The position numbers and the translations under genes were made by a program. A stretch of 64,000 bases of DNA from Candidatus Omnitrophota bacterium (GTDB lineage Bacteria; Omnitrophota; Gorgyraeia; Gygaellales; Profunditerraquicolaceae): positions 6,449-70,448 of the forward strand of contig VGKG01000002.1 in NCBI GenBank assembly GCA_016867115.1, in the 5' to 3' direction. This document shows, piece by piece, positions 1-64,000 of the stretch (position 1 is its first letter; each line of letters begins with the position of its first letter). The notes beneath the pieces are model-generated. The model ran no database searches. It saw nothing but the letters and a program-made list of their open reading frames with translations, and was not told the DNA's origin.

Positions 1-405
1 GGTAAGCCGATTTCCGAGCTTCAGCAACAGAGAAGAAGTTTAGGGGAGGAATTTGACGTAAAGTTATTTTGTCTGAACAGAAAGCGTGGTAAGCTTTATC
101 AGCGCATTGATCAGCGCGTAGACAGGATGTTCAAGCTGGGGCTGGAAAAAGAAGTCAAGAGGCTCCTTAAACATAGATTAAGCCGGACCGCCTCTTATGC
201 TATCGGGTTCCGGGAGTTAAAGGGTTACTTTGACGGCCAATACAGTCTTGAAGAAGCAAAGCGCCTGATCAAGAGGAATAGCCGCATGTATGCCAAGCGC
301 CAGCTTACCTGGTTCAGGAAGGACAAGCGCATAAATTGGATCAATTTAAGCGAGAGGGATAAGCCGAAAGAGGCTGCAAACTTACTGTGGAAAAAGCTCT
401 CTTAG
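1..405 (+). CDS. miaA: tRNA dimethylallyltransferase MiaA, C-terminal part (5' end lies outside the window)
   Basis: Frame 1 is open from base 1 to TAG at 403-405 (…[23 protein letters not shown]…[13 protein letters not shown]…), matching the conserved C-terminal region of MiaA. It is followed by hflX, as in the classic miaA-(hfq)-hflX arrangement. Confidence 0.75.
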
Positions 406-1646
406 TCACCGTAAAACTGAAATCCGGACTTAACCGCTGGCGCATGGAAGATATAGCCTATGAGCTGGAAGAATTGGCGGGGACTGCCGGGGTTGAGGTA
501 TTGGATTGTATAAGCTGTATCTGCGAAAAACCCACCCCTAACTTTTTTATCGGCAGGGGCAAGGTCGAAGAGCTGGCAGTGCTTGCCCAGGAATTAGGCG
601 CAGATACCCTGATCTTCAGCCTTGACCTCTCCGGCACCCAGCAGCGCAATCTTGAGGAGCTCCTTGGCAGGAAGACCATTGACCGCACGCAGCTTATCCT
701 CGATATTTTTGCCAAACACGCCCATAGCCCCGAGGGGAAAGCGCAGGTAGAGCTGGCACAGCTGCAGTATCTTATGCCGCGTTTAGTCGGTAAGGGGATC
801 CTGCTTTCGCGCCTCGGCGGCGGCATCGGGACAAGAGGGCCGGGCGAGCAGAAGCTTGAGGTCGACCGCCGGCGCATCAGGAAACGCATCGACCACTTAA
901 AGAGCGAATTGCGCCACATGGCAGAACACCGCAAGGTCATGCGTAAGAGAAGGAAAGACAAGGCGCTTCCGGTTGCCGCCCTTGTCGGCTACACTAACGC
1001 GGGCAAATCCACGCTGATGAATGCTCTCAGCAATTCCGTCCAGACAGTCTCAGACGGGCTTTTCACCACCCTGGACCCGGTATTTAAGGGAATAAAACTG
1101 CCCAACGGAGAAAATATCGTGGTTTCCGATACAGTAGGGTTCCTGCATCAGCTTCCGCATCATCTGATCGAAGCTTTCAAAGCAACGCTGGAAGAGGTGG
1201 TAGAGGCGGATCTCTTGATCCATGTCTTGGATGCCTCGGCCCGGCGGGTATACGAACACCGCGACGCAGTTTTTTCGGTATTAAAGGAATTAGGCGCAGA
1301 TAAAAAGCCGGTCATTACCGCCTTAAATAAAATAGACCTGCTTGAAGACCAGATGTGGCTCTCCCGCTTAGGGGAAGATATGCTGAATCCGGTGGCTATC
1401 TCGGCAAAGTTCCGCGATAATCTCGATGCGCTGCTAAAAAAGATCCAGCAGGAGTTCAGCGGCCGTATGATAGACCTTGAGATAGTCATTCCCTTGACCC
1501 GGATGGACTTGGTAAATTTATTCCACCGGGAGGGGAAGGTAAAGCACATAGAGTATGACCATGATGGCATAAAAATCCGCCTAAGCCTACCCAAAATCCT
1601 CTATCATAACATCTTGCACAACAAAGATATAGTAATAGTCCGTTAG
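387..1646 (+). CDS. hflX: GTPase HflX
   Basis: 419 aa with the G1 motif GYTNAGKST and an N-terminal HflX domain. GTG start overlaps the miaA stop. Confidence 0.85.
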
Positions 1647-1674
1647 AATATCTAATAATTTTTATTAGTTTAAC

Positions 1675-1703
1675 TTGACAAAAAAATTATTATATGTTAT
1701 ATT
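1675..1703 (+). promoter_or_regulatory. Putative sigma70-type promoter (TTGACA, 17-nt spacer, TATATT) upstream of the HspR-like gene
   Basis: Exact TTGACA at 1675-1680, AT-rich -10 17 nt downstream, and position in the hflX/hspR-like gap. Confidence 0.3.
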
Positions 1704-1751
1704 TACCTTGGGTAGGAGAGAAAAGAGCTTCAGGAAAGTAGGCGGTGGCCA

Positions 1752-2012
1752 ATGCCATTATTTGACCTTCAGATCAGTGCGGATGAACCGGTTTATGTGA
1801 TCAGCGTGGTCAGTAAACTGCTGGACATGCCGGTCTGGACCCTGCGGCAGCTGGATAAGGCAGGGATTGTGCGTCCGAAGCGCATCGGAAAGAAGAGCCG
1901 CCTCTATTCCATGAAGGATATCCGCAGGCTTGAATACGTGCATTATTTGATGATCGAGAAACACGTGAATATCCATGGTATAAAGATAATTTTATTAAAG
2001 GAAGAAGGGTAA
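1752..2012 (+). CDS. MerR-family HTH regulator, HspR-like heat-shock repressor
   Basis: 86-aa protein with a MerR-type HTH (…YSMKDIRRLEYVHYLMIEK…). It sits directly upstream of clpB, the typical HspR context. Confidence 0.6.
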   Translation: MPLFDLQISADEPVYVISVVSKLLDMPVWTLRQLDKAGIVRPKRIGKKSRLYSMKDIRRLEYVHYLMIEKHVNIHGIKIILLKEEG

Positions 2013-2029
2013 TTTTTTTTGTATTTATT

Positions 2030-2056
2030 TTAGCACTCTAACTATGCGAGTGCCAA
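2030..2056 (+). promoter_or_regulatory. CIRCE operator (HrcA binding site) upstream of clpB
   Basis: TTAGCACTC-N9-GAGTGCcAA against the consensus TTAGCACTC-N9-GAGTGCTAA, immediately 5' of the clpB RBS. Confidence 0.8.
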
Positions 2057-2070
2057 CAAATGGAGGCAAG

Positions 2071-4722
2071 ATGAAATCGGATAAACTCACCGTAAGATTA
2101 CAGGAAGCGATCCAGGAGGCAGCGGAGCTGGCTAAGGATAGGGGTCAGCAGCAGGTCGAGCCGGAACATCTTCTTTATGCGTTGCTGCGCCAGGAAGAAA
2201 GTATTGTGGCCAGCGCGATGGATAGATCAGGCATCCCGACTTTTTCTGTTATCCGTTTATTGGAAAACGAATTGAAAAAGCTGCCGGTTGTCCGTGGCGA
2301 CAGCCGGATATTTTTCTCTGGCAGATTAAATCATCTTTTTCAGGCTGCGGCAAGAGAAGCAGAAGGCCTGAAAGACGACTTCATTTCCGGGGAGCATATC
2401 CTTCTTGCCGCTCTTTCTGATCCCGGGAATTCCCTGGCCGGGGAATTCCAGAAATCCGGGATTGACAGGGATAAAGTCTTGACTGCGCTTTCCGGGGTTC
2501 GGGGCAGCCAGCGCGTAACTGATGAGAACCCCGAAGAAAAGTTTAATGCCCTCCAAAAGTACGGCTTGGATCTTACCGAACAGGCCAGAAAGATGAAACT
2601 TGATCCGGTGATCGGCCGCGATAAGGAGATCCGCAGGCTCATGCAGGTTTTAAGCCGGCGCACCAAGAATAACCCGGTATTGTTCGGCGAAGCCGGGGTG
2701 GGAAAGACTGCGGTGGTAGAGGGCCTGGCGCAGCGGATCGCCTCAGGAGATGTGCCTGAAGGCCTGAGAGAAAAGAGGATCGTCTCCCTGGATATGGGGG
2801 CGTTAGTTGCCGGGACTAAATTCCGCGGGGAATTCGAAAACCGCTTAAAAGCAGTACTGAAAGAGATCCAGGCTCAGGACGGAAAGATAATCCTTTTTAT
2901 CGATGAGCTGCATGTCATAGTCGGGGCGGGCGCAGCTGAAGGCGCGATCGACGCTTCTAATATGCTTAAGCCCCTCCTTGCCCGCGGTGCCCTGCGCTGT
3001 ATCGGAGCAACCACCCTCGATGAGTACCGAAGATACATCGAAAAAGACAGCGCCCTTGAGCGCAGGTTCCAGCCGGTATACATCGATGAACCGGATATCC
3101 AGGATACTATCGCTATTTTGCGCGGCCTGAAAGAGAAATACGAAGTACACCACGGAGTGCGCATCAGGGATTCAGCTCTGATCGCCGCAGCCACGCATTC
3201 TTTGCGCTACATAGCTGACCGGCACCTGCCGGATAAGGCAGTGGACCTGATTGATGAAGCAGCCAGCCGGCTGCGGCTTGAGATAGACAGCCTTCCGGCT
3301 GACATCGACAATGTGCAGCGCAGGATAATCCAGCTTGAGATAGAGCGCCAGGCCCTGAAAAAAGAAAAAGACAAGGTCTCCCTTGAGCGCCTTAAAAAAA
3401 TAGAAGAAGAGCTGGATATCCTGAAGAAATCCCTCGGACAAAAGATGAAACAGTGGGAGAACGAGAAGGCGGTGATCTTCAAGATCAAAGAAGCGAAGGA
3501 AAAGATCGAAGAGCTTAAGAATGAAGCAGCCTACGCGGAGAAGGCAGGGGACCTGGATAAGGCTGCCCAGTTCAAGTACGGCCTGCTGGTGGAAGAAGAA
3601 AAAAAGCTAAAAGACTCTCAGTCAGAATTAGACAGACTGCAAAAAAATTCAGGCATGCTGCGCCAGGAGGTCGGTGATGAAGATATTGCGCGGGTCATCT
3701 CTGAATGGACCGGGATCCCCCTGACAAAGCTTCTTGAGTCTGAGACCGAAAAACTTCTTTTGATGGAAGAGGAGTTAAAAAAGAAGGTCGTCGGCCAGGA
3801 TGAGGCGATCGAGGCGATCTCTAACTGTGTGCGCAGAGGGCGCTCTGGCTTAGGGGATGAATCCCGGCCGATGGGCGCTTTTATCTTTATGGGCCCTACC
3901 GGAGTGGGTAAAACTAAGCTCGCCAAAGCCCTGGCAGGATTCCTCTTTGACGATGAAGAGGCTTTGGTGCGGCTGGATATGTCCGAATATATGGAGAAGT
4001 TTAGCGTTTCCCGTCTTATCGGCGCTCCGCCCGGCTATGTGGGTTATGAAGAGGCAGGTCAGCTTACGGAGAAGATCCGCCGCAGGCCCTACGCCGTGAT
4101 CCTGCTGGATGAGATCGAGAAGGCGCATCCGGATGTCTTTAACATCCTGCTTCAGATCATGGATGACGGCAGGCTGACAGACAGTCAGGGCCGCACAGTA
4201 AACTTTAAGAATACGCTGCTGATCATGACCTCTAACATCGGAGCGGAGATCATCCAGCAGTACGGCTCTATCGGATTCTCCCGCTCAATAACTAATAAAT
4301 CTAGCGGGATCCCGCCGGAGGCGGGAAGGCCGGTTAAAGGAGAGGCGGCTTTTAAGGAAGTGAGGAGTCAGCTCCTGGATGAGGCGCGCAAGTTCTTCCG
4401 CCCGGAATTCCTGAACCGGGTGGACGACATCATCGTGTTTAACCCTCTATCCAAGACTGAGATCAAGAAGATCGTAGAGATAGAACTAGTACCCCTGCAG
4501 CAGAAATTGACTCAGCAGGGAGTAGAACTTCAGGTCACGGCAAAGGCTAAGGAATTCCTCTCTGAAAGAGGGTTCGATGCCAATTACGGGGCCAGGCCCC
4601 TTAAGCGCACGCTCCAGAAATATATTCAGGATCCGCTTTCGCGGGGGCTGCTGGACGGCTCTCTGAGAGAGAAGAAGAAGGTTACTGCGGATATGGATAC
4701 GGATAAGATCATATTTAGGTAA
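2071..4722 (+). CDS. clpB: Chaperone ClpB (AAA+ disaggregase)
   Basis: Two nucleotide-binding domains ([18 protein letters not shown]), a long middle coiled-coil and the ClpB N-domain. The ATG at 2071 has a GGAGG RBS. The 2044 start in the ORF track overlaps the CIRCE site. Confidence 0.9.
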
Positions 4723-4730
4723 TGAATGAT

Positions 4731-4758
4731 TTGACAATACTTTGATTTGTGTTAAAAT
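4731..4758 (+). promoter_or_regulatory. Putative sigma70 promoter (TTGACA, 16 nt, TAAAAT) of the hrcA operon
   Basis: Exact -35 hexamer and good -10, immediately 5' of the second CIRCE. Confidence 0.45.
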
Positions 4759-4764
4759 TACCCT

Positions 4765-4791
4765 TTAGCACTCTCACCTTGAGAATGCTAA
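4765..4791 (+). promoter_or_regulatory. CIRCE operator upstream of hrcA-grpE-dnaK-dnaJ
   Basis: TTAGCACTC-N9-GAaTGCTAA, one mismatch to the consensus. Confidence 0.75.
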
Positions 4792-4804
4792 CCGGAGGTA
4801 ACCT

Positions 4805-5545
4805 ATGGTAAGAACAGTCGATTACGAATCCAGAAGAAGATCGGTGCTGGCTGCGGCGATCAATAAGTATATCCAGAGCGCGACACCCGTGGCGTCCGAA
4901 GATATTGCCGCCGGATTTAACGTCAGTTCTGCCACCATCCGCAACATCTTCTCTGAGCTGGAGGAGGCAGGGCTCCTGACCCACCCTTATACCTCAGGCG
5001 GCAGGATCCCGACCAACAAAGGGTACCGTTATTACGTGGACCTCCTGCTTTCGAAGATGAAGCTGCTTGAAGATGAAAAGGGCCGCATCGTCAAAGAGTA
5101 TAAGAAAGAGCTCAAGCGCCTTGAGGATGCGCTGGAAGAGACTTCGGGGATCATCTCCCGGATCACGCATTACGCGGGGATCGTCTCCTTCCTTGACTGG
5201 CAGGATAAGTTCTTTTACCGGGGGATCAGCCATATCCTAGAGATGCCGGAGTTCAGCGATTCCCGGCACATCCGCACCCTGATCAGGATGATCGAGGATA
5301 AAGAGAGGCTGCTGGATATCATCAACCGGGATTTCAGCGGCAAAGTGAAGGTCTACATAGGCAGGGAGCTTGAATGCCCGGAGATGGAGAACTGCTCTTT
5401 GGTAGTCTCGCAGTACCGTTTTAAACAGAGGCCTTCGGGAAGGCTTGCGGTATTAGGCCCGGTGCGCATGGAGTATGAGCATATCATCCCGGCTGTGGAG
5501 TATATTTCGGATGTACTGTCGGATGTTTTAGAGGCGTTCATTTAG
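4805..5545 (+). CDS. hrcA: Heat-inducible transcription repressor HrcA (short form, 246 aa)
   Basis: N-terminal winged-helix region (…ATPVASEDIA…SSATIRNIFSELEEAGLLTHPYTSGGRIPTNKGYRYY…) typical of HrcA. It heads a grpE-dnaK-dnaJ operon behind a CIRCE site. Confidence 0.85.
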   Translation: MVRTVDYESRRRSVLAAAINKYIQSATPVASEDIAAGFNVSSATIRNIFSELEEAGLLTHPYTSGGRIPTNKGYRYYVDLLLSKMKLLEDEKGRIVKEYKKELKRLEDALEETSGIISRITHYAGIVSFLDWQDKFFYRGISHILEMPEFSDSRHIRTLIRMIEDKERLLDIINRDFSGKVKVYIGRELECPEMENCSLVVSQYRFKQRPSGRLAVLGPVRMEYEHIIPAVEYISDVLSDVLEAFI

Positions 5546-5551
5546 TTTGGG

Positions 5552-6061
5552 GTGGAAGCGATGGAAAAGAAAGAGGAGAAGGCCGTAACGCTCAAAGAGT
5601 CCGAATACCTGAAATTGAAAGAAGGGGCGGATAAGGCCGGGGATTACTGGGACAGGTTGTTGCGCACTCAAGCGGATTTCGAGAATATGCGTAAGCGCCT
5701 GGAAAAAGAAAAACAGGATTTTGTGAAGTTCGCCAATGAAGGGATCATCCTTGAGCTCTTAAACATCCTGGATGACCTTGAGCGTACGGTGAATCTCGCT
5801 GAAACGCATAAGCAGGATCCGGAAGCTTTCTTAAAAGGGGTAGAGATGATCCTGGCGCACCTTTACGATATGCTGAAGGCTTACGGAGTAAAACCAATCG
5901 AGGCAGAGGACAAGGTATTTGACCCGCATTATCACGAAGCGCTGATGCAGGTCGAGGATAAGGGGAAGCCGGAACACACAGTAGTTGAAGAGTTGCAAAA
6001 AGGATATATGTTAAACGACAGAGTGATCAGGACAGCGAAGGTAAAGGTGTCAAAGAAGTAA
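5552..6061 (+). CDS. grpE: Nucleotide exchange factor GrpE
   Basis: [13 protein letters not shown] motif, 169 aa, between hrcA and dnaK. Confidence 0.85.
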
Positions 6062-6126
6062 CCCCCTCGTCCCGCAAAACGGGACTCGGGGTGGAATTTT
6101 CGGAATGGAGGAAAGGAGAAATTTCA

Positions 6127-8055
6127 ATGGCAAAAGTTATCGGGATCGATTTAGGGACTTCAAACTCAGCAGCAGCGACTATGGAAGGCGGACGTCCGGC
6201 GATCATTCCTTCTGCAGAGGGAGCGGGCGTTGCTTCGGGTAAGGCCTTTCCGTCTTACGTGGCTTTCACCAAGGAAGGCCAGCGTCTGGTCGGCGAACCG
6301 GCAAGGCGCCAGGCAGCCATAAACCCGGAAGGGACCATCCAGGCAGCCAAGCGCAAGATGGGTACGGACTACAAATACAAGATTTTCGGCAAAGAGTATA
6401 CCCCGCAGCAGATCTCGGCGTTCATATTGCAAAAGATCAAGCAGGATGCGGAAGGCTATTTGGGGGATAAGGTCGAAGAAGCGGTGATTACCTGCCCTGC
6501 TTATTTTGACGACAACCAGAGGACCGCCACCAAGGACGCCGGAGAGATCGCAGGATTCAAGGTCTTACGTATCATCAATGAGCCGACAGCAGCCTGCCTT
6601 GCTTATGGCCTGGAAAAAGCCGGGAAGGAATTAAAGATCCTGGTCTTTGACTTCGGCGGCGGCACGCTTGACGTCACCATCATGGAGATGTGGAAGGAAG
6701 GCGGTTTTAAGGTCATGGCTACCAGCGGCGATACGCAGCTTGGCGGCACTGACATGGACAATACGCTGATAGATTACATCGCCAAACAGTTCATGCGCGA
6801 TACCGGGATTGACCTAAAGAACGACAAGATGGCCATGCAGCGGCTGCGCGAAGCGGCGGAAAAAGCAAAGGTCGAGCTTTCAAGCACGCTGACTACGGAT
6901 ATAAACTTGCCTTTTATTACCGCGGATGCCACCGGCCCGAAGCACCTGACCATGTCCATTAACCGCGCAAAAATCGAGGAGCTGGTCTCCCCGATCATCG
7001 ACAGATGCCGCGGCCCGTTAGAGCAGGCTCTCCGGGATGCCAAGTCCTCCTTTGAAAAAGAAGGCGTGAGTTTCTCCGGGGCACAAGACGTGGATAAGAT
7101 CATCATGGTCGGCGGGCCTACGCGTATGCCTATCGTGCAGAAGTTTGTGGAGGATTACCTGGGCAAGAAGATAGAGCGCGGGGTTGATCCTATGGAGTGC
7201 GTGGCTTTGGGTGCCGCGATACAGGCCGCGATCATCAAAGGCGAGGTAAAGGATGTCCTGCTTCTTGATGTCACTCCGCTTTCACTGGGTATTGAGACTC
7301 TCGGCGGGGTGAATACCAAGCTGATCGAAAGGAACACCACTATCCCTACCCGCAAGAGCCAGATCTTTTCTACGGCCGGGGATAATCAGACTGCAGTCAC
7401 TATCCGGGTCTTGCAGGGTGAGCGGCAGATGGCAGACGACAACGTGGAGTTAGGCAGGTTTGACCTGGTAGGGATCCCGCCTGCGCCGCGCGGAGTGCCG
7501 CAGATAGAGGTGACCTTTGATATTGACGCAAACGGCATAGTGCACGTCTCAGCCAAGGACCTGGGCACAGGCAAGGAGCAGTCGATCCGCATCACCGCGC
7601 CCAAGAAACTCTCAAAAGATGAGATCGATAAGATGGTCAGGGACGCGGAGAAGTTCGCCGCGGAAGATAGCAAAAGAAAAGAAGAGGTCGAGGCCATCAA
7701 TCAGGCGGATAACCTGGTCTATGCCACGGAAAAATCCCTGAAAGATTTCGGCGATAAGGTATCGCAGGCTGACCGCGCCAATATCGAGGGAGCGATCAAT
7801 GACCTTAAGGCTGCGATAAAGGATAAAAATATCGACCGCATCAAAAAGGGCATGGAAGACCTGTCTAAGGCTTCGCACAAATTGGCCGAAGAGGTCTACA
7901 AGCAGTCCACGGCTAAGCAAAAACAAGGTGAGGCCGGAGGCGCCCCGGGTCCGCAACAGCAGGAAGAGCCAAAGCCCGAGGAGGGAAAGAAGAAGAGGGA
8001 TGATGTGATCGATGCGGAATACAAGGAAGAGGACGATAAAGACAGTAGGCAGTAG
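6127..8055 (+). CDS. dnaK: Chaperone DnaK (Hsp70)
   Basis: [10 protein letters not shown]…, DLGGGTFD-like and linker motifs; 642 aa from the MAKVIG start. Confidence 0.95.
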
Positions 8056-8068
8056 TTAGCAGTTAGGT

Positions 8069-9226
8069 ATGAGCACAAAGCGAGACTATTACGAGATTCT
8101 TGGGGTAAGAAAAAGCGCCAGCCTTGAAGAGATCAAGAAGGCTTACCGGGAGCTGGCCTTGCGCTACCACCCTGACCGCGTGCCTGCCGAGCAGAAGAAG
8201 GAAGCCGAGGAGAAGTTCAAGGAAGTCTCCGAGGCCTACGCGGTATTGTCAGATGCCCAGAAGCGCGCCCTCTATGACCAGTACGGCCATTCCGGGATTG
8301 ACCAAAAGTATGCTTACGAGGATATCTTCAGGGGCGCGGATTTTAACAGTATCTTCCGCGACTTGGGGGATTTCGGTTTTGGCGGAGGCATCTTTGAAGA
8401 TATCTTTTCGGACCTCGGCTTTGATATCTCCGGCAGCCGTACCCGTAGCGGCGGGAGAGCGCGCAGGGGCCGTGACCTGGAGATCTCTGTCAGTATCAGC
8501 CTGGAAGAAGCGGCGCAGGGCGCGGAAAAAACGGTGACTGTGCCGCGTTATGAAGTCTGTTCTTCCTGCGGCGGAAGCGGGGCAAAGGCCGGCACGAAAA
8601 AGACGGCTTGCCCGCGTTGTAAAGGCAGCGGCCGGACTGTGGTCTCAAACGGCTTCTTTCAGTTAGCCCAGACCTGTTCTCAATGCCGGGGAGAGGGTTC
8701 CATAATCCAGACCCCCTGCCCTGACTGCCGAGGGGAAGGCAGGACAAAGGCTACGCACCGCATCAAGGTGAAGATCCCGGCAGGCGTAGATAACGGTTCG
8801 CAGTTAAGGATGCGCGGCGAAGGCGAAGCCGGCACTGCCGGAAGAGGAGATCTTTATGTATTGATCGAAGTCCGGCCCCATCCTGATTTCGAAAGGCACG
8901 GAAATGACCTTTTAACCGAAATATCGGTGAGCCTCTCTAAAGCGATCCTGGGAGCTGAGGTGGATGTGCCTACTTTAAGCGGCCATGTGAAGATGAAGAT
9001 CCCTGCCGGAACGCAAAGCGGGACAGTCTTTCGCCTTAGAGAAAAAGGCATCCCTGATGTGCATGGTAGGGGGACAGGCGATGAGCTGGTACGGGTGAAC
9101 GTTTCCATCCCCGGCCGCCTTAGCTCGGAACAGCGTAAACTGATTGAGGAGTTTGCCCGGCTCTCCGGAGAAGATACAAATAAAGCAAGCTTTACGGATA
9201 AGTTCAAAAAAGCATTTAACAAGTAG
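8069..9226 (+). CDS. dnaJ: Co-chaperone DnaJ
   Basis: J-domain ([12 protein letters not shown]), G/F region and four CxxCxGxG zinc-finger repeats. Confidence 0.95.
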
Positions 9227-9242
9227 AAGGTAGAAGGAAGTT

Positions 9243-9297
9243 GCGTTTACCGTTTACCGTATCAACGGTACACTGTAAACGGTACACGGTAAACGGA
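9243..9297. repeat. Composite imperfect palindrome: 2x CGTTTAC, a central TACCGT-ATCA-ACGGTA palindrome, then 2x GTAAACGG
   Basis: Read directly from the sequence between dnaJ and the fmdB-like gene. No T-tract follows. Confidence 0.5.
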
Positions 9298-9321
9298 AGG
9301 TACAATTAACTAGGAGAGGAA

Positions 9322-9576
9322 ATGCCGAATTACGAATACGAATGCACGCATTGCAAACACAGGTTTGAGGCCTTTCAGAAGATAACCGATTCCCCTCTTG
9401 ATAAGTGCCCGAAGTGCCAGCATAAAGTAAAGCGTCTGATCGGCAGCGGTTCGGGGATAATCTTTAAGGGAAGGGGCTTTTACGCCACGGATTACCGCAA
9501 GGGAAACCCGCCTTCAAAACCGGCCTCCTGCCCTAAAGCTGATCAGGGCTGCGGCGGATGCCATCCTCATGACTAA
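9322..9576 (+). CDS. FmdB-family zinc-ribbon protein
   Basis: N-terminal CxxC…CxxC ribbon (YECTHCKHRFE…CPKCQHK), the FmdB putative regulatory family. Confidence 0.7.
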   Translation: MPNYEYECTHCKHRFEAFQKITDSPLDKCPKCQHKVKRLIGSGSGIIFKGRGFYATDYRKGNPPSKPASCPKADQGCGGCHPHD

Positions 9577-9922
9577 GACCCTGAAATACTGGTCTCCGGT
9601 TGCAATTTGTATTTCAATAATCTTTGTTGCCTCTTCTGTCCCTGGAAGCAATATCCCCATCCTCTTTCCCTGGCAGGATAATGCGTTCCATTTTACTATT
9701 TACCTGCTCTTGTGCATGTTTTTACGCCGTGCGCTGCTTAAAACGCTGCCCCGCATAAAGCCTGTTGAAGGCCTCATCTTAACAGTAGCGTTCGGGATTA
9801 TTTATGGTATAATCGATGAGTTACACCAGTCTTTTGTGCCTAATCGAAGCGCCTCTTTCGCTGACATCCTGATCGATAGCCTGGGCGCACTTACCGGGAG
9901 CCTGCTAGCTTGGCCAAGATAA
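9569..9922 (+). CDS. VanZ-family membrane protein
   Basis: Three TM segments and the VanZ signature …DELHQSFVPNRSASFADILIDSLGALTG…. Confidence 0.6.
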   Translation: MTKTLKYWSPVAICISIIFVASSVPGSNIPILFPWQDNAFHFTIYLLLCMFLRRALLKTLPRIKPVEGLILTVAFGIIYGIIDELHQSFVPNRSASFADILIDSLGALTGSLLAWPR

Positions 9923-11184
9923 AGCCTTTTCAGGCTGTCATTTACAATCCGGGGAAAGTCAAAGATATAGCGAAGGTCGTCTGCCCGCCTTACGACGTGG
10001 TCTCGCCCGAAGACCGCCAGCGTTACGCCAGGACCCATCCCAATAACCTGATCCATATCCTTTTAAGTAAAGAGGCGGCCGGACAGGATAAGTACAAATG
10101 CGCGGCCCGGTATTTTACCGAATGGCTTAAAGATGAGATCCTTATCCGGGACGAGCGTCCGGCAATATATTTCTACAGCCAGCAATACCTGGTTAAAGGC
10201 GAAAAAAAGACGCGCTTCGGATTCATTACACTCCTTAACCTTGATGACGCGCATTCTTCGGTCTTTAAGCATGAGCATACGCGTCTGGAAGCAAAGGAGG
10301 ACAGGCTTCGGCTGACCAGGGAGGTGAAGGCAAACCTGAGCCCCATATTCGTCGTCTTTAAGGATAAAAAACGCATCATTCAGCGCATCCAGGAACGCTT
10401 CCTGAATAAAGAGCCTTTTATTGATATCGTAAACAGCGAAGGCGTCGCTCATAAGGTCTGGAAGATCGATTCACCCCAAGAGATCGAGATTATCCGGTCA
10501 GGGATGTCGCAAGAGGACATCTATATCGCCGACGGCCATCACCGTTTCGAGGTCGCCTGCGCTTATCAGGAGGAGGCGCGCACCAGCCGCCGCAACCTGA
10601 CGGGCGAGGAGAACTTTAATTACGTCCTGACATACTTTACCAATACCGACCCGCGGGGCCTGGTGATCCTGCCTATACACCGTCTATTAAAATTGGGGGC
10701 GGGAAGCGTTTTTGAGGGATTTAAAGATCGCTTAAAAGAATATTTTGACCTGGAAGAGGTCAGGGATAAGCAGCGGTTTTTCTTCCTGATGCAGAAGGCC
10801 GGCCTCAATGAGCATCTGATCGGGATGTACAAGGGTAAAAAGTTCTGGCTCCTGCGTTTAAAAAATATAAGGGTCCTGGATGAACTGATGGCGGACAAGC
10901 CCAGGGAATACCGTCTGCTTGATGTGGCGATCCTGAACGCGATCGTATTCAGCAAGATCCTGCATGTGGACCTGCAGGATAAGGAATCACTCAGGTACAG
11001 CCCGGATGCCGAAGAGTTCATCTCGGCCTGCGATAATGACGATTCGCTGGTCGCTTTTTTCATGAATCCGGTAAAGATAGAACAGATCATCTCCGTGGCT
11101 GAGAAAAAAGAGCGGATGCCGCCCAAATCGACTTATTTTTATCCGAAAGTCTTATCTGGGCTGGTAATTAATAAGTTTGAATAA
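9910..11184 (+). CDS. DUF1015-domain protein
   Basis: 424 aa; the N-terminal …KPFQAVIYNP…VCPPYDVVS… is characteristic of DUF1015. TTG start overlaps the vanZ-like stop. Confidence 0.6.
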   Translation: MAKIKPFQAVIYNPGKVKDIAKVVCPPYDVVSPEDRQRYARTHPNNLIHILLSKEAAGQDKYKCAARYFTEWLKDEILIRDERPAIYFYSQQYLVKGEKKTRFGFITLLNLDDAHSSVFKHEHTRLEAKEDRLRLTREVKANLSPIFVVFKDKKRIIQRIQERFLNKEPFIDIVNSEGVAHKVWKIDSPQEIEIIRSGMSQEDIYIADGHHRFEVACAYQEEARTSRRNLTGEENFNYVLTYFTNTDPRGLVILPIHRLLKLGAGSVFEGFKDRLKEYFDLEEVRDKQRFFFLMQKAGLNEHLIGMYKGKKFWLLRLKNIRVLDELMADKPREYRLLDVAILNAIVFSKILHVDLQDKESLRYSPDAEEFISACDNDDSLVAFFMNPVKIEQIISVAEKKERMPPKSTYFYPKVLSGLVINKFE

Positions 11185-11189
11185 GCACG

Positions 11190-11436
11190 ACTGATCATTA
11201 TAGCCCCGCCCTTGCACGCAAGGGCGGGATAAATTCGCATCCGCTGCATATAATTTAACGAGGCAGCTATAACTTACATCGCTCTTTCAGAGCTTCTGTA
11301 AGTTATCTGCTCATTATAGCATCGCCTCGAGTTTGCTAGGGCGATGTAAATTCACAGACGCTGCATATAATTAAACGAGGCAGCTACAACTTATGTTCGC
11401 TTACTTCGTTCGCTCCATAAGTTGTCTGCTCATTTA
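11190..11436 (+). repeat. Two tandem copies (about 115 nt each) of a structured leader element; a third copy lies at 44700-44843
   Basis: Copies share TAAATTC…CGC…ATAATT(A/T)AACGAGGCAGCTA plus two hairpins. The 3' hairpin covaries between copies (aacttaca/tgtaagtt, aacttatg/cataagtt, actttatg/cataaagt). Confidence 0.7.
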
Positions 11437-11437
11437 A
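11393..11437 (+). other. Candidate 14-codon leader ORF (MFAYFVRSISCLLI) within the repeat element, stop overlapping the accD start (TAATG)
   Basis: AACGAGG (SD-like) sits 9 nt upstream of ATG 11393. The stop TAA 11435-11437 shares its last A with the accD ATG at 11437. The coding sequence forms the covarying hairpin. Confidence 0.4.
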
Positions 11438-12276
11438 TGGCACTATTCGGAAAACCTAAATACACGATTGTAAGGCTTAAGAAAAAAGAGATCCCCGACG
11501 GGCTCTGGACCAAGTGCGAAGAGTGCTCCCAGGTGCTTTACAATAAAACGCTGGAAGAGAGCCTGAAGGTCTGCCCCAAATGCAACTACCACTTCACCCT
11601 CGGGGCATACGAAAGGATAAACTCGCTTTTAGATAAAGACACCTTTCAGGAATACGATAAGGATATGGCCGCCGCCGACCCTCTGGATTTTAAGGGGCCG
11701 AAGACCTATAAAGAAAAGCTCGCCCAGGACCAGGCTGCCACAGGCCTTAAGGATGCGGTCGTCTCCGGAGGGGGGCTACTGGATAATAAGAAGGTGATTA
11801 TCGCGGTCACGGATTCGCGTTTTATCATGGGTTCCATGGGCTCGGTGGTCGGCGAGAAGATCACCCGTGCCATTGAACAGGCGACCCGACAGAAACTCCC
11901 GGTTATTATCGTCTCGGGTTCAGGCGGCGGGGCAAGGATGTACGAGGGGATGTACAGCCTGATGCAGATGGCAAAGACCTGTGCTGCGCTTTCATATCAT
12001 AAGAAGGCAGGGCTTGCCTATATTTCTATATTGACCAACCCGACGATGGCCGGGGTCATGGCCAGTTTCGCGGGGGTAGGCGATGTGATCATCGCCGAGC
12101 CGAAGGCCCTGATCGGTTTTACCGGGCCGCGCGTGATCGAGCAGACGATCAGGCAGAAGCTTCCGCCGGGATTCCAGCGTTCGGAGTTCCTGCTTGAACA
12201 CGGGCTCATCGATATGATCATCCACCGCAAGAACCTGAAGGATTCATTAAGCAAGCTGATCGAATATTTAAGCTAG
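11437..12276 (+). CDS. accD: Acetyl-CoA carboxylase carboxyltransferase beta subunit AccD
   Basis: Zn-ribbon CEECSQVLY…CPKCNYH plus the carboxyltransferase domain. The N-terminus from ATG 11437 aligns residue-for-residue with canonical AccD up to WTKC. The TTG at 11422 in the ORF track is inside the leader. Confidence 0.9.
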   Translation: MALFGKPKYTIVRLKKKEIPDGLWTKCEECSQVLYNKTLEESLKVCPKCNYHFTLGAYERINSLLDKDTFQEYDKDMAAADPLDFKGPKTYKEKLAQDQAATGLKDAVVSGGGLLDNKKVIIAVTDSRFIMGSMGSVVGEKITRAIEQATRQKLPVIIVSGSGGGARMYEGMYSLMQMAKTCAALSYHKKAGLAYISILTNPTMAGVMASFAGVGDVIIAEPKALIGFTGPRVIEQTIRQKLPPGFQRSEFLLEHGLIDMIIHRKNLKDSLSKLIEYLS

Positions 12277-12300
12277 GGCCTTCTTAAAAAGGCGGGATCT

Positions 12301-13404
12301 ATGGCGCAGGTAAGGCTCAAGGGTGTCACCAAGGTCTATCCCGGAAACGTCAGGGCGGTTGAGAGCATTAATCTTGGCGTCGAGAATAAGGAGTTCATGG
12401 TCCTGGTAGGCCCTTCGGGCTGCGGCAAATCCACGGCCCTGAGGATGATCGCAGGCCTTGAGGAGGTGACGGCCGGGGATATCTATATCGGCGACAGGCG
12501 GGTAAACGATGTCCCGGCAAAAGACAGGGATATCGCCATGGTCTTTCAGACTTACGCGCTTTATCCGCACATGACTGTCTTTGAAAATATGGCTTTTGGT
12601 CTGCGCCTGCGGCACATCCCTAAGTCGGAGATAATCCAGCGCGTAAACGATGCCGCGGATATTCTGGGGATCAGGCGGCTCCTGAACCGTAAACCGCGGG
12701 AACTTTCGGGCGGCGAACGCCAGCGCGTAGCCGTAGGCAGGGCGATCGTGCGCAAGCCCGTGGCTTTCCTGTTTGACGAGCCCCTGAGTAATCTGGATGC
12801 GAAACTTCGCGGAGAGATGCGCACCGAGATCCATAAGCTGCACATCCGGCTGCAGACCACCGTTATCTACGTCACCCACGATCAGGTGGAGGCGATGACG
12901 ATGGGGGACCGCATCGCGGTAATGAGAGACGGCATCATCCAGCAGGTGGCTGACCCCATCACCGTCTACGACCGTCCCGCGAACAAGTTCGTAGCCGGTT
13001 TCATCGGCTCTCCGCCGATGAACTTTATGGCCGGCCGGGTGGCAAAAAAGGACGGCAGGCTCTATTTCGACGAGGGAAAGTTCGTCGTCAAGATCGTCGA
13101 GGACATGCATTCCGCATTGACCCCCTATATAGGCAAAGAAGTGGTCTTCGGCATACGTTGCGAAGATATTTACGATAAGCTTTTTGTTTCCGAGGCTCCT
13201 CCTGAAAATATCGTCAGGGTGACCTGCGAGGTTTACGAGCCTATGGGATCAGAAGTGTACCTGTATCTAGATACCGGCAGACACAGCTTTACCGCCAGGG
13301 TCGGCGCTCATGACCGGCCTAAAGTCAACCAGGATATGGACCTTGTCTTTGACATGAGCAAGGTGCACTTCTTCGATAAAGACAGCGAAGAGACGATTGT
13401 TTAG
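12301..13404 (+). CDS. ABC transporter ATP-binding protein, MalK/UgpC/MsiK-type with a C-terminal TOBE domain
   Basis: Walker A GPSGCGKST, signature LSGGERQRV, Walker B LFDEPLSNLD and a C-terminal transport-associated OB domain. No permease or solute-binding protein gene is adjacent. Confidence 0.85.
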   Translation: MAQVRLKGVTKVYPGNVRAVESINLGVENKEFMVLVGPSGCGKSTALRMIAGLEEVTAGDIYIGDRRVNDVPAKDRDIAMVFQTYALYPHMTVFENMAFGLRLRHIPKSEIIQRVNDAADILGIRRLLNRKPRELSGGERQRVAVGRAIVRKPVAFLFDEPLSNLDAKLRGEMRTEIHKLHIRLQTTVIYVTHDQVEAMTMGDRIAVMRDGIIQQVADPITVYDRPANKFVAGFIGSPPMNFMAGRVAKKDGRLYFDEGKFVVKIVEDMHSALTPYIGKEVVFGIRCEDIYDKLFVSEAPPENIVRVTCEVYEPMGSEVYLYLDTGRHSFTARVGAHDRPKVNQDMDLVFDMSKVHFFDKDSEETIV

Positions 13405-14665
13405 AATAGCCGGCCAAATCATTATATTCGGTTTTCTCTACTTGCTGCTGCCGTTTTATCTAAGCGCATTCTATGCCCAAGGTGCGCTTGTTCTATTTTA
13501 TTTTTACCTTGCCGTAACAACCGTTTCCGTTATCCTCTTTAAGGCCTATTCCGGAAAAAAATATTACTTCGCCTATCAGCTTCAGACGGTCCAGGAAGAA
13601 ATGAACGTCTCCGGTGATACCCTGCGCAAGGAAAGGGAAAAGCACGATGCCCTCCAGGATAAGATCCTGCGCTACCGTAGCCTTAAGCAGATCGTCGAGG
13701 AGTTAAATAAAAACCTGGACATGGATTATGTCGCAGGAGAACTCACCGCGATCGCTTTTTCCCAGATCTGCAGGTCAAAGGGCACCTGTCTTCTTTATCT
13801 TGTAGATAATTCGACGCAGAGATTGAACCTTTTTAAGGCAAAAAAAGAGGATAAGAAGCTGGTCATCAGGACAAAAGAGGGGGATATCTTCGATTTCTGG
13901 GTGATGCGCCAGGCGACCCCGCTTTTGATCGAAGACATCGGAAAGGACTTCCGCTTTGACCGGGAAAAACTGAGGGACCGGGACCTGAGGCCGGTCGGCT
14001 CATTAGCCAGCGCGCCCTTTGTCGCAGAGAACCGCATCCTCGGGATATTAAGGCTGGATAATCCGCAGGCGAACTTTTTCACTCAGGAGGACCTGAGGTT
14101 CCTGGTAAACCTCTCGGACCTGGGGGCGGTTGCGCTCGAGAACAGTGAACTCTTTTTACGCACCCAGGACCTGGCCATCCATGACGAATTGACGGGGCTT
14201 TTCACCAAAGGTTATTTTATGGAGCGCCTGAAAGAGGAGTGCCGCAGGTCTTTGCGCCAGAACGCCTCTTTTTGCCTGTTTATGCTTGATATCGACCGTT
14301 TCAAGGATTACAACGACAGGTTCGGGCACAGCGCAGGCGACATCGTCCTGAAAAATATGGCTAAGACTATCGGGGAGAAATTATCCGGTTTAAGCCCCCT
14401 GATCAGCCGTTTCGGCGGTGAAGAGTTTTGCGTGTTGCTGCCCGGCATGGAAAAGCCGCGCGGGCCCGGGATCGCCGACAGCTTAAGAAAGGCGATAGAA
14501 GAGGAGAAGGTGCTCCTGCGCCGCCAGGAGACGCATGTCACGGTCTCGATAGGCGTGGCGGGTTTCCCGCAGGACGGTACCGGCGAGGAGGACCTCATCC
14601 GCGCAGCGGATCAGGCGATGTATAAAGCGAAGCAGCAAGGCAGGAATAAGGTATGCCCGGCTTGA
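13397..14665 (+). CDS. Membrane-anchored GAF-GGDEF diguanylate cyclase
   Basis: N-terminal TM helices, a central GAF-like region and a GGDEF domain with an intact RFGGEEF active-site motif. TTG start overlaps the ABC ATPase stop. Confidence 0.85.
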   Translation: MFRIAGQIIIFGFLYLLLPFYLSAFYAQGALVLFYFYLAVTTVSVILFKAYSGKKYYFAYQLQTVQEEMNVSGDTLRKEREKHDALQDKILRYRSLKQIVEELNKNLDMDYVAGELTAIAFSQICRSKGTCLLYLVDNSTQRLNLFKAKKEDKKLVIRTKEGDIFDFWVMRQATPLLIEDIGKDFRFDREKLRDRDLRPVGSLASAPFVAENRILGILRLDNPQANFFTQEDLRFLVNLSDLGAVALENSELFLRTQDLAIHDELTGLFTKGYFMERLKEECRRSLRQNASFCLFMLDIDRFKDYNDRFGHSAGDIVLKNMAKTIGEKLSGLSPLISRFGGEEFCVLLPGMEKPRGPGIADSLRKAIEEEKVLLRRQETHVTVSIGVAGFPQDGTGEEDLIRAADQAMYKAKQQGRNKVCPA

Positions 14666-15648
14666 TTATATTTATTTTACTGCTGGCACTCGTCTCAATC
14701 CGGCTAAACGGGACCTTTTCGGTGAGATTGCGGCGCATACAGGCGGATTTTGAGCAGCTGCGTTCTGAGCAGAAGAACTTAAGCCGTGCGATCGCTAAAT
14801 TAAAGGAGGAAAACCTGCAGCTTGAAAGGCAGGCTTCCGAGACGACCGCGCTTTACGATATTACTCGCGAGATCTGCAAGACCCTTGAGGAAGAAAAGGT
14901 CCTTGCGCTTTTACGCGAACAGATCGACAGGTACCTGAAGGTGGATGACTGCCTATTCATCAGGCAGGGTGAATCGCTCGACGGGTATAAAGATTATACG
15001 GTGCTGCCGCTTTCCATCCAGAATAAGACCGTCGGGTATCTGGTGGCAAAGGGCGTAAGAGAGAGGGAGAGCGAGAAGTTCTTTATCCTCGCCGGCCAGT
15101 TCCTCATCGGTATCAAGAGGGCTTATCTGTACCGGAAGATCCAGGAGCTTGCTATCACCGACAGCCTGACCAGGGTATTCAGCCGGCGCTATTTCCTGGA
15201 AAGGTTCAGGGAGGAGGTTGAGCGCTCGCGCAAACAGAAATACGAACTGAGCTTCCTGATGGTGGATATCGACCATTTCAAGGAGATCAATGATAATTAC
15301 GGCCACCTGGTGGGGGATGCGATCCTGAGGGAGGTCTCCACGACGATCAAAGAGAATATCAGGCAGATGGACTTCATGGGCCGCTACGGAGGAGAAGAGC
15401 TTTCTATCGTGCTGCCTGAGACCGATAAAGAGCAGGCGGTACTTGTGGCAGAACGTATCCGTAAGACCCTGGAGTCGAAACAAATGTCCATATATGACGA
15501 ACGTTTAGGCGTTACGATAAGTATCGGCATCTCCACCTTCCCCAAAGATTCCGCCGATTTAGGAGACCTGATCGACCGGTCCGATGAGGCCCTGTATCAG
15601 GCAAAACAGTCGGGCAGGAACCGCGTTTGTATCTACGCAAAAGAGTAA
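14653..15648 (+). CDS. Membrane-anchored GGDEF-domain protein with variant motif GGEEL
   Basis: One TM, a coiled coil and a GGDEF domain (RYGGEELSIV). It overlaps the upstream GGDEF gene by 13 nt. Confidence 0.8.
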   Translation: MPGLIIFILLLALVSIRLNGTFSVRLRRIQADFEQLRSEQKNLSRAIAKLKEENLQLERQASETTALYDITREICKTLEEEKVLALLREQIDRYLKVDDCLFIRQGESLDGYKDYTVLPLSIQNKTVGYLVAKGVRERESEKFFILAGQFLIGIKRAYLYRKIQELAITDSLTRVFSRRYFLERFREEVERSRKQKYELSFLMVDIDHFKEINDNYGHLVGDAILREVSTTIKENIRQMDFMGRYGGEELSIVLPETDKEQAVLVAERIRKTLESKQMSIYDERLGVTISIGISTFPKDSADLGDLIDRSDEALYQAKQSGRNRVCIYAKE

Positions 15649-15742
15649 TATTTCTTGCTTTTTCCCCTGTTTTAAGATAAAATATTTTAATTTATATTTT
15701 AATTTCTTGGCTTAATCATAACAATCTTAAAAATTACAGACA

Positions 15743-16663
15743 ATGGCGGCAAAATATGTCATCGGGATCGATTTAGGCGGCACAAACCTCAAGATCGCCG
15801 TCCTTGATTTCAGGGTTAAGATCAGAAGAAAACTTATCTTAAGCACGCGCTCCTTCAAGAAAAAAGAAGAACTGATCAGGGCGCTCTGCCTGGGCATCAG
15901 AGAAATAGTCAGGCAGTCAGGATTAACGAAGGCCGATATCAGGGCGGTGGGCATCGGGTTGCCCGGGCCGGTGGACGTAGAGAAAGGCTTAGTCCATTTC
16001 TTCCCCAACATTCCGGGCTTTAAAGAAGTATGTTTAAGAGGCATCCTGAGAAAGAGATTGGGCCTCGGTATTTTTCTGGATAATGACGCCAATCTTATGT
16101 GCCTTGCCGAGCACAGATTCGGAGCAGCAAAGGGGAGCCGGAACGCCTTCTGTATTACCCTGGGAACAGGGGTGGGAGGAGGCTTGATTATTAACGGAAG
16201 TCTTTACCGCGCAAGGTCTTTTGCCGCTGGTGAAATCGGACATCTTCCCCTGAATGAAAACGGGCCGCGTTGTAATTGCGGCGGCATTGCCTGCCTTGAA
16301 GCCTACATCGGCAACAATCGCATCAGATCCCAAGCAAAAAAAGTTTTCGGCCACAGCATCACTCTTGAAGAGTTGAGCCTTCTTGCGAAAAGGGGCAATA
16401 AAAAGGCCCTTAGGGTATGGAAGGTCATCGGCAGGCATTTAGGAGTCGCGTTGAGTTCAATTGTCAATGTATTAAGCCCGGATATTATCGTTATCGGTGG
16501 CGGGGTGGCTGATGCTGGAAGAGCCTTGTTTAAAGAAACCAGAAGGACAGTCGCTGCGCGGGCAATGCCTGTGCAGTCAAGGCATGTGAAAATATCGCCT
16601 GCTTTACTCGGACAGGATGCGGGCCTGATCGGAGCCGGGATCATTGCCTGGCAGGGTAATTAA
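15743..16663 (+). CDS. ROK-family sugar kinase (glucokinase-like)
   Basis: IGIDLGGTNLK N-terminus and the ROK zinc motif CNCGGIACLEAY. Confidence 0.8.
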   Translation: MAAKYVIGIDLGGTNLKIAVLDFRVKIRRKLILSTRSFKKKEELIRALCLGIREIVRQSGLTKADIRAVGIGLPGPVDVEKGLVHFFPNIPGFKEVCLRGILRKRLGLGIFLDNDANLMCLAEHRFGAAKGSRNAFCITLGTGVGGGLIINGSLYRARSFAAGEIGHLPLNENGPRCNCGGIACLEAYIGNNRIRSQAKKVFGHSITLEELSLLAKRGNKKALRVWKVIGRHLGVALSSIVNVLSPDIIVIGGGVADAGRALFKETRRTVAARAMPVQSRHVKISPALLGQDAGLIGAGIIAWQGN

Positions 16664-16666
16664 GCG

Positions 16667-19147
16667 ATGAAAAAAAAGTTAATAATATTTTCCGCGGTCC
16701 TGGGTTTAGTTCTTGGCCCAGGGATCCTTTTTGCGCAGGAAGAAAAAGTAGGAGCGGTAAGGTCTGCGCTTGATGCTCAGGAACAGGCAAAAGCAGAAAG
16801 CGTCAAAGAAACGCTGGATAAACAGGAGTCAGCTGCTCAGGCCCTTGATGCAACCGCTGAAATAGCCGCTGCAACAACCGAAACTCTCCAAGAAACGCCC
16901 CAAGGGACTCCCCTGGAAACTGTTCAAGAAACCGCTCAGGAAGCCCGCCAGGAAGTCAGCGTCCCGTCCCAGGAGCAGGCAGCTGAAACAGAACCTGTCC
17001 ATCGGGAGGCAGGGCAAGCAATCGAGTTCATAAAAAAAGAATCTATGGCTGAAGAAGAGAAGGGTCCCCAGCCCATCGTGGTCAACGGCGATAAGGTAGA
17101 GTACTCAGCCGACACTAAAGACGTCACTGCAATCGGAAACGTGGAAGTGGTTTATAAGGGCGCAAAACTTACCTGTCAGAAACTGACGGTGAATACCCTG
17201 ACCAGACAGGGGGTCGCGGAAGGCAACGCCCGCTTAGACGATGAGCGCGGGGTCATCGAGGGACAGAAGATCGTCTACAATTTTGAGACCAAGTCCGGCA
17301 TCATGATGAACGCAAAGTTCATGGCCAATCCCTATTTCGGCCGGGCCAAGAAGCTTGAGAAGGTCGGAGATACGGCGTATGTGGGATACCGGACTTTTAT
17401 TACCACCTGCAGCATGGACCACCCGCATTACAAATTGGGGACAAAGAACTTCAAGATGATCCCGGGAGAGAAGATAGAAACGCGCGATGACGCCTTCTAT
17501 GTGGGAGATATTCCGCTTGCCTATATACCCAGGTTTAACCGCAGCCTGAAAGACCCACTGATGCATGTGCGGGTGGTGCCGGGAAAAACCAAGGACTGGG
17601 GCCCGTATGTCTTAAGCGCCTGGAGGTATAACCTTAACGATTACATGGACGGCCGGATCTACCTGGATTTCCGCAAGAAGCTGGGCTGGGCAGAGGGTTT
17701 CGGCCTCAATTACCGCACCCCGGGTTTTGGCAAGGGCGATTTTAAGTTTTATTTCACCCGGGAAAAACCGGAAAATATCCCTCCTGAGTCTCGCCAGACT
17801 TACACCAGGGAGCTGGTGCGCTGGCGCCATAAATGGGATATCGACGAACGCACTGACTTTATCTCCGAGTTCTACAAGATCAAGGACGACAGAAGAAAGT
17901 TCCAGGACCCGCAGAGGAATATCCTTAAGGATTATTTCTTCCGCGAGTATGAAAAGGATTCCGAGCCGCTTACTTACGCCCTGCTTCACCATAATTTCCA
18001 GTATTCAACGCTGGATTTTCTCATCCAGAAACGCACTAACCCATGGTATGATCAGCTCAGTAAGCTTCCGGAACTCAAGTATATCCTTCCGCGCATCCAG
18101 ATAGGCGAGACGCCTTTATATTTTGAGAATAACACGACCTTCGGCAATTACGACAAGAACGCCACCCTCACCCCCGTTACTCCCGATGAAGAGGATGTGA
18201 CCAGGTTTGACACGACCAACAAGTTTTCCCTGCCGATGAAGGTCTCATTTTTCCGGGTCACCCCTTTTGTAGCCAGCCGCGAGACTTTCTACGATAAAGG
18301 CAGCCAGGGCAAGGCTCATCCCATGCGGTCGATCTTCTACACCGGCGCGGACATCAGCACCAAGTTTTACCGCGTCTTTGACGTGAAGAGCAATTTTCTG
18401 GGGATGAATATCGAAGGCCTGCGGCATATCATTACGCCGCTGGTCAGCTACAATTATAACCATAAGCCTTCGGTGTCGAGCAGCCAGCTGAAACAGATCG
18501 ACAGCGTAGACGGCCTCAGGCGCAACAATTCGGTGAGCCTGGAACTGTCCAACAAGCTGCAGACCAAGCGTAACGGCAGGAGTGTAGACCTGCTGGATTT
18601 CCGCGTCGACACTTCTTATATCATCAAGCCCAAGGGTACCGAGAAGTCGGGGAGTAATTTTTCCGACTTCCTGTTTAACCTGAAGCTCCTGCCTTATTCG
18701 TGGCTCAGGATCCAGGGAGATGCCACCTATACGCATTCCGGCAGCCGCAGTAACACCAATTATAATAAGTTTACCGATGCCAACTACGATATTAATTTCC
18801 ATTTCGGCGAAGAGAGGTCTATCGGCATAGGCCAGCGCTATGAACGTAAGGGCGGAAACGAGATCACCGCAAATATGGTCTGGCGGCTGAACCCGAAATG
18901 GAAGTTCTCTTTTTATCAGCGGCATAACCGCGGACACGAGCCGACCCTGACGCGCGGCCTGCGCGAGCAGGAGTATACCATCACCCGCGACCTGCACTGC
19001 TGGGAGGCGTCTCTGAGCTGGAACAGGAAGAAGACGGAAGGCGATACTATCTGGGTCATCTTTCGCCTGAAGGCATTTCCTGAGGGCGAGTTCGGCTTTA
19101 ACCAGTCCTACAACGAGCCTAAGTCCGGCTCGCAGAATAACCCTTAA
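16667..19147 (+). CDS. lptD: LPS-assembly outer-membrane protein LptD (OstA family)
   Basis: Signal peptide, an N-terminal OstA/LptA-like beta-jellyroll (…VVNGDKVEYSADTKDVTAIGNVEV…) and an approximately 600-aa beta-barrel region. Confidence 0.7.
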   Translation: MKKKLIIFSAVLGLVLGPGILFAQEEKVGAVRSALDAQEQAKAESVKETLDKQESAAQALDATAEIAAATTETLQETPQGTPLETVQETAQEARQEVSVPSQEQAAETEPVHREAGQAIEFIKKESMAEEEKGPQPIVVNGDKVEYSADTKDVTAIGNVEVVYKGAKLTCQKLTVNTLTRQGVAEGNARLDDERGVIEGQKIVYNFETKSGIMMNAKFMANPYFGRAKKLEKVGDTAYVGYRTFITTCSMDHPHYKLGTKNFKMIPGEKIETRDDAFYVGDIPLAYIPRFNRSLKDPLMHVRVVPGKTKDWGPYVLSAWRYNLNDYMDGRIYLDFRKKLGWAEGFGLNYRTPGFGKGDFKFYFTREKPENIPPESRQTYTRELVRWRHKWDIDERTDFISEFYKIKDDRRKFQDPQRNILKDYFFREYEKDSEPLTYALLHHNFQYSTLDFLIQKRTNPWYDQLSKLPELKYILPRIQIGETPLYFENNTTFGNYDKNATLTPVTPDEEDVTRFDTTNKFSLPMKVSFFRVTPFVASRETFYDKGSQGKAHPMRSIFYTGADISTKFYRVFDVKSNFLGMNIEGLRHIITPLVSYNYNHKPSVSSSQLKQIDSVDGLRRNNSVSLELSNKLQTKRNGRSVDLLDFRVDTSYIIKPKGTEKSGSNFSDFLFNLKLLPYSWLRIQGDATYTHSGSRSNTNYNKFTDANYDINFHFGEERSIGIGQRYERKGGNEITANMVWRLNPKWKFSFYQRHNRGHEPTLTRGLREQEYTITRDLHCWEASLSWNRKKTEGDTIWVIFRLKAFPEGEFGFNQSYNEPKSGSQNNP

Positions 19148-19218
19148 GCAAACTTCCTCACCCGATAACCTGCTTAAAGGGCACTTGCCGACGATCAAGA
19201 GAAAGGAAAGGTAGAGAA

Positions 19219-20520
19219 GTGAATATAGCGATAATCGGTTCAGGTTACGTAGGCCTGGTCACCGGAGCATGTCTTGCGGAGCTGGGCAACAGAGTAGTCT
19301 GCTGCGATAGCGACGCCAAAAAGATATCCGGGTTAAAAAAGGGGGTCGTCCCCATATTTGAACCCGGTCTAGAGGAATTGATCGCCAATAACGTAAAGCG
19401 CAAGCGCCTGTCCTTTACCCGGAATATTAAAGAGGCGCTGAAGGGTGCGGCGGTGATCTTTATCGCTGTCGGCACCCCTCCTTTAGAAAACGGAGAGGCG
19501 GACCTAAGCGGCATAGAGAATGTCTGCCGCAGCATCGCCGCGAATATGCGGGGATACCGTCTGATCGTAGAGAAGTCCACTGTCCCGGTTGAGACCTGCG
19601 AACGGGTCAAGGATACCATCTCCATTTATGTAAAGCAGAAGGCCAGGTTTGACGTGGCATCGAACCCGGAGTTTTTAAGGGAAGGGTCGGCGATAAACGA
19701 TTTTATGCATCCGGACAGGATCGTAATCGGAGTGGAGTCAAAGAAGGCAAGAGATATCTTGTCCGACCTTTACAAGCCCCTGAATGCGCCGATCGTCGTC
19801 ACCAATATCAAATCAGCGGAACTGATCAAGCATGCCTCGAATGCGTTTCTTGCGACCAAGATATCGTTCATTAACGCCATCTCGCGTATCTGCGATATTG
19901 TGGGGGCGGACGTCCTCGAGGTCGCAAGCGGCATGGGGTTGGACAAAAGGATCGGCCGGGCTTTTCTGGATGCCGGGTTGGGTTACGGCGGTTCATGCTT
20001 CCCCAAGGATCTGGATGCCTTCCTGACCATTTCCAGGAAACTAGGCTATGATTTTGAACTTCTGAAGGCGGTCAAAGATATAAACGAAAGCCAGCAGGAG
20101 GTCTTGTTGCAGAAGGTGAAGGACCTGCTCTGGGTCGTCAAGGATAAGACTATCGGTGTGCTCGGTCTGTCTTTTAAGCCGGACACCGACGATATCCGCA
20201 ATGCCCCGTCTTTGGGCCTGATCCGCGCCCTCCAAAGAGAGGGGGCCAGGATAAGGGCCTATGACCCTCAGGCGCTGGAGAAGGCAAAAGATTGCCTGAG
20301 GGGCGTAGTCTTCTGCAAGGATTCATATGAGGTGTGCCGCGGCTCAGACTGCCTCTTAGTGGTGACGGAATGGAACGAGTTCAAAGAGCTGGACTTTTCG
20401 CGGGTGAAAAAACTGCTGAAGCGGCCACTGGTGATCGATGGGCGCAATATCTACGACCCGAAAGCCATGAAGTCCCTCGGTTTCACTTACGCCGGAATAG
20501 GCAGGTCCATACGCTTATGA
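19219..20520 (+). CDS. ugd: UDP-glucose 6-dehydrogenase
   Basis: Rossmann N-terminus IAIIGSGYVGLVTGACLA and the GGSCFPKD catalytic motif of the UDP-glucose/GDP-mannose dehydrogenase family. GTG start. Confidence 0.8.
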   Translation: MNIAIIGSGYVGLVTGACLAELGNRVVCCDSDAKKISGLKKGVVPIFEPGLEELIANNVKRKRLSFTRNIKEALKGAAVIFIAVGTPPLENGEADLSGIENVCRSIAANMRGYRLIVEKSTVPVETCERVKDTISIYVKQKARFDVASNPEFLREGSAINDFMHPDRIVIGVESKKARDILSDLYKPLNAPIVVTNIKSAELIKHASNAFLATKISFINAISRICDIVGADVLEVASGMGLDKRIGRAFLDAGLGYGGSCFPKDLDAFLTISRKLGYDFELLKAVKDINESQQEVLLQKVKDLLWVVKDKTIGVLGLSFKPDTDDIRNAPSLGLIRALQREGARIRAYDPQALEKAKDCLRGVVFCKDSYEVCRGSDCLLVVTEWNEFKELDFSRVKKLLKRPLVIDGRNIYDPKAMKSLGFTYAGIGRSIRL

Positions 20521-21827
20521 AAGAAGCATTCAGGGAATTGCAGGATAAGATCCGCAGCAAAGAAGCGAAGGTTGCGGTGGTCGGCCTGGGTTATGTCGGA
20601 TTGCCGCTTGCGCTTGCTTTTGTAAAAGCGGGGTTTTGTGTCTCAGGGATAGAAGTAGACAAGGACAGATTGGCGCATATCAGGCAAAAATGCTCTTACA
20701 TCAGCGATATCACGGATACGGAACTGAAGAAGGCGCATGCTACCGGCAGGTTTACGGCTTCCGGAGATTTCCAGGCCCTGAAAGGATCTTCCGTTGTATT
20801 GATCTGTGTTCCCACGCCCCTAAAGAGGAAATACCAGCCGAATATTTCCTATATCAAGCAGGCGGTGAAGTCTATCGCCGGCAATTTAAAAAGGGTGAGC
20901 CTCGTGATCCTGGAGAGCACGACTTATCCCGGCACTACCGAAGAAGTGATCCTGCCTTTATTTGAATCATGCGGCCTGCGGCACGGCGAAGATTTTTACC
21001 TGGGCTTTTCTCCGGAGAGGATCGACCCCGGGAACAAGGCTTATTCGCTTGCCAGAATCCCCAAGATCATAGGGGGGATTGATAAGGAGGCTACGCAGCT
21101 TTGCAGCTTGGCGTATCAGAAGATAATACGCAAGGTGGTCCCGGTCTCTTCGGCGCGCGCCGCTGAGACCGCAAAGCTGCTGGAGAATACCTTCCGGCTG
21201 GTGAACATCGGCCTGATCGACGAACTGGCCATGATGTGCCATAAGATGAAGATCGATATCTGGGAAGTGATCGAAGCGGCAGGGACCAAGCCTTTCGGTT
21301 TTATGCCTTTTTTCCCGGGCCCCGGCGTCGGCGGCCACTGTATCCCCAAGGACCCGCTTTATCTCTACTGGAAGGCAAGGCACCACGGCTTTAAGTCGCG
21401 TTTTATAAAGTTAGCCGCGGAAATGATCAATTCCATGCCGGAATACGTGGTTGACCGCGTTGAGGAGGGCCTAGGGAAAAGATCCTTACGCCTGAAAGAT
21501 GCTAAGTGTCTGGTCATCGGCGTGACCTATAAAAAGGACATCAAGGACTTGCGCAAGTCTCCCAGTATAGATATTATAGACATCTTACAGAAAAGAGGGG
21601 CGCGGGTCTGCTATTTTGACCCCTTGATCCCGTATCTAAAGTTGAACCATATAAACTTAAGGTCTGTCGGATTAAAAAAAGAGCTCCTGAGGCAGACGGA
21701 TTGTGTTTTGATCGCGACGGATCACTCTGAAATCGATTATGGTTTATTACTGCGCCATTCCCCCTTTATTTTTGATTCGCGCAATGTCTATAAAGGGAGG
21801 GGCGGCGGAAAGGTGGACTTTTTATAA
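20517..21827 (+). CDS. Nucleotide-sugar dehydrogenase, WbpA/TviB-like (UDP-N-acetylhexosamine 6-dehydrogenase family)
   Basis: VAVVGLGYVGLPLA…GGHCIPKDP. ATG 20517 overlaps the ugd stop (ATGA). The longer 20334 start in the ORF track runs into ugd. Confidence 0.7.
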   Translation: MKEAFRELQDKIRSKEAKVAVVGLGYVGLPLALAFVKAGFCVSGIEVDKDRLAHIRQKCSYISDITDTELKKAHATGRFTASGDFQALKGSSVVLICVPTPLKRKYQPNISYIKQAVKSIAGNLKRVSLVILESTTYPGTTEEVILPLFESCGLRHGEDFYLGFSPERIDPGNKAYSLARIPKIIGGIDKEATQLCSLAYQKIIRKVVPVSSARAAETAKLLENTFRLVNIGLIDELAMMCHKMKIDIWEVIEAAGTKPFGFMPFFPGPGVGGHCIPKDPLYLYWKARHHGFKSRFIKLAAEMINSMPEYVVDRVEEGLGKRSLRLKDAKCLVIGVTYKKDIKDLRKSPSIDIIDILQKRGARVCYFDPLIPYLKLNHINLRSVGLKKELLRQTDCVLIATDHSEIDYGLLLRHSPFIFDSRNVYKGRGGGKVDFL

Positions 21828-22759
21828 TGAGATATCTGGTCACCGGCGGCGCCGGGTTCATCGGTTCGCACATCACTGCGGCACTGGTCAGCAAGGGCCA
21901 CTTTGTGCGCGTCCTGGATAATTTTTCCAGCGGCAAAACGAAGAACCTGGAGGCCTGCGGCAAAAGAATCGACCTGCTGCGTGGGGATATCCGCTCTCCC
22001 GAGGTCTGCCTGAAGGCCTGTGAAGGCATGGACTTTGTCCTGCATCAGGCGGCCTTAAGAAGCGTGCCCCGCTCCATGGAAAACCCCGCAGAATACAATG
22101 AGGTCAATATCGGCGGTACCCTGAATATGCTGGAGGCGGCTTTAAAGAATAAGGTAAAAGGGTTTGTTTTTGCTTCTTCAAGCTCGGTCTACGGAGACGT
22201 AAAGAGCTTTCCGCAAAAAGAGGATTTTACGCCCCGGCCGATTTCGCCCTATGCCCTGACAAAGCTTACCGGAGAGCACTATTGCCGGTTCTTTAGCTCG
22301 CGTTACGGCCTCTCGACTGTGTGCTTGAGGTATTTCAATGTCTTTGGACCGCGCCAGGCCCTCGATGATGAATATGCCGTAGTCATCCCTAAGTTTATCC
22401 ACTGCCTCCTTAATGATGAGCATGCTCCCATTTACGGGACGGGTAAGCAGTCACGCGATTTTACCTATATTGATAATGTCGCGGAGGCCAATCTTCTCGC
22501 CGCAAAAAAAGGGGGCAGGGGTGAGGTCTTTAATATCGCATCCGGCAGGCCCTATACTATTATAGACCTGCTAAAGTTCCTGCAGAAGATTATGGGAAAA
22601 AACATCAAGCCGGTATTCCTGCCTAAGCGCGCGGGAGACGTATTTAAGACGCATGCGTCACTGGCGCAGGCCCAGAGAAAGCTCGGTTTCCGGCCGAAGG
22701 TCGATTTTATCGCCGGACTCAGAATGACCGTAGAGTATTTTGAAAGATCGACAGGATAA
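21827..22759 (+). CDS. NAD-dependent sugar-nucleotide epimerase, WbpP/TviC-like
   Basis: [10 protein letters not shown] Rossmann motif and a YxxxK catalytic dyad (YALTK). It pairs with the WbpA/TviB-like dehydrogenase. Confidence 0.7.
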
Positions 22760-22763
22760 TGCC

Positions 22764-23702
22764 ATGAAAAAGACAGCAGTAGTCACCGGCGGCGCCGGGT
22801 TCATCGGGTCGCATCTGTGTGACCGCCTTATAGGGGAGGGCTTCAAGGTGATCTGCCTGGATAACCTGATCACCGGCAGCCGTAGGAATATAGGGCATCT
22901 CTCAGGCGCAAAAGATTTTAAGTTTATCCGGCATGATGTCACGAAGTTCATCAAGATAAAAGAGAAGGTCGGATATGTCCTGCATTTCGCCTCGCCCGCC
23001 TCGCCCGAGGATTACCTGAAATATCCCATCCAGACCCTGAAGGTCGGATCTTTAGGCACGCACAATGCGCTGGGCCTGGCCAAGGCAAAGCGGGCAAGGT
23101 TTATTCTCGCCTCGACCTCCGAAGTCTACGGCGACCCGCTGGTGCATCCGCAGCCTGAGAGTTACTGGGGTAATGTCAATCCTGTGGGGCTGCGCGGATG
23201 TTACGATGAGTCAAAGCGCTTTGCCGAGGCGCTCACCATGGCTTATCGCCGAGCGCATAAGATGGATACCTGCATCCTGCGCATCTTTAATACCTACGGC
23301 CCGCGCATGAGGCTTAATGACGGCCGCGTGGTCCCTAATTTCATTTCACAGTCCCTCTCGGGCAAGCCGCTGACTGTTTACGGCAGAGGCACCCAGACCA
23401 GGAGTTTCTGCTATATTGATGATCTGATCGAGGGGATCTTCCGGTTGATGCAAAACGATTGCCCGGGCCCGATGAACCTGGGCAACCCGCATGAGTTTAC
23501 CATCCTGCAATTAGCGAAGATCGTGCTTAGGCTTACCGGAGCTAAGTCAAAACTCACCTTTAAGCCGCTCCCCCAAGATGACCCCCGTCAGCGCCGTCCG
23601 GATATTACGCTTGCCAGGAAGTCTCTTGACTGGCAGCCAAAGGTAGAGTTAGAAGAGGGCCTGAAAGAGGCTATTGACTGGTTTAGCCGGAATACGCCCT
23701 AA
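22764..23702 (+). CDS. UDP-glucuronate decarboxylase (UDP-xylose synthase)
   Basis: [11 protein letters not shown], …YDESKR… and the UXS-typical [10 protein letters not shown] segment. Confidence 0.8.
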
Positions 23703-23755
23703 ATCAGGGACTTCTTGAAGGCAGCCTGCCGTTGAGAAATTTGAAAGCGCTTTCC

Positions 23756-23784
23756 TTGACAACCCCGCCTCTATATGTTATACT
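23756..23784 (+). promoter_or_regulatory. Putative sigma70 promoter (TTGACA, 17 nt, TATACT) upstream of the cvpA-like gene
   Basis: Exact -35 hexamer and a near-consensus -10 in the 128-bp gap. Confidence 0.4.
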
Positions 23785-23830
23785 TTGAACAATTTTCCTA
23801 ACCGCAGCTGACACAACCCTTTAATTTCCT

Positions 23831-24400
23831 ATGATCATAGATTTTTTCAGGCATATCAACTGGCTGGATATCTTTGTTGTAATTCTATTATTTAGAGTCT
23901 GTTACATTTCTACTAAAAGCCGGATCCTCGTCGAAATCCTCAAGTTCGCCTCGACTGTCTGCGCTATCTATTTGTCCCTGCATTACTATGCTGCTTTTGC
24001 GGATTTTCTGCACGGGGCGACTAATTTTCCCAGCGAATCCCTGTATTTTATTTCTTTCTGTTTCCTGGCGGCCCTGGGATACATGCTTATCGTGGGCCTG
24101 CGGCTTTTGATCCTGCGTTTCGCAAAGGACCATGAGTTGACCGGTTTAGACAGATGGGGCTCGCCGGTAGTGGGCGCTTTCCGCGCTTTTCTGCTGGCCG
24201 GTCTTTTAATTTTTGCCCTCGGGCTCTGGAACGTTCCTTATTTAAAAGAGAGCATCAAAAGTTCTTTTTCCGGAAGAGGGCTTTTTAATGTCGCTCCGAA
24301 TACCTATAGCTTCATCTGGAACCATGCTGCATCTAAAATATTCCCGGCGTCCGCTTTTAACAGGCATATTCGGGAAGCGGAAGGGAACCTGGATCGTTAA
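23831..24400 (+). CDS. CvpA-family membrane protein
   Basis: 189 aa with four predicted TM helices and a CvpA-like N-terminus. Weak assignment. Confidence 0.45.
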   Translation: MIIDFFRHINWLDIFVVILLFRVCYISTKSRILVEILKFASTVCAIYLSLHYYAAFADFLHGATNFPSESLYFISFCFLAALGYMLIVGLRLLILRFAKDHELTGLDRWGSPVVGAFRAFLLAGLLIFALGLWNVPYLKESIKSSFSGRGLFNVAPNTYSFIWNHAASKIFPASAFNRHIREAEGNLDR

Positions 24401-24405
24401 ACCTT

Positions 24406-25272
24406 ATGAAATTATCCCGATTTTATGAACTGGCGATAAAATACGGAAGAGAACGCGACCCGCGTCCGCGTTTTAAGAAGGGTTATGCGGATTCGGCCAT
24501 ACTCTGCGGAGAGCCCGACCTTGAGGTCAAAAAGATCCTGGTAGGCATAGATATCGAGGCCCCGGAGATACTCTTAGCGGATAGGTTGCGTCAGGAATCA
24601 GGGCTGGACCTGGTGCTGGCTCATCATCCCGAAGGCAGGGCGCTTGCGCGTTTATCCGAGGTTATGGCCGTGCAGGCGGATATCTTAGCCAGGGCCGGTT
24701 TCAAGCGCAAGGCCGCCAAGGAGTTCCTGGAGGAGAGGATGCAGGAGGTAGAACGAAGGCTCCTGCCGCAGAACCATACCCGGCCGGTGGATGCGGCCAG
24801 GCTCCTGGATCTGGCATTCATGTGCTGCCATACGCCCGCGGATAACCATGCCTTCTGGTTTATCAGCAAATTGATGAAAGAAAAGAAGCCTAAGACCGTC
24901 CAGGATATCGTCTCGATACTGGAGGATGTCCCGGAGTACCGGCAGGCCGCAAAAGACTGCCTCGGACCGCGCATCATTTTGGGCAGCCCTAGAAGGCCGG
25001 CAGGAAAGATACTCGTCGAGATGACCGGCGGCACAGAAGGGTCGAAAGATATCTTTGAAAAACTGAGCTCAGCCGGGGTAAGGACGTTAGTCTCAATGCA
25101 CTTAAGCGACGAACACCTCAAGAGAGTAAAAGACGCCAACCTCAATGTGGTCATTGCCGGACACATCTCAAGCGATACATTAGGCCTTAATCTCCTTTTT
25201 GACCGGATCTCGCAAGAAGAAGAGCTCCAGTTCATCCCCTGCTCGGGCTTTAAGAGAATAATCAGGAATTAG
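24406..25272 (+). CDS. NIF3-like (YbgI/YqfO family) metal-binding protein, tentative
   Basis: The C-terminal …VSMHLSDEHLKRVKDANLNVVIAGHISSDTLGLNLL… parallels the NIF3 C-terminal metal-binding segment, and there is an internal HHP motif. The N-terminus is atypical. Confidence 0.4.
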   Translation: MKLSRFYELAIKYGRERDPRPRFKKGYADSAILCGEPDLEVKKILVGIDIEAPEILLADRLRQESGLDLVLAHHPEGRALARLSEVMAVQADILARAGFKRKAAKEFLEERMQEVERRLLPQNHTRPVDAARLLDLAFMCCHTPADNHAFWFISKLMKEKKPKTVQDIVSILEDVPEYRQAAKDCLGPRIILGSPRRPAGKILVEMTGGTEGSKDIFEKLSSAGVRTLVSMHLSDEHLKRVKDANLNVVIAGHISSDTLGLNLLFDRISQEEELQFIPCSGFKRIIRN

Positions 25273-25288
25273 ACAAGAGGGTTTAAGC

Positions 25289-27052
25289 ATGGCAGGACGT
25301 ATCCCGGAAAATCTATTGGAAGATATTTTAAGCCGCATTGATATCGTTGAGGTCATCTCCGGATATCTGCCCCTAAAGCGCGCAGGAAGGAACTTCAAGG
25401 CCTGCTGCCCGTTCCATCACGAGAAGACAGCGTCTTTCATGGTCTCGCCTGATCGCCAGATCTACCACTGTTTCGGCTGCGGCGAGTCCGGGAATGCCTT
25501 CAAGTTCCTGATGCGCTATGAGCGCATGGAGTTTCCGGAAGCGGTGGAGACGCTGGCAAGCAAAGCAGGAGTAATCCTGCCCAGGGCAAGCCCTCAAGAC
25601 AGCCAGGCAGCGAATCTCATCGCCCAGATTTACAGGGCGAATGAAGCTGCAGCGCTTTTCTACGCTAATAATTTAAGCCACGCTGCCGGCCATGAGGCGA
25701 GGAACTATCTTGTAAAGCGCGGCCTCACCGAGGACTCGATCAGGACTTTTAGGCTCGGCCTTGCGCTAGAAAAATGGGACGGCCTGATAAATCACCTGAG
25801 GCAATCTGCGATGAGCTTAGGCGTGATCGAGAAGGCGGGCCTGATCCTTCCCAGGGATGGCGGCGGTTTCTATGACCGTTTCCGCAACCGCATCATCTTT
25901 CCGATATCCGATATCCGCTCGCGGGTCCTCGGTTTCGGGGCCAGGGTCCTGGATAACGCGCTGCCTAAGTACATGAACTCTCCGGAGACCCCCATTTATA
26001 CCAAAGGCAACAACCTTTACGGCCTGTACCTGTCTAGAGACCATATCCGGGATACGGACCTTTGCGTAGTAGTGGAAGGGTATCTGGATTTTATGATTCC
26101 TTATCAGCATGGGTTGAAAAATATCGTGGCTTCGCAGGGCACCGCTCTCACCGCGGAACAGATCAGGTTACTGAAAAGATACACCCACAATGTGGTAATG
26201 GTCTATGACGGAGACGCGGCCGGGGAGTTGGCCACCTTAAGGAGCCTGGACCTGTTTATCGAAGAAGAGATGCATGTGCGGGTGGCGGGGCTGCCTGCCG
26301 GCTTTGATCCGGATACCTTTGTGCGGCAATTCGGTATCCGCAAGTTCAAAGATACCGTCGATAACGCAAAAGACCTTTTCGATTATAAGCTGGCAATACT
26401 CAAGTCAAGGCATGATCCCGCCTCTGTTCAGGGCAAGGCCCGGATATGCCAGGATATGCTTGAGACACTGGGAAAGTTCAAGAACGCAGTCCTGAAATCA
26501 GAGTATATCAAGAAGCTGGCTCAGGAAGTAGACGTGAGGGAAGAGTCGCTGCTTTCCGAGATAAAGAAGGTCAAGGCAGTCAGGCCTTATCAGGAGCTAA
26601 AAGAGCCGGCCGGCAAGAAGGCGGCCGCGATAAACCCTACGGAAAAATTACTGATCAGATTAATGCTGCAGGAATCAGGCCTGATCGGACGCATCAGAGA
26701 GCACCTTGAGCCTGCGGATTTCCAGGATGAGCGCATGACCCGGATCGCCTCGGTCCTTTTCGACCTGGATTCGCAGGGCAGGGCCGTCGAGCCGCGTTTT
26801 CTGGTCAACCATATTACCGACGAAGACTTCTCGGAGCTGGTCTGTGAATCTGCGGTCATGCAGGAGGACTTCAGCGCAGGGCACAAGGAAAAGGTGGTCG
26901 CGGACTGCATCCAGCGCCTGAAATCGGAGAGGCTTAAAATAAAAAAGCAGAAGCTGGCGGAGGAGATCAGGCGCGCCCAGCATCTAGGCGATGAGCCGAG
27001 GCTCAAAGAGTTGATGGAGGAATTCCACTATTTACTGAGGAAGAAAGGATAA
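25289..27052 (+). CDS. dnaG: DNA primase DnaG
   Basis: Zinc-binding [11 protein letters not shown]…CFGCG and a TOPRIM domain, followed by rpoD. Confidence 0.9.
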
Positions 27053-27056
27053 AAGG

Positions 27057-28580
27057 ATGAAGAAGAAAGAATACCTGACCAAGGATATGGAAAAGATCAT
27101 CGCCCTCGGGAAACAGAAGGGTTTTCTCACTTATGATGAAGTGAATGACCTCCTGCCTCAGGATGTATCTAACTCCGAGGATATCGACAAGCTCTTTGAG
27201 ATGCTGGGCAATGAGGATATCCAGATAGTGGAGACGGAGGAAGAAAGGGTCGTGGAGAAGCCCCAGGCTTTGTCTAAGGAAGACATCCTGGCCGAGCAGT
27301 CCAGGAACGAAGAGAGATTCCTTCCTCTGGATGACCCGGTAAAGATGTACCTGAAGCAGATGGGTTCGATATCGCTCCTCTCCCGGGAACATGAGATAGA
27401 GCTGGCTAAAAAGATCGAAGAGGCGGAGGAGAGGTTTAAGCGGGCAAGCCTTTCCGCCCGGTTTGTGCGCAGCGAAGCCATTGCGGTTGCCGGCGATATC
27501 ATAGATGGAAAGGTTAATCTTGAAGAGGTGGTCAAGGAGGATATCAAGGTAAAGAAGGGCAATTGTCTCAACCGGATCCGCAGGATAACCAACCGCCTCA
27601 AGACCACCCGCAGCAATACCGGCGCGATCAATCTCATCCTGCAATACAATTTCACCACTTCAGTCATAGAGACCGCGGTGCGCAGGCTCACCCGCCTGGT
27701 CAAGGAGCTGGAGAAGGCCAAGGGCAAGGGCAGCATGGCCCGTAAGCGCAAAATCCTGCGGCAGCTGGCAGAACCGTACTTAGGCATCAAAGAGCGGATG
27801 AAACTGATCAAGTCCACGCACCTTAAGTTCAACCGCACGAAAAAGAAGCTGGTTGAGGCGAATCTGCGCCTGGTAGTGAGCATCGCCAAAAAATACACCA
27901 ACCGCGGCCTCTCCTTCCTGGACCTTATTCAGGAGGGCAATATCGGCCTGATGCGCGCCGTGGAGAAGTTCGAGTATAAGAGAGGATATAAGTTCTCCAC
28001 CTATGCCACCTGGTGGATAAGGCAGGCAATCACCCGTTCTATCGCGGACCAGGCCCGTACTATCAGGATCCCGGTGCATATGACCGAGACGATCAATAAG
28101 ATCATTCGCTTCTCGCGCATCTTTGTGCAGGAGAACGGTCGGGAACCCATGCCTGAAGAGATCGCTGCCAAGATGCGCCTCCCTCAGGATAAGGTAAAGG
28201 CGATCCTGAAGATCGCCCAGGAGCCGATCTCCCTGCAGATGCCTATCGGCGATGAAGGGGATACGCACTTCGGGGATTTTATCCAGGATAAAAAAGCGGT
28301 CTCGCCCGCGAATGAGACGGTGCGTTCAATGCTCAAGGAAGAGATGAACTCCGCCCTGAGCACCCTTACCGAACGCGAAAAGAAAATACTGGTCCTGCGT
28401 TTCGGTATCCAGGACGGCTGTTCCCGGACACTGGAAGAGGTGGGCAATATTTTCAAGGTCACCCGGGAAAGGGTGCGCCAGATAGAGGCTAAAGCCCTGA
28501 AGAAGTTGCGCCATCCGACGCGCTCAAGGCGCTTGAGGTCATTTTTAGACATGACGCTGGCGCATCAGAGGGAATGTTAA
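27057..28580 (+). CDS. rpoD: RNA polymerase sigma factor RpoD (sigma-70)
   Basis: Regions 1.2 to 4 with hallmark motifs (…[27 protein letters not shown]…). Confidence 0.9.
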
Positions 28581-28584
28581 GCGG

Positions 28585-30777
28585 ATGAACGAAGATAGCA
28601 ATAATATAGAACGCCTGAATAAAGAGCTGCAGGCGCTGGAGGCCCGCCTGAAAGAGCTGCAGACCCGGGAGGCGGAGTTTAAGCTTGCCGAAGGGCGGCT
28701 CAAAGAGGCATCCGCGGAGCTGGAGATAAGGGTAAAGGTCAGGACCGCAGAACTTACCAAGGCTAATGAAGAACTGCGCAGGGAGATCATCGAGCGTAAG
28801 CGCGCCGAAGAGATGCTTACCCAGAGCGAAAAGCGCTACCGCGCGATCGTCGAGGATCAGACGGAACTGATCTGCCGTTTCCTCCCCGGCGGAATCCTTA
28901 CCTTTATCAACGGCGCTTACTGCCGTTATTTCAATAAGGGGCCTGAAGAATTGATCGGAAAGAGTTTCATGCCCCTGATCTCCGAAGACGACCGCGAGGC
29001 TGTAGAAAAGAACCTCTCGCTGCTTGGCCCCCAGAATCCCGTGGTCAGCCACGAGGAGCGGGTAATCGCGGCGGACGGCTCCATTCGCTGGCAGCAGTGG
29101 ACTAACCGCGCGATCGTCAATAACGAGGGAAAGGTCGTTGAATACCAGGCGGTAGGCAGGGATATTACCGAGCGCAAAATAATCGAGGAGGCATTGAGGG
29201 AATCCGAAGATAAATACCGCCGGCTCTTTGACACGGCAAACGACGCCATCTTTATTGCGGATCCGGAGACCGCTATTATTGTCGATGCCAACAAAAGGGC
29301 CTCCGAGTTGATCGGCATCCCCCAAAATGAGATCATCGGCATGCACCAGAGCCAGCTCCACCCTCCGGATGAAGCAGAGTTTCACCGCAGGTTGTTCCAG
29401 AAACATGTTAAGGCAGGCGGGGCTTTTTTAGAAGAGGCGCGCCTGATTACCCGCGACGGCCTCAAGATCCAGGTCGAGATCAGCGCCAGCCGCGTGCAGA
29501 TCGGCGGAAGGGACCTGCTCCTGGGGATATTCCGCGACATTACGGAAAGAAAATCGACCCAGGAGGCCCTTGAGGTGCTGAATAAGGAGCTTTTAAGGTC
29601 CAACGAAAAGCTGAAACAATTGTCGCTCAAAGACCCTCTTACCGAACTCTACAGCCACAGTTATTTACAGGAGATCATTGAGGCCGAGCTTCACCGCGCC
29701 CGTCGCCACGCGCATTCATTGTCGGTGATCATGGTGGATATAGATTATTTTAAATCTATAAACGACGTCTACGGGCATCAATTCGGCGACCTGATCCTGA
29801 AGCAGTTTTCCAGGCAGCTGAAACGCATGGTGCGCAGGTATGATATCGTCGTGCGTTTCGGCGGCGAAGAGTTTGTGGTGATCTCGCCCGATATTGACCG
29901 TCAGGAGGCCCTGGCTCAGGCGCAGAGGATCCTGCAGGCGTTAAACCTGTACAATTTCGGGGATAAGAAACATGCGGTCAAGCTGAAGTTGAGCCTCGCG
30001 TTAGCTTCCTACCCCGAAGATAAAGTCGCCAAGGGTATTGACCTGATCAGCCTTACGGATAAGATCCTGAATAAGGTCAAGGAATCAGGAGGAAACCGCG
30101 TCTTCTCAAGCCTGGATATCAAGACAAAGAAGAAGACAGCCGCAAAACCCGGCCAATTGAAAGACGTCAAAGTCCTCAGGTCTCGGATAGAAAAGCTCAC
30201 CAAAAAAGCAAACGAAAGCCTGATGGAGGCGATCTTTGCTTTTGCCAAGACCATCGAGCTTAAAGACCATTATACGGGAAACCACGTCGAGAATACCATG
30301 CGATTCGCAGCCGAGATCGCCAAAGAGCTTGAGCTGCCGAAAGATGAGATCGAACTGGTGAGGGAGGCTGCGATCCTGCATGACCTGGGGAAGATCGGCA
30401 TCAGCGAAAAGATCCTGCTCAAGAGATCCAGGCTCACCAGGCAGGAGTTCGAGGAGATCAAAAAGCACCCCCAGATAGGCGCGGATATTATCCGGCCGAT
30501 CCAGTTCCTGCACGACCTGATCCCTTATATCCTTTATCACCATGAGCGCTGGGACGGAAAAGGATACCCAAGCGGCATAAGGGGAGAGGAGATACCCGTC
30601 GGGGCCAGGATCATCGCCATCGCTGACGTATATCAGGCCCTGACCAGTGACCGGCCGTACCGCAAGGCCTTTTCAAAGCGCGAGGCGCTTAAGATCATCA
30701 AAGATGGTTCCGGCTCGCAGTTTGATCCGCGCATTGCGGATATATTCCTGAATATCTTAGGGAAGGAGAAGAGCTGA
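28585..30777 (+). CDS. Multidomain c-di-GMP enzyme: coiled coil, two PAS domains, a GGDEF cyclase and an HD-GYP phosphodiesterase
   Basis: RFGGEEF in the GGDEF domain. C-terminal HD-GYP motifs HDLGK and HHERWDGKGYP. Confidence 0.85.
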   Translation: MNEDSNNIERLNKELQALEARLKELQTREAEFKLAEGRLKEASAELEIRVKVRTAELTKANEELRREIIERKRAEEMLTQSEKRYRAIVEDQTELICRFLPGGILTFINGAYCRYFNKGPEELIGKSFMPLISEDDREAVEKNLSLLGPQNPVVSHEERVIAADGSIRWQQWTNRAIVNNEGKVVEYQAVGRDITERKIIEEALRESEDKYRRLFDTANDAIFIADPETAIIVDANKRASELIGIPQNEIIGMHQSQLHPPDEAEFHRRLFQKHVKAGGAFLEEARLITRDGLKIQVEISASRVQIGGRDLLLGIFRDITERKSTQEALEVLNKELLRSNEKLKQLSLKDPLTELYSHSYLQEIIEAELHRARRHAHSLSVIMVDIDYFKSINDVYGHQFGDLILKQFSRQLKRMVRRYDIVVRFGGEEFVVISPDIDRQEALAQAQRILQALNLYNFGDKKHAVKLKLSLALASYPEDKVAKGIDLISLTDKILNKVKESGGNRVFSSLDIKTKKKTAAKPGQLKDVKVLRSRIEKLTKKANESLMEAIFAFAKTIELKDHYTGNHVENTMRFAAEIAKELELPKDEIELVREAAILHDLGKIGISEKILLKRSRLTRQEFEEIKKHPQIGADIIRPIQFLHDLIPYILYHHERWDGKGYPSGIRGEEIPVGARIIAIADVYQALTSDRPYRKAFSKREALKIIKDGSGSQFDPRIADIFLNILGKEKS

Positions 30778-31298
30778 TGAAGGCCGTTCTTACGTTAGTA
30801 TTTTCGCTGATCTGGGCGGTTCCGGGGTTCTGCTGGCGGGATTCCCTGGAATACGACAGGAGCGTCGGGCAATGGACCTATCAGGGGGGCGCGCTCACTC
30901 CCCTGGAAGAGGTAAAAAGCGGGGTACCCCGGGTTTCTCCTGAGTCCAGCGCGGCAAGAGTGGTTTTAGCGCCAAAGACCAGGAATGAGGCCATGAAGCC
31001 GGTTCAACCGAAGCCTAAACAAACCGTTTCTAACCGTCCGGTTGCGCTTCCGTTTCAGAACGCTCCGGCAGGAAACGCTTCCGTGAAAGCAAGCCCCGCG
31101 GCAAAGGCAGCGCCTTTTGATTTTAAAGGGGATTTCTCGGATACGGGCGCGGGTTTTGACGAGCCGACCGCAACTTTTAGCAGCCCAACCGGGATCTTTG
31201 ATGAGTCTTCGGGCGATTTTAAAAGCAGCGACGGAATATTTGACGAACCTGCTGACGCCTTCGATGAACCTTCCGCGGATTTTTCCGCCCGGGATTAA
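30777..31298 (+). CDS. Secreted low-complexity protein with five C-terminal FDE-type acidic repeats
   Basis: Signal peptide MKAVLTLVFSLIWAVPG; repeats …GFDEP…IFDES…DFKSS…IFDEP…AFDEP…ADFS. ATGA overlap with the upstream gene. Confidence 0.5.
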   Translation: MKAVLTLVFSLIWAVPGFCWRDSLEYDRSVGQWTYQGGALTPLEEVKSGVPRVSPESSAARVVLAPKTRNEAMKPVQPKPKQTVSNRPVALPFQNAPAGNASVKASPAAKAAPFDFKGDFSDTGAGFDEPTATFSSPTGIFDESSGDFKSSDGIFDEPADAFDEPSADFSARD

Positions 31299-31317
31299 AA
31301 ATAAAAGAGGAGGAAAA

Positions 31318-31689
31318 ATGCGTAAGACCATACCCGTTTTACTTATCGCCTGCGTATTTATTTCTATCGTCAGCTTTTCTTCTGCCGAAGAAAGGAAATA
31401 TATCGAATCAAAAGCCGGCCGGAGGTTTGAGGTATCCCTTGAATCAAATAAGTCCACCGGTTTTGAATGGCAGTTCGAGATGGACCCCCCCAGTGGCATA
31501 GCGCGCATGGTCAAATATGAATACCGCCTTAAATATCCCAGGATGATAGGCCAGGGAGGGGAAGAGATCTGGAGTTTCAGGGCGCTCGCAGCGGGAACGG
31601 TCCGCATTACCTTTAAATACCGCAGGCCATGGGAAAAGAAAGCCGCTGCGGAAAGAGAAGTAGTCTATTACGTAACGGTGAAGCCGTAA
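31318..31689 (+). CDS. Chagasin-family (I42) cysteine-protease inhibitor, secreted
   Basis: Signal peptide, N(K)STGFEW (chagasin motif NPTTGYxW) and YRRPWE (conserved RPW loop). Strong RBS AAGAGGAGG. The 31117 start in the ORF track is out of context. Confidence 0.65.
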   Translation: MRKTIPVLLIACVFISIVSFSSAEERKYIESKAGRRFEVSLESNKSTGFEWQFEMDPPSGIARMVKYEYRLKYPRMIGQGGEEIWSFRALAAGTVRITFKYRRPWEKKAAAEREVVYYVTVKP

Positions 31690-31764
31690 ACAGGGGAGAG
31701 CAAAGCTACTATCACCTTTACGGGTGAAAATATAAGCCTGAGCTGGTGGAGTTTGCTGTGCAGA

Positions 31765-31808
31765 AAGGGGCGTTTCCTCGGTTAAACGGAAATGCCCCTT
31801 TTATTTTG
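31765..31808 (+). terminator. Rho-independent terminator after the chagasin-like gene
   Basis: Stem AAGGGGCGTTTCC / GGAAATGCCCCTT followed by TTTTATTTT. Confidence 0.55.
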
Positions 31809-31980
31809 CATAACCCTACAAAGTCCAGCCAGTTATAGTATAACCCCCTCCTTTTTTAGCTAAATTTTATCTTGCAAAATAATCCTTAAGATAGTATTAT
31901 ATATTGTTAATCTGCAAGCGCAAGGGCCTGTATTTCGCACAAAAACAAGCAGATCTGCCGAGAAAACTCAGGTAATATCG

Positions 31981-32053
31981 GGGCCCGTAGCTCAGTGGAA
32001 GAGCAGGTGACTCATAATCACTTGGTCGGAGGTTCGAACCCTTCCGGGCCCAG
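31981..32053 (+). tRNA. tRNA with CAT anticodon (elongator tRNA-Met or tRNA-Ile2), CCA not encoded
   Basis: Cloverleaf readable by eye: acceptor GGGCCCG/CGGGCCC, anticodon loop CTCATAA, T-loop TTCGAAC, G1-C72 paired. Confidence 0.85.
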
Positions 32054-32224
32054 AGAGATCTTTGTAAGCTGACGGTTCAGGCGGCGAGAACCGACGACCA
32101 AAAAGGGGTGTGGGGAAAAATTTTCCCCACGCTTTCGGGGTAACAGCGTCCGGATAGTTTTCGTGCCGCAAGCGCCATAGGGGCAGAGCCCCTTTGGGGA
32201 GCGACGAGCAGGGCGAGGAGCGAC

Positions 32225-32256
32225 TGGTCGGAGGTTCGAACCCTTCCGGGCCCAGA
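32225..32256 (+). repeat. Exact 32-bp direct repeat of the 3' end of the CAT tRNA (T-arm plus 3' acceptor strand)
   Basis: TGGTCGGAGGTTCGAACCCTTCCGGGCCCAGA occurs at 32023-32054 and again at 32225-32256. No 5' half accompanies the second copy. Confidence 0.8.
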
Positions 32257-32362
32257 TGTAATTTTCCGACTAGGAAAATTACATCTGCACTCAAGCGAGC
32301 GGCCTGAAAGGCAAACTTCGACAAGCGGTTTAGCGAGCGGAGTGCAACTTGAGAAATTAATC

Positions 32363-32869
32363 ATGATCAGAAAAACGTTCCTTTTTATTTGCTTATTTTT
32401 TGTAATGGGCGCGAGAACAGCCTTTGCCACCGCCCAGATTGGCGATACTTTAATATATAAGGGCGGGCAGTTTTCTATCAGCAGCGAGCCGCTCGAGTCG
32501 TACTTTGATGAAAACCATCCGCGTCCCCGGGATTTATTTGAGTTCAGCTGCACCGCCTGCTGGAGAGGTTATGTCGCCACATGGAAGGTCGAAGACGGAT
32601 TCCTCTATCTGGTCAAAGTCATAGAGGGGACCTGCGATGCAGGCGCTCCCGAGATCCCCATAAAGAGCATCTTTCCGGACCGGGAAGCTCCGGTTAAGGC
32701 GGTCTGGTACAGCGGCGTCATAAGGATCCCCCAAGGCGAACTTTTAGAGTATGTGCATATGGGGTATGATTCGGTCTACGAAAAAGAACTACTCCTCACC
32801 TTTGAAAAGGGTAAGTTGACAGGAGAGCGGCTAAACGATAACAGGGCTGACAAGGATAAAGACGATTAG
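32363..32869 (+). CDS. Secreted hypothetical protein
   Basis: Signal peptide MIRKTFLFICLFFVMGARTAFA and no recognisable family. It lies between the tRNA-fragment repeat and tRNA-Val. Confidence 0.5.
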   Translation: MIRKTFLFICLFFVMGARTAFATAQIGDTLIYKGGQFSISSEPLESYFDENHPRPRDLFEFSCTACWRGYVATWKVEDGFLYLVKVIEGTCDAGAPEIPIKSIFPDREAPVKAVWYSGVIRIPQGELLEYVHMGYDSVYEKELLLTFEKGKLTGERLNDNRADKDKDD

Positions 32870-32881
32870 TTAAAAATCGCC

Positions 32882-32958
32882 GGGCGCATGGCTCAGCCGG
32901 TTAGAGCGCCACACTCACATTGTGGAGATCATAGGTTCGAATCCTATTGCGCCCACCA
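32882..32958 (+). tRNA. tRNA-Val (anticodon CAC), CCA encoded
   Basis: Acceptor GGGCGCA/TGCGCCC, anticodon loop CTCACAT, T-loop TTCGAAT, 3' CCA. Confidence 0.85.
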
Positions 32959-32984
32959 TAATTTAAATAAAAAAGGGAGCTGTT

Positions 32985-33704
32985 TTGCCGGCGGTGGATT
33001 TAAAATCACAAATCATCAGTTTAGTCAAGTTGCAGGTTATTGACAGCGAGATCTTCAAACTCAAGGCGGAAAAAGAGGCGAAGCCTGCGGAGATCAGGGC
33101 CTTTGAGGCTGCATTCGAAGAGAAGAAACAAAACCTCGCCACCCTGGAAAAGAAGCTGCTTGACCTGCAGAAGCAGAGAAAAGACAAAGAATTGGAATTA
33201 GCCGCAAAAGAAGAGGAAGCGAAGAAGCTGCAGAACCAGCTTTATTCGCTGAAGACGAACAAAGAATACCAGGCGATGCTGCAGGAGATCCAGAATAAAA
33301 AAGCCGACGGCTCGGTGTTCGAGGACCAGATCCTGGTCTTATTCGACGAGGCGGATAAGGTCAAGACCGAGACCGAGCAGGAAAAACTGAGGCTTAAAGA
33401 GGAAGAAAAAGTATTTTTACAGCAGAAGAATACGGTCGAAGCCAGGATAAAGGATATCGATGACCGTTTAAGCGTATTGGACGCCCAAAGAAAACAGGCC
33501 CTGGCCGATATCGACCCCAAGATCCTCAGTCAGTACGAGAGGATACTCTCAAACCGTGATGGGCTGGCGATCGTGGACGTCAAAAATAATTCCTGCGGCG
33601 GCTGCAATATGTTTGTCCCTCCCCAGGTGATCAATCTGATCAAGATGTACGAACGCATAATTACCTGTGAGATCTGCAACCGTATATTGTATATCGAAGA
33701 ATGA
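32985..33704 (+). CDS. Coiled-coil protein with C-terminal C4 zinc ribbon (COG1579 family)
   Basis: Long coiled coil, then CGGCNMFVP…CEICNRILY. Confidence 0.6.
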   Translation: MPAVDLKSQIISLVKLQVIDSEIFKLKAEKEAKPAEIRAFEAAFEEKKQNLATLEKKLLDLQKQRKDKELELAAKEEEAKKLQNQLYSLKTNKEYQAMLQEIQNKKADGSVFEDQILVLFDEADKVKTETEQEKLRLKEEEKVFLQQKNTVEARIKDIDDRLSVLDAQRKQALADIDPKILSQYERILSNRDGLAIVDVKNNSCGGCNMFVPPQVINLIKMYERIITCEICNRILYIEE

Positions 33705-34243
33705 AGCGCTTTGAGATCTACATCGACGGAGCCTCAAAAGGCAATCCCGGGCCAAGCGGAGTAGGGGTGGTGATCTGCGAAGGCAAAGAGGCCGTCAGGA
33801 ATATCTCGGTATTCATCGGCAATACCACTAATAATGTAGCGGAATATACGGCGTTGATCTACGCTTTACAGGAAGCGCTTAAGCTAAAGGCAGAGGTATT
33901 AAAGATCAATACGGACAGCCAGCTTCTTTACCGGCAGCTGAAGATGGTCTACAAGACAAGGCATCCCAACATCGTCGGGCTTTACAATCAGGTTTCACAT
34001 TTGTTGCCTGCTTTTAAAGAGGTAATTTTTGCGCATATCCCGCGCGAGAAGAATAAGGGCGCGGATAGACTGGCTACTAATGCCATCAGGGAAGAAGCAA
34101 AGAAAAATGTCTCTTTGAAAACCGGGCGGGTAGGATGCGGCTGCTCTGGCCCAAAGCCGGAGAGGAAAGTCCGGGCTCCGGAGGATAGCGTAGTGGGTAA
34201 TACCCATCACTCAGCCCAGGTAAACTGGGATTGGGGAGGATGA
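33701..34243 (+). CDS. rnhA: Ribonuclease HI; the ORF has no stop until about 120 nt into rnpB
   Basis: IDGASKGNPGPSGVGVV…TNNVAEYTALIYAL…HIPREKNKGADRLA. The domain is complete by about residue 135. The remaining 45 codons are read from RNase P RNA sequence. Confidence 0.8.
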   Translation: MKRFEIYIDGASKGNPGPSGVGVVICEGKEAVRNISVFIGNTTNNVAEYTALIYALQEALKLKAEVLKINTDSQLLYRQLKMVYKTRHPNIVGLYNQVSHLLPAFKEVIFAHIPREKNKGADRLATNAIREEAKKNVSLKTGRVGCGCSGPKPERKVRAPEDSVVGNTHHSAQVNWDWGG

Positions 34244-34484
34244 GAGCCACAGAGACGAGTCCGGCCTGAAAAGGCCGGGGTGAAACGGGGCAATCTCTAC
34301 GCGGAGAAAGGCAGAATAGGAGACGAGCCCGCCATTATAGATGGCGGACAGGCGCTGATCCGGCGCGTCATTAGTCTCGGGTAAGCTGCTTGAGTCCCGG
34401 GGGCGACCCCTGGATCGAGAGGAATGGCCGATAAGGATGCGAAAAATCGCATTGACACAGAACCCGGCTTATTCTACCCGCTCT
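34122..34484 (+). ncRNA. rnpB: RNase P RNA (rnpB), bacterial type A
   Basis: P4 strands AGGAAAGTCCGGGCTCC and ACAGAACCCGGCTTAT, GGGTAAGCTGCTTGAG (P15-16 region), and P1 pairing GCGGGTAGGA/TTCTACCCGC. Confidence 0.85.
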
Positions 34485-34531
34485 TTAAAATTGCCGTTAA
34501 CCGATAATTCAATTTCAAATTAAAACTAAAA

Positions 34532-34575
34532 ATTTGACATTTGTCATTTGAAAATTTATTTGACATTTGAAATTA
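34532..34575 (+). promoter_or_regulatory. Direct repeats TTTGACATTTG (x2) and CATTTGAAA(A)TT (x2), two TTGACA boxes, promoter or operator-like, upstream of yebC
   Basis: Read from the sequence. The -10 elements are weak. Confidence 0.3.
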
Positions 34576-34602
34576 AGATGTATTTAAAGAGGAGGTAATA
34601 AT

Positions 34603-35355
34603 ATGTCAGGTCATTCGAAATGGAAGACGAATAAGGCGAAAAAGTCCGCAGCGGACGCAAAGAAAGGCGCTGCCTACACCAAGATCATCAAGGAGATTAC
34701 CGTCGCCGCGCGCGACGGCGGCAATCCCGATACTAACCCGCGACTGCGCACGGCGATTGCCCGCGCAAGAGAACTGAACATGCCTTCGGACAACGTCAAG
34801 ATGGCGATCAAGCGCGGTACAGGAGAGCTGCCGGGGGTAGTCTATGAGACGGTCATGTATGAAGGTTATGCGTCGGGAGGTGTCGCTATCATGATCGAAT
34901 GCCTCACCGACAATAAGAACCGCACCACCGCGGAACTGCGCAACATCATGTCCAAAAAAGGCGGGAATATGGCGGGCGCAGGTTCGGTAGCCTGGATGTT
35001 CACCAAGAAGGGTTATTTTCTGATCGAAAAGTCGCAGGCCAAGGAGGAGGATCTTTTTAACACCGTCATCGAAGCCGGAGCAGAGGATATGAAGTCAGAC
35101 GATAAGAATTTCGAGATCTATACTCCGGTAGCCAGTTTTGAGAACGTAAAGCAGGCGCTGACGGAAAAAGGGATCAAATGGCAGGACGCTGAACTGACCA
35201 TGGTGCCCTCTTCGACGGTAAAAGTCACCGGCGGCGATGCCAAGCAGGTCCTGGGGCTGATCGATGCGCTCGAAGAGCACGACGACGTACAGCAGGTCTA
35301 CGCCAACTTCGATATTCCCGATGAGATCCTTGAAGAGGTGGCTTCCGAGGAATGA
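34603..35355 (+). CDS. yebC: YebC/PmpR-family transcriptional regulator
   Basis: MSGHSKWKT…GGNPDTNPRLR…; conserved yebC-ruvC-ruvA neighbourhood. Confidence 0.9.
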   Translation: MSGHSKWKTNKAKKSAADAKKGAAYTKIIKEITVAARDGGNPDTNPRLRTAIARARELNMPSDNVKMAIKRGTGELPGVVYETVMYEGYASGGVAIMIECLTDNKNRTTAELRNIMSKKGGNMAGAGSVAWMFTKKGYFLIEKSQAKEEDLFNTVIEAGAEDMKSDDKNFEIYTPVASFENVKQALTEKGIKWQDAELTMVPSSTVKVTGGDAKQVLGLIDALEEHDDVQQVYANFDIPDEILEEVASEE

Positions 35356-35834
35356 TCATCCTAGGAGTCGATCCGGCACTAAGCGTCACGGGTTACGGAG
35401 TGATCCGGGCAGAGCGGGGCCAACTCTCTTTGATAGAAGCGGGAATAATCTCGACCTCCAGCCGCCAGGAATTGCCCGAACGCCTAGGTAAGATCTATAA
35501 TGCGCTGGTGAAATTGATCTCTGATGTTAAGCCGGATTGCCTGGTGCTGGAAAAACTTTACGCGCATTACCGCCATCCGACTACCGCGTACCTGTTAGGC
35601 CAGGCGCGCGGGGTGATCTGCCTAGCCTGCGCCATCCAGAAAGTTAAACTGGAAGAATATGCGGCAACGCGGGTGAAAAAGGCGATCGTGGGCAGGGGCC
35701 TGGCTTCTAAATCGCAGGTACAGAGAATGGTCTCAAGTATTCTCGGCCTTGAAAGCGTGCCTAAGTATACGGATGTGACTGATGCCTTAGGTTTAGCCAT
35801 CGCGCACAGTTACATTGCGAAAGCAAGAATATGA
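35352..35834 (+). CDS. ruvC: Holliday junction resolvase RuvC
   Basis: MIILGVDPALSVTGYGVI… catalytic N-terminus, 160 aa. Confidence 0.9.
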   Translation: MIILGVDPALSVTGYGVIRAERGQLSLIEAGIISTSSRQELPERLGKIYNALVKLISDVKPDCLVLEKLYAHYRHPTTAYLLGQARGVICLACAIQKVKLEEYAATRVKKAIVGRGLASKSQVQRMVSSILGLESVPKYTDVTDALGLAIAHSYIAKARI

Positions 35835-36457
35835 TCTCAAGGATTTCCGGAAAAATCGTAGAGAGGGGTGCGAATTACCTGGTCGTGGATACCGGCGGCA
35901 TCTGCTATGAGGTATTGCTTCCGGGTTGCGTGATGCAGCGCATGGAGGAGAATACCGCTACTGACGGAAAAGTGAACCTGATCACCTACCATTACCATCA
36001 GGTAGATCCGGCAAAAAGCATCCCCGTCTTGATCGGTTTCCTGAATCAGGTAGAAAAGGACTTTTTTGAAGTCTTTATTACCGTCTCCGGAATCGGGCCC
36101 AGGGCAGCACTCAAGGCCCTGAATAAGCCCATTTCGCAGATCGCCCGCGCCATAGACGAATCCGATGTCAAGTTTTTAAGGTCCCTTCCCGGTATCGGCG
36201 AGCAGAGGGCAAAAGAGATCGTGGCTAAACTGCAGAATAAGATCGGTAGGTTCGGCCTGATCCAGGATACGGGTAAGGAAGAGCGCGAGATCGCTGCCAA
36301 GGATATCGCGCAGGAAGCGATCGCGGTCCTGATGCAGCTAGAGTATAAAAAACAGGAAGCCACCGGCATGGTGAAAAAGGCGCTTAGCGACTCACCTGAT
36401 ATCCAGACCACGGAAGAGTTGTTAAACGTCGTTTACAAGCAAAGGAAGATAAGGTAA
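35831..36457 (+). CDS. ruvA: Holliday junction branch-migration protein RuvA
   Basis: MISRISGKIVE…, HhH motifs (LPGIGEQRAKEIV). No ruvB follows. Confidence 0.9.
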   Translation: MISRISGKIVERGANYLVVDTGGICYEVLLPGCVMQRMEENTATDGKVNLITYHYHQVDPAKSIPVLIGFLNQVEKDFFEVFITVSGIGPRAALKALNKPISQIARAIDESDVKFLRSLPGIGEQRAKEIVAKLQNKIGRFGLIQDTGKEEREIAAKDIAQEAIAVLMQLEYKKQEATGMVKKALSDSPDIQTTEELLNVVYKQRKIR

Positions 36458-36459
36458 AT

Positions 36460-37101
36460 ATGCCACAGGATAATATCAAGTCCGCTATCGAAGCCCTGCT
36501 TTTTGCCAGCGAAAAACCCCTGACCCTTGAGCAGCTCAGGGATGCATTGGATAACCTGAACGCAAATGAAGTGCGCGCAAAGATCGAAGAGCTGAAGTCT
36601 GATTACGAGGCGACAAGCCGGGGATTGCGCATCGTAGAGGTCGCCGGCGGATACAGGATGATCACCGCCTCGGGTTTTGCCCCGTTTTTAAAGAAGCTCT
36701 TTAAGGACCGCCTGAAAGAGAGGCTTTCAAAGCCTGCGCTTGAGACCCTGGCGATCATCGCGTATAAACAGCCCCTGACGCGCAGCGAAATAGAGTTGTT
36801 GAGGAACGTAAATGTCGACGGAGTGATGAAGACGCTACTGGACAAGGACCTTATCCGCATCACCGGAAGGAAGAAAGTCCCGGGCAGGCCCATTGTCTAC
36901 GGTACTACCCGGATATTTTTAGAGCATTTCGGTTTAAAATCATTAGATGAACTTCCGAAGATGGAGGATTTTTCCAAATTCGCCGAGAAGGTCGAAGAGG
37001 CCCAGATCGAGCCGATTGAAGAAGGCGCTGCGGTAGATTTGCAAAACGCGCCTGCGGAGGAATTAAATGAAACCAAAGAATCTAGCGAACCTGCGCCGTA
37101 A
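36460..37101 (+). CDS. scpB: Segregation and condensation protein B (ScpB)
   Basis: IEALLFASEKPLTLEQL…, tandem winged helices and an acidic tail. Confidence 0.85.
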   Translation: MPQDNIKSAIEALLFASEKPLTLEQLRDALDNLNANEVRAKIEELKSDYEATSRGLRIVEVAGGYRMITASGFAPFLKKLFKDRLKERLSKPALETLAIIAYKQPLTRSEIELLRNVNVDGVMKTLLDKDLIRITGRKKVPGRPIVYGTTRIFLEHFGLKSLDELPKMEDFSKFAEKVEEAQIEPIEEGAAVDLQNAPAEELNETKESSEPAP

Positions 37102-38137
37102 GATCGATGACCTGGATAAAAAGATAACCGCGCTCCTGAACCTGCGCGCCAGGGTCATCCTGGATATCGCCAGAGTCAAACAGAAGAGTGGTGAGAGCAT
37201 CTATTCGCCTGACCGCGAAAGAGAGGTATTAAGGCGCCTGGCCCAGACTAACCGTGGCCCGCTTACCCAGCCTGCACTTGAAGCGATCTACCGCGAGATC
37301 ATGTCCAGCAGCCTCTCTCTGGAAAAACCTTTAAAGATCGCTTACCTTGGCCCCGAAGCATCCTTCACTAACCTGGCGGCATTAAAGAAGTTCGGTTCGC
37401 AGGTAGGTTATATCGCCTGTGAGAGTATCTCTGATGTCTTCCTGGAGGTGGAAAGGGAGAATGCCGATTACGGTGTTGTCCCCATCGAGAATTCTATCGA
37501 GGGCGCGGTGACGCATACCCTGGATATCCTGGTGGATTCGGACCTGAAGATCTGCGCCCAGGTAATCCTGGATATTTCGCATAATCTTTTGGCTAATTGC
37601 CCGATGAATAAGATCAGGCGGGTGTATTCAAATCCCCAGGTCTTTGGCCAGTGCCGTATCTGGCTGCAGGAGAACCTGCCGCAGGCGGAAAGAATCGAAG
37701 TCTCAAGCACCACCCGCGCTGCCCAGATCGCGGCTAAAGAGAAAAATAGCGCCTGTATCGCCTCGCTCCTGGCGGCAGAGGTGTATAAATTAAAGGTAGT
37801 GGCTTCCGATATCGAAGATTCGCCGCACAATGTCACGCGCTTCCTGGTCATCGGCAAGACCGATGTCCGCCAGACCGGTCATGACAAGACCTCGATCCTT
37901 TTTTCCATCAAGGACAGGGTCGGGGCATTACATGATATGCTGCTGCCTTTCAAGAGGCATAAGATCAACCTGACTAAGATCGAATCCCGGCCTTCAAAAA
38001 GAAAGGCCTGGGATTATTATTTCTTCATGGACCTTAAGGGGCACCGGCTTGATCCAAGCGTAAAAAAAGCGTTAGATGAGCTTGAGTCCAAGTGCAAGTT
38101 CCTGAAGGTTCTGGGAAGTTATCCGATAAGCGATTAG
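37067..38137 (+). CDS. pheA: Bifunctional chorismate mutase / prephenate dehydratase (P-protein)
   Basis: N-terminal AroQ chorismate mutase helix (…RRKIDDLDKKITALLNLRARV…), a PDT domain (LGPEASFT…) and a C-terminal ACT domain. Confidence 0.85.
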   Translation: MKPKNLANLRRKIDDLDKKITALLNLRARVILDIARVKQKSGESIYSPDREREVLRRLAQTNRGPLTQPALEAIYREIMSSSLSLEKPLKIAYLGPEASFTNLAALKKFGSQVGYIACESISDVFLEVERENADYGVVPIENSIEGAVTHTLDILVDSDLKICAQVILDISHNLLANCPMNKIRRVYSNPQVFGQCRIWLQENLPQAERIEVSSTTRAAQIAAKEKNSACIASLLAAEVYKLKVVASDIEDSPHNVTRFLVIGKTDVRQTGHDKTSILFSIKDRVGALHDMLLPFKRHKINLTKIESRPSKRKAWDYYFFMDLKGHRLDPSVKKALDELESKCKFLKVLGSYPISD

Positions 38138-38165
38138 TATAGTCAACGAGGAAAATCATATTTAT

Positions 38166-38243
38166 GATTACACGGATTTTTAATTAAGATTACACAGATT
38201 AAAGCTTTTATCTGTGTAACCTGCTTTTATAATCTGCGTAATC
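38166..38243. repeat. Four copies of about 12 bp GATTACAC(G/A)GAT in alternating orientation, including a 10-bp-stem hairpin with a T-rich tail
   Basis: GATTACACGGAT, GATTACACAGAT, ATCTGTGTAAC, AATCTGCGTAATC in the pheA/hisC-like gap. Confidence 0.45.
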
Positions 38244-38273
38244 AGACATAATGTCCTATATTCGGATACTAAA

Positions 38274-39368
38274 ATGAGTTTAGTGAGAAAGAATATCCTG
38301 AAGATCGCGCCGTACGAGGCAGGCAAGCCCATCGAAGAGACTAAGAGGCAATTGGGCTTAAGGGAAGTGATAAAGCTGGCTTCTAATGAGAATCCCCTGG
38401 GATCGTCGGGAAGAGCGCTTAAGGCTATCAGCAAGGGTTTAAAAGGCCTTAACCGTTATCCTGACAGCTCCGGGTTCTACCTGAAAAGGAAGCTTGCCAG
38501 GCACCTGAATCTTGAGCCGGGCAACCTCGTTTTGGGAAACGGCTCGGATGAACTGATCGATATCCTGATCAAGGCCTTCGTGGAAGAGGACGAATCTATC
38601 GTCACCTCGGAGGCTACATTCCTCGAATATAAGATCATTGCCTCCGTAAACGGCCGCAGCGTCATCACCGTGCCGCTTAAATATTTCAAATACGACCTGG
38701 ATGCGATCAGAAGGAAGATAGATAAGAAGACAAAGGCCGTCTTTATTGCCAATCCCAATAACCCGACCGGCACATATGTGACCAGGCAGGAGGTGGATGA
38801 GTTTATCCGCGAACTTCCGCAGGATGTGCTCCTGGTTCTGGATGAGGCCTATGATACTTTTATCGATGTCAACGATTTTCCTAACAGCCTCGGTTACATC
38901 CGCAATAAGAACGTTGCGGTGCTTAAGACCTTTTCCAAGGCCTACGGCTTGGCGGGCCTTAGGATCGGTTATTGCGTAGTGAGGCCGGAGCTGGCATCTT
39001 ATATGGAGATTGCACGCCAGCCCTTTAACACGAATAGCCTGGCGCAGGAAGCGGCGATCGCAGCGCTGGATGACCGCGAGTTCCTCAAAAAGACCAGAAA
39101 AATAGTCCTTGAAGGCAAGGGCTTTCTTTACGACCAGCTCAAAAAGCTAGGCCTGGCCTACGTGCCTTCAGTGGCCAACTTTATTTTAATCGATGTGGGC
39201 AGGGACGGCGCAGCCGTGTTTCGTGAAATGCTCAAGTTCGGGGTGATCGTGCGCGATATGCGCCAGTACGACCTGAAAAATTATATCCGTGTCACTATCG
39301 GGCTGGCTAAAGAGAACGAACGCTTTATCCGGGTATTAAAAAAAGTGCTTAGGGGGGACAGGAGATGA
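38274..39368 (+). CDS. hisC: Histidinol-phosphate/aromatic aminotransferase (class II PLP enzyme)
   Basis: …LASNENPLG… and a PLP-lysine region ([16 protein letters not shown]). Embedded in an aromatic amino-acid gene block, so it may act as the Phe/Tyr aminotransferase. Confidence 0.8.
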
Positions 39369-40381
39369 TCATTGTCTTAAGGCCGGACGCAACCGAAGAA
39401 CAGATTAACCATATTATCGAAAAAGCCCAGAAACTGGGCTTGAAACCGCACGTCTCAAAAGGCGTTGAGCGTACCATTATCGGATTGATAGGCCCGGAGG
39501 ACATCTTAAGGGTCACGCCTTTAGAGGTCTTTCCCGGCGTCGAGAAAGTCATGCCGGTCCTTGCCCCGTATAAGCTCGTCTCGCGGGAGTTTAAGCGCGA
39601 AGATTCGGTCATTGACCTGGGCAAGGGCGTAAAGATCGGGGGAAAGCGCATTATCGTCATGGCCGGCCCCTGCGCTATTGAAAACCTGGATACGCTTTAC
39701 GGCGTAGCGCAGGAAGTGAAAAAGGCGGGAGCCACGGTCTTACGCGGAGGCGCGTTTAAGCCGCGTACTTCTCCTTACAGCTTTCAGGGGCTCGGAGAAG
39801 AGGGATTGAGATTTTTAAAAGAAGTCGGGGATAGATTGGACCTGGTCACCGTCACCGAGGTCATGGATCCCAGGGACGTGGATTTAGTGGCCCGTTACGC
39901 GGATGTTTTGCAGATCGGCGCGCGTAATATGCAGAACTTTAACCTGCTCAAAGAAGTAGGCATGACGAAGAAGCCGGTGCTCCTGAAGCGCGGGATGTCT
40001 TCGACGGTAAAGGAGCTCCTGATGTCCGCGGAATATATCCTCTCCGGAGGGAACTTCAACGTCATCCTCTGCGAGCGCGGGATCAGGACATTCGAGGATT
40101 TCACCCGTAATACCCTTGATATCAGCGTAGTGCCGGCAGTGGAGCAGCTTTCGCATCTGCCGATCATCGTCGATCCTTCTCACGCCGCCGGTAAATGGGG
40201 CATGGTCAGTCCTCTTTCTAAGGCGGCGGTCGCCTGCGGGGCAGACGGCCTGATCATCGAGGTGCATAGCCATCCCGAAGATGCCCTTTCTGACGGCGCG
40301 CAGTCGCTTAAGCCGGCTAATTTCGCCCAGTTGATGCAGGAGCTGAAAGTCCTGGCCGGGGTCTTAGGCAGGGAGTTGTAA
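39365..40381 (+). CDS. 3-deoxy-7-phosphoheptulonate (DAHP) synthase, class I-beta with an N-terminal regulatory domain
   Basis: KDO8P/DAHP synthase core (…[10 protein letters not shown]…[11 protein letters not shown]…) preceded by an ACT/ferredoxin-like 70-aa domain. Confidence 0.8.
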
Positions 40382-40385
40382 CCGG

Positions 40386-41216
40386 ATGAAGCTATTCAAG
40401 CAGGTCGCGATCGTAGGAACAGGCCTGGTCGGCGGTTCGCTGGCCCTGGCGATAAAAAAGAAGAGGCTTGCCGGTGAAGTGGTCGGAGTCAGCCGGCATA
40501 GAAGAAGTATTTGGCTGGCGAAAAAAAGAGGCGCCATTGACCGCGGTTCGCAGGAGCTGGATATCATCAAAGACGCCGACCTGGTCGTACTCTCCATGCC
40601 GGTTGGCGCGATCATGGAGCTCTCCCCGAAAATCGCCCGGATCATAAAGAAGGATTGCCTGGTCACGGATGTAGGCAGCACAAAAGCTGCTATCGTCGCG
40701 CGGCTTGAAAAGTGTTTTAAAAATTACCTGGGAAGCCATCCTTTGGCGGGCTCTGAAAAAAGAGGAATAGCCAATGCCGGCGCCGGGCTTTTCAAAGATT
40801 CGCTCTGTATTTTGACCCCTACCGGAAAGACCCCGAAGCGGGTATTGAGAAAGATGGAACTATTCTGGCAGGCGCTTGGCGCAAAGACCAGCGTCATCGA
40901 TCCGGCGGCTCACGATAAGGCCCTTTCCTTTACCAGCCACCTGCCGCATGTGGCGGCCTTTTCCCTGATCGATACCGTTCCGTCAGGCTTCGCGAAGCTT
41001 TCATCGACCGGATTAAGAGATACCACCCGGATCGCGGCTTCTGACAGCGAGCTCTGGAGCGAGATCTTTTTGAGTAACGCCGGAGCGCTCATCAGGGCCA
41101 TTGACGGCTACATTAAAAACTTACGCCGTACCAGAAGTGCGCTTAAAAGCAGGGACAAAAGGGCGCTGACCCGGATCCTTGCGCGGGCAAAAGAAAAAAG
41201 AACCAGGCTTCTATGA
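40386..41216 (+). CDS. tyrA: Prephenate/arogenate dehydrogenase
   Basis: VAIVGTGLVGGSLA Rossmann motif and a TyrA catalytic domain. Confidence 0.75.
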   Translation: MKLFKQVAIVGTGLVGGSLALAIKKKRLAGEVVGVSRHRRSIWLAKKRGAIDRGSQELDIIKDADLVVLSMPVGAIMELSPKIARIIKKDCLVTDVGSTKAAIVARLEKCFKNYLGSHPLAGSEKRGIANAGAGLFKDSLCILTPTGKTPKRVLRKMELFWQALGAKTSVIDPAAHDKALSFTSHLPHVAAFSLIDTVPSGFAKLSSTGLRDTTRIAASDSELWSEIFLSNAGALIRAIDGYIKNLRRTRSALKSRDKRALTRILARAKEKRTRLL

Positions 41217-41866
41217 TCATCGCCATTGACGGGCCTGCGGGAGCAGGCAAGTCCACAGTCGCCAAACTGATAGCCCAGAAACTGGGCTTTCTTTATATCG
41301 ATACCGGAGCGATGTACAGGGCGCTCACCCTGAAGGCGCTCGATGAAGGTATTGATATCGGAGATTCCGCGCGCATCATCGGCGCTGCCCGAGCAAGCGA
41401 CATCGAGCTGATCAATAATCATAACGGGACCCTTAAAGTGAAGCTTGACGGCAAGGACGTGAGCCTTGCGATCCGCGAACCGCGCATTACCCGCTTTGTC
41501 TCTGATATCGCTAAGATAAAAGAGGTGCGCGAGTGCATGGTTACGCTGCAGAGAAAGTTCGGCAGGAAGGGCGACTGCGTGCTTGATGGCCGCGATATCG
41601 GCACCGTAGTCTTTCCCGACGCGGATAAGAAGTTTTATATCGATGCCGCCTTTTCCGAGCGGGTCAGCCGCAGGCATAAGGAGCTTTTGGGCCTGGGGCA
41701 GAAGATCGGCTTTCAGGACGTAGAGCAGGACCTGAAAAACCGCGATACGATCGACTCAACGCGCGCGGTAGGGCCGCTTAAAAAAGCAGACGACGCCGTT
41801 TATGTCGATACCACGGACCTGACCATCGATGAGGTAGTGGCCAAAGTTTTAAGCTATATTAAATAG
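41213..41866 (+). CDS. cmk: Cytidylate kinase
   Basis: IIAIDGPAGAGKST…YIDTGAMYRA. Confidence 0.9.
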   Translation: MIIAIDGPAGAGKSTVAKLIAQKLGFLYIDTGAMYRALTLKALDEGIDIGDSARIIGAARASDIELINNHNGTLKVKLDGKDVSLAIREPRITRFVSDIAKIKEVRECMVTLQRKFGRKGDCVLDGRDIGTVVFPDADKKFYIDAAFSERVSRRHKELLGLGQKIGFQDVEQDLKNRDTIDSTRAVGPLKKADDAVYVDTTDLTIDEVVAKVLSYIK

Positions 41867-43663
41867 ATGGATAAATCATTAATCCGTAATTTCAGCATCA
41901 TCGCCCATATTGACCACGGCAAGTCTACTCTCGCAGACCGGATCCTGGAACTGACCGGAGCGGTGGACAGGCGGCATAAAGGCGACCAGCTCCTTGATGA
42001 CATGGACCTTGAGAAGGAGCGGGGTATTACTATCAAGGCCTCGATGGTCAGGCTCTCTTACCGCGCAAAGGACGGCAAAGATTACGTGCTTAACCTTATT
42101 GATACACCCGGCCACGTTGATTTTACTTACGAAGTCTCAAAATCCCTCTCCGCATGCGAGGGCGCGGTCCTGGTGATCGATGCCGGCCAGGGAATAGAAG
42201 CCCAGACCATTGCCAATTACTATCTTGCGCTTGAGAATAACCTTGAGATCATCCCGGTGATCAATAAGATCGACCTGACCAGCATTGACCTGCCTAAGGT
42301 TAAGCATCAGGTGGAGAATGTCCTCGGGTTTAAGGAGTCGGATATAATCCTGGCTTCGGCGAAGATGGGTCAAGGAATTGATGAGATCCTGGAGCGGGTG
42401 GTCAGCGTGATCCCTGCTCCCGCAGGCGAACCAGGGCATCCGCTTAAGGCGCTTATTTTTGACTGCCGCTATGACCCTTATAAGGGCGTGGTCATTTTTG
42501 CCAAGGTAGTGGACGGAAGTATTGACCCTAAGACGCAGTTAGAGATGATGCACTCGGGAAAGACCTACAGAATAGAGGAGCTGGGAGTTTTTAAGAACCT
42601 GCAATACTCCAAAGTCGATAGCCTAACCTGCGGCGAGGCCGGATATTTTACCGCCAACATCCGCGATCCGAGAGAGATCCTCATCGGAGACACGATCACC
42701 GACGTAAAGAACCCCTGCGGCGAAAGTCTACCAGGCTTTAGAAAACTCAAACCTCTGGTCTTCTGCGGCATCTATCCGGTGAACCCGGGAGATTTTCCGG
42801 AACTACGCGATGCCATGGATAAACTGAAGCTTTCGGATGCCTCATTTGTCTTTGAACCGGAGAACTCCCAGTCATTCGGCACGGGGTTCCGCTGCGGATT
42901 CCTCGGGCTCCTGCACATGGAGATTGTCCAGGAGCGCCTTGAGCGCGAATACAACCTGAACCTGATACTTACCGTTCCTAATGTAGTCTATCGCCTGACT
43001 CTAAGGGACGGCACGGCTATAGACGTGGACACTCCGGCCAAACTGCCTGAAGCTACAGAGATCGCCGAGGCCTTTGAGCCTTGCGTCAAACTGATGATGA
43101 TCATTCCTATTGACGCTATCGACCCGGTCTGCGACTTCACTAAGTCGCGCCGGGGTACCTTTAAATCCAGCGAATATCTGGGAGAGGACAGGGTTAAGTT
43201 AAATTTTGAGATCCCGCTTTCAGAGATCATCGTGGATTTTTACGATAACCTGAAATCCCAGACCAAGGGCTATGGATCTCTGGATTACGAGTTCAGCGGA
43301 TATCAACCGATAAAGCTGGTGAAGCTGGATGTAATGATCAACGGCAACATCTGCGATGCCTTTTCATCGCTTATGGCCAGGGAAAAGGCATATGCCCGCG
43401 CGCATGCGCTGGTGAATAAGCTTAAAGAGTTGATCCCCCGGCAGCTTTTTGAGGTGGCGATCCAGGCAACGGTGGCAGGCCAGATCCTGGCCTCGGCAAA
43501 GGTGCGCTCCGTAGGTAAGCACGTCACTGCCAAATGCTACGGCGGAGACATCACCCGTAAGCGTAAGCTCTGGGAGCAGCAGAAGCAGGGAAAGAAGAGG
43601 CTGAAGCAATTCGGGAAAGTCGAGATCCCGCAGGAGGCATTCCTGGAGGTGCTCAAAATATGA
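41867..43663 (+). CDS. lepA: Elongation factor 4 (LepA)
   Basis: IRNFSIIAHIDHGKSTLADR…, 598 aa, with the LepA C-terminal domain. Confidence 0.95.
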   Translation: MDKSLIRNFSIIAHIDHGKSTLADRILELTGAVDRRHKGDQLLDDMDLEKERGITIKASMVRLSYRAKDGKDYVLNLIDTPGHVDFTYEVSKSLSACEGAVLVIDAGQGIEAQTIANYYLALENNLEIIPVINKIDLTSIDLPKVKHQVENVLGFKESDIILASAKMGQGIDEILERVVSVIPAPAGEPGHPLKALIFDCRYDPYKGVVIFAKVVDGSIDPKTQLEMMHSGKTYRIEELGVFKNLQYSKVDSLTCGEAGYFTANIRDPREILIGDTITDVKNPCGESLPGFRKLKPLVFCGIYPVNPGDFPELRDAMDKLKLSDASFVFEPENSQSFGTGFRCGFLGLLHMEIVQERLEREYNLNLILTVPNVVYRLTLRDGTAIDVDTPAKLPEATEIAEAFEPCVKLMMIIPIDAIDPVCDFTKSRRGTFKSSEYLGEDRVKLNFEIPLSEIIVDFYDNLKSQTKGYGSLDYEFSGYQPIKLVKLDVMINGNICDAFSSLMAREKAYARAHALVNKLKELIPRQLFEVAIQATVAGQILASAKVRSVGKHVTAKCYGGDITRKRKLWEQQKQGKKRLKQFGKVEIPQEAFLEVLKI

Positions 43664-44589
43664 TGAAATACAGGAAGAAGATACTTGCCAGAATACTCCG
43701 GAAAGAACAGGGCAATATTGCGCGATTTATGGCGGATCTGGCTTCCTTTGCCGGAAGGGCCGCTGATTTTGCGGAATCAGTAGCCTCCACCGACCCCTTT
43801 CTCTCGTTGAAACTGCGCGATTCCTGCGTTCCGGTAAAGAGGCTTGATCTGAACAAGATTGAGGGTTTTCTTGCTGCCTGGCACTGCCTGGATGGTATTC
43901 AGGAGTCCCTGACCCGGCTGTTGGCACAGTTTAAAAAGAGGAAGGCGGCAGAGCAGATAAAAAAGGCGGAAGCGCTGCTTAGCGAAATAGAGCCGCTTTC
44001 CGGCGCCGTAAAAGGCGCCATCCGCAAGGTGCATATATTTGACTGGATAGATTCCCTGGTCTTCGCTTTTGTGCTGGCGATGTTCATCCGCACCTTCTTT
44101 GTGCAGGCCTTTAAGATACCCACCGGCTCCATGCGTCCGACGCTTTTAGAGGGCGACCTGATCCTGGTGAATAAGTTCATTTACGGCGCCAAGATCCCCT
44201 TTACCAAGAATATGAGGCTGCCTCCGGTAGGGGATTTACAGCGTGGAGATGTCATCGTCTTTATCTATCCTGAAGACCCCAAGAAGGATTTTATCAAGCG
44301 CCTGGTAGGTCTGCCGGGTGAAACCGTAGAAATCAAAAACGGAACGATCTATATCAACGGCTACCCACTTACTGATTCTGTCTTCGGCCGTATCTTCTAT
44401 TACAACATGGGCGATTTTGAGAAGAGCGGTTTTAAAATCAATGTCCCCGGAGACAGTTATTTTGTGCTGGGGGATAATTCCGCTTCCAGCAAAGACAGCC
44501 GCTACTGGGGTTTTGTGCCGCGCAAGAACATCATCGGTAAGGCCATGATCATCTATTTCCCGCCCCAGAGGATAAGGATTATTAAGTGA
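43660..44589 (+). CDS. lepB: Signal peptidase I with a roughly 110-aa N-terminal cytoplasmic extension
   Basis: S26 catalytic boxes (…GSMRPTLLEGDLILVNKF… and GDNSASSKDSRYWGFVP); follows lepA. Confidence 0.8.
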   Translation: MMKYRKKILARILRKEQGNIARFMADLASFAGRAADFAESVASTDPFLSLKLRDSCVPVKRLDLNKIEGFLAAWHCLDGIQESLTRLLAQFKKRKAAEQIKKAEALLSEIEPLSGAVKGAIRKVHIFDWIDSLVFAFVLAMFIRTFFVQAFKIPTGSMRPTLLEGDLILVNKFIYGAKIPFTKNMRLPPVGDLQRGDVIVFIYPEDPKKDFIKRLVGLPGETVEIKNGTIYINGYPLTDSVFGRIFYYNMGDFEKSGFKINVPGDSYFVLGDNSASSKDSRYWGFVPRKNIIGKAMIIYFPPQRIRIIK

Positions 44590-44843
44590 GCACATAAGTT
44601 ATGGAGCAACCGACCATAATATTTAGCGACATAACTTATGTGTGCGAACTTACTCACTGCGTATTGATTTGGGAACGGTTCTTTGTGAGCAAATCAGCAG
44701 TGAGGACAAGGATAAGATTAAAGTAACATCGCCTCAAGTAGCCTAGGGCGGCCTAAATTCGCAGACGCCGGACTTAATTAAACGAGGCAGCTACACTTTA
44801 TGTTCGCTCACAAAAGTTCGCTCCATAAAGTGTCTGCTCATTT
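44590..44843 (+). repeat. Hairpin-rich leader containing the third copy (44700-44843) of the structured element seen before accD
   Basis: A 13-bp-stem hairpin GCACATAAGTTATG…CATAACTTATGTGC. The conserved core TTAATTAAACGAGGCAGCTA and the covarying terminal hairpin end at the pgsA ATG. Confidence 0.7.
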
Positions 44844-44847
44844 ATGA
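44800..44847 (+). other. Candidate 15-codon leader ORF (MFAHKSSLHKVSAHL) with stop TGA overlapping the pgsA ATG (ATGA)
   Basis: Same SD-like AACGAGG, same spacing and same hairpin-encoding arrangement as the leader ORF before accD. Confidence 0.4.
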
Positions 44848-45410
44848 ATATTGCCAACAAAATCTCAACCTTTCGCATCCTCACTGTCCCCTTTTTCATC
44901 GCCTGCCTGATCTACTATACTCCGGAAAGGGATTATCTCAGGTTTCTGGCTCTGGGCATCTTTGTCCTGGCGGTAATTTCCGATGCCGTTGACGGTTATA
45001 TCGCCCGTAAAGCTAAATTACAGTCTAAAGCGGGGCTTGTGCTTGACCCGCTGGGAGATAAGCTCATCCTGATGAGCGCCTTTATACTGCTTTCTCCCAT
45101 GAGCCAGATGGAGTTCACCTTTCCGCTCTGGGTGACCTATATTATTGTGAGCCGCGATTGTATCATCCTCCTGGGGATGCTGGTGATATACCTGGTCAAA
45201 CAGAACGTGGAGGTGCATCCCAGCCGCTGGGGCAAGGTTACTACGACTTTCCAGATGTTCTCGGTGATCGCGGTCCTGGTCCAGTTAAGGCTGACCGCTG
45301 TGGCCCTCTGGTGGATCGCGGTCCTGCTTACCCTCATCTCCGGCATTGATTACGTCAGAAAGGGGTTTAAGATCCTTTATGCTCTGGATAATCAGCGCGG
45401 CAGTCATTAG
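44844..45410 (+). CDS. pgsA: CDP-diacylglycerol--glycerol-3-phosphate 3-phosphatidyltransferase (CDP-alcohol phosphatidyltransferase family)
   Basis: …DAVDGYIARK…G…LDPLGDKL… motif (D-G-x2-AR-x8-G-x3-D-x3-D) and multiple TM segments. Confidence 0.8.
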   Translation: MNIANKISTFRILTVPFFIACLIYYTPERDYLRFLALGIFVLAVISDAVDGYIARKAKLQSKAGLVLDPLGDKLILMSAFILLSPMSQMEFTFPLWVTYIIVSRDCIILLGMLVIYLVKQNVEVHPSRWGKVTTTFQMFSVIAVLVQLRLTAVALWWIAVLLTLISGIDYVRKGFKILYALDNQRGSH

Positions 45411-46017
45411 TTACCTGGTCGGCTCTATCCCTACGGCTTATATCTTTGGCCGCCTTCTTAAAGGCATCGATATCCGGCAGTGCGGCTCAGGCAATGTCGG
45501 CGCAACCAATGCCCTGCGGGTCATGGGAAAGGGCGCAGGCATCACCATACTTATCCTGGATATGTTAAAGGGCTTTATCGTGACTGTCTTCCTTGCTGAC
45601 CAGGCGTTGATCCAAAGCCGGATCCTTTCCGAAGAGGCTTTAAGGGTCTTGTTGGGCGTCGGCGCCATCTGCGGGCACAACTGGACCTTATTCCTCAGGT
45701 TTAAGGGAGGAAAGGGGATTGCAACTACCCTGGGAGTATTACTGGGCCTGGCTTTGCGCCTGCCCGGATTATGGGCGGTTTTTCTGACGATGGTCCTGAC
45801 CTGGGGCATCTTTTTTACCGTCATAAAGATCGTCTCCGTCGCCTCGGTAATAATGGGCATAGCCCTGCCTTTCTACATGTTTTTATTCACCCGCTCTAAG
45901 TTCCTGGTTCTTTTCGGGACACTGCTTTCTCTATTGATCATCTTACGCCACCGTCTTAACCTCATCAGATTCTTGCAAGGAAAAGAGCCCCGCCTCGATT
46001 TTAAAAAATCAAAGTAG
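45379..46017 (+). CDS. plsY: Glycerol-3-phosphate acyltransferase PlsY
   Basis: GSGNVGATNALRVMGK motif, membrane protein. ATG 45379 is preferred to the 45346 start in the ORF track. Confidence 0.85.
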   Translation: MLWIISAAVISYLVGSIPTAYIFGRLLKGIDIRQCGSGNVGATNALRVMGKGAGITILILDMLKGFIVTVFLADQALIQSRILSEEALRVLLGVGAICGHNWTLFLRFKGGKGIATTLGVLLGLALRLPGLWAVFLTMVLTWGIFFTVIKIVSVASVIMGIALPFYMFLFTRSKFLVLFGTLLSLLIILRHRLNLIRFLQGKEPRLDFKKSK

Positions 46018-46212
46018 TTTTAGGCCGCTTTTGGTAGCGCTTTCAAAAATAGCTAAAATACCCTTGAAATGGGCAGATGCCGGCTACATACTTTAGTTAA
46101 GATTTAAGAAGCTCCCCGCCAGCCACGAAGAGGATAGGGGAAGAGCCGGGTTGCCCAGATAAATAGGAGGAATAAATAAATTAGGGGGGACCCGGCATTT
46201 TTTTAGCATCTT

Positions 46213-46250
46213 AAAGCGGATTTTATAAAAAGTCCGCTTTTTTTATTTTT
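46213..46250 (+). terminator. Rho-independent terminator
   Basis: AAAGCGGA…TCCGCTTT stem followed by TTTTTTATTTTTAT. A second hairpin-plus-T-tract lies upstream at about 46150-46200. Confidence 0.55.
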
Positions 46251-46298
46251 ATAACTTTTTGGCGGGGAGCATGTTACAAAATCGAATAAAAATTTTTA

Positions 46299-46326
46299 TT
46301 GACAATTACAAAATTTTGTATATAAT
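46299..46326 (+). promoter_or_regulatory. Strong consensus-like sigma70 promoter (TTGACA, 16 nt, TATAAT) for the large outer-membrane protein gene
   Basis: Exact -35 and -10 hexamers. A tandem AAGTAAGAAT x2 sits just before the ATG. Confidence 0.5.
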
Positions 46327-46354
46327 AATGAAGTAAGTAAGAATAAGTAAGAAT

Positions 46355-49231
46355 ATGACGAAAAACATATCGATTCTATCGCTAATTTTCATCCTCCTTG
46401 TTTCCGTCTTGCCGGTAGGCTCCGTATTTGCCGGCACGCAAGCAGTGGATTATTTGTGCCAGCTGGGCGAAACTTTTTACAAACTCGGTAAATATGAAGA
46501 TGCGCTATCCGAGTTTAATAAGGCATTAGCCGCTGATCCGGGCAATCCGGTGGCTAAGAAATATATTGAAGAGATTTTTAAAGCAGAAAGCAGCCAGGTA
46601 GCTAAATCGGAACCCGAGGCCGGGATGCCTGAAAGCAGGATAAAGAAGGAAGTTAAGCCGGCTATTGCAATAGTCAAAGAGCTTCAGGCAAAGCCTGTGC
46701 CGGAAATCCAGCCGGCAAGCCCTGCGCCAGCTGTCAAAGAAGCTCCGGTTGCGGCTGCCGGATCTAGCCTGCCTTCCCGCGATGAGATGATCAATAATGC
46801 CTTTGCCCAGGCCGGAGCATGGATGAAACCTGCTCCTGTAGCTGGAGAATCCGCTAAGAGCGACGAGCGGTTCAAGATAGGCCCGATCAAGATCAGCGGC
46901 GAAGTGCAGCTAAGGGGCGGATTTACCCGTCATGACGCTTATTGGAAGCGCGCAAACTGGGATTTGAACGAAAAGAACTGGCGCATGCTTTCGGTAAATG
47001 CTCTTGATCAGCGCGAGAATACCTATGATCCGAGGATTTACGACCGGCTCAGGCTCGACCTGAATACTGACAACGGAGAGGGATTCGATTTTCACAGCAA
47101 TATCATGGTTGACCCCTGGAGTTTTATCGGTAAAAGCGAGAAGATCACTCTTACCGGTCCGGGCGGGGGCGGAGACCCTGCGGAGATAGAGCTCAAATAC
47201 TGGTCAAATACCGGTTATACAGTGAATGAAAGAGTCTATACCCTTAGAAACGGAGATTCCTTTAATCTTCCGGAGATCAAAGTGCAGGAAGGCCGTATCA
47301 GCACGCCGGTGACAGTCACTTCGGCTTTCGGCAATACCTATACTATCCCGCAGGTGAAGATCCACCGCTATTTTCAGCCGGTAAGGGAGTTCTGGTTCGA
47401 CTATAAACAGGACGACCTGAAACTGCGGGTGTACCCGATCGCTTATGAGAATCAGACTCTTACTTTTGATGACCCCTTACGCCTCTGCGGCAACCGCATC
47501 TGGTGGGAGGAGAGCCCCTGGATAAGGCGCTGGAGGCACGGTAATTTTAATAGCGGGGCAAGCCCGGTGGATTTTACCAGGGGCAATTGGGATAATTCCC
47601 TCTCCTTTTTTGCCCGTGACAGCGAAGCCCGGCGCCTGACGGCGCTGCGTGGTTTTTCCTTTGAATATATGCCTGCCGAAGGCACGACGCTGCAGACCAG
47701 CGTGGCTACACCAAAAGACCCCTGGCAGGAGTATTCGGACGTGGATAATTTTGTCTCTGCCACGCGGCTGAAGCACGCGCTCACCGACAGTATCGACCTG
47801 GGGGTGACTGCCACTACCCGTTTTGGTTATAATGTGGACAACCATAACAAGCTGGATGCGCGTAATTACGTCACTGCCGCGGATGTGGGTTATGAAATAA
47901 CAAACGGCATAAAAACCCTCTTTGAAGTCGCGCACTCACAGTCTAAATACGACATCACCAGCCCTATTTATGAGAGTCAATTCAACGGCTGGGCTTATAA
48001 TTTCTCTATTTTAGGCAGATTTCCCGCAGAGAGCATCATGAATACAGAGTATGGTTATTTCGGGATCCAGCCGGGAGAGCAGGAGCGGTTCTTTACCAAG
48101 TTTCGCTTCTTTGCCAACCGTATGGACGATTCTTTTGACGAGCCGCTCTCATCATACCGGGAGACGCGCGACGACGAATGGTGGGGAAGGCACATCCACT
48201 TTAAGAAACCCTATAAATACAATTTCCAGGGTGAAGGTCAGCTATTAAGCTGGGATGACATTAAGAACTTCAAAGTCGGAAACGGCATAGACATCGGCCG
48301 GGATGTCTTTGGCCTGCGCGTTGAGTCGCTGCTTTGGGATAAGAAAGTGGATAACCTTTTTGATGCGCGTAATGTCCATGCCCGGGATGGAAAGTTCATT
48401 GAACAGACTTTTAGGGAAGAGCTTACCTGGCAGATGACCGACAGGCTTACTTCCAAGGTGCTTGGGCTCTACAACCGCCTGCCTAAGACGCATAAGGGGG
48501 TTGATCCTTTTGTCTTTGAGCCGGTCACCGGAAGATTCTTTATCAATGATTATATCGAAGACGGCAAAGACCCCTCTATAGCTACCGGGTCGCTCGGCCT
48601 TGAATACGAGTTTTATGATTGGCTTGCTTTAAACGGGATCTGGGAATACACCAACGACATCTCACTCGCCTATGATAATTTCCCGCGGGGGATCTTAAAT
48701 GACGGGAACCAGGCATACATATTTTATGATGAAGCCCTGAGATACCGCGACAGGCTCAACTGGCTTTACGGCCAGGAGCATTTTGCCCGGCCGCCGTATC
48801 CTTTTTACAACATCTTTAAGGCGGGTTTAAGATTCGACCCGATCGAAAATATGGAGATCTACCTGGATTATACGCGTAACCCCTTTGAAAAGGCGGGACA
48901 GGTCGACGATAATATGAACCATATCGGATTTCAGCTCTCTTACACGCCGATGCGCAAGTTATCCTTTTTCCTGAAATACACCTATTCGCGCTGGCAGGAC
49001 CTGGATAAGCTGGTGCAGAACATCAATAAGGTCTACGGCCACCACAATGCCTTTGCCGAGATCATCTACCGTAAATCGGAGGATGAGGACCTGACCCTGC
49101 AGTTCGGCGAGGCCAGCCGCAACCCCTACGGAGGGGATGTGCTGGATATCACCTGGGACCCTTACGGCGGCTCCCTAAGGACCATCGATACGCAGCACAT
49201 CTACCGCCTCTACTATCGCCGGAAGTTTTAA
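46355..49231 (+). CDS. Large secreted protein with N-terminal TPR, an Ala/Pro-rich linker and an approximately 780-aa beta-rich domain, likely an outer-membrane beta-barrel
   Basis: Signal peptide; a TPR-like YKLGKYEDALSEFNKALAADPGN; a C-terminal …YRLYYRRKF ending in an aromatic residue, as in OM beta-barrels; abundant alternating hydrophobic Y/W/F-rich strands. Confidence 0.5.
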   Translation: MTKNISILSLIFILLVSVLPVGSVFAGTQAVDYLCQLGETFYKLGKYEDALSEFNKALAADPGNPVAKKYIEEIFKAESSQVAKSEPEAGMPESRIKKEVKPAIAIVKELQAKPVPEIQPASPAPAVKEAPVAAAGSSLPSRDEMINNAFAQAGAWMKPAPVAGESAKSDERFKIGPIKISGEVQLRGGFTRHDAYWKRANWDLNEKNWRMLSVNALDQRENTYDPRIYDRLRLDLNTDNGEGFDFHSNIMVDPWSFIGKSEKITLTGPGGGGDPAEIELKYWSNTGYTVNERVYTLRNGDSFNLPEIKVQEGRISTPVTVTSAFGNTYTIPQVKIHRYFQPVREFWFDYKQDDLKLRVYPIAYENQTLTFDDPLRLCGNRIWWEESPWIRRWRHGNFNSGASPVDFTRGNWDNSLSFFARDSEARRLTALRGFSFEYMPAEGTTLQTSVATPKDPWQEYSDVDNFVSATRLKHALTDSIDLGVTATTRFGYNVDNHNKLDARNYVTAADVGYEITNGIKTLFEVAHSQSKYDITSPIYESQFNGWAYNFSILGRFPAESIMNTEYGYFGIQPGEQERFFTKFRFFANRMDDSFDEPLSSYRETRDDEWWGRHIHFKKPYKYNFQGEGQLLSWDDIKNFKVGNGIDIGRDVFGLRVESLLWDKKVDNLFDARNVHARDGKFIEQTFREELTWQMTDRLTSKVLGLYNRLPKTHKGVDPFVFEPVTGRFFINDYIEDGKDPSIATGSLGLEYEFYDWLALNGIWEYTNDISLAYDNFPRGILNDGNQAYIFYDEALRYRDRLNWLYGQEHFARPPYPFYNIFKAGLRFDPIENMEIYLDYTRNPFEKAGQVDDNMNHIGFQLSYTPMRKLSFFLKYTYSRWQDLDKLVQNINKVYGHHNAFAEIIYRKSEDEDLTLQFGEASRNPYGGDVLDITWDPYGGSLRTIDTQHIYRLYYRRKF

Positions 49232-49234
49232 AAA

Positions 49235-52200
49235 CTACCCTAAATAAATATCGATTTTTTTGACCTGGCGGGAACGTATCTGTTCTGCGTAAGGCGCGCC
49301 TATGGTGCCGCAGGCAAGGTCGATTACCTTTCCGTCTTTATCCATGAAGGAGATGCGCTTTACTTTTGCAGCGGATTTTCCGAAGGTATCTTTTCTTTTG
49401 GGGTTATGGTAGGTCACGGAGACCTTGCTTAAGAAATGGAAGTTGTATGTGCCGTCTTTGGTAAAGAGCCATCCGGCCAAGGCGGGGGAGAACCTCAGGT
49501 TTAATTTACCCTCTTTGTTCAGGAAAAAGGGCTTAAGCCCGCAATTCATGATCAGCCATAACTGGATGAACTCTGCGGTTGAGCCGGAGAGCCGGGCGAC
49601 AAAGCCGTTGCCGTGCAGATGCTCATCCGGGAAGGCGCTGGAGACCAGGAAAGAGGAGTTTTCCAGGATGCTGCGGCCGTAGGTTTCCGGATCCAGGAAG
49701 GGTATCAGGACATTTTTAAAATCCGCGTAAAACTCCCCATATAAACCCTGCTTTAAAGCCTCCAGAAGGTATTTATATTCCATGTGCAGCCAGATGGATT
49801 CGTTCTCCAGCCACCCGGGAGTGAATACCCGGCACCTGCCGATCTCAAAGGGCATATCCTTTAAGGAGGCAGTGACCTTATACATCTTCAGCTTCCGGTC
49901 AAAGAGAGGGCTCTTTTTTGTGGCGTCATAGAGTTTTTTTGCCTCGGCGTAGGAGCCTGCGATCCGCAGAGCGTGCATCTGGCCCTCCAGGAATAGGGGA
50001 AGGTCCTTGCGCCGGAACTTCACCGGGAGGATCTTTTCGTCTCCGGCAGTATCATACTCCGTTACCTCATGCAGGAAATAGGAAGAGAAGAGCTCGTTCT
50101 TTTTGGCCTTCGCCTTTTTTATCGCGGAATCCGCTTTTGACAGGGCATTATCCAGGAACCTGCCAAGGAGAGCCGTTTCCAGAGGCATTTCGTTACCGCT
50201 TAGCCCTAGATGTATCCTTTTGCGGTAGGCTTCTTTAAGGCTGTAGCTCTTATCCCAATAGCGGAAATCCCGGTCCTGGCCATTGCCCTTCAGGTTTTCT
50301 TCAAGCAGGGCATTCAACCCGGCCAGAAAATCCAGCACTTCTTCGGCGACTTCGACTTTCTTTATTCCGGTCTTCTTCAGGGCCTCCTTTATGAAGAGGA
50401 CCAGCCTTTTCAGTTCAATGGTCTCGCAGAGCGAGGAGCCGAAGAGCGCAGGCAGGCCGTTAAGCGCATCATACCAGTTGGGCTTATTCGCCTCCATTTC
50501 TATGCCTATCCCTGAAGGGTCAAGCGAGGCGGCCTTATTCGCCAGGAGGCAGAGGAGTTTATTGAAGAGGTTGGTGGCGTAAATCTGGCCCTCGCCGTAG
50601 CAGGTGCGTACGACATAGGGCTGAGCTGTCCTTTTGAGGATGAGCTTAAGTTTTTCAGGGTCCGTGGCCACTGATTTCAATTGCCGCGGCAGGCCGCGGT
50701 AGAGCGTATATTTTTCTTTACGCGGTTTCACGGTTTCCGCAGAGTCATGGTAGGTGAATATCTTTTTGTCAAAGACGATCTCTTTGAGTTTTTCCGGGTA
50801 GACCTCTAAATAGGCGTCTAAAAGATCGAGGCTGTAGGTCCAGTGGTCAGTCCAGAAACCTTCCTGGTATTCCGCATCCTGCACCTTGATGCAATGGGAG
50901 AGGATGGCGCTGAGAAAATCATCCAGCGACGTACGCAGCCCGATCTTGTTCTCCTCCAGGAATACCAGCAGCTCTCCGGGAGTAAACTGTTTCTGCAGCA
51001 GGTAGGCGTTGAGCCTGGCTACGTCTTTTTCCGCAACCAGGTCCTTAAGCGCCATTTCCAAATAGGTCCTATCTTTGATGAGGAATCCGGCGCCCTTGAC
51101 CACTAATGGGTTGAATCCGTCCGCCTGCATAAGGTTGAAGAAATAGACCAGGTTTTCTTCCCCGATCTCAGGGTTGAACCAGATGTCGCACCTGCGGTTC
51201 TGGTTGATGTCGCGGAAATTGCCGTTACCCTGCGAAAAGTAGGTAGGCTGTATTGAGTAGCGGTTATAGTCTCTTTCCAGGTCCCCGTGCTTGCGGGAGT
51301 AAAGATAGAATACGGAAGAGGACTTGCCGAACTTGAAGATCATGGGGTAGCCGCCGCGCATGATATTATCCAGGTAAGTCTGGCGCGCGTAGAGGTTCAA
51401 TTCGCGGGAGCTGCTTGCCGTAAATATGTCCTGGGTGAGGCCGTCGATGATCTCTCGGTTTTCCTTCGCTTTTGCGGCAAGGTACTTCCTGCTGGCTATG
51501 CGTTTGATCGAGGTATTAAGGCTCTTGAGGCCGCGCATATAACCGGTAATGACGGAAAAATCTTTTTTCCCTTTTGCGGGCAGGTCAAGGTCCACAAGGA
51601 GCACGGCGCAGGGGGTCTTGCTGTTATTGATCTGCCTTTTGGGATAAGAGAAGTTTTTCGCCTCTAAGAACTCCCGCGGGTAAGAGAAATCGGAGACCGG
51701 GCCGAATATGCAGTCAGGGTCAATGATCGGCTTAAGAAGTTGGGCCTTGCCGGCTTTTTCCCGGAATCCCAGATAAAAGTGGCCTTCGTTTATATGGATA
51801 ATTTCCGGGCGGTCAGTGGGGTCTACGTCGAGTTTATAGAAAGGCACGCCCTTGCTGAGGTTCTCCACTCGCATCCAGGCTTCGATGGTGCGTCCGAGAT
51901 GTTTCAGGAAAAGGTTGGTGGTGCCGAAGGGGATGATCTGGGGCAGGCCGTCCAGGAGCTGGATCTTTATTGCCTTAGAGCTTAAGTTTTCTATGCTGAC
52001 CTGCCTGACTAGCCCGGCGTAGGAATCATTGGGGATATTAAAGTAATCCACCCTGACCTTCAATCCGAGGGTGCGGTTCTCCTCCTCGATGGTGAGGCTC
52101 CCGGGGGCTATGAGCATCCGGTTTGAAAGGGAAAAGTCCCGGCTTGCCAGACCGTTGTGGAAGGGTTCATAATAAGTGACGCCTTTTGCGCCTGTGATTT

Positions 52201-52453
52201 TGATAAAGGTACGAAAGCCATGCGATGTGACCAGCTGCCAGCTTTTGTTGGCAGGGAAGAACTCAAGGATGGAGTGGCCCTTGCCTTTTGTGCCGAAGCT
52301 TGAGATCGCCTGGCCCCGGTTGACGTAGAAGACCCACATCGGGATGCCGTATTTTCCGGCGATTCCGGGGAAGAAGTTCGCGAAGGGCTTGGTGTAATTG
52401 TAATTCTCGATTACGAACTCGCCCGATTCATTCAGGTAGTATTTCGGCTTCAT
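49235..52453 (-). CDS. Large (1073 aa) glycoside phosphorylase/hydrolase-like protein, GH94/GH149-like, tentative
   Basis: The only minus-strand gene. N-terminus MKPKYYLNESGEFVIENY…PFANFF resembles GH94-type N-termini. Internal FRDINQNRR and FWTDHWTY resemble GH94 WRDxxQD and DWND-type motifs. An alternative start at 52492 adds 13 aa. Confidence 0.4.
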   Translation of the reverse strand: MKPKYYLNESGEFVIENYNYTKPFANFFPGIAGKYGIPMWVFYVNRGQAISSFGTKGKGHSILEFFPANKSWQLVTSHGFRTFIKITGAKGVTYYEPFHNGLASRDFSLSNRMLIAPGSLTIEEENRTLGLKVRVDYFNIPNDSYAGLVRQVSIENLSSKAIKIQLLDGLPQIIPFGTTNLFLKHLGRTIEAWMRVENLSKGVPFYKLDVDPTDRPEIIHINEGHFYLGFREKAGKAQLLKPIIDPDCIFGPVSDFSYPREFLEAKNFSYPKRQINNSKTPCAVLLVDLDLPAKGKKDFSVITGYMRGLKSLNTSIKRIASRKYLAAKAKENREIIDGLTQDIFTASSSRELNLYARQTYLDNIMRGGYPMIFKFGKSSSVFYLYSRKHGDLERDYNRYSIQPTYFSQGNGNFRDINQNRRCDIWFNPEIGEENLVYFFNLMQADGFNPLVVKGAGFLIKDRTYLEMALKDLVAEKDVARLNAYLLQKQFTPGELLVFLEENKIGLRTSLDDFLSAILSHCIKVQDAEYQEGFWTDHWTYSLDLLDAYLEVYPEKLKEIVFDKKIFTYHDSAETVKPRKEKYTLYRGLPRQLKSVATDPEKLKLILKRTAQPYVVRTCYGEGQIYATNLFNKLLCLLANKAASLDPSGIGIEMEANKPNWYDALNGLPALFGSSLCETIELKRLVLFIKEALKKTGIKKVEVAEEVLDFLAGLNALLEENLKGNGQDRDFRYWDKSYSLKEAYRKRIHLGLSGNEMPLETALLGRFLDNALSKADSAIKKAKAKKNELFSSYFLHEVTEYDTAGDEKILPVKFRRKDLPLFLEGQMHALRIAGSYAEAKKLYDATKKSPLFDRKLKMYKVTASLKDMPFEIGRCRVFTPGWLENESIWLHMEYKYLLEALKQGLYGEFYADFKNVLIPFLDPETYGRSILENSSFLVSSAFPDEHLHGNGFVARLSGSTAEFIQLWLIMNCGLKPFFLNKEGKLNLRFSPALAGWLFTKDGTYNFHFLSKVSVTYHNPKRKDTFGKSAAKVKRISFMDKDGKVIDLACGTIGAPYAEQIRSRQVKKIDIYLG

Positions 52454-52558
52454 AATTAGAAGGTATTCTACAGTATTTCGCGGGTTTGTCAAATAATAGT
52501 TGTGTTTGACTTTTAAAATAAAGGATGTTAATATAACTCATTTATATGGGAGGACCGG

Positions 52559-52846
52559 ATGCCGATCACCAAGGATACAGTTGAATACGTGGCGCATTTG
52601 GCGCGCATTGACTTGCAGGCCAAAGAGTTAGAGAAACTTTCTCGCCAGCTGGAAGAGATCGTCATCTTCATCGACCGCTTTAAGGAGTTGGACCTTAAAG
52701 GGGTCTCTGCGGCCAGCCATATTTTACCTATACATAACGTGTTAAGGGAAGACGCCCCGCGGCCGGGCCTTTGCGCAGAAAAGGCGCTGCAGTGCGCTCC
52801 GCAGAAAGAAGGTAATTTTTTTGCCGTGCCCAAAGTCATTGAGTAA
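52559..52846 (+). CDS. gatC: Asp-tRNA(Asn)/Glu-tRNA(Gln) amidotransferase subunit C
   Basis: 95 aa, …VAHLARIDL…EEL…; followed by gatA and gatB. Confidence 0.85.
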
Positions 52847-52855
52847 GTAAACAAT

Positions 52856-52891
52856 CGCATGCTATATGCAGTATACTGTATATAGCATGCG
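52856..52891. repeat. 36-bp near-perfect palindrome CGCATGCTATATGCAGTA|TACTGTATATAGCATGCG between gatC and gatA
   Basis: Read directly; one mismatch across the 18-bp arms. Confidence 0.6.
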
Positions 52892-52902
52892 ACATACGGG
52901 AA

Positions 52903-54339
52903 ATGAATCTAAATACAAGCACATTAACTGCACATGAATTAATCGAGAAGTTAGACGGCAGGGAAATAACGCTTGAAGAGGTATTATCCGGCTTGCGGGA
53001 AAGGATAAATAAAATTGACCCGCAGGTAAAGGCTTATGTCAGGCGGAATGAGCCTCAAGCTGCCGTAAACCCCGCAGCCGCAGGTCCGTTAAAAGGCATC
53101 CCGGTTACGGTCAAGGATAATATCTGCACCGAAGGGCTCAATACTGAATGCTGCTCGCATATCCTCGAAGGTTTCCGGCCGCCTTATGATGCAACGGTCA
53201 TCCGTAAACTTAAAAGCGCAGGAGCGACTATCCTGGGGCTAAAGGCGAATATGGATGAGTTCGCCTTTGGTTCATCCACCGAGAACTCCTATTTCGGCCC
53301 GACGCATAATCCCTGGAGATTAGACTGCGTGCCCGGAGGCTCTTCCGGAGGTTCGGCTGCAGCAGTGGCTGCGGATGAGGCGGTTTTTGCCCTGGGCTCG
53401 GATACCGGGGGTTCTATCCGTCAGCCTGCGGCGTTCTGCGGGGTAGTGGGCATGAAGCCAACCTACGGAAGGGTTTCGCGTTACGGCCTGATCGCTTTTG
53501 CCTCAAGCCTTGACCAGATCGGCCCGATCACCAAGGATGTAGAGGATTGCTCGTTGCTGCTTGGGGTTATTTCCGGGCACGATCCGCTTGATTCCACCTC
53601 CGTAGATGCGCCGGTGCCGGATTACGGAAAATCTTTAGACAGGGATATAAAAGGCCTAAAGATCGCCATACCCAAAGAGTATTTTGTCGAAGGCATGGAG
53701 GCGCAGGTGAAGGAGGCGCTGGAAGAAGCGGTAAGCGAATTAAAGAAACTGGGCGCAACCGTTAAGGAGATATCGCTGCCCCATACAAAATACGCAGTTC
53801 CCGTTTATTACATCGTGGCCACGGCCGAGGCAAGTTCAAACCTGGCCAGGTTTGACGGGGTGCAGTACGGATTACGCATAAAGTCGGAGAACCTCATCGA
53901 GATGTACAAAAAAACGCGCGGTGAAGGCTTTGGCCAGGAGGCGAAGCGAAGGGTCATCCTGGGCACCTTTGCCCTCTCTCACGGTTATTACGAGGCTTAT
54001 TACCTTAACGCCCTGAAGGTGCGCACCCTCATCAAGCGGGACTTTGACGGGGCCTTCAAAGAGTTCGATTGCATAGTCACCCCGACTTCTCCGAGCGCGG
54101 CGTTTAAGATCGGCGAGAAGGTCGAGGACCCTTTGAAGATGTACCTCTCTGACATCTACACTATCTCGGCGAACCTCGCCGGGATCCCGGCGATATCCGT
54201 CCCCTGCGGCTTTACCGGAGATAATCTGCCCGTAGGCCTGCAGATCTTGGCCAGGCCTTTTGACGAAGGGACGCTTCTTAAGGCGGCATTTGCGTATGAG
54301 CAGGCGACAGTATGGCATAAAATGAAGCCGAAAGTCTGA
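52903..54339 (+). CDS. gatA: Glutamyl-tRNA(Gln) amidotransferase subunit A
   Basis: Amidase signature [12 protein letters not shown] and a Ser-cisSer-Lys triad region. Confidence 0.95.
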
Positions 54340-54341
54340 CG

Positions 54342-55775
54342 ATGGATTACCAAGCAGTCATCGGATTAGAAGTACATGCGCATTTGAAGACTAGGACCAA
54401 GGCCTTCTGCGGCTGCCCTACGGAGTTCGGCGCGCCCGCCAACTCTCAGGTCTGCCCGGTGTGCCTCGGTTTTCCGGGCAGCCTTCCGGTCTTGAATAAA
54501 GCGGCGCTGGATTTTGCCGTTAAGGTGGCCCTTGCTTTAAATTGCACGGTCCAGGAGTTCACCAAATTAGACCGTAAGAATTATTTCTACCCTGACCTGC
54601 CGAAGAATTACCAGATCTCCCAGTACGACCTGCCCTTGTCGAGGAACGGTTTCCTGGATATTTTCACGGGTAAGACCCGTAAGCGCATCGGGATCACCCG
54701 CGTGCACCTTGAGGAGGACGCGGGCAAACTCATCCATCAGGAGTCTGTCAGCCTGGTCGATTTTAACCGCTCCGGCATACCTTTATTAGAGATCGTCAGC
54801 GAACCGGATATTAATTCGCCCCAGGAGGCTTACGCATACCTGACTGCGCTGAAAAGCATCCTGGAATACCTGGAGGTCTCTGACTGCGACATGGAGAAGG
54901 GCTCTTTACGCTGCGACGCCAATATCTCGGTGCGCAAGGCCGGAGAAAAAACCCTCGGGACAAAGGCAGAGCTCAAAAACATGAACTCCTTCAAGGCGGT
55001 GCGGGATGCGCTGGATTATGAGATCCTGCGCCAGTCAGAGGAGGTCGCTTCCGGGAACGCTGTCGTCCAGGAGACACGGCTATGGGATGCAGGCAAGCAG
55101 AAGACTCTTCCCATGCGCGCTAAGGAAGAAGCAAAGGATTACCGCTATTTTCCCGAACCGGACCTGCCGCCCTTTATCATCAGGGCCGAGGCAATAGAAG
55201 AGGTAAGGAAGGGCATACCGGAAATGCCCAGGGAAAAGATCAGCCGCTTCATGTCTGATTTCGGGATCTCGGAATACGACGCCACCATCCTTACCTCAAG
55301 AAAGGAAGACGCGCTATTTGCCGAAGAGTGCATTAAGGAATACCCGGAAAAAGATAAAAAGACAGTCACTAACTGGCTCATCGGGCCGCTGTTGTCGGAG
55401 GCAAACAACCGTAATTGCGCATTACCCGGATTAAGGATCACGGCGAAGAGGCTCCTGGGCCTGATCAGCCTGGTGGAGAGGCAGGAGATCTCCGGCCTCT
55501 CGGCAAAAACGGTTTTGACCGAGATGATCGATTCCGGCAGGGAGGCAGGAGAGATCATCAAAGAGAAGGGTTTAAGCCAGGTCTCGGATTCCGCAAGCCT
55601 GGAGTCGGTGGCGGATGAGGTGATCAGGGAAAACGTAAAGTCCGTCGCGGATTTTAAACAGGGCAAAGAGAGCGCCCTGATGTTTCTGGTGGGCCAGGCG
55701 ATGAAAAAAAGCAGAGGAAAGGCAAATCCTAAAGTCATCCAGGAAGTATTAAAACGGAGGTTGGCTGATGCGTAA
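54342..55775 (+). CDS. gatB: Asp-tRNA(Asn)/Glu-tRNA(Gln) amidotransferase subunit B
   Basis: …IGLEVHAHL…, GatB cradle domain and YqeY-like tail. Confidence 0.95.
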   Translation: MDYQAVIGLEVHAHLKTRTKAFCGCPTEFGAPANSQVCPVCLGFPGSLPVLNKAALDFAVKVALALNCTVQEFTKLDRKNYFYPDLPKNYQISQYDLPLSRNGFLDIFTGKTRKRIGITRVHLEEDAGKLIHQESVSLVDFNRSGIPLLEIVSEPDINSPQEAYAYLTALKSILEYLEVSDCDMEKGSLRCDANISVRKAGEKTLGTKAELKNMNSFKAVRDALDYEILRQSEEVASGNAVVQETRLWDAGKQKTLPMRAKEEAKDYRYFPEPDLPPFIIRAEAIEEVRKGIPEMPREKISRFMSDFGISEYDATILTSRKEDALFAEECIKEYPEKDKKTVTNWLIGPLLSEANNRNCALPGLRITAKRLLGLISLVERQEISGLSAKTVLTEMIDSGREAGEIIKEKGLSQVSDSASLESVADEVIRENVKSVADFKQGKESALMFLVGQAMKKSRGKANPKVIQEVLKRRLADA

Positions 55776-57057
55776 CAGGAAGATCTTGATCTCTATTTTT
55801 ATCTTGGGGGCCTTTTTATTCTGCGCCCTTACTGTCCACGGCGAAGAGAAGAAGAAAAAGAAAAAAGAGGACCTCTACCGGCAGGTTGAGCTCTTTTCCG
55901 ATTCTCTGGCAATAGTGCAATCCGAATACGTGGATGAGGCCAGCGCCAAGGACCTGATCTACGGTTCGCTTAAGGGCATGCTCTCAAGCCTTGATCCCCA
56001 TAGCCAGTTTATGGACCCCGATACCTACAACGAGCTCAGGGTCGAGACCGAGGGGAAGTTCGGGGGGCTGGGCATCGAGATCACCATCAAAGACGGCCTG
56101 CTTACCGTAGTGACGCCCATAGAAGATACACCCGCCTGGAAAGCGGGGATCAGGTCAGGTGACCGGATCGTGAAGATCAACGACGAATTGACCCGCGATA
56201 TGACCCTGACTGACGCGGTAAAGCGCATGCGCGGCAAGGTGGGAGAAGCGGTGAACCTGACGATTTTAAGGGAATCAGAGAAGAGGATCCTGGAATTGAA
56301 GATCGTGCGCGACGTGATTAAGATCCGGGATATCAAGGAGGCGAGGGTGCTTGAGGACGGCGTCGCCTACATCCGCCTGATCGAGTTCCGCGAGAACACG
56401 GCGCAGGATATTAACGCGGCGCTGGATAAGCTGACCAGGGAGAAGATGAATGCGCTGATCCTGGACCTGCGCAATAATCCGGGAGGGCTTCTGGATGTGG
56501 CTGTGCGGGTGGCGGAGAAGTTTATCCCCAAGGGCAAGCTCATTGTTTACACCAAGGGCCGCAAGCCCAATCAGAACCTGGAGTTTATTTCAAAGGGGGC
56601 AAACCCGGTTACGGATTTGCCGATGGCGGTATTGATCAATGAGGGTTCTGCCTCGGGGAGCGAGATCGTCGCCGGATGCCTGCAGGATTACAGGCGCGCG
56701 ATCATCGTGGGCAAGAAGTCTTTCGGCAAAGGCTCGGTGCAGACAGTCATCCCGCTTTCGGACGGCTCGGCGCTGCGGCTGACCACGAGCAAGTACTTTA
56801 CTCCCCTGGGTAAGGTCATCCACAGCAAGGGGGTAGAGCCGGATATCGTGGTCGATGAGGTAAGGGTGGTGGCCCTGCCGGAATCCGAAAAAGAAAAGAA
56901 GCCGGAAGACATCTTTGAAGAGCTGGAAAAGAAAGAAAAACCCAAAGAAGAAAAAGAAAGGCAATTCGACTATAAATCCGATAACCAGCTGATGCGCGCC
57001 ATTGACGTCCTGAAGGCGATAAAGTTCTATAAAAGTGAAAAGACAGCCGCAAAGTAG
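55768..57057 (+). CDS. ctpA: Carboxy-terminal processing protease (S41 family)
   Basis: PDZ domain plus the S41 catalytic region (…GSASGSEIVAG… and …KGSVQT…). Confidence 0.85.
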   Translation: MRNRKILISIFILGAFLFCALTVHGEEKKKKKKEDLYRQVELFSDSLAIVQSEYVDEASAKDLIYGSLKGMLSSLDPHSQFMDPDTYNELRVETEGKFGGLGIEITIKDGLLTVVTPIEDTPAWKAGIRSGDRIVKINDELTRDMTLTDAVKRMRGKVGEAVNLTILRESEKRILELKIVRDVIKIRDIKEARVLEDGVAYIRLIEFRENTAQDINAALDKLTREKMNALILDLRNNPGGLLDVAVRVAEKFIPKGKLIVYTKGRKPNQNLEFISKGANPVTDLPMAVLINEGSASGSEIVAGCLQDYRRAIIVGKKSFGKGSVQTVIPLSDGSALRLTTSKYFTPLGKVIHSKGVEPDIVVDEVRVVALPESEKEKKPEDIFEELEKKEKPKEEKERQFDYKSDNQLMRAIDVLKAIKFYKSEKTAAK

Positions 57058-57856
57058 CCCGAAATACAGCCTTGTCATCTCGGCACTGCTGGTAGTGATC
57101 ATCCTGCAATGGATCTATATTGCCCGCACCCACCGGCCGGAAAAACCGTCGAAGGAAGCGATAAGGCCTGAACCAAAGCCTCCGGTGACGCAGGCGGTAA
57201 AGGGGAGGATCGCCATTGTCCTGGATGACTGGGGTTACAACCTGAACAATCTAGGGCTTATCGAAGAGATCAGATATCCGGTCACCCTGGCGGTATTGCC
57301 GAACCTGGCTTTTTCGGAGAGGATCGCCAAAGAACTTAATGCCAGGGGTTTCGAGGTCATTCTGCACCTGCCTATGGAGCCGCGGGAAAAGAAGCGCCTT
57401 GAGAAGAATACGGTGATGGTTTCGATGAGCCGGGAGAAGCTCGGCGATATCCTCGACGATGACCTGGCTGCCGTACCTTTTGCGCGGGGGGTCTCAAATC
57501 ACATGGGTTCTCTGGCTACGAGGGATAACGCGACCATGGAGGCGCTGTTCAGGGAGCTGAAGAAGAGGCGCCTTTATTTTCTGGACAGCTACGTCTCTTC
57601 AGGCAACACCGGGCTTGAAGCCGCCAGAAAGGTGAATCTGAGGTACGCCCGCCGGGACGTGTTCCTGGATAACCGGCTTGAAGCCTCGTATATCCGCAGA
57701 CAGGTCCAGCAGCTGAAAATGAAGGCAAAGATGCGCGGCGAGGCGATCGGCATAGGCCATGACCGCAGGGCTACGCTTGAAGTCCTGAAAGAAATGATGC
57801 CGCAGCTTGCCAAGGAAGGATACCGGTTCGTATTCGTTTCGGAGCTGGTGGAATAA
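57035..57856 (+). CDS. Divergent polysaccharide deacetylase family protein (YibQ-like)
   Basis: TM anchor followed by …RIAIVLDDWGYN…VTLAVLPNL…EVILHLPMEP…, the YibQ family signature. GTG start overlaps the ctpA end. Confidence 0.7.
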   Translation: MKRQPQSSPKYSLVISALLVVIILQWIYIARTHRPEKPSKEAIRPEPKPPVTQAVKGRIAIVLDDWGYNLNNLGLIEEIRYPVTLAVLPNLAFSERIAKELNARGFEVILHLPMEPREKKRLEKNTVMVSMSREKLGDILDDDLAAVPFARGVSNHMGSLATRDNATMEALFRELKKRRLYFLDSYVSSGNTGLEAARKVNLRYARRDVFLDNRLEASYIRRQVQQLKMKAKMRGEAIGIGHDRRATLEVLKEMMPQLAKEGYRFVFVSELVE

Positions 57857-58840
57857 ATGTACGTTTTAGGGATCGAGACATCTTGCGATGAGACATCTGC
57901 AGCCGTGGTCAAAGACGGCCGCAAGATCCTTTCTAATGTCGTCAGCTCGAGCCTGAAGTTCCATAAGAAGTACGGAGGCGTCGTTCCCGAGATCGCATCG
58001 CGCCTATGCCTTGAGACGATCTCTTTTGTCACGGATGACGCGCTCGGCCAGGCAGGGGTAAGTCTTAAGGATATAGGCCTAGTCAGCGTGACCAGCGGCC
58101 CCGGGCTACTGGGTTCGTTACTGGTCGGCGTATCTTTTGCCAAATCGCTCTACCTTGCCTTAGGCGTGCCGCTATTGGGCGTTGACCATATCCAGAGCCA
58201 CGTTTATGCAAACTTCCTGAACGGCAGGCCGATAAAACTGCCCTTTATCGCCCTGGTCGTCTCAGGCGGCCATACCAGCCTCTTTTTTGTGGAAGATTTT
58301 GGCAGGATCCGGACCCTGGGAGAGACTCAGGATGACGCCTGCGGCGAGGCGTTTGATAAGGTGGCAAAGATTTTGGGCCTCGGTTACCCGGGCGGCCCTC
58401 TGATCGAGAAGCTGGCGAGGTCAGGGAATCCTAAAAAGATAAGATTCCGGTGTTCTGAAACCGGCCGGGAGCTTGATTTCAGTTTTAGCGGGATAAAGAC
58501 CGCGGTGCTTTACGCGGTAAGGGGGAGGCGATTGACATTGCAGGAGAAGAGGGATATCGCCGCCTCCTTCCAGGAGTCTGCGATCGGGGCCCTGATCAGG
58601 AAAGCTCATTTAGCCTGCAGGCTTAAGAGGACGCCGCGCCTGGTCATCGGCGGAGGAGTGGTCGCAAACAGCAGATTAAGGGAAAGGTTTTACGCAGAAT
58701 CTAAGAAGGCGGGCATAGATTGTTATTTTCCCGCATCTGACCTTTGCACGGACAATGCGGCTATGGTCGCCGGATTCGGGCACGCCTTGTTCAAAAGAGG
58801 CCAACGGTCCGGCCTTTATCTGACCGCGGGAGCCGGTTAA
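57857..58840 (+). CDS. tsaD: tRNA N6-adenosine threonylcarbamoyltransferase TsaD
   Basis: MYVLGIETSCDETSAAVV…, a Kae1/TsaD family metal-binding HxxH region. Confidence 0.9.
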   Translation: MYVLGIETSCDETSAAVVKDGRKILSNVVSSSLKFHKKYGGVVPEIASRLCLETISFVTDDALGQAGVSLKDIGLVSVTSGPGLLGSLLVGVSFAKSLYLALGVPLLGVDHIQSHVYANFLNGRPIKLPFIALVVSGGHTSLFFVEDFGRIRTLGETQDDACGEAFDKVAKILGLGYPGGPLIEKLARSGNPKKIRFRCSETGRELDFSFSGIKTAVLYAVRGRRLTLQEKRDIAASFQESAIGALIRKAHLACRLKRTPRLVIGGGVVANSRLRERFYAESKKAGIDCYFPASDLCTDNAAMVAGFGHALFKRGQRSGLYLTAGAG

Positions 58841-58864
58841 TCGAATCAGAATGGAGGCATAAAT

Positions 58865-59305
58865 ATGCTTACAGACTTGGATATCATCATGCGCCTGACG
58901 CTGACTATGGTCTTAAGCGGGCTGATCGGGCTTGAACGCCAGTTACACCGCCGCGCTGCGGGGCTGCGTACCCATATGCTGGTCTCCATGGGCAGCTGCC
59001 TTATCATGTTGACATCGCTTTATGTTTTTGATATATATAAGGATAAGGCGGCACCTGATCCGGCACGTATTGCCGCAGGCGTCATCACCGGCATCGGATT
59101 TTTAGGGGCCGGTACGATTATCCGCGAGCCGGAAGGGGTCAGGGGCCTGACCACGGCAGCCAGCCTTTGGGTGGTCGCAGGCATAGGCTTAGCCGTCGGT
59201 TGCGGTTTTTTTAATGCCGGGATCTATACTACGGTCCTGACAGTGATTGCTCTTTTTTTTATGCGCTATATAGAGGGATTTATACCGGAAGAGGGAAAGA
59301 AGTAA
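58865..59305 (+). CDS. MgtC/SapB-family membrane protein
   Basis: …LSGLIGLERQLH…GLRTHMLVSMGS…, four TM segments. Confidence 0.75.
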   Translation: MLTDLDIIMRLTLTMVLSGLIGLERQLHRRAAGLRTHMLVSMGSCLIMLTSLYVFDIYKDKAAPDPARIAAGVITGIGFLGAGTIIREPEGVRGLTTAASLWVVAGIGLAVGCGFFNAGIYTTVLTVIALFFMRYIEGFIPEEGKK

Positions 59306-59325
59306 TTAAACGGGGGAGGTGACAG

Positions 59326-59829
59326 ATGGCCTTTAAGAAGAAGATGGAGGAAAAGATCCTGGATGTAGATGCTTCCATGACCGGGACCCTGAGTTTCAAA
59401 GACCCGGTTAACCTGCGCATCAACGGAAAGTTTGAAGGTAACCTCAATACCAAGGGAAACCTTACCATCGGTCCGGCAGCCATCGTGCTTGCGGATATCG
59501 TCGGCGACAATATTATCATCGGGGGAAGGGTCAAGGGGAAGATTACCGCAAGGGAGAGGCTGACGCTTCTTCCTTCGGCGGTAGTAGAGGGAGACATCTA
59601 TCCGGCAAGGCTCAATGTCACGGAAGGCGCGATCCTTGAGGGTAAATGCGTGATGCTGCAGGATTTTCTCAACGCCGCGGAAGTGGCGAAGTACCTGGAG
59701 ATCGACCTTAACTCAGTAATGGAATGGGCCAATTCCGGCAAGATGCCCGGGCACAGGGAAGGAAGCGACTGGAAGTTCGAGCGTAAATCAATCGATGCCT
59801 GGCTGGCCGCAGGCAAGATAGAAAGGTAA
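59326..59829 (+). CDS. Bactofilin-domain protein fused to a C-terminal excisionase-family (HTH_17) DNA-binding domain
   Basis: Beta-helical bactofilin repeats (…INGKFEGNLNTKGNLTIGPAAIVLADIVGDNIIIGGRVKGKI…VEGDIY…LEGKCVM) followed by …VAKYLEIDLNSVMEWANSGKMPGHREGSDWKFERKSIDAWL. Confidence 0.7.
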   Translation: MAFKKKMEEKILDVDASMTGTLSFKDPVNLRINGKFEGNLNTKGNLTIGPAAIVLADIVGDNIIIGGRVKGKITARERLTLLPSAVVEGDIYPARLNVTEGAILEGKCVMLQDFLNAAEVAKYLEIDLNSVMEWANSGKMPGHREGSDWKFERKSIDAWLAAGKIER

Positions 59830-59853
59830 GCCCCCGGGCTTTAAGAAAGACCC

Positions 59854-60162
59854 ATGGCAGAAGAAAAGCTTTTGACGGTAAGGGACGTTTCCATCCTGTT
59901 GGGAGTTTCTGAGAAGGAAGTGGTCGACCTGGCTGAGACCGGCAAGATCCCCGCCTATAAAGTAGGCGGCGTATTCCTGCGTTTTAAAAAGGACCATATC
60001 CTGGAATATCAGAAGTCGGTTACGCCTTATGCGGCAAAGCCCGAAGAGGAAAAAGAGTCCCCGGGCGTAAGGTTAAGCGACTTCTTTTATTTTAACGACT
60101 TTTACATACTGGCTATCCTGATCATCGCCCTCCTTTTGGTGGTTATTTTCAGAGGTTATTAA
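59854..60162 (+). CDS. Excisionase-family HTH (HTH_17) protein with a C-terminal transmembrane anchor
   Basis: …LLTVRDVSILLGVSEKEVVDLAETGKIPAYKVGGVFLRFKKDHILEY…, then the hydrophobic tail FYILAILIIALLLVVIF. Confidence 0.6.
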   Translation: MAEEKLLTVRDVSILLGVSEKEVVDLAETGKIPAYKVGGVFLRFKKDHILEYQKSVTPYAAKPEEEKESPGVRLSDFFYFNDFYILAILIIALLLVVIFRGY

Positions 60163-60169
60163 CCCGCTT

Positions 60170-60847
60170 ATGTCTCCAAAATCCGGATATTGCGACTTAG
60201 GCTTTGCCAAGCTTGATACGGACAGAAAGAAGCGCAGGGGGTATCCTGAAGCGGTCTATTGTCCGGGCAAGGATTTGGACTACCTTGAGCGCATCGCCGG
60301 ACAATTCATCAAACACCGGCAGGACCTGCTGCTTACGAAACTGGATAAAGAGGTTTACGCCTGCCTTAAGGGGAAGTTTCCTCTGCTCGGTTACGACCCG
60401 CGCGCGAGATTAGGATTTATCCTGAAGGACAAGGCCAAGACGAAAAAAGGCATGGTCCTGGTGGTCAGCGCCGGGACTTCGGATATTCCCGTAGCCGAAG
60501 AAGCAAGCCTGACCCTTGAGGCCATGGGGAGCCGGGTGAAAAGGCTCTATGATGTGGGGGTAGCCGGGGTGCACCGCCTGATGCAGAACCTGCCTCTTTT
60601 AAGAAAAGCAAAGGTGATCATTGTGGTTGCCGGAATGGAAGGCGCGCTGGCCAGCCTTGTGAGCGGCCTGGTGAAAGCGCCGGTGATCTCAGTCCCCACC
60701 AGTTGCGGCTATGGCGCAAACTTCGAAGGCCTGGCTGCGTTATTGACCATGCTCAACGGCTGTTCGCCGGGAGTAGGCGTTGTGAATATTGACAACGGTT
60801 TCGGGGCTGGATACCTGGCGGCGATCATTAATAATAGTAGGCAGTAG
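60170..60847 (+). CDS. larB: LarB-like PurE-fold protein (nickel-pincer cofactor biosynthesis carboxylase/hydrolase family, COG1691)
   Basis: The N-terminal …LDTDRKKRRGYPEAVYCPGK… extension is typical of LarB, followed by a PurE-like fold (…VVSAGTSDIP…IIVVAGMEGALASLVSG…PVISVPTS…). Confidence 0.65.
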   Translation: MSPKSGYCDLGFAKLDTDRKKRRGYPEAVYCPGKDLDYLERIAGQFIKHRQDLLLTKLDKEVYACLKGKFPLLGYDPRARLGFILKDKAKTKKGMVLVVSAGTSDIPVAEEASLTLEAMGSRVKRLYDVGVAGVHRLMQNLPLLRKAKVIIVVAGMEGALASLVSGLVKAPVISVPTSCGYGANFEGLAALLTMLNGCSPGVGVVNIDNGFGAGYLAAIINNSRQ

Positions 60848-60866
60848 GCTGTATGCAGGATGCAGG

Positions 60867-61286
60867 ATGAAGGAAAAAATAACGCTGAAAGAGGCGGTGA
60901 GGTTTCATGGGCATCTGGGGCCTTATCTGGTCCTCGGATTGCTGGCCGGCGAGGCCGCCTTAAAAAGGCTTAATTGCAGGAAGTTTTTCGGTCTGGAAGT
61001 CAAGGTGCGGGGCGCAGGCGAAAAGCCCAGGTCTTGTCTGGTCGACGGCCTGCAATTATCTACGGGAGCGACATACGGTAAAGGCAACATCGAAAAGTTA
61101 GACGGCAAAAAGATAAGCATCGCCTTTAGGAACAGGGATAATAACAAACGCCTCAAGATCAGCCTTAAGGAGGAGCTGGCCCGGAAACTCGAAGGCCTGA
61201 AAGGCCACCGCGACAGCGAAGCGTTTGCAGGCGCACTCTATAGGGCCAAACCTCAAAAGATCTTCAACTTCACAACAGGCGGGTAA
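60867..61286 (+). CDS. FmdE-family protein (formylmethanofuran dehydrogenase subunit E-like domain)
   Basis: …VRFHGHLGPYLVLG… and …SCLVDGLQLSTGATYGKGNI… match the FmdE family core. Start at ATG 60867. Confidence 0.65.
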   Translation: MKEKITLKEAVRFHGHLGPYLVLGLLAGEAALKRLNCRKFFGLEVKVRGAGEKPRSCLVDGLQLSTGATYGKGNIEKLDGKKISIAFRNRDNNKRLKISLKEELARKLEGLKGHRDSEAFAGALYRAKPQKIFNFTTGG

Positions 61287-61288
61287 AA

Positions 61289-62617
61289 ATGGCACTCTCA
61301 GGGTTGGATATTTACAAACTGCTGGCTAAAACAAATTGTCGGGAATGCGGATTTGCTACGTGCCTGGCTTTTGCCATGGCGCTGGCCAAGAAGGCGGCAG
61401 GCATAGAGAAGTGCCCCTATATAAACGAGGAGGCAAAGCGGATGCTTGAGGCCTCGGCTCAGCCGCCCATTAAGCTGCTGTGTATTGGCGGGGGAGAAAA
61501 GAGTTTTGAGATCGGAAATGAGTCGGTAATGTTCAGGCACGAGGAGAAGTTTCACCGCCCTTGCGGCATCGGGTTTATTCTCGATGACGGCCTTAGCGAC
61601 GCGCAAATTAAAGAGAGGCTTCGGAAGATCAATAAATCGAGATTTGAGCGCGTAGGCCAGATGCTTGAGGTGAATCTGGTAGCGGTCCGCCAGAATAAGT
61701 CCGGCCAGAGATTCTGTGACGCTGTGAAGCTCGTAGCGGAGAATACGGACCTGGCGCTAGTGCTGATGAGCCGCGACCCGGCTGCGCTAAAGCCTGCCCT
61801 TGAGTTGCTTAAGGCCAGAAGGCCGGTCATTTACCCTGCTGTGAAAGATAACCTGCAGGAGTTTGCGCTTCTGGCAAAGGAGTACGGGGCAATCCTGGTA
61901 ATAACCTGTCCCGATCTTGAAGGCCTCTCGGCAGCGGCGGCACAGTTAAATAAGGAGGGCTTAAGCGATATTCTTCTTGATACCGGGAAAAAAGAGCTCT
62001 CCGATAAGATCTGGGACCTGACGCAACTGCGCAGGCTCCCCTTGAAAAGGTCGAACCGCAGCCTCGGATATCCTGTCCTGGCCGTAGCCGAAGAGGATGA
62101 TCCCTACGAAGAGGCGTTAGAGGCAGTTACCTATATAGGCAAATACGCCGGCATCGTCCTGATCAGGGGGATAGAAAGCTGGGAAGTCCTTTCGCTGCTG
62201 ACCCTGAGGCAGAACATCTATACTGACCCGCAGAAGCCCCTGCAGATCGAGCCGAAGCTTTATTCCATCGGACAGGTGGATGATAAGTCGCCGGTGCTGG
62301 TCACTACCAACTTTTCGCTTACCTATTACACGGTGCTGGGCGAAGTCGAGGCAAGCAAGGTCCCTTCCTATATTATGAGCGTGGATACCGAGGGCATGTC
62401 CGTATTGACCGCCTGGGCAGCGGAAAAGTTCACTCCCGAAAAGATCACTGCCACCGTCAATAAATACGGGGTCAGGCAGATGGTCAGGCATAACCGCCTT
62501 ATCATCCCGGGTTACGTTGCGGTGATGAGCGGGGAGCTGGAGGAGAGCTCCGGCTGCAAGGTCGTGGTGGGGCCGAAGGAAGCGGCCGGATTGCCTTCGT
62601 TCCTGAAAAATCTATAA
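61289..62617 (+). CDS. acsC: Corrinoid iron-sulfur protein large subunit (acetyl-CoA synthase/decarbonylase gamma subunit, AcsC/CdhE)
   Basis: N-terminal [4Fe-4S] motif CRECGFATCLAFAMALA…CPY. The C-terminal …LYTDPQKP…TTNFSLTYYTVLGEVEASKVPSYIMSVDTEGMSVLTAWAAEKF… matches AcsC closely. Confidence 0.85.
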   Translation: MALSGLDIYKLLAKTNCRECGFATCLAFAMALAKKAAGIEKCPYINEEAKRMLEASAQPPIKLLCIGGGEKSFEIGNESVMFRHEEKFHRPCGIGFILDDGLSDAQIKERLRKINKSRFERVGQMLEVNLVAVRQNKSGQRFCDAVKLVAENTDLALVLMSRDPAALKPALELLKARRPVIYPAVKDNLQEFALLAKEYGAILVITCPDLEGLSAAAAQLNKEGLSDILLDTGKKELSDKIWDLTQLRRLPLKRSNRSLGYPVLAVAEEDDPYEEALEAVTYIGKYAGIVLIRGIESWEVLSLLTLRQNIYTDPQKPLQIEPKLYSIGQVDDKSPVLVTTNFSLTYYTVLGEVEASKVPSYIMSVDTEGMSVLTAWAAEKFTPEKITATVNKYGVRQMVRHNRLIIPGYVAVMSGELEESSGCKVVVGPKEAAGLPSFLKNL

Positions 62618-64000
62618 TGCAAAATTTCAAAGTCTCCTTTTATCCGGATAAAAAAAGCGTGGAAGTGCCCCAGGATACTACCATATTATCCGCGGCGATC
62701 CAGGCAGGGCTGCAGATCAATTCTGCCTGCGGAGGGGACGGCGTCTGCGGAAAGTGCAGGGTGCTCCTGCGTAAAGGAAAGGCCCTGGTCCAGCCTACCG
62801 GCACGTTAAGCGAAATAGAAAAACAAAAAGGCTTTATCCTCAGCTGCACCTCTGCTGTGCAGGGAGACCTTGAGGTAGAGGTCCCCGTTGAATCCCGCCT
62901 TGACTTCACCAGGTCCGGGCCGCGCTACTTCAGCTCGCCCGAAGAATCCGAGCCTGCCGAGGCGCTGGTCAGCGACGAGTTTTTCGAATATTCTCCGCTG
63001 ACAGAAAAGATATACCTGGAATTGCCCCGGCCCACTATAGAAGATAACGCCAGCGACCTGGAGAGGCTCTACCGCCAGGTCCGTTTATGCAAAAATACGC
63101 CCATTTTACAGACCAGCCTCTATAACCTAAAGCAATTGGGCGAGATGTTGCGGGACGCAGACTGGAAAATAACCGTGACCCTGGCCCGCAGGAACGACAG
63201 CCTTGAGGTACTTTTTATCGAGCCCGGAGACCTTTCGCGGAAGAATCACGGCCTTGCCTTTGATATAGGGACAACTACGATATCCGGGGAGCTGGTGGAT
63301 CTGAAGACGAAAAAGATCCTGGCCACTAAAACCGCTTACAACAGGCAGGCGACATTCGGCAGCGACGTGATCGCGCGCATCATCCATGCCCAAAAGGAGA
63401 GCGGCCTTGAAGAATTACACGAGGCTCTGACCGATACCATGAACGAGATAATCGCGGAGCTTGCCTCAGAGCATAATATAAGCCTGAATGAGGTAACCTG
63501 TGTCCTTTGTGCCGGCAACACCACCATGATCCATCTGCTGCTGAGTATCGATCCGACCCATATCCGCAAGGTCCCCTATATCCCGACGGCCAATTCGGTA
63601 CCGACGATCCGCGCGACAGAGGCGGATATCCATATCCACCCGCGCGGGCTGCTGGCCTGCGCGCCGGGAGTAGCCAGTTATGTGGGAGGGGATATAACCT
63701 CGGGGATCCTTTCAAGCGGCCTTTATAAGGAGGATTCCCTGAGCATCCTCATCGATATCGGCACTAACGGCGAGATCGCCCTCGGAAACAGGGATTTCAT
63801 CGTCTCCTGCGCCGCATCCGCAGGCCCTGCCTTTGAAGGAAGCGGCCTGACCTGCGGCATGCGCGCAAGCGGCGGCGCGATCCAGAAGGTCAGGATTGAT
63901 CCTGCAGGCGACAGAGTGGATTACGATGTGATTGCAGGCACGCCTCCCGTGGGGATCTGCGGGTCAGGGTATATCGATATCCTTGCCCAGATGCTGAAGG
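62617..64000 (+). CDS. Reductive activator of the corrinoid iron-sulfur protein (RACo): [2Fe-2S] ferredoxin plus ASKHA ATPase; 3' end outside the window
   Basis: Not in the ORF track because it runs past the window end. ATG 62617 (TAATG overlap with acsC); plant-type ferredoxin motif CGGDGVCGKC; ASKHA motifs DIGTTTI and DIGTNGEIALG. Its position after acsC matches known acs clusters. Confidence 0.75.
   Translation, partial: MQNFKVSFYPDKKSVEVPQDTTILSAAIQAGLQINSACGGDGVCGKCRVLLRKGKALVQPTGTLSEIEKQKGFILSCTSAVQGDLEVEVPVESRLDFTRSGPRYFSSPEESEPAEALVSDEFFEYSPLTEKIYLELPRPTIEDNASDLERLYRQVRLCKNTPILQTSLYNLKQLGEMLRDADWKITVTLARRNDSLEVLFIEPGDLSRKNHGLAFDIGTTTISGELVDLKTKKILATKTAYNRQATFGSDVIARIIHAQKESGLEELHEALTDTMNEIIAELASEHNISLNEVTCVLCAGNTTMIHLLLSIDPTHIRKVPYIPTANSVPTIRATEADIHIHPRGLLACAPGVASYVGGDITSGILSSGLYKEDSLSILIDIGTNGEIALGNRDFIVSCAASAGPAFEGSGLTCGMRASGGAIQKVRIDPAGDRVDYDVIAGTPPVGICGSGYIDILAQMLK

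Follow-up and report, generated by a model that had tools for sequence, protein, structure and literature searches.

Canonical bactofilins, such as BacA of C. crescentus and TtBac of T. thermophilus, have a beta-helical core with a hydrophobic residue at the polymerisation position and a basic and aromatic N-terminal tail, which in BacA is the membrane-targeting sequence MFSKQAKS with its important residues F2, K4 and K7 (PMC12448750). Bactofilins position ParB through PadC in the BacNOP-PadC-ParAB system of M. xanthus (PMC5703909), and the B. subtilis bactofilins BacE and BacF sequester BacR (YhbD, DUF4004) at the membrane (PMC13649987). The C-terminal tails of canonical bactofilins are disordered, and their clients are recruited in trans.

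Lambda Xis forms a head-to-tail oligomer on DNA. RacA of B. subtilis combines a winged helix with a self-assembling domain and fastens the chromosome to a polar scaffold that is associated with the membrane. BldC also works as a head-to-tail oligomer on DNA; its DNA binding is abolished by the exchanges R30A and H46E, and RacA has an arginine equivalent to R30, for GC-rich sites (PMC5859096). RdfS is likewise described as a head-to-tail oligomer on DNA (PMC11963761). MamR is a small HTH_17 protein of the magnetosome, a membrane organelle, with no demonstrated DNA targets and with a modelled negative surface patch (PMC3905215).

The window analysed here, a stretch of 64,000 nucleotides from a Candidatus Omnitrophota bacterium (contig VGKG01000002.1), contains two adjacent genes, ORF A and ORF B, that were compared with these systems. 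ORF A has the same beta-helical core as the canonical bactofilins, a hydrophobic residue (L104) that aligns with the polymerisation position and an N-terminal tail that resembles theirs, but in place of a disordered C-terminal tail it carries a folded winged helix no more than about 6 residues from the core, and it is followed by a dedicated gene for a tail-anchored partner, which is not a feature of canonical bactofilins. Common ground between the proposal made below and the M. xanthus system is a bactofilin scaffold tied to DNA-binding proteins for the positioning of chromosome regions; there, however, the link is indirect, via PadC and via ParB with its ParB/Srx-type fold, whereas here the putative DNA module is a Xis/BldC-type winged helix in cis. 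No ParB, PadC or ParA gene was found beside the pair in the window neighbourhood or in 12 other contexts. A ParA-like gene was seen only in the divergent L085/L087 clade.

The resemblance to BacR is purely functional: this HTH protein, too, has a genetic link to bactofilins, which keep it at the membrane and modulate its DNA binding, but BacR stands alone as a soluble protein (about 25 kDa) whose C-terminal part is DUF4004, whereas here one HTH domain is fused to the bactofilin and a second has its own transmembrane anchor. No Pfam match to DUF4004 was obtained in ORF A or ORF B. MamR is, like ORF B, a small HTH_17 protein tied to a membrane, but it has no transmembrane helix; the MamR model NF040990 scored 19 bits in ORF B (E 0.0013) against a cut-off of 100, and the window contains no mam or other magnetosome genes. 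A magnetosome link, considered on the grounds of this weak match and of a MamF_MmsF Pfam label in L085, was rejected; since NCBIfam returned only a weak MamK match for L085 (E 1e-4), no magnetosome cluster is claimed. In ToxR and CadC an OmpR-type winged helix is combined with a periplasmic sensor domain by way of a transmembrane helix, whereas ORF B belongs to HTH_17 and not to Trans_reg_C and has just 3 residues beyond its predicted transmembrane helix, which places it outside that class.

Fusion protein

ORF A (59326..59829, plus strand; 167 amino acids, stop codon within the coordinates) was identified as a bactofilin-HTH_17 fusion from the ORF list, Pfam and AlphaFold2, and is 100% identical to a protein of a Candidatus Omnitrophica MAG (P0001). 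Its AlphaFold2 model (pLDDT 92.7) comprises a beta-helix at residues 11-105 and then a winged helix-turn-helix at residues 117-161. The bactofilin domain (residues 11-108; 59356..59649, plus strand) was assigned with Pfam PF04519 at 85 bits (E 4.4e-24), well above the Pfam gathering score of 27.9, and the beta-helix core was modelled with a pLDDT of 96-98. Foldseek matched this part to TtBac and BacA, with target-normalised TM-scores of 0.80 against BacA 2n3d and 0.76 against 6rib. The matches to TtBac 6ria and BacA 2n3d were also found with phmmer, in which L104 was aligned with F105 of TtBac and F130 of BacA, the residues needed for polymerisation in those proteins. Position 104 is occupied by L, F or M across the close clade and by F in more distant members; the fused neighbour domain may affect the interface.

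The N-terminal tail MAFKKKMEEK (residues 1-10; 59326..59355, plus strand) is basic and aromatic and is similar to the bactofilin membrane-targeting sequences MFSKQAKS and MFSRKTE (sequences from PMC12448750). Its mean column conservation over 120 relatives is 0.94. The low pLDDT of the tail in the AlphaFold2 model (65) is consistent with flexibility, and its sequence suggests that it may bind the membrane. The linker from the last beta-strand (residues 103-105) to the first helix (residue 117) spans only some 6-10 residues, with 97% conservation in the clade; in more distant members of the fusion family it is longer by ~10-20 residues.

The fused winged helix-turn-helix (HTH_17, residues 114-163; 59665..59814, plus strand) contains helices at residues 117-124, 128-137 and 153-161 and a wing at residues 143-152. 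It was matched by PF12728 with 46.1 bits (E 6.1e-12; gathering score 27) and by TIGR01764 "excise" with 33 bits (cut-off 28.8). Its neighbours in Foldseek are BldC, RdfS, RacA and Xis; the modelled domain superposes on BldC 6ama with an rmsd of 1.5 Å at 31-33% identity. The positions equivalent to K26, R30, K33, H46, R47 and R48 of BldC are occupied by N129, E133, N136, D148, W149 and K150, so that ORF A does not carry the basic DNA-contact set of the BldC recognition helix and wing as a whole. The residue at the R30 position (E133) is E or D in 120/120 relatives, and that at the H46 position (D148) is D or E in 106/120. The BldC contacts W31, T27 and R48 are kept as W134, S130 and K150, and R153, K154 and K139 are invariant or nearly so.

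The net charge of residues 111-167 averages -2.4 over 109 relatives. For residues 114-161 of the window protein it is -2, and for the domain of ORF B +1; the controls, 14 comparison domains, range from -1 to +6, with 13 of the 14 positive. In 12 stand-alone or tandem HTH_17 domains from the same query the R30 position was never acidic.

Partner protein

ORF B (59854..60162, plus strand; 102 amino acids, stop codon within the coordinates; ORF list and Pfam) encodes an HTH_17 protein with a predicted tail anchor. Its winged helix-turn-helix (residues 6-54; 59869..60015, plus strand; AlphaFold2 pLDDT about 85) was matched by the Pfam model HTH_17 with 40.3 bits (E 3.9e-10; gathering score 27) and by TIGR01764 with 33.5 bits (cut-off 28.8), and its Foldseek neighbours are BldC, Pukovnik Xis, RdfS, RacA and MerR proteins. 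Within this domain R10, E20, Y35, K36, R43 and F44 are invariant, and the basic residues R10, K36, R43 and K45 are invariant or nearly so. D25 is found at the BldC R30 position, which is D or E in 112/120 relatives.

The winged helix is followed by a variable linker (residues 57-69; 60022..60060, plus strand) that is predicted to be disordered (pLDDT <50 at residues 59-68), with a mean column conservation of 0.40 versus 0.82 for the winged helix. The subsequent aromatic juxtamembrane motif RLSDFFYFNDFY (residues 73-84; 60070..60105, plus strand) has a conservation of 0.88, with D76, F77, D82, F83 and Y84 invariant, and is kept in distant ORF B partners (e.g., DFFYFNSFY in L088 and DVFYFNDFY in L091); a helix at residues 70-80 was modelled across it by AlphaFold2. 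The predicted C-terminal transmembrane helix (residues 82-99; 60097..60150, plus strand) was located with the Kyte-Doolittle scale, on which a stretch of 19 residues (83-101) peaks at 2.78, and with AlphaFold2, in which the helix has a pLDDT of about 90 and only 3 residues beyond it to the C-terminus. A C-terminal hydrophobic segment is also present in 4/4 distant partners tested. The homologues of ORF B number 1,190 and are about 102 amino acids long, and all those with an organism name are from Omnitrophota.

A sequence-only reading of this DNA had described a bactofilin joined to an HTH_17 domain and followed by a paralogous HTH_17 protein with a C-terminal transmembrane helix. Both ORFs and the domain architecture were recovered at the coordinates given above (ORF list, Pfam and AlphaFold2), all Pfam scores exceed the gathering scores (PF04519 and PF12728 in ORF A, PF12728 in ORF B), and hydropathy and the AlphaFold2 helix agree on the predicted transmembrane segment. 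The term paralogous is too strong: BLASTP of the ORF A domain against the ORF B domain gave no alignment, and the Pfam family HTH_17 is all that the two have in common. BldC, Xis and RdfS are the closest folds to both winged helices (rmsd 1.0-2.1 Å, 21-33% identity; PDB 6ama, 4j2n and 8dgl; Foldseek). The BldC family model NF033787 scored 19.4 bits in ORF A and 15.3 bits in ORF B against a cut-off of 77, so that neither protein is assigned to that family.

Distribution and gene neighbourhood

The first search for the fusion matched 2,085 cluster representatives and the second, more distant search gave 656 matches; both domains were present in one protein in all 120 matches listed for each search, and a gene-calling error, or a lineage artefact of the kind that would have undone the earlier reading, is thereby dismissed. 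The fusion proteins among the matches listed have lengths of 164-191 amino acids, and the organism names among them are all Omnitrophota save one "Margulisiibacteriota" label. Five matches to the bactofilin part only (P0140, P0142, P0147, P0155 and P0165; 55-63% identity) were considered as evidence of a split in relatives and were rejected as artefacts: the C-termini of the first four are junk-like and P0165 ends in a truncated HTH start, as is typical of frameshifts and contig ends.

The fusion was found in 169 species-level genomes and falls into about 20 full-length clusters at 50% identity. It is vertically conserved at 70-83% identity, and with a median identity of 75.6%, versus 53-73% for the flanking TsaD, CtpA, LarB, AcsC and MgtC genes, it is the most conserved gene of the neighbourhood in the clade.

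ORF B lies directly 3' of ORF A in 79/80 close loci, the exception being a cut contig, and also in eight lineages that are 31-50% identical (L081, L083, L086 and L088-L092). The other neighbours differ in L081, L083 and L086, and the downstream neighbours differ in L089, L090 and L092. Since ORF B thus directly follows the fusion in 87/87 intact extractable loci, distant lineages included, the two genes form a conserved two-gene module; this operon-level module appears to be specific to Omnitrophota. The spacer between the genes (24 nt in the window) has a median length of 15 nt and is <=30 nt in 68/87 loci, which suggests co-translation and a complex of the two proteins. To assess covariation between ORF A and ORF B, APC-corrected mutual information was computed over 86 sequence pairs (effective number 61); no enrichment between the winged helices relative to other blocks was obtained, and the top pairs are hypervariable or clade-marking columns.

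The pair is part of a housekeeping array (GatAB, CtpA, TsaD, MgtC, LarB and AcsC) that is syntenic across the phylum, with the envelope genes CtpA and YibQ-like upstream in much of the phylum. The spacer upstream of the pair measures 20 nt in the window, and there is no conserved upstream regulatory region; a promoter and terminator scan of positions 57800-61400 gave no more sites than shuffled sequence. A 14-nt palindrome, AAGCCCCCGGGCTT (59828..59841, no strand assigned), was read in the sequence of the inter-gene spacer and was also flagged, on the minus strand, in the terminator-like scan. The matching spacers of other loci lack this palindrome, which is therefore probably incidental.

Discussion

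The reading tentatively preferred here, which is put forward as possible and at less than even confidence, is a membrane-attached bactofilin scaffold with a tail-anchored partner that holds DNA multivalently. ORF A would most likely assemble, via its beta-helix, into a nucleotide-independent, membrane-associated scaffold, kept at the membrane by its MAFKKK tail, by ORF B, or by both, and each subunit would display one rigidly attached winged helix of the BldC/Xis type. ORF B would be made together with ORF A and insert its C-terminal helix into the cytoplasmic membrane, leaving its winged helix in the cytoplasm at the end of a flexible stretch of some 15-25 residues. Chromosomal DNA could then be held at the membrane-bound scaffold by the winged helices arrayed on ORF A together with those of ORF B, through single contacts that would be weak and of low specificity but would jointly provide the grip; the pair would thus act as a compact nucleoid-to-membrane tether or organiser. 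In favour of DNA as the ligand, both winged helices score above the HTH_17 and TIGR01764 cut-offs, and DNA complexes of BldC, RacA and MerR proteins are among the closest solved structures. The BldC contacts kept in ORF A and the (nearly) invariant basic residues of both domains point the same way, and the positioning of ParB through PadC and the sequestration of BacR serve as precedents among bactofilins. BldC and RdfS oligomerise head-to-tail on DNA, so multimeric arrays are the normal working form of this domain and an array on a polymer fits the habit of the family; in BldC, Xis and RdfS the array is built on the DNA, whereas here it would come from a separate polymer domain. RacA (PDB 5i44), with a MerR-like winged helix, is a structural neighbour of both domains, but it uses a coiled coil and DivIVA where the assembling domain here is a bactofilin.

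Other features of the winged helices speak against such a tether. The sequence-only reading had taken them for DNA binders on the strength of the family name, and this part of it is not borne out: BldC needs R30 and H46, whereas acids are conserved at these canonical DNA-reading positions in ORF A (E133 and D148) and at the R30 position in ORF B (D25), where RacA has its arginine, and the fused domain is net negative. No candidate binding site was found, and the covariation between ORF A and ORF B was uninformative. The filament for DNA positioning envisaged in the earlier reading is possible, with support no better than that for winged helices acting as protein-protein adaptors. In the latter case, judged nearly as likely as the DNA tether though somewhat unlikely in itself, neither HTH_17 domain would bind DNA; the winged helix of ORF B would bind ORF A, contacting either its winged helix in the head-to-tail manner of BldC or its beta-helix, and ORF B would be a membrane anchor or client of a scaffold with a morphogenetic or envelope-related job, as for most bactofilins. 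The acids and the negative charge agree with adaptors, as do the tight coupling of the genes, the envelope genes upstream and the hydrophobic residues of the BldC head-to-tail interface, which seem to be kept (L124, I126 and W134 in ORF A; L6, L7, Y35 and G38-G39 in ORF B). CbpM, a MerR-like fold solved together with the J-domain of CbpA (3ucs), is among the structural neighbours, and bitopic membrane clients such as PbpC aid the membrane binding of bactofilins (PMC12448750). With few exceptions, however, the HTH_17 and MerR-like winged helices that have been characterised bind DNA, several phosphate-contact positions and invariant basic residues persist, and a covariation signal between the two winged helices is missing. 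Rather unlikely, as a pair of options taken together, are a true DNA-binding cytoskeletal polymer, with a winged helix on each subunit and a tail-anchored partner, and a new heterotypic module formed by the winged helices of ORF A and ORF B and derived from a DNA-binding fold. The polymer would be a minimal, nucleotide-independent chromosome-membrane tether, universal to the ultrasmall Omnitrophota, that aids anchoring or segregation without ParB.

Less probable still is a regulatory switch, in effect BacR of B. subtilis fused to its bactofilins BacE and BacF, in which one or both winged helices would be transcription factors whose access to DNA is set by polymerisation or membrane sequestration, so that their own or envelope-related genes are regulated by the state of the membrane or cell wall. 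BacR, an HTH protein encoded with bactofilins, is recruited to the membrane with lowered DNA binding (PMC13649987), the solved relative closest to both domains, BldC, regulates transcription (PMC5859096), and the outline of ORF B resembles that of a membrane-tethered regulator. ORF B, however, has no sensor domain or periplasmic part, with 3 residues after the transmembrane helix; the pair lies within long housekeeping arrays without a conserved upstream regulatory region and with promoter-scan hits at the shuffled level; an acid stands in place of the base-reading arginine, and conservation as high as this throughout a phylum is seen more typically in structural proteins than in local regulators. 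A further point against the preferred scaffold is that the short linker sets the winged helix beside the C-terminal polymerisation face of the beta-helix, where it could interfere with filament formation. It is doubtful, however, that the direct attachment of the winged helix to this face limits ORF A to dimers or small oligomers, with the bactofilin domain as the dimerisation or spacer module of an ordinary small DNA-binding protein; the shortness and conservation of the linker and the L in place of the usual F at position 104 in the clade would fit, but distant members have the longer linkers and the canonical F, the bactofilin domain scores high, its surface is conserved in the way expected of a polymer, and the N-terminal tail with its likeness to membrane-targeting sequences is also conserved, weak tails of this kind being thought to depend on polymer avidity (PMC12448750). 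An origin of the two HTH_17 genes as excisionases or MAD1-like proteins of a mobile element or MADS defence system is effectively refuted by context and is regarded as highly improbable. The domain-level matches that point to it (NF047737 MAD1, 46.8 and 38.2 bits; PADLOC mad1, 26 and 19.6 bits; PHROG excisionase families) include MAD1 scores far under the 80-bit cut-off; the pair does not have the adjacent integrase and mobile-element setting of an excisionase, and no integrase or other recombinase, methylase or other MADS gene lies nearby. The syntenic housekeeping array and the vertical conservation at 70-83% identity described above also count against it.

Conclusions

No published characterisation of the fusion with its tail-anchored HTH partner was found in the literature on bactofilins with helix-turn-helix domains, on Omnitrophota or Omnitrophica and on magnetosomes, in keeping with the earlier view that the architecture is uncharacterised. 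Both proteins are short (167 and 102 amino acids), and heterologous expression and assays are therefore straightforward.

The pair may connect the cell membrane with DNA or with other partners and could be a very small nucleotide-independent device that joins membrane, polymer and DNA or another ligand. If this is true, a domain of nucleic-acid-binding type in cis together with a membrane partner would represent a different mode of bactofilin use, conserved across a phylum; if the winged helices are protein adaptors instead, they would give a clear example of DNA binding having been lost from an excisionase-type fold. The cell biology of Omnitrophota is, to our knowledge, almost unexplored, and the fusion, as one of the most conserved small proteins of its neighbourhood in this phylum, offers a handle on it.

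Domain organisation and predicted structures

Two open reading frames in the same direction, separated by 24 nt, lie at 59326–60162: ORF A (59326–59829, 167 aa) and ORF B (59854–60162, 102 aa). In ORF A, the Pfam models Bactofilin (residues 11–108, 85 bits against a gathering score of 27.9) and HTH_17 (residues 114–163, 46.1 bits against 27) were both matched above their gathering scores, and the TIGR01764 'excise' domain cut-off was exceeded. The AlphaFold2 model of ORF A (pLDDT 92.7) consists of a beta-helix (11–105), about 6–10 connecting residues and a winged helix-turn-helix (helices 117–124, 128–137 and 153–161; wing 143–152). HTH_17 was matched by residues 6–54 of ORF B (40.3 bits), the C-terminal end of which is strongly hydrophobic (Kyte–Doolittle maximum 2.78 at residues 83–101); its AlphaFold2 model comprises a winged helix (6–56), a disordered stretch (59–68), a short helix across a conserved aromatic motif (70–80) and a helix (82–99) ending 3 residues short of the C-terminus. 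ORF B is accordingly modelled as a tail-anchored protein with its winged helix in the cytoplasm.

Foldseek neighbours of the N-terminal part of ORF A were the bactofilins BacA (2n3d) and TtBac (6rib); those of both winged helices were BldC (6ama/6amk), Pukovnik Xis (4j2n), RdfS (8dgl), RacA (5i44) and MerR proteins. The Pfam, AlphaFold2 and Foldseek results thus bear out every structural detail of the sequence-only reading, namely a bactofilin joined to HTH_17 in one gene and a second HTH_17 protein with a C-terminal transmembrane helix. The one exception is the description of the two HTH domains as paralogous: no similarity between them was detected by BLASTP.

Distribution and conservation of the fusion

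The bactofilin–HTH_17 fusion is a genuine and ancient protein under strong constraint. Among 5.8 billion proteins searched, 2,085 were homologues of ORF A, the best 120 of which were 166–173 aa long and contained both Pfam domains; apart from P0001, a protein named as from a Candidatus Omnitrophica MAG and 100% identical to ORF A, these shared 75–93% identity with it. When one genome per GTDB species was scanned, a homologue was found in 169 genomes, the best 80 of which (70–81% identity) were Omnitrophota, some mislabelled. In 1.84 billion cluster representatives at 50% identity, scanned exhaustively with HMMER, about 20 more clusters of full-length fusions were found at 44–56% identity, along with a few at 24–38%, and a profile made from distant fusion members recovered 656 proteins; among the 120 matches listed, all carried both domains and every organism name given was Omnitrophota. 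Conservation is stronger than the sequence-only reading could know. Separate genes in relatives, which that reading had considered, did not emerge: bactofilin-only matches at 55–63% identity had garbled C-termini, with a truncated HTH start in one of them (P0165), and are read from their sequences as frameshifts or contig ends.

Across the 80 close loci, with the caveat that they were chosen by similarity to ORF A, that gene was the most conserved of the neighbourhood (median identity 75.6%), followed by MgtC (72.7), LarB (66.4), CtpA (65.4), AcsC (64.9), TsaD (64.5), ORF B (58.3), FmdE (58.2) and the YibQ-like gene (52.8). Conservation was similar in all parts of ORF A (N-terminal tail 0.94, beta-helix 0.86, linker 0.97, winged helix 0.88). 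The same syntenic block, at 75–79% identity to the Omnitrophota protein, also turns up in genome records under the names 'uncultured Planctomycetales bacterium' or 'Candidatus Pacebacteria' (loci L011, L016, L025, L026, L037, L070 and others), the taxonomic labels of which are probably wrong. Public annotations of the fusion ('polymer-forming cytoskeletal protein', 'excisionase family DNA binding protein', 'helix-turn-helix domain-containing protein') are no more specific than this, and a literature search found no publication describing the architecture.

Pairing of ORF A with ORF B and genomic setting

ORF A and ORF B form a module. An ORF B orthologue directly follows the fusion in 79 of the 80 close loci, the exception being a contig that ends early. 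Because these loci share a long syntenic block, more distant lineages were examined, and in L081–L084, L086 and L088–L092 a 94–105-aa HTH_17 gene directly follows the fusion in every case. The surroundings of these pairs were intein-like genes upstream and GreA, ACPS, YdjC and SurE downstream (L081/L082, ORF A homologue about 47% identical); a SPOR protein and a TPR-PDZ protein upstream (L083/L084, 36–38%); SIS/CTP-transferase and ThiD2 genes downstream (L086); an AIRC (LarB-like) gene downstream (L088); and GatAB-CtpA-TsaD(-MgtC) upstream, with either SNase, a TilS-like ATP_bind_3 protein and FtsH (L089, L090, L092) or an AIRC gene and a glycosyltransferase (L091) downstream. The C-terminal-most hydrophobic helix was retained in all four distant ORF B partners tested, and the F/Y-rich motif preceding it in most distant partners. 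ORF B has 1,190 homologues, about 102 aa in length, and all organism-named matches are Omnitrophota; the partner gene is missing only in the most divergent clade (P0263/P0286, 24–26% identity to ORF A).

The spacer between fusion and partner (87 extracted pairs) has a median length of 15 nt and is 30 nt or less in 68 pairs, several of which overlap, which indicates co-transcription and makes stoichiometric co-production probable. In the window, this spacer holds a perfect 14-nt palindrome, AAGCCCCCGGGCTT (59828–59841), which is probably incidental, since it is absent from the spacers of 86 other loci.

The window around the pair is an ordinary chromosomal region. It encodes HflX, ClpB, DnaK, DnaJ, LptD, DnaG, TsaD, MgtC, LarB and an FmdE-family protein, together with ORFs assigned by us to CtpA and a YibQ-like deacetylase, provisionally to an AcsC-like corrinoid protein, and to GatA and GatB (from synteny and ORF size only). 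No sign of a mobile element or defence island was seen in the window; given this setting and PADLOC and PHROG matches that were domain-level only and under family cut-offs, a role in defence or in a mobile element is in effect excluded. The upstream gatA-gatB-ctpA-(yibQ-like deacetylase)-tsaD-mgtC array (52903–59305), read in the window, L001–L080 and L089–L092, is kept deep within Omnitrophota. The downstream side varies: LarB-FmdE-AcsC in the window (60170–62617), and SNase, the TilS-like ATP_bind_3 protein and FtsH elsewhere. The LarB gene, for nickel-pincer cofactor biosynthesis (283 bits, cut-off 175), lies directly between the HTH pair and the FmdE-family and AcsC-like genes. The LarB-(FmdE)-AcsC adjacency is found again in most close loci; no larC or larE was seen in the stretch examined. 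A 1,085-aa ORF on the minus strand (49235–52492) interrupts the otherwise plus-strand housekeeping region and had no Pfam match at E ≤ 1e-5.

Relatives with other architectures

A divergent fusion (P0286/P0278, 24–26% identical to ORF A), without the tail-anchored partner, is the last gene of a co-directional cluster in two contigs (L085:1–6850, JGI 3300009777; L087:1–6711, ENA ERZ27245622). The other genes encode a MamF_MmsF-like membrane protein, an actin-like protein (Pfam Volactin, with a weak match to MamK), a ParA-like ATPase with a fused AMPK1_CBM glycogen-binding module, two unassigned proteins of about 216 aa and, from the opposite strand, an HTH_31 regulator. The whole resembles a cluster for cargo positioning or a cytoskeleton. 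In P0153 (253 aa), a member of the same bactofilin subfamily (47% identity over the beta-helix, N-terminal motif shared with ORF A), a C-terminal PilZ domain replaces HTH_17, which suggests that the bactofilin core is a platform for interchangeable C-terminal output domains.

DNA-contact positions in the winged helices

DNA binding, as proposed in the sequence-only reading, is its weak point, and the sequence gives specific grounds for doubt. In its DNA-bound structures BldC, the closest solved relative, makes contact through K26, T27, T29, R30, W31, K33, H46, R47 and R48, and its R30A and H46E substitutions abolish binding (PMC5859096). The corresponding ORF A residues are N129, M132, N136 and W149 (K26, T29, K33 and R47; contacts lost), S130 (T27; conservative), and W134 and K150 (W31 and R48; kept). 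R30 is replaced by E133 (E in 105 and D in 15 of 120 relatives) and H46 by D148 (D in 79 and E in 27 of 120). In ORF B, by manual alignment with BldC, the R30 position is D25 (D 104, E 8 and N 7 of 120), and the recognition helix, SEKEVVDLAETGK, is rich in acids.

P0215 (417 aa), P0168 (231 aa) and P0190 (135 aa), with seven, three and two tandem HTH_17 domains per polypeptide, join covalently, as arrays, the domain through which BldC and RdfS form oligomers on DNA; they served as controls. In 12 stand-alone or tandem domains from these proteins, which came from the same query, the R30 position was K/R in seven and acidic in none. The net charge was −2 for the ORF A domain (residues 114–161; mean −2.4 for residues 111–167 across the close family) and +1 for ORF B, against −1 to +6 in 14 control domains, 13 of them positive.

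Scaffold features and candidate functions

RacA–DivIVA is among the closest working analogies to the ORF A/ORF B pair. So are BacNOP–PadC–ParB of Myxococcus (PMC5703909) and BacR with BacE and BacF of Bacillus (PMC13649987). In its domains the module falls within the bactofilin and HTH_17 families, and it does not reach the family cut-offs of BldC, MAD1 or MamR; it contains neither DUF4004 (BacR) nor a ParB or PadC component, and the basic residues with which the DNA-binding exemplars make contact are missing.

We infer that ORF A polymerises and binds membranes. Its L104 aligns with TtBac F105 and BacA F130, the sites of the F105R and F130R substitutions used to stop polymerisation (PMC12448750; structure entry title), and distant family members have the canonical F there. 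Its almost invariant N-terminus, MAFKKKMEEK, resembles MFSKQAKS, the peptide that targets BacA to the membrane; an aromatic residue and lysines are critical in that peptide, which needs polymer avidity to work; the bitopic client PbpC, which can add to bactofilin membrane attachment (PMC12448750), is a useful analogy for ORF B. The linker being very short and conserved in the close clade, the winged helix would sit beside the C-terminal polymerisation face and might modify assembly. A small non-filamentous DNA-binding protein, the reading ranked fourth, is quite improbable, and a regulatory switch of the BacR kind, ranked third, is improbable.

Ranked first, tentatively and at somewhat less than even odds, is a membrane-bound bactofilin scaffold that would tether DNA in a multivalent, low-specificity manner. 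In favour of DNA binding, ORF A retains the backbone-mediated contacts as well as W134, S130 and K150; basic residues invariant or nearly so are R153, K154 and K139 in ORF A and R10, K36, R43 and K45 in ORF B. BldC (PMC5859096) and RdfS (PMC11963761) are reported to act as oligomers on DNA, so a polymer-borne array could offset weak single-site affinity. Nearly as probable, and ranked second, is that the winged helices, with their acidic contact positions, were repurposed as protein–protein adaptors, with ORF B serving a morphogenetic scaffold as its client or its anchor in the membrane; the structural neighbours include CbpM, solved with the CbpA J-domain (3ucs), a complex which shows that the fold can be recruited for protein binding.

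The bactofilin–HTH pair is a real, conserved and uncharacterised feature. It is very probably an apparently Omnitrophota-specific two-gene module, in which a bactofilin-type scaffold protein that carries a winged helix in the same chain and a second winged-helix protein, tail-anchored and very likely co-produced with it, would act together at the cytoplasmic face of the membrane.
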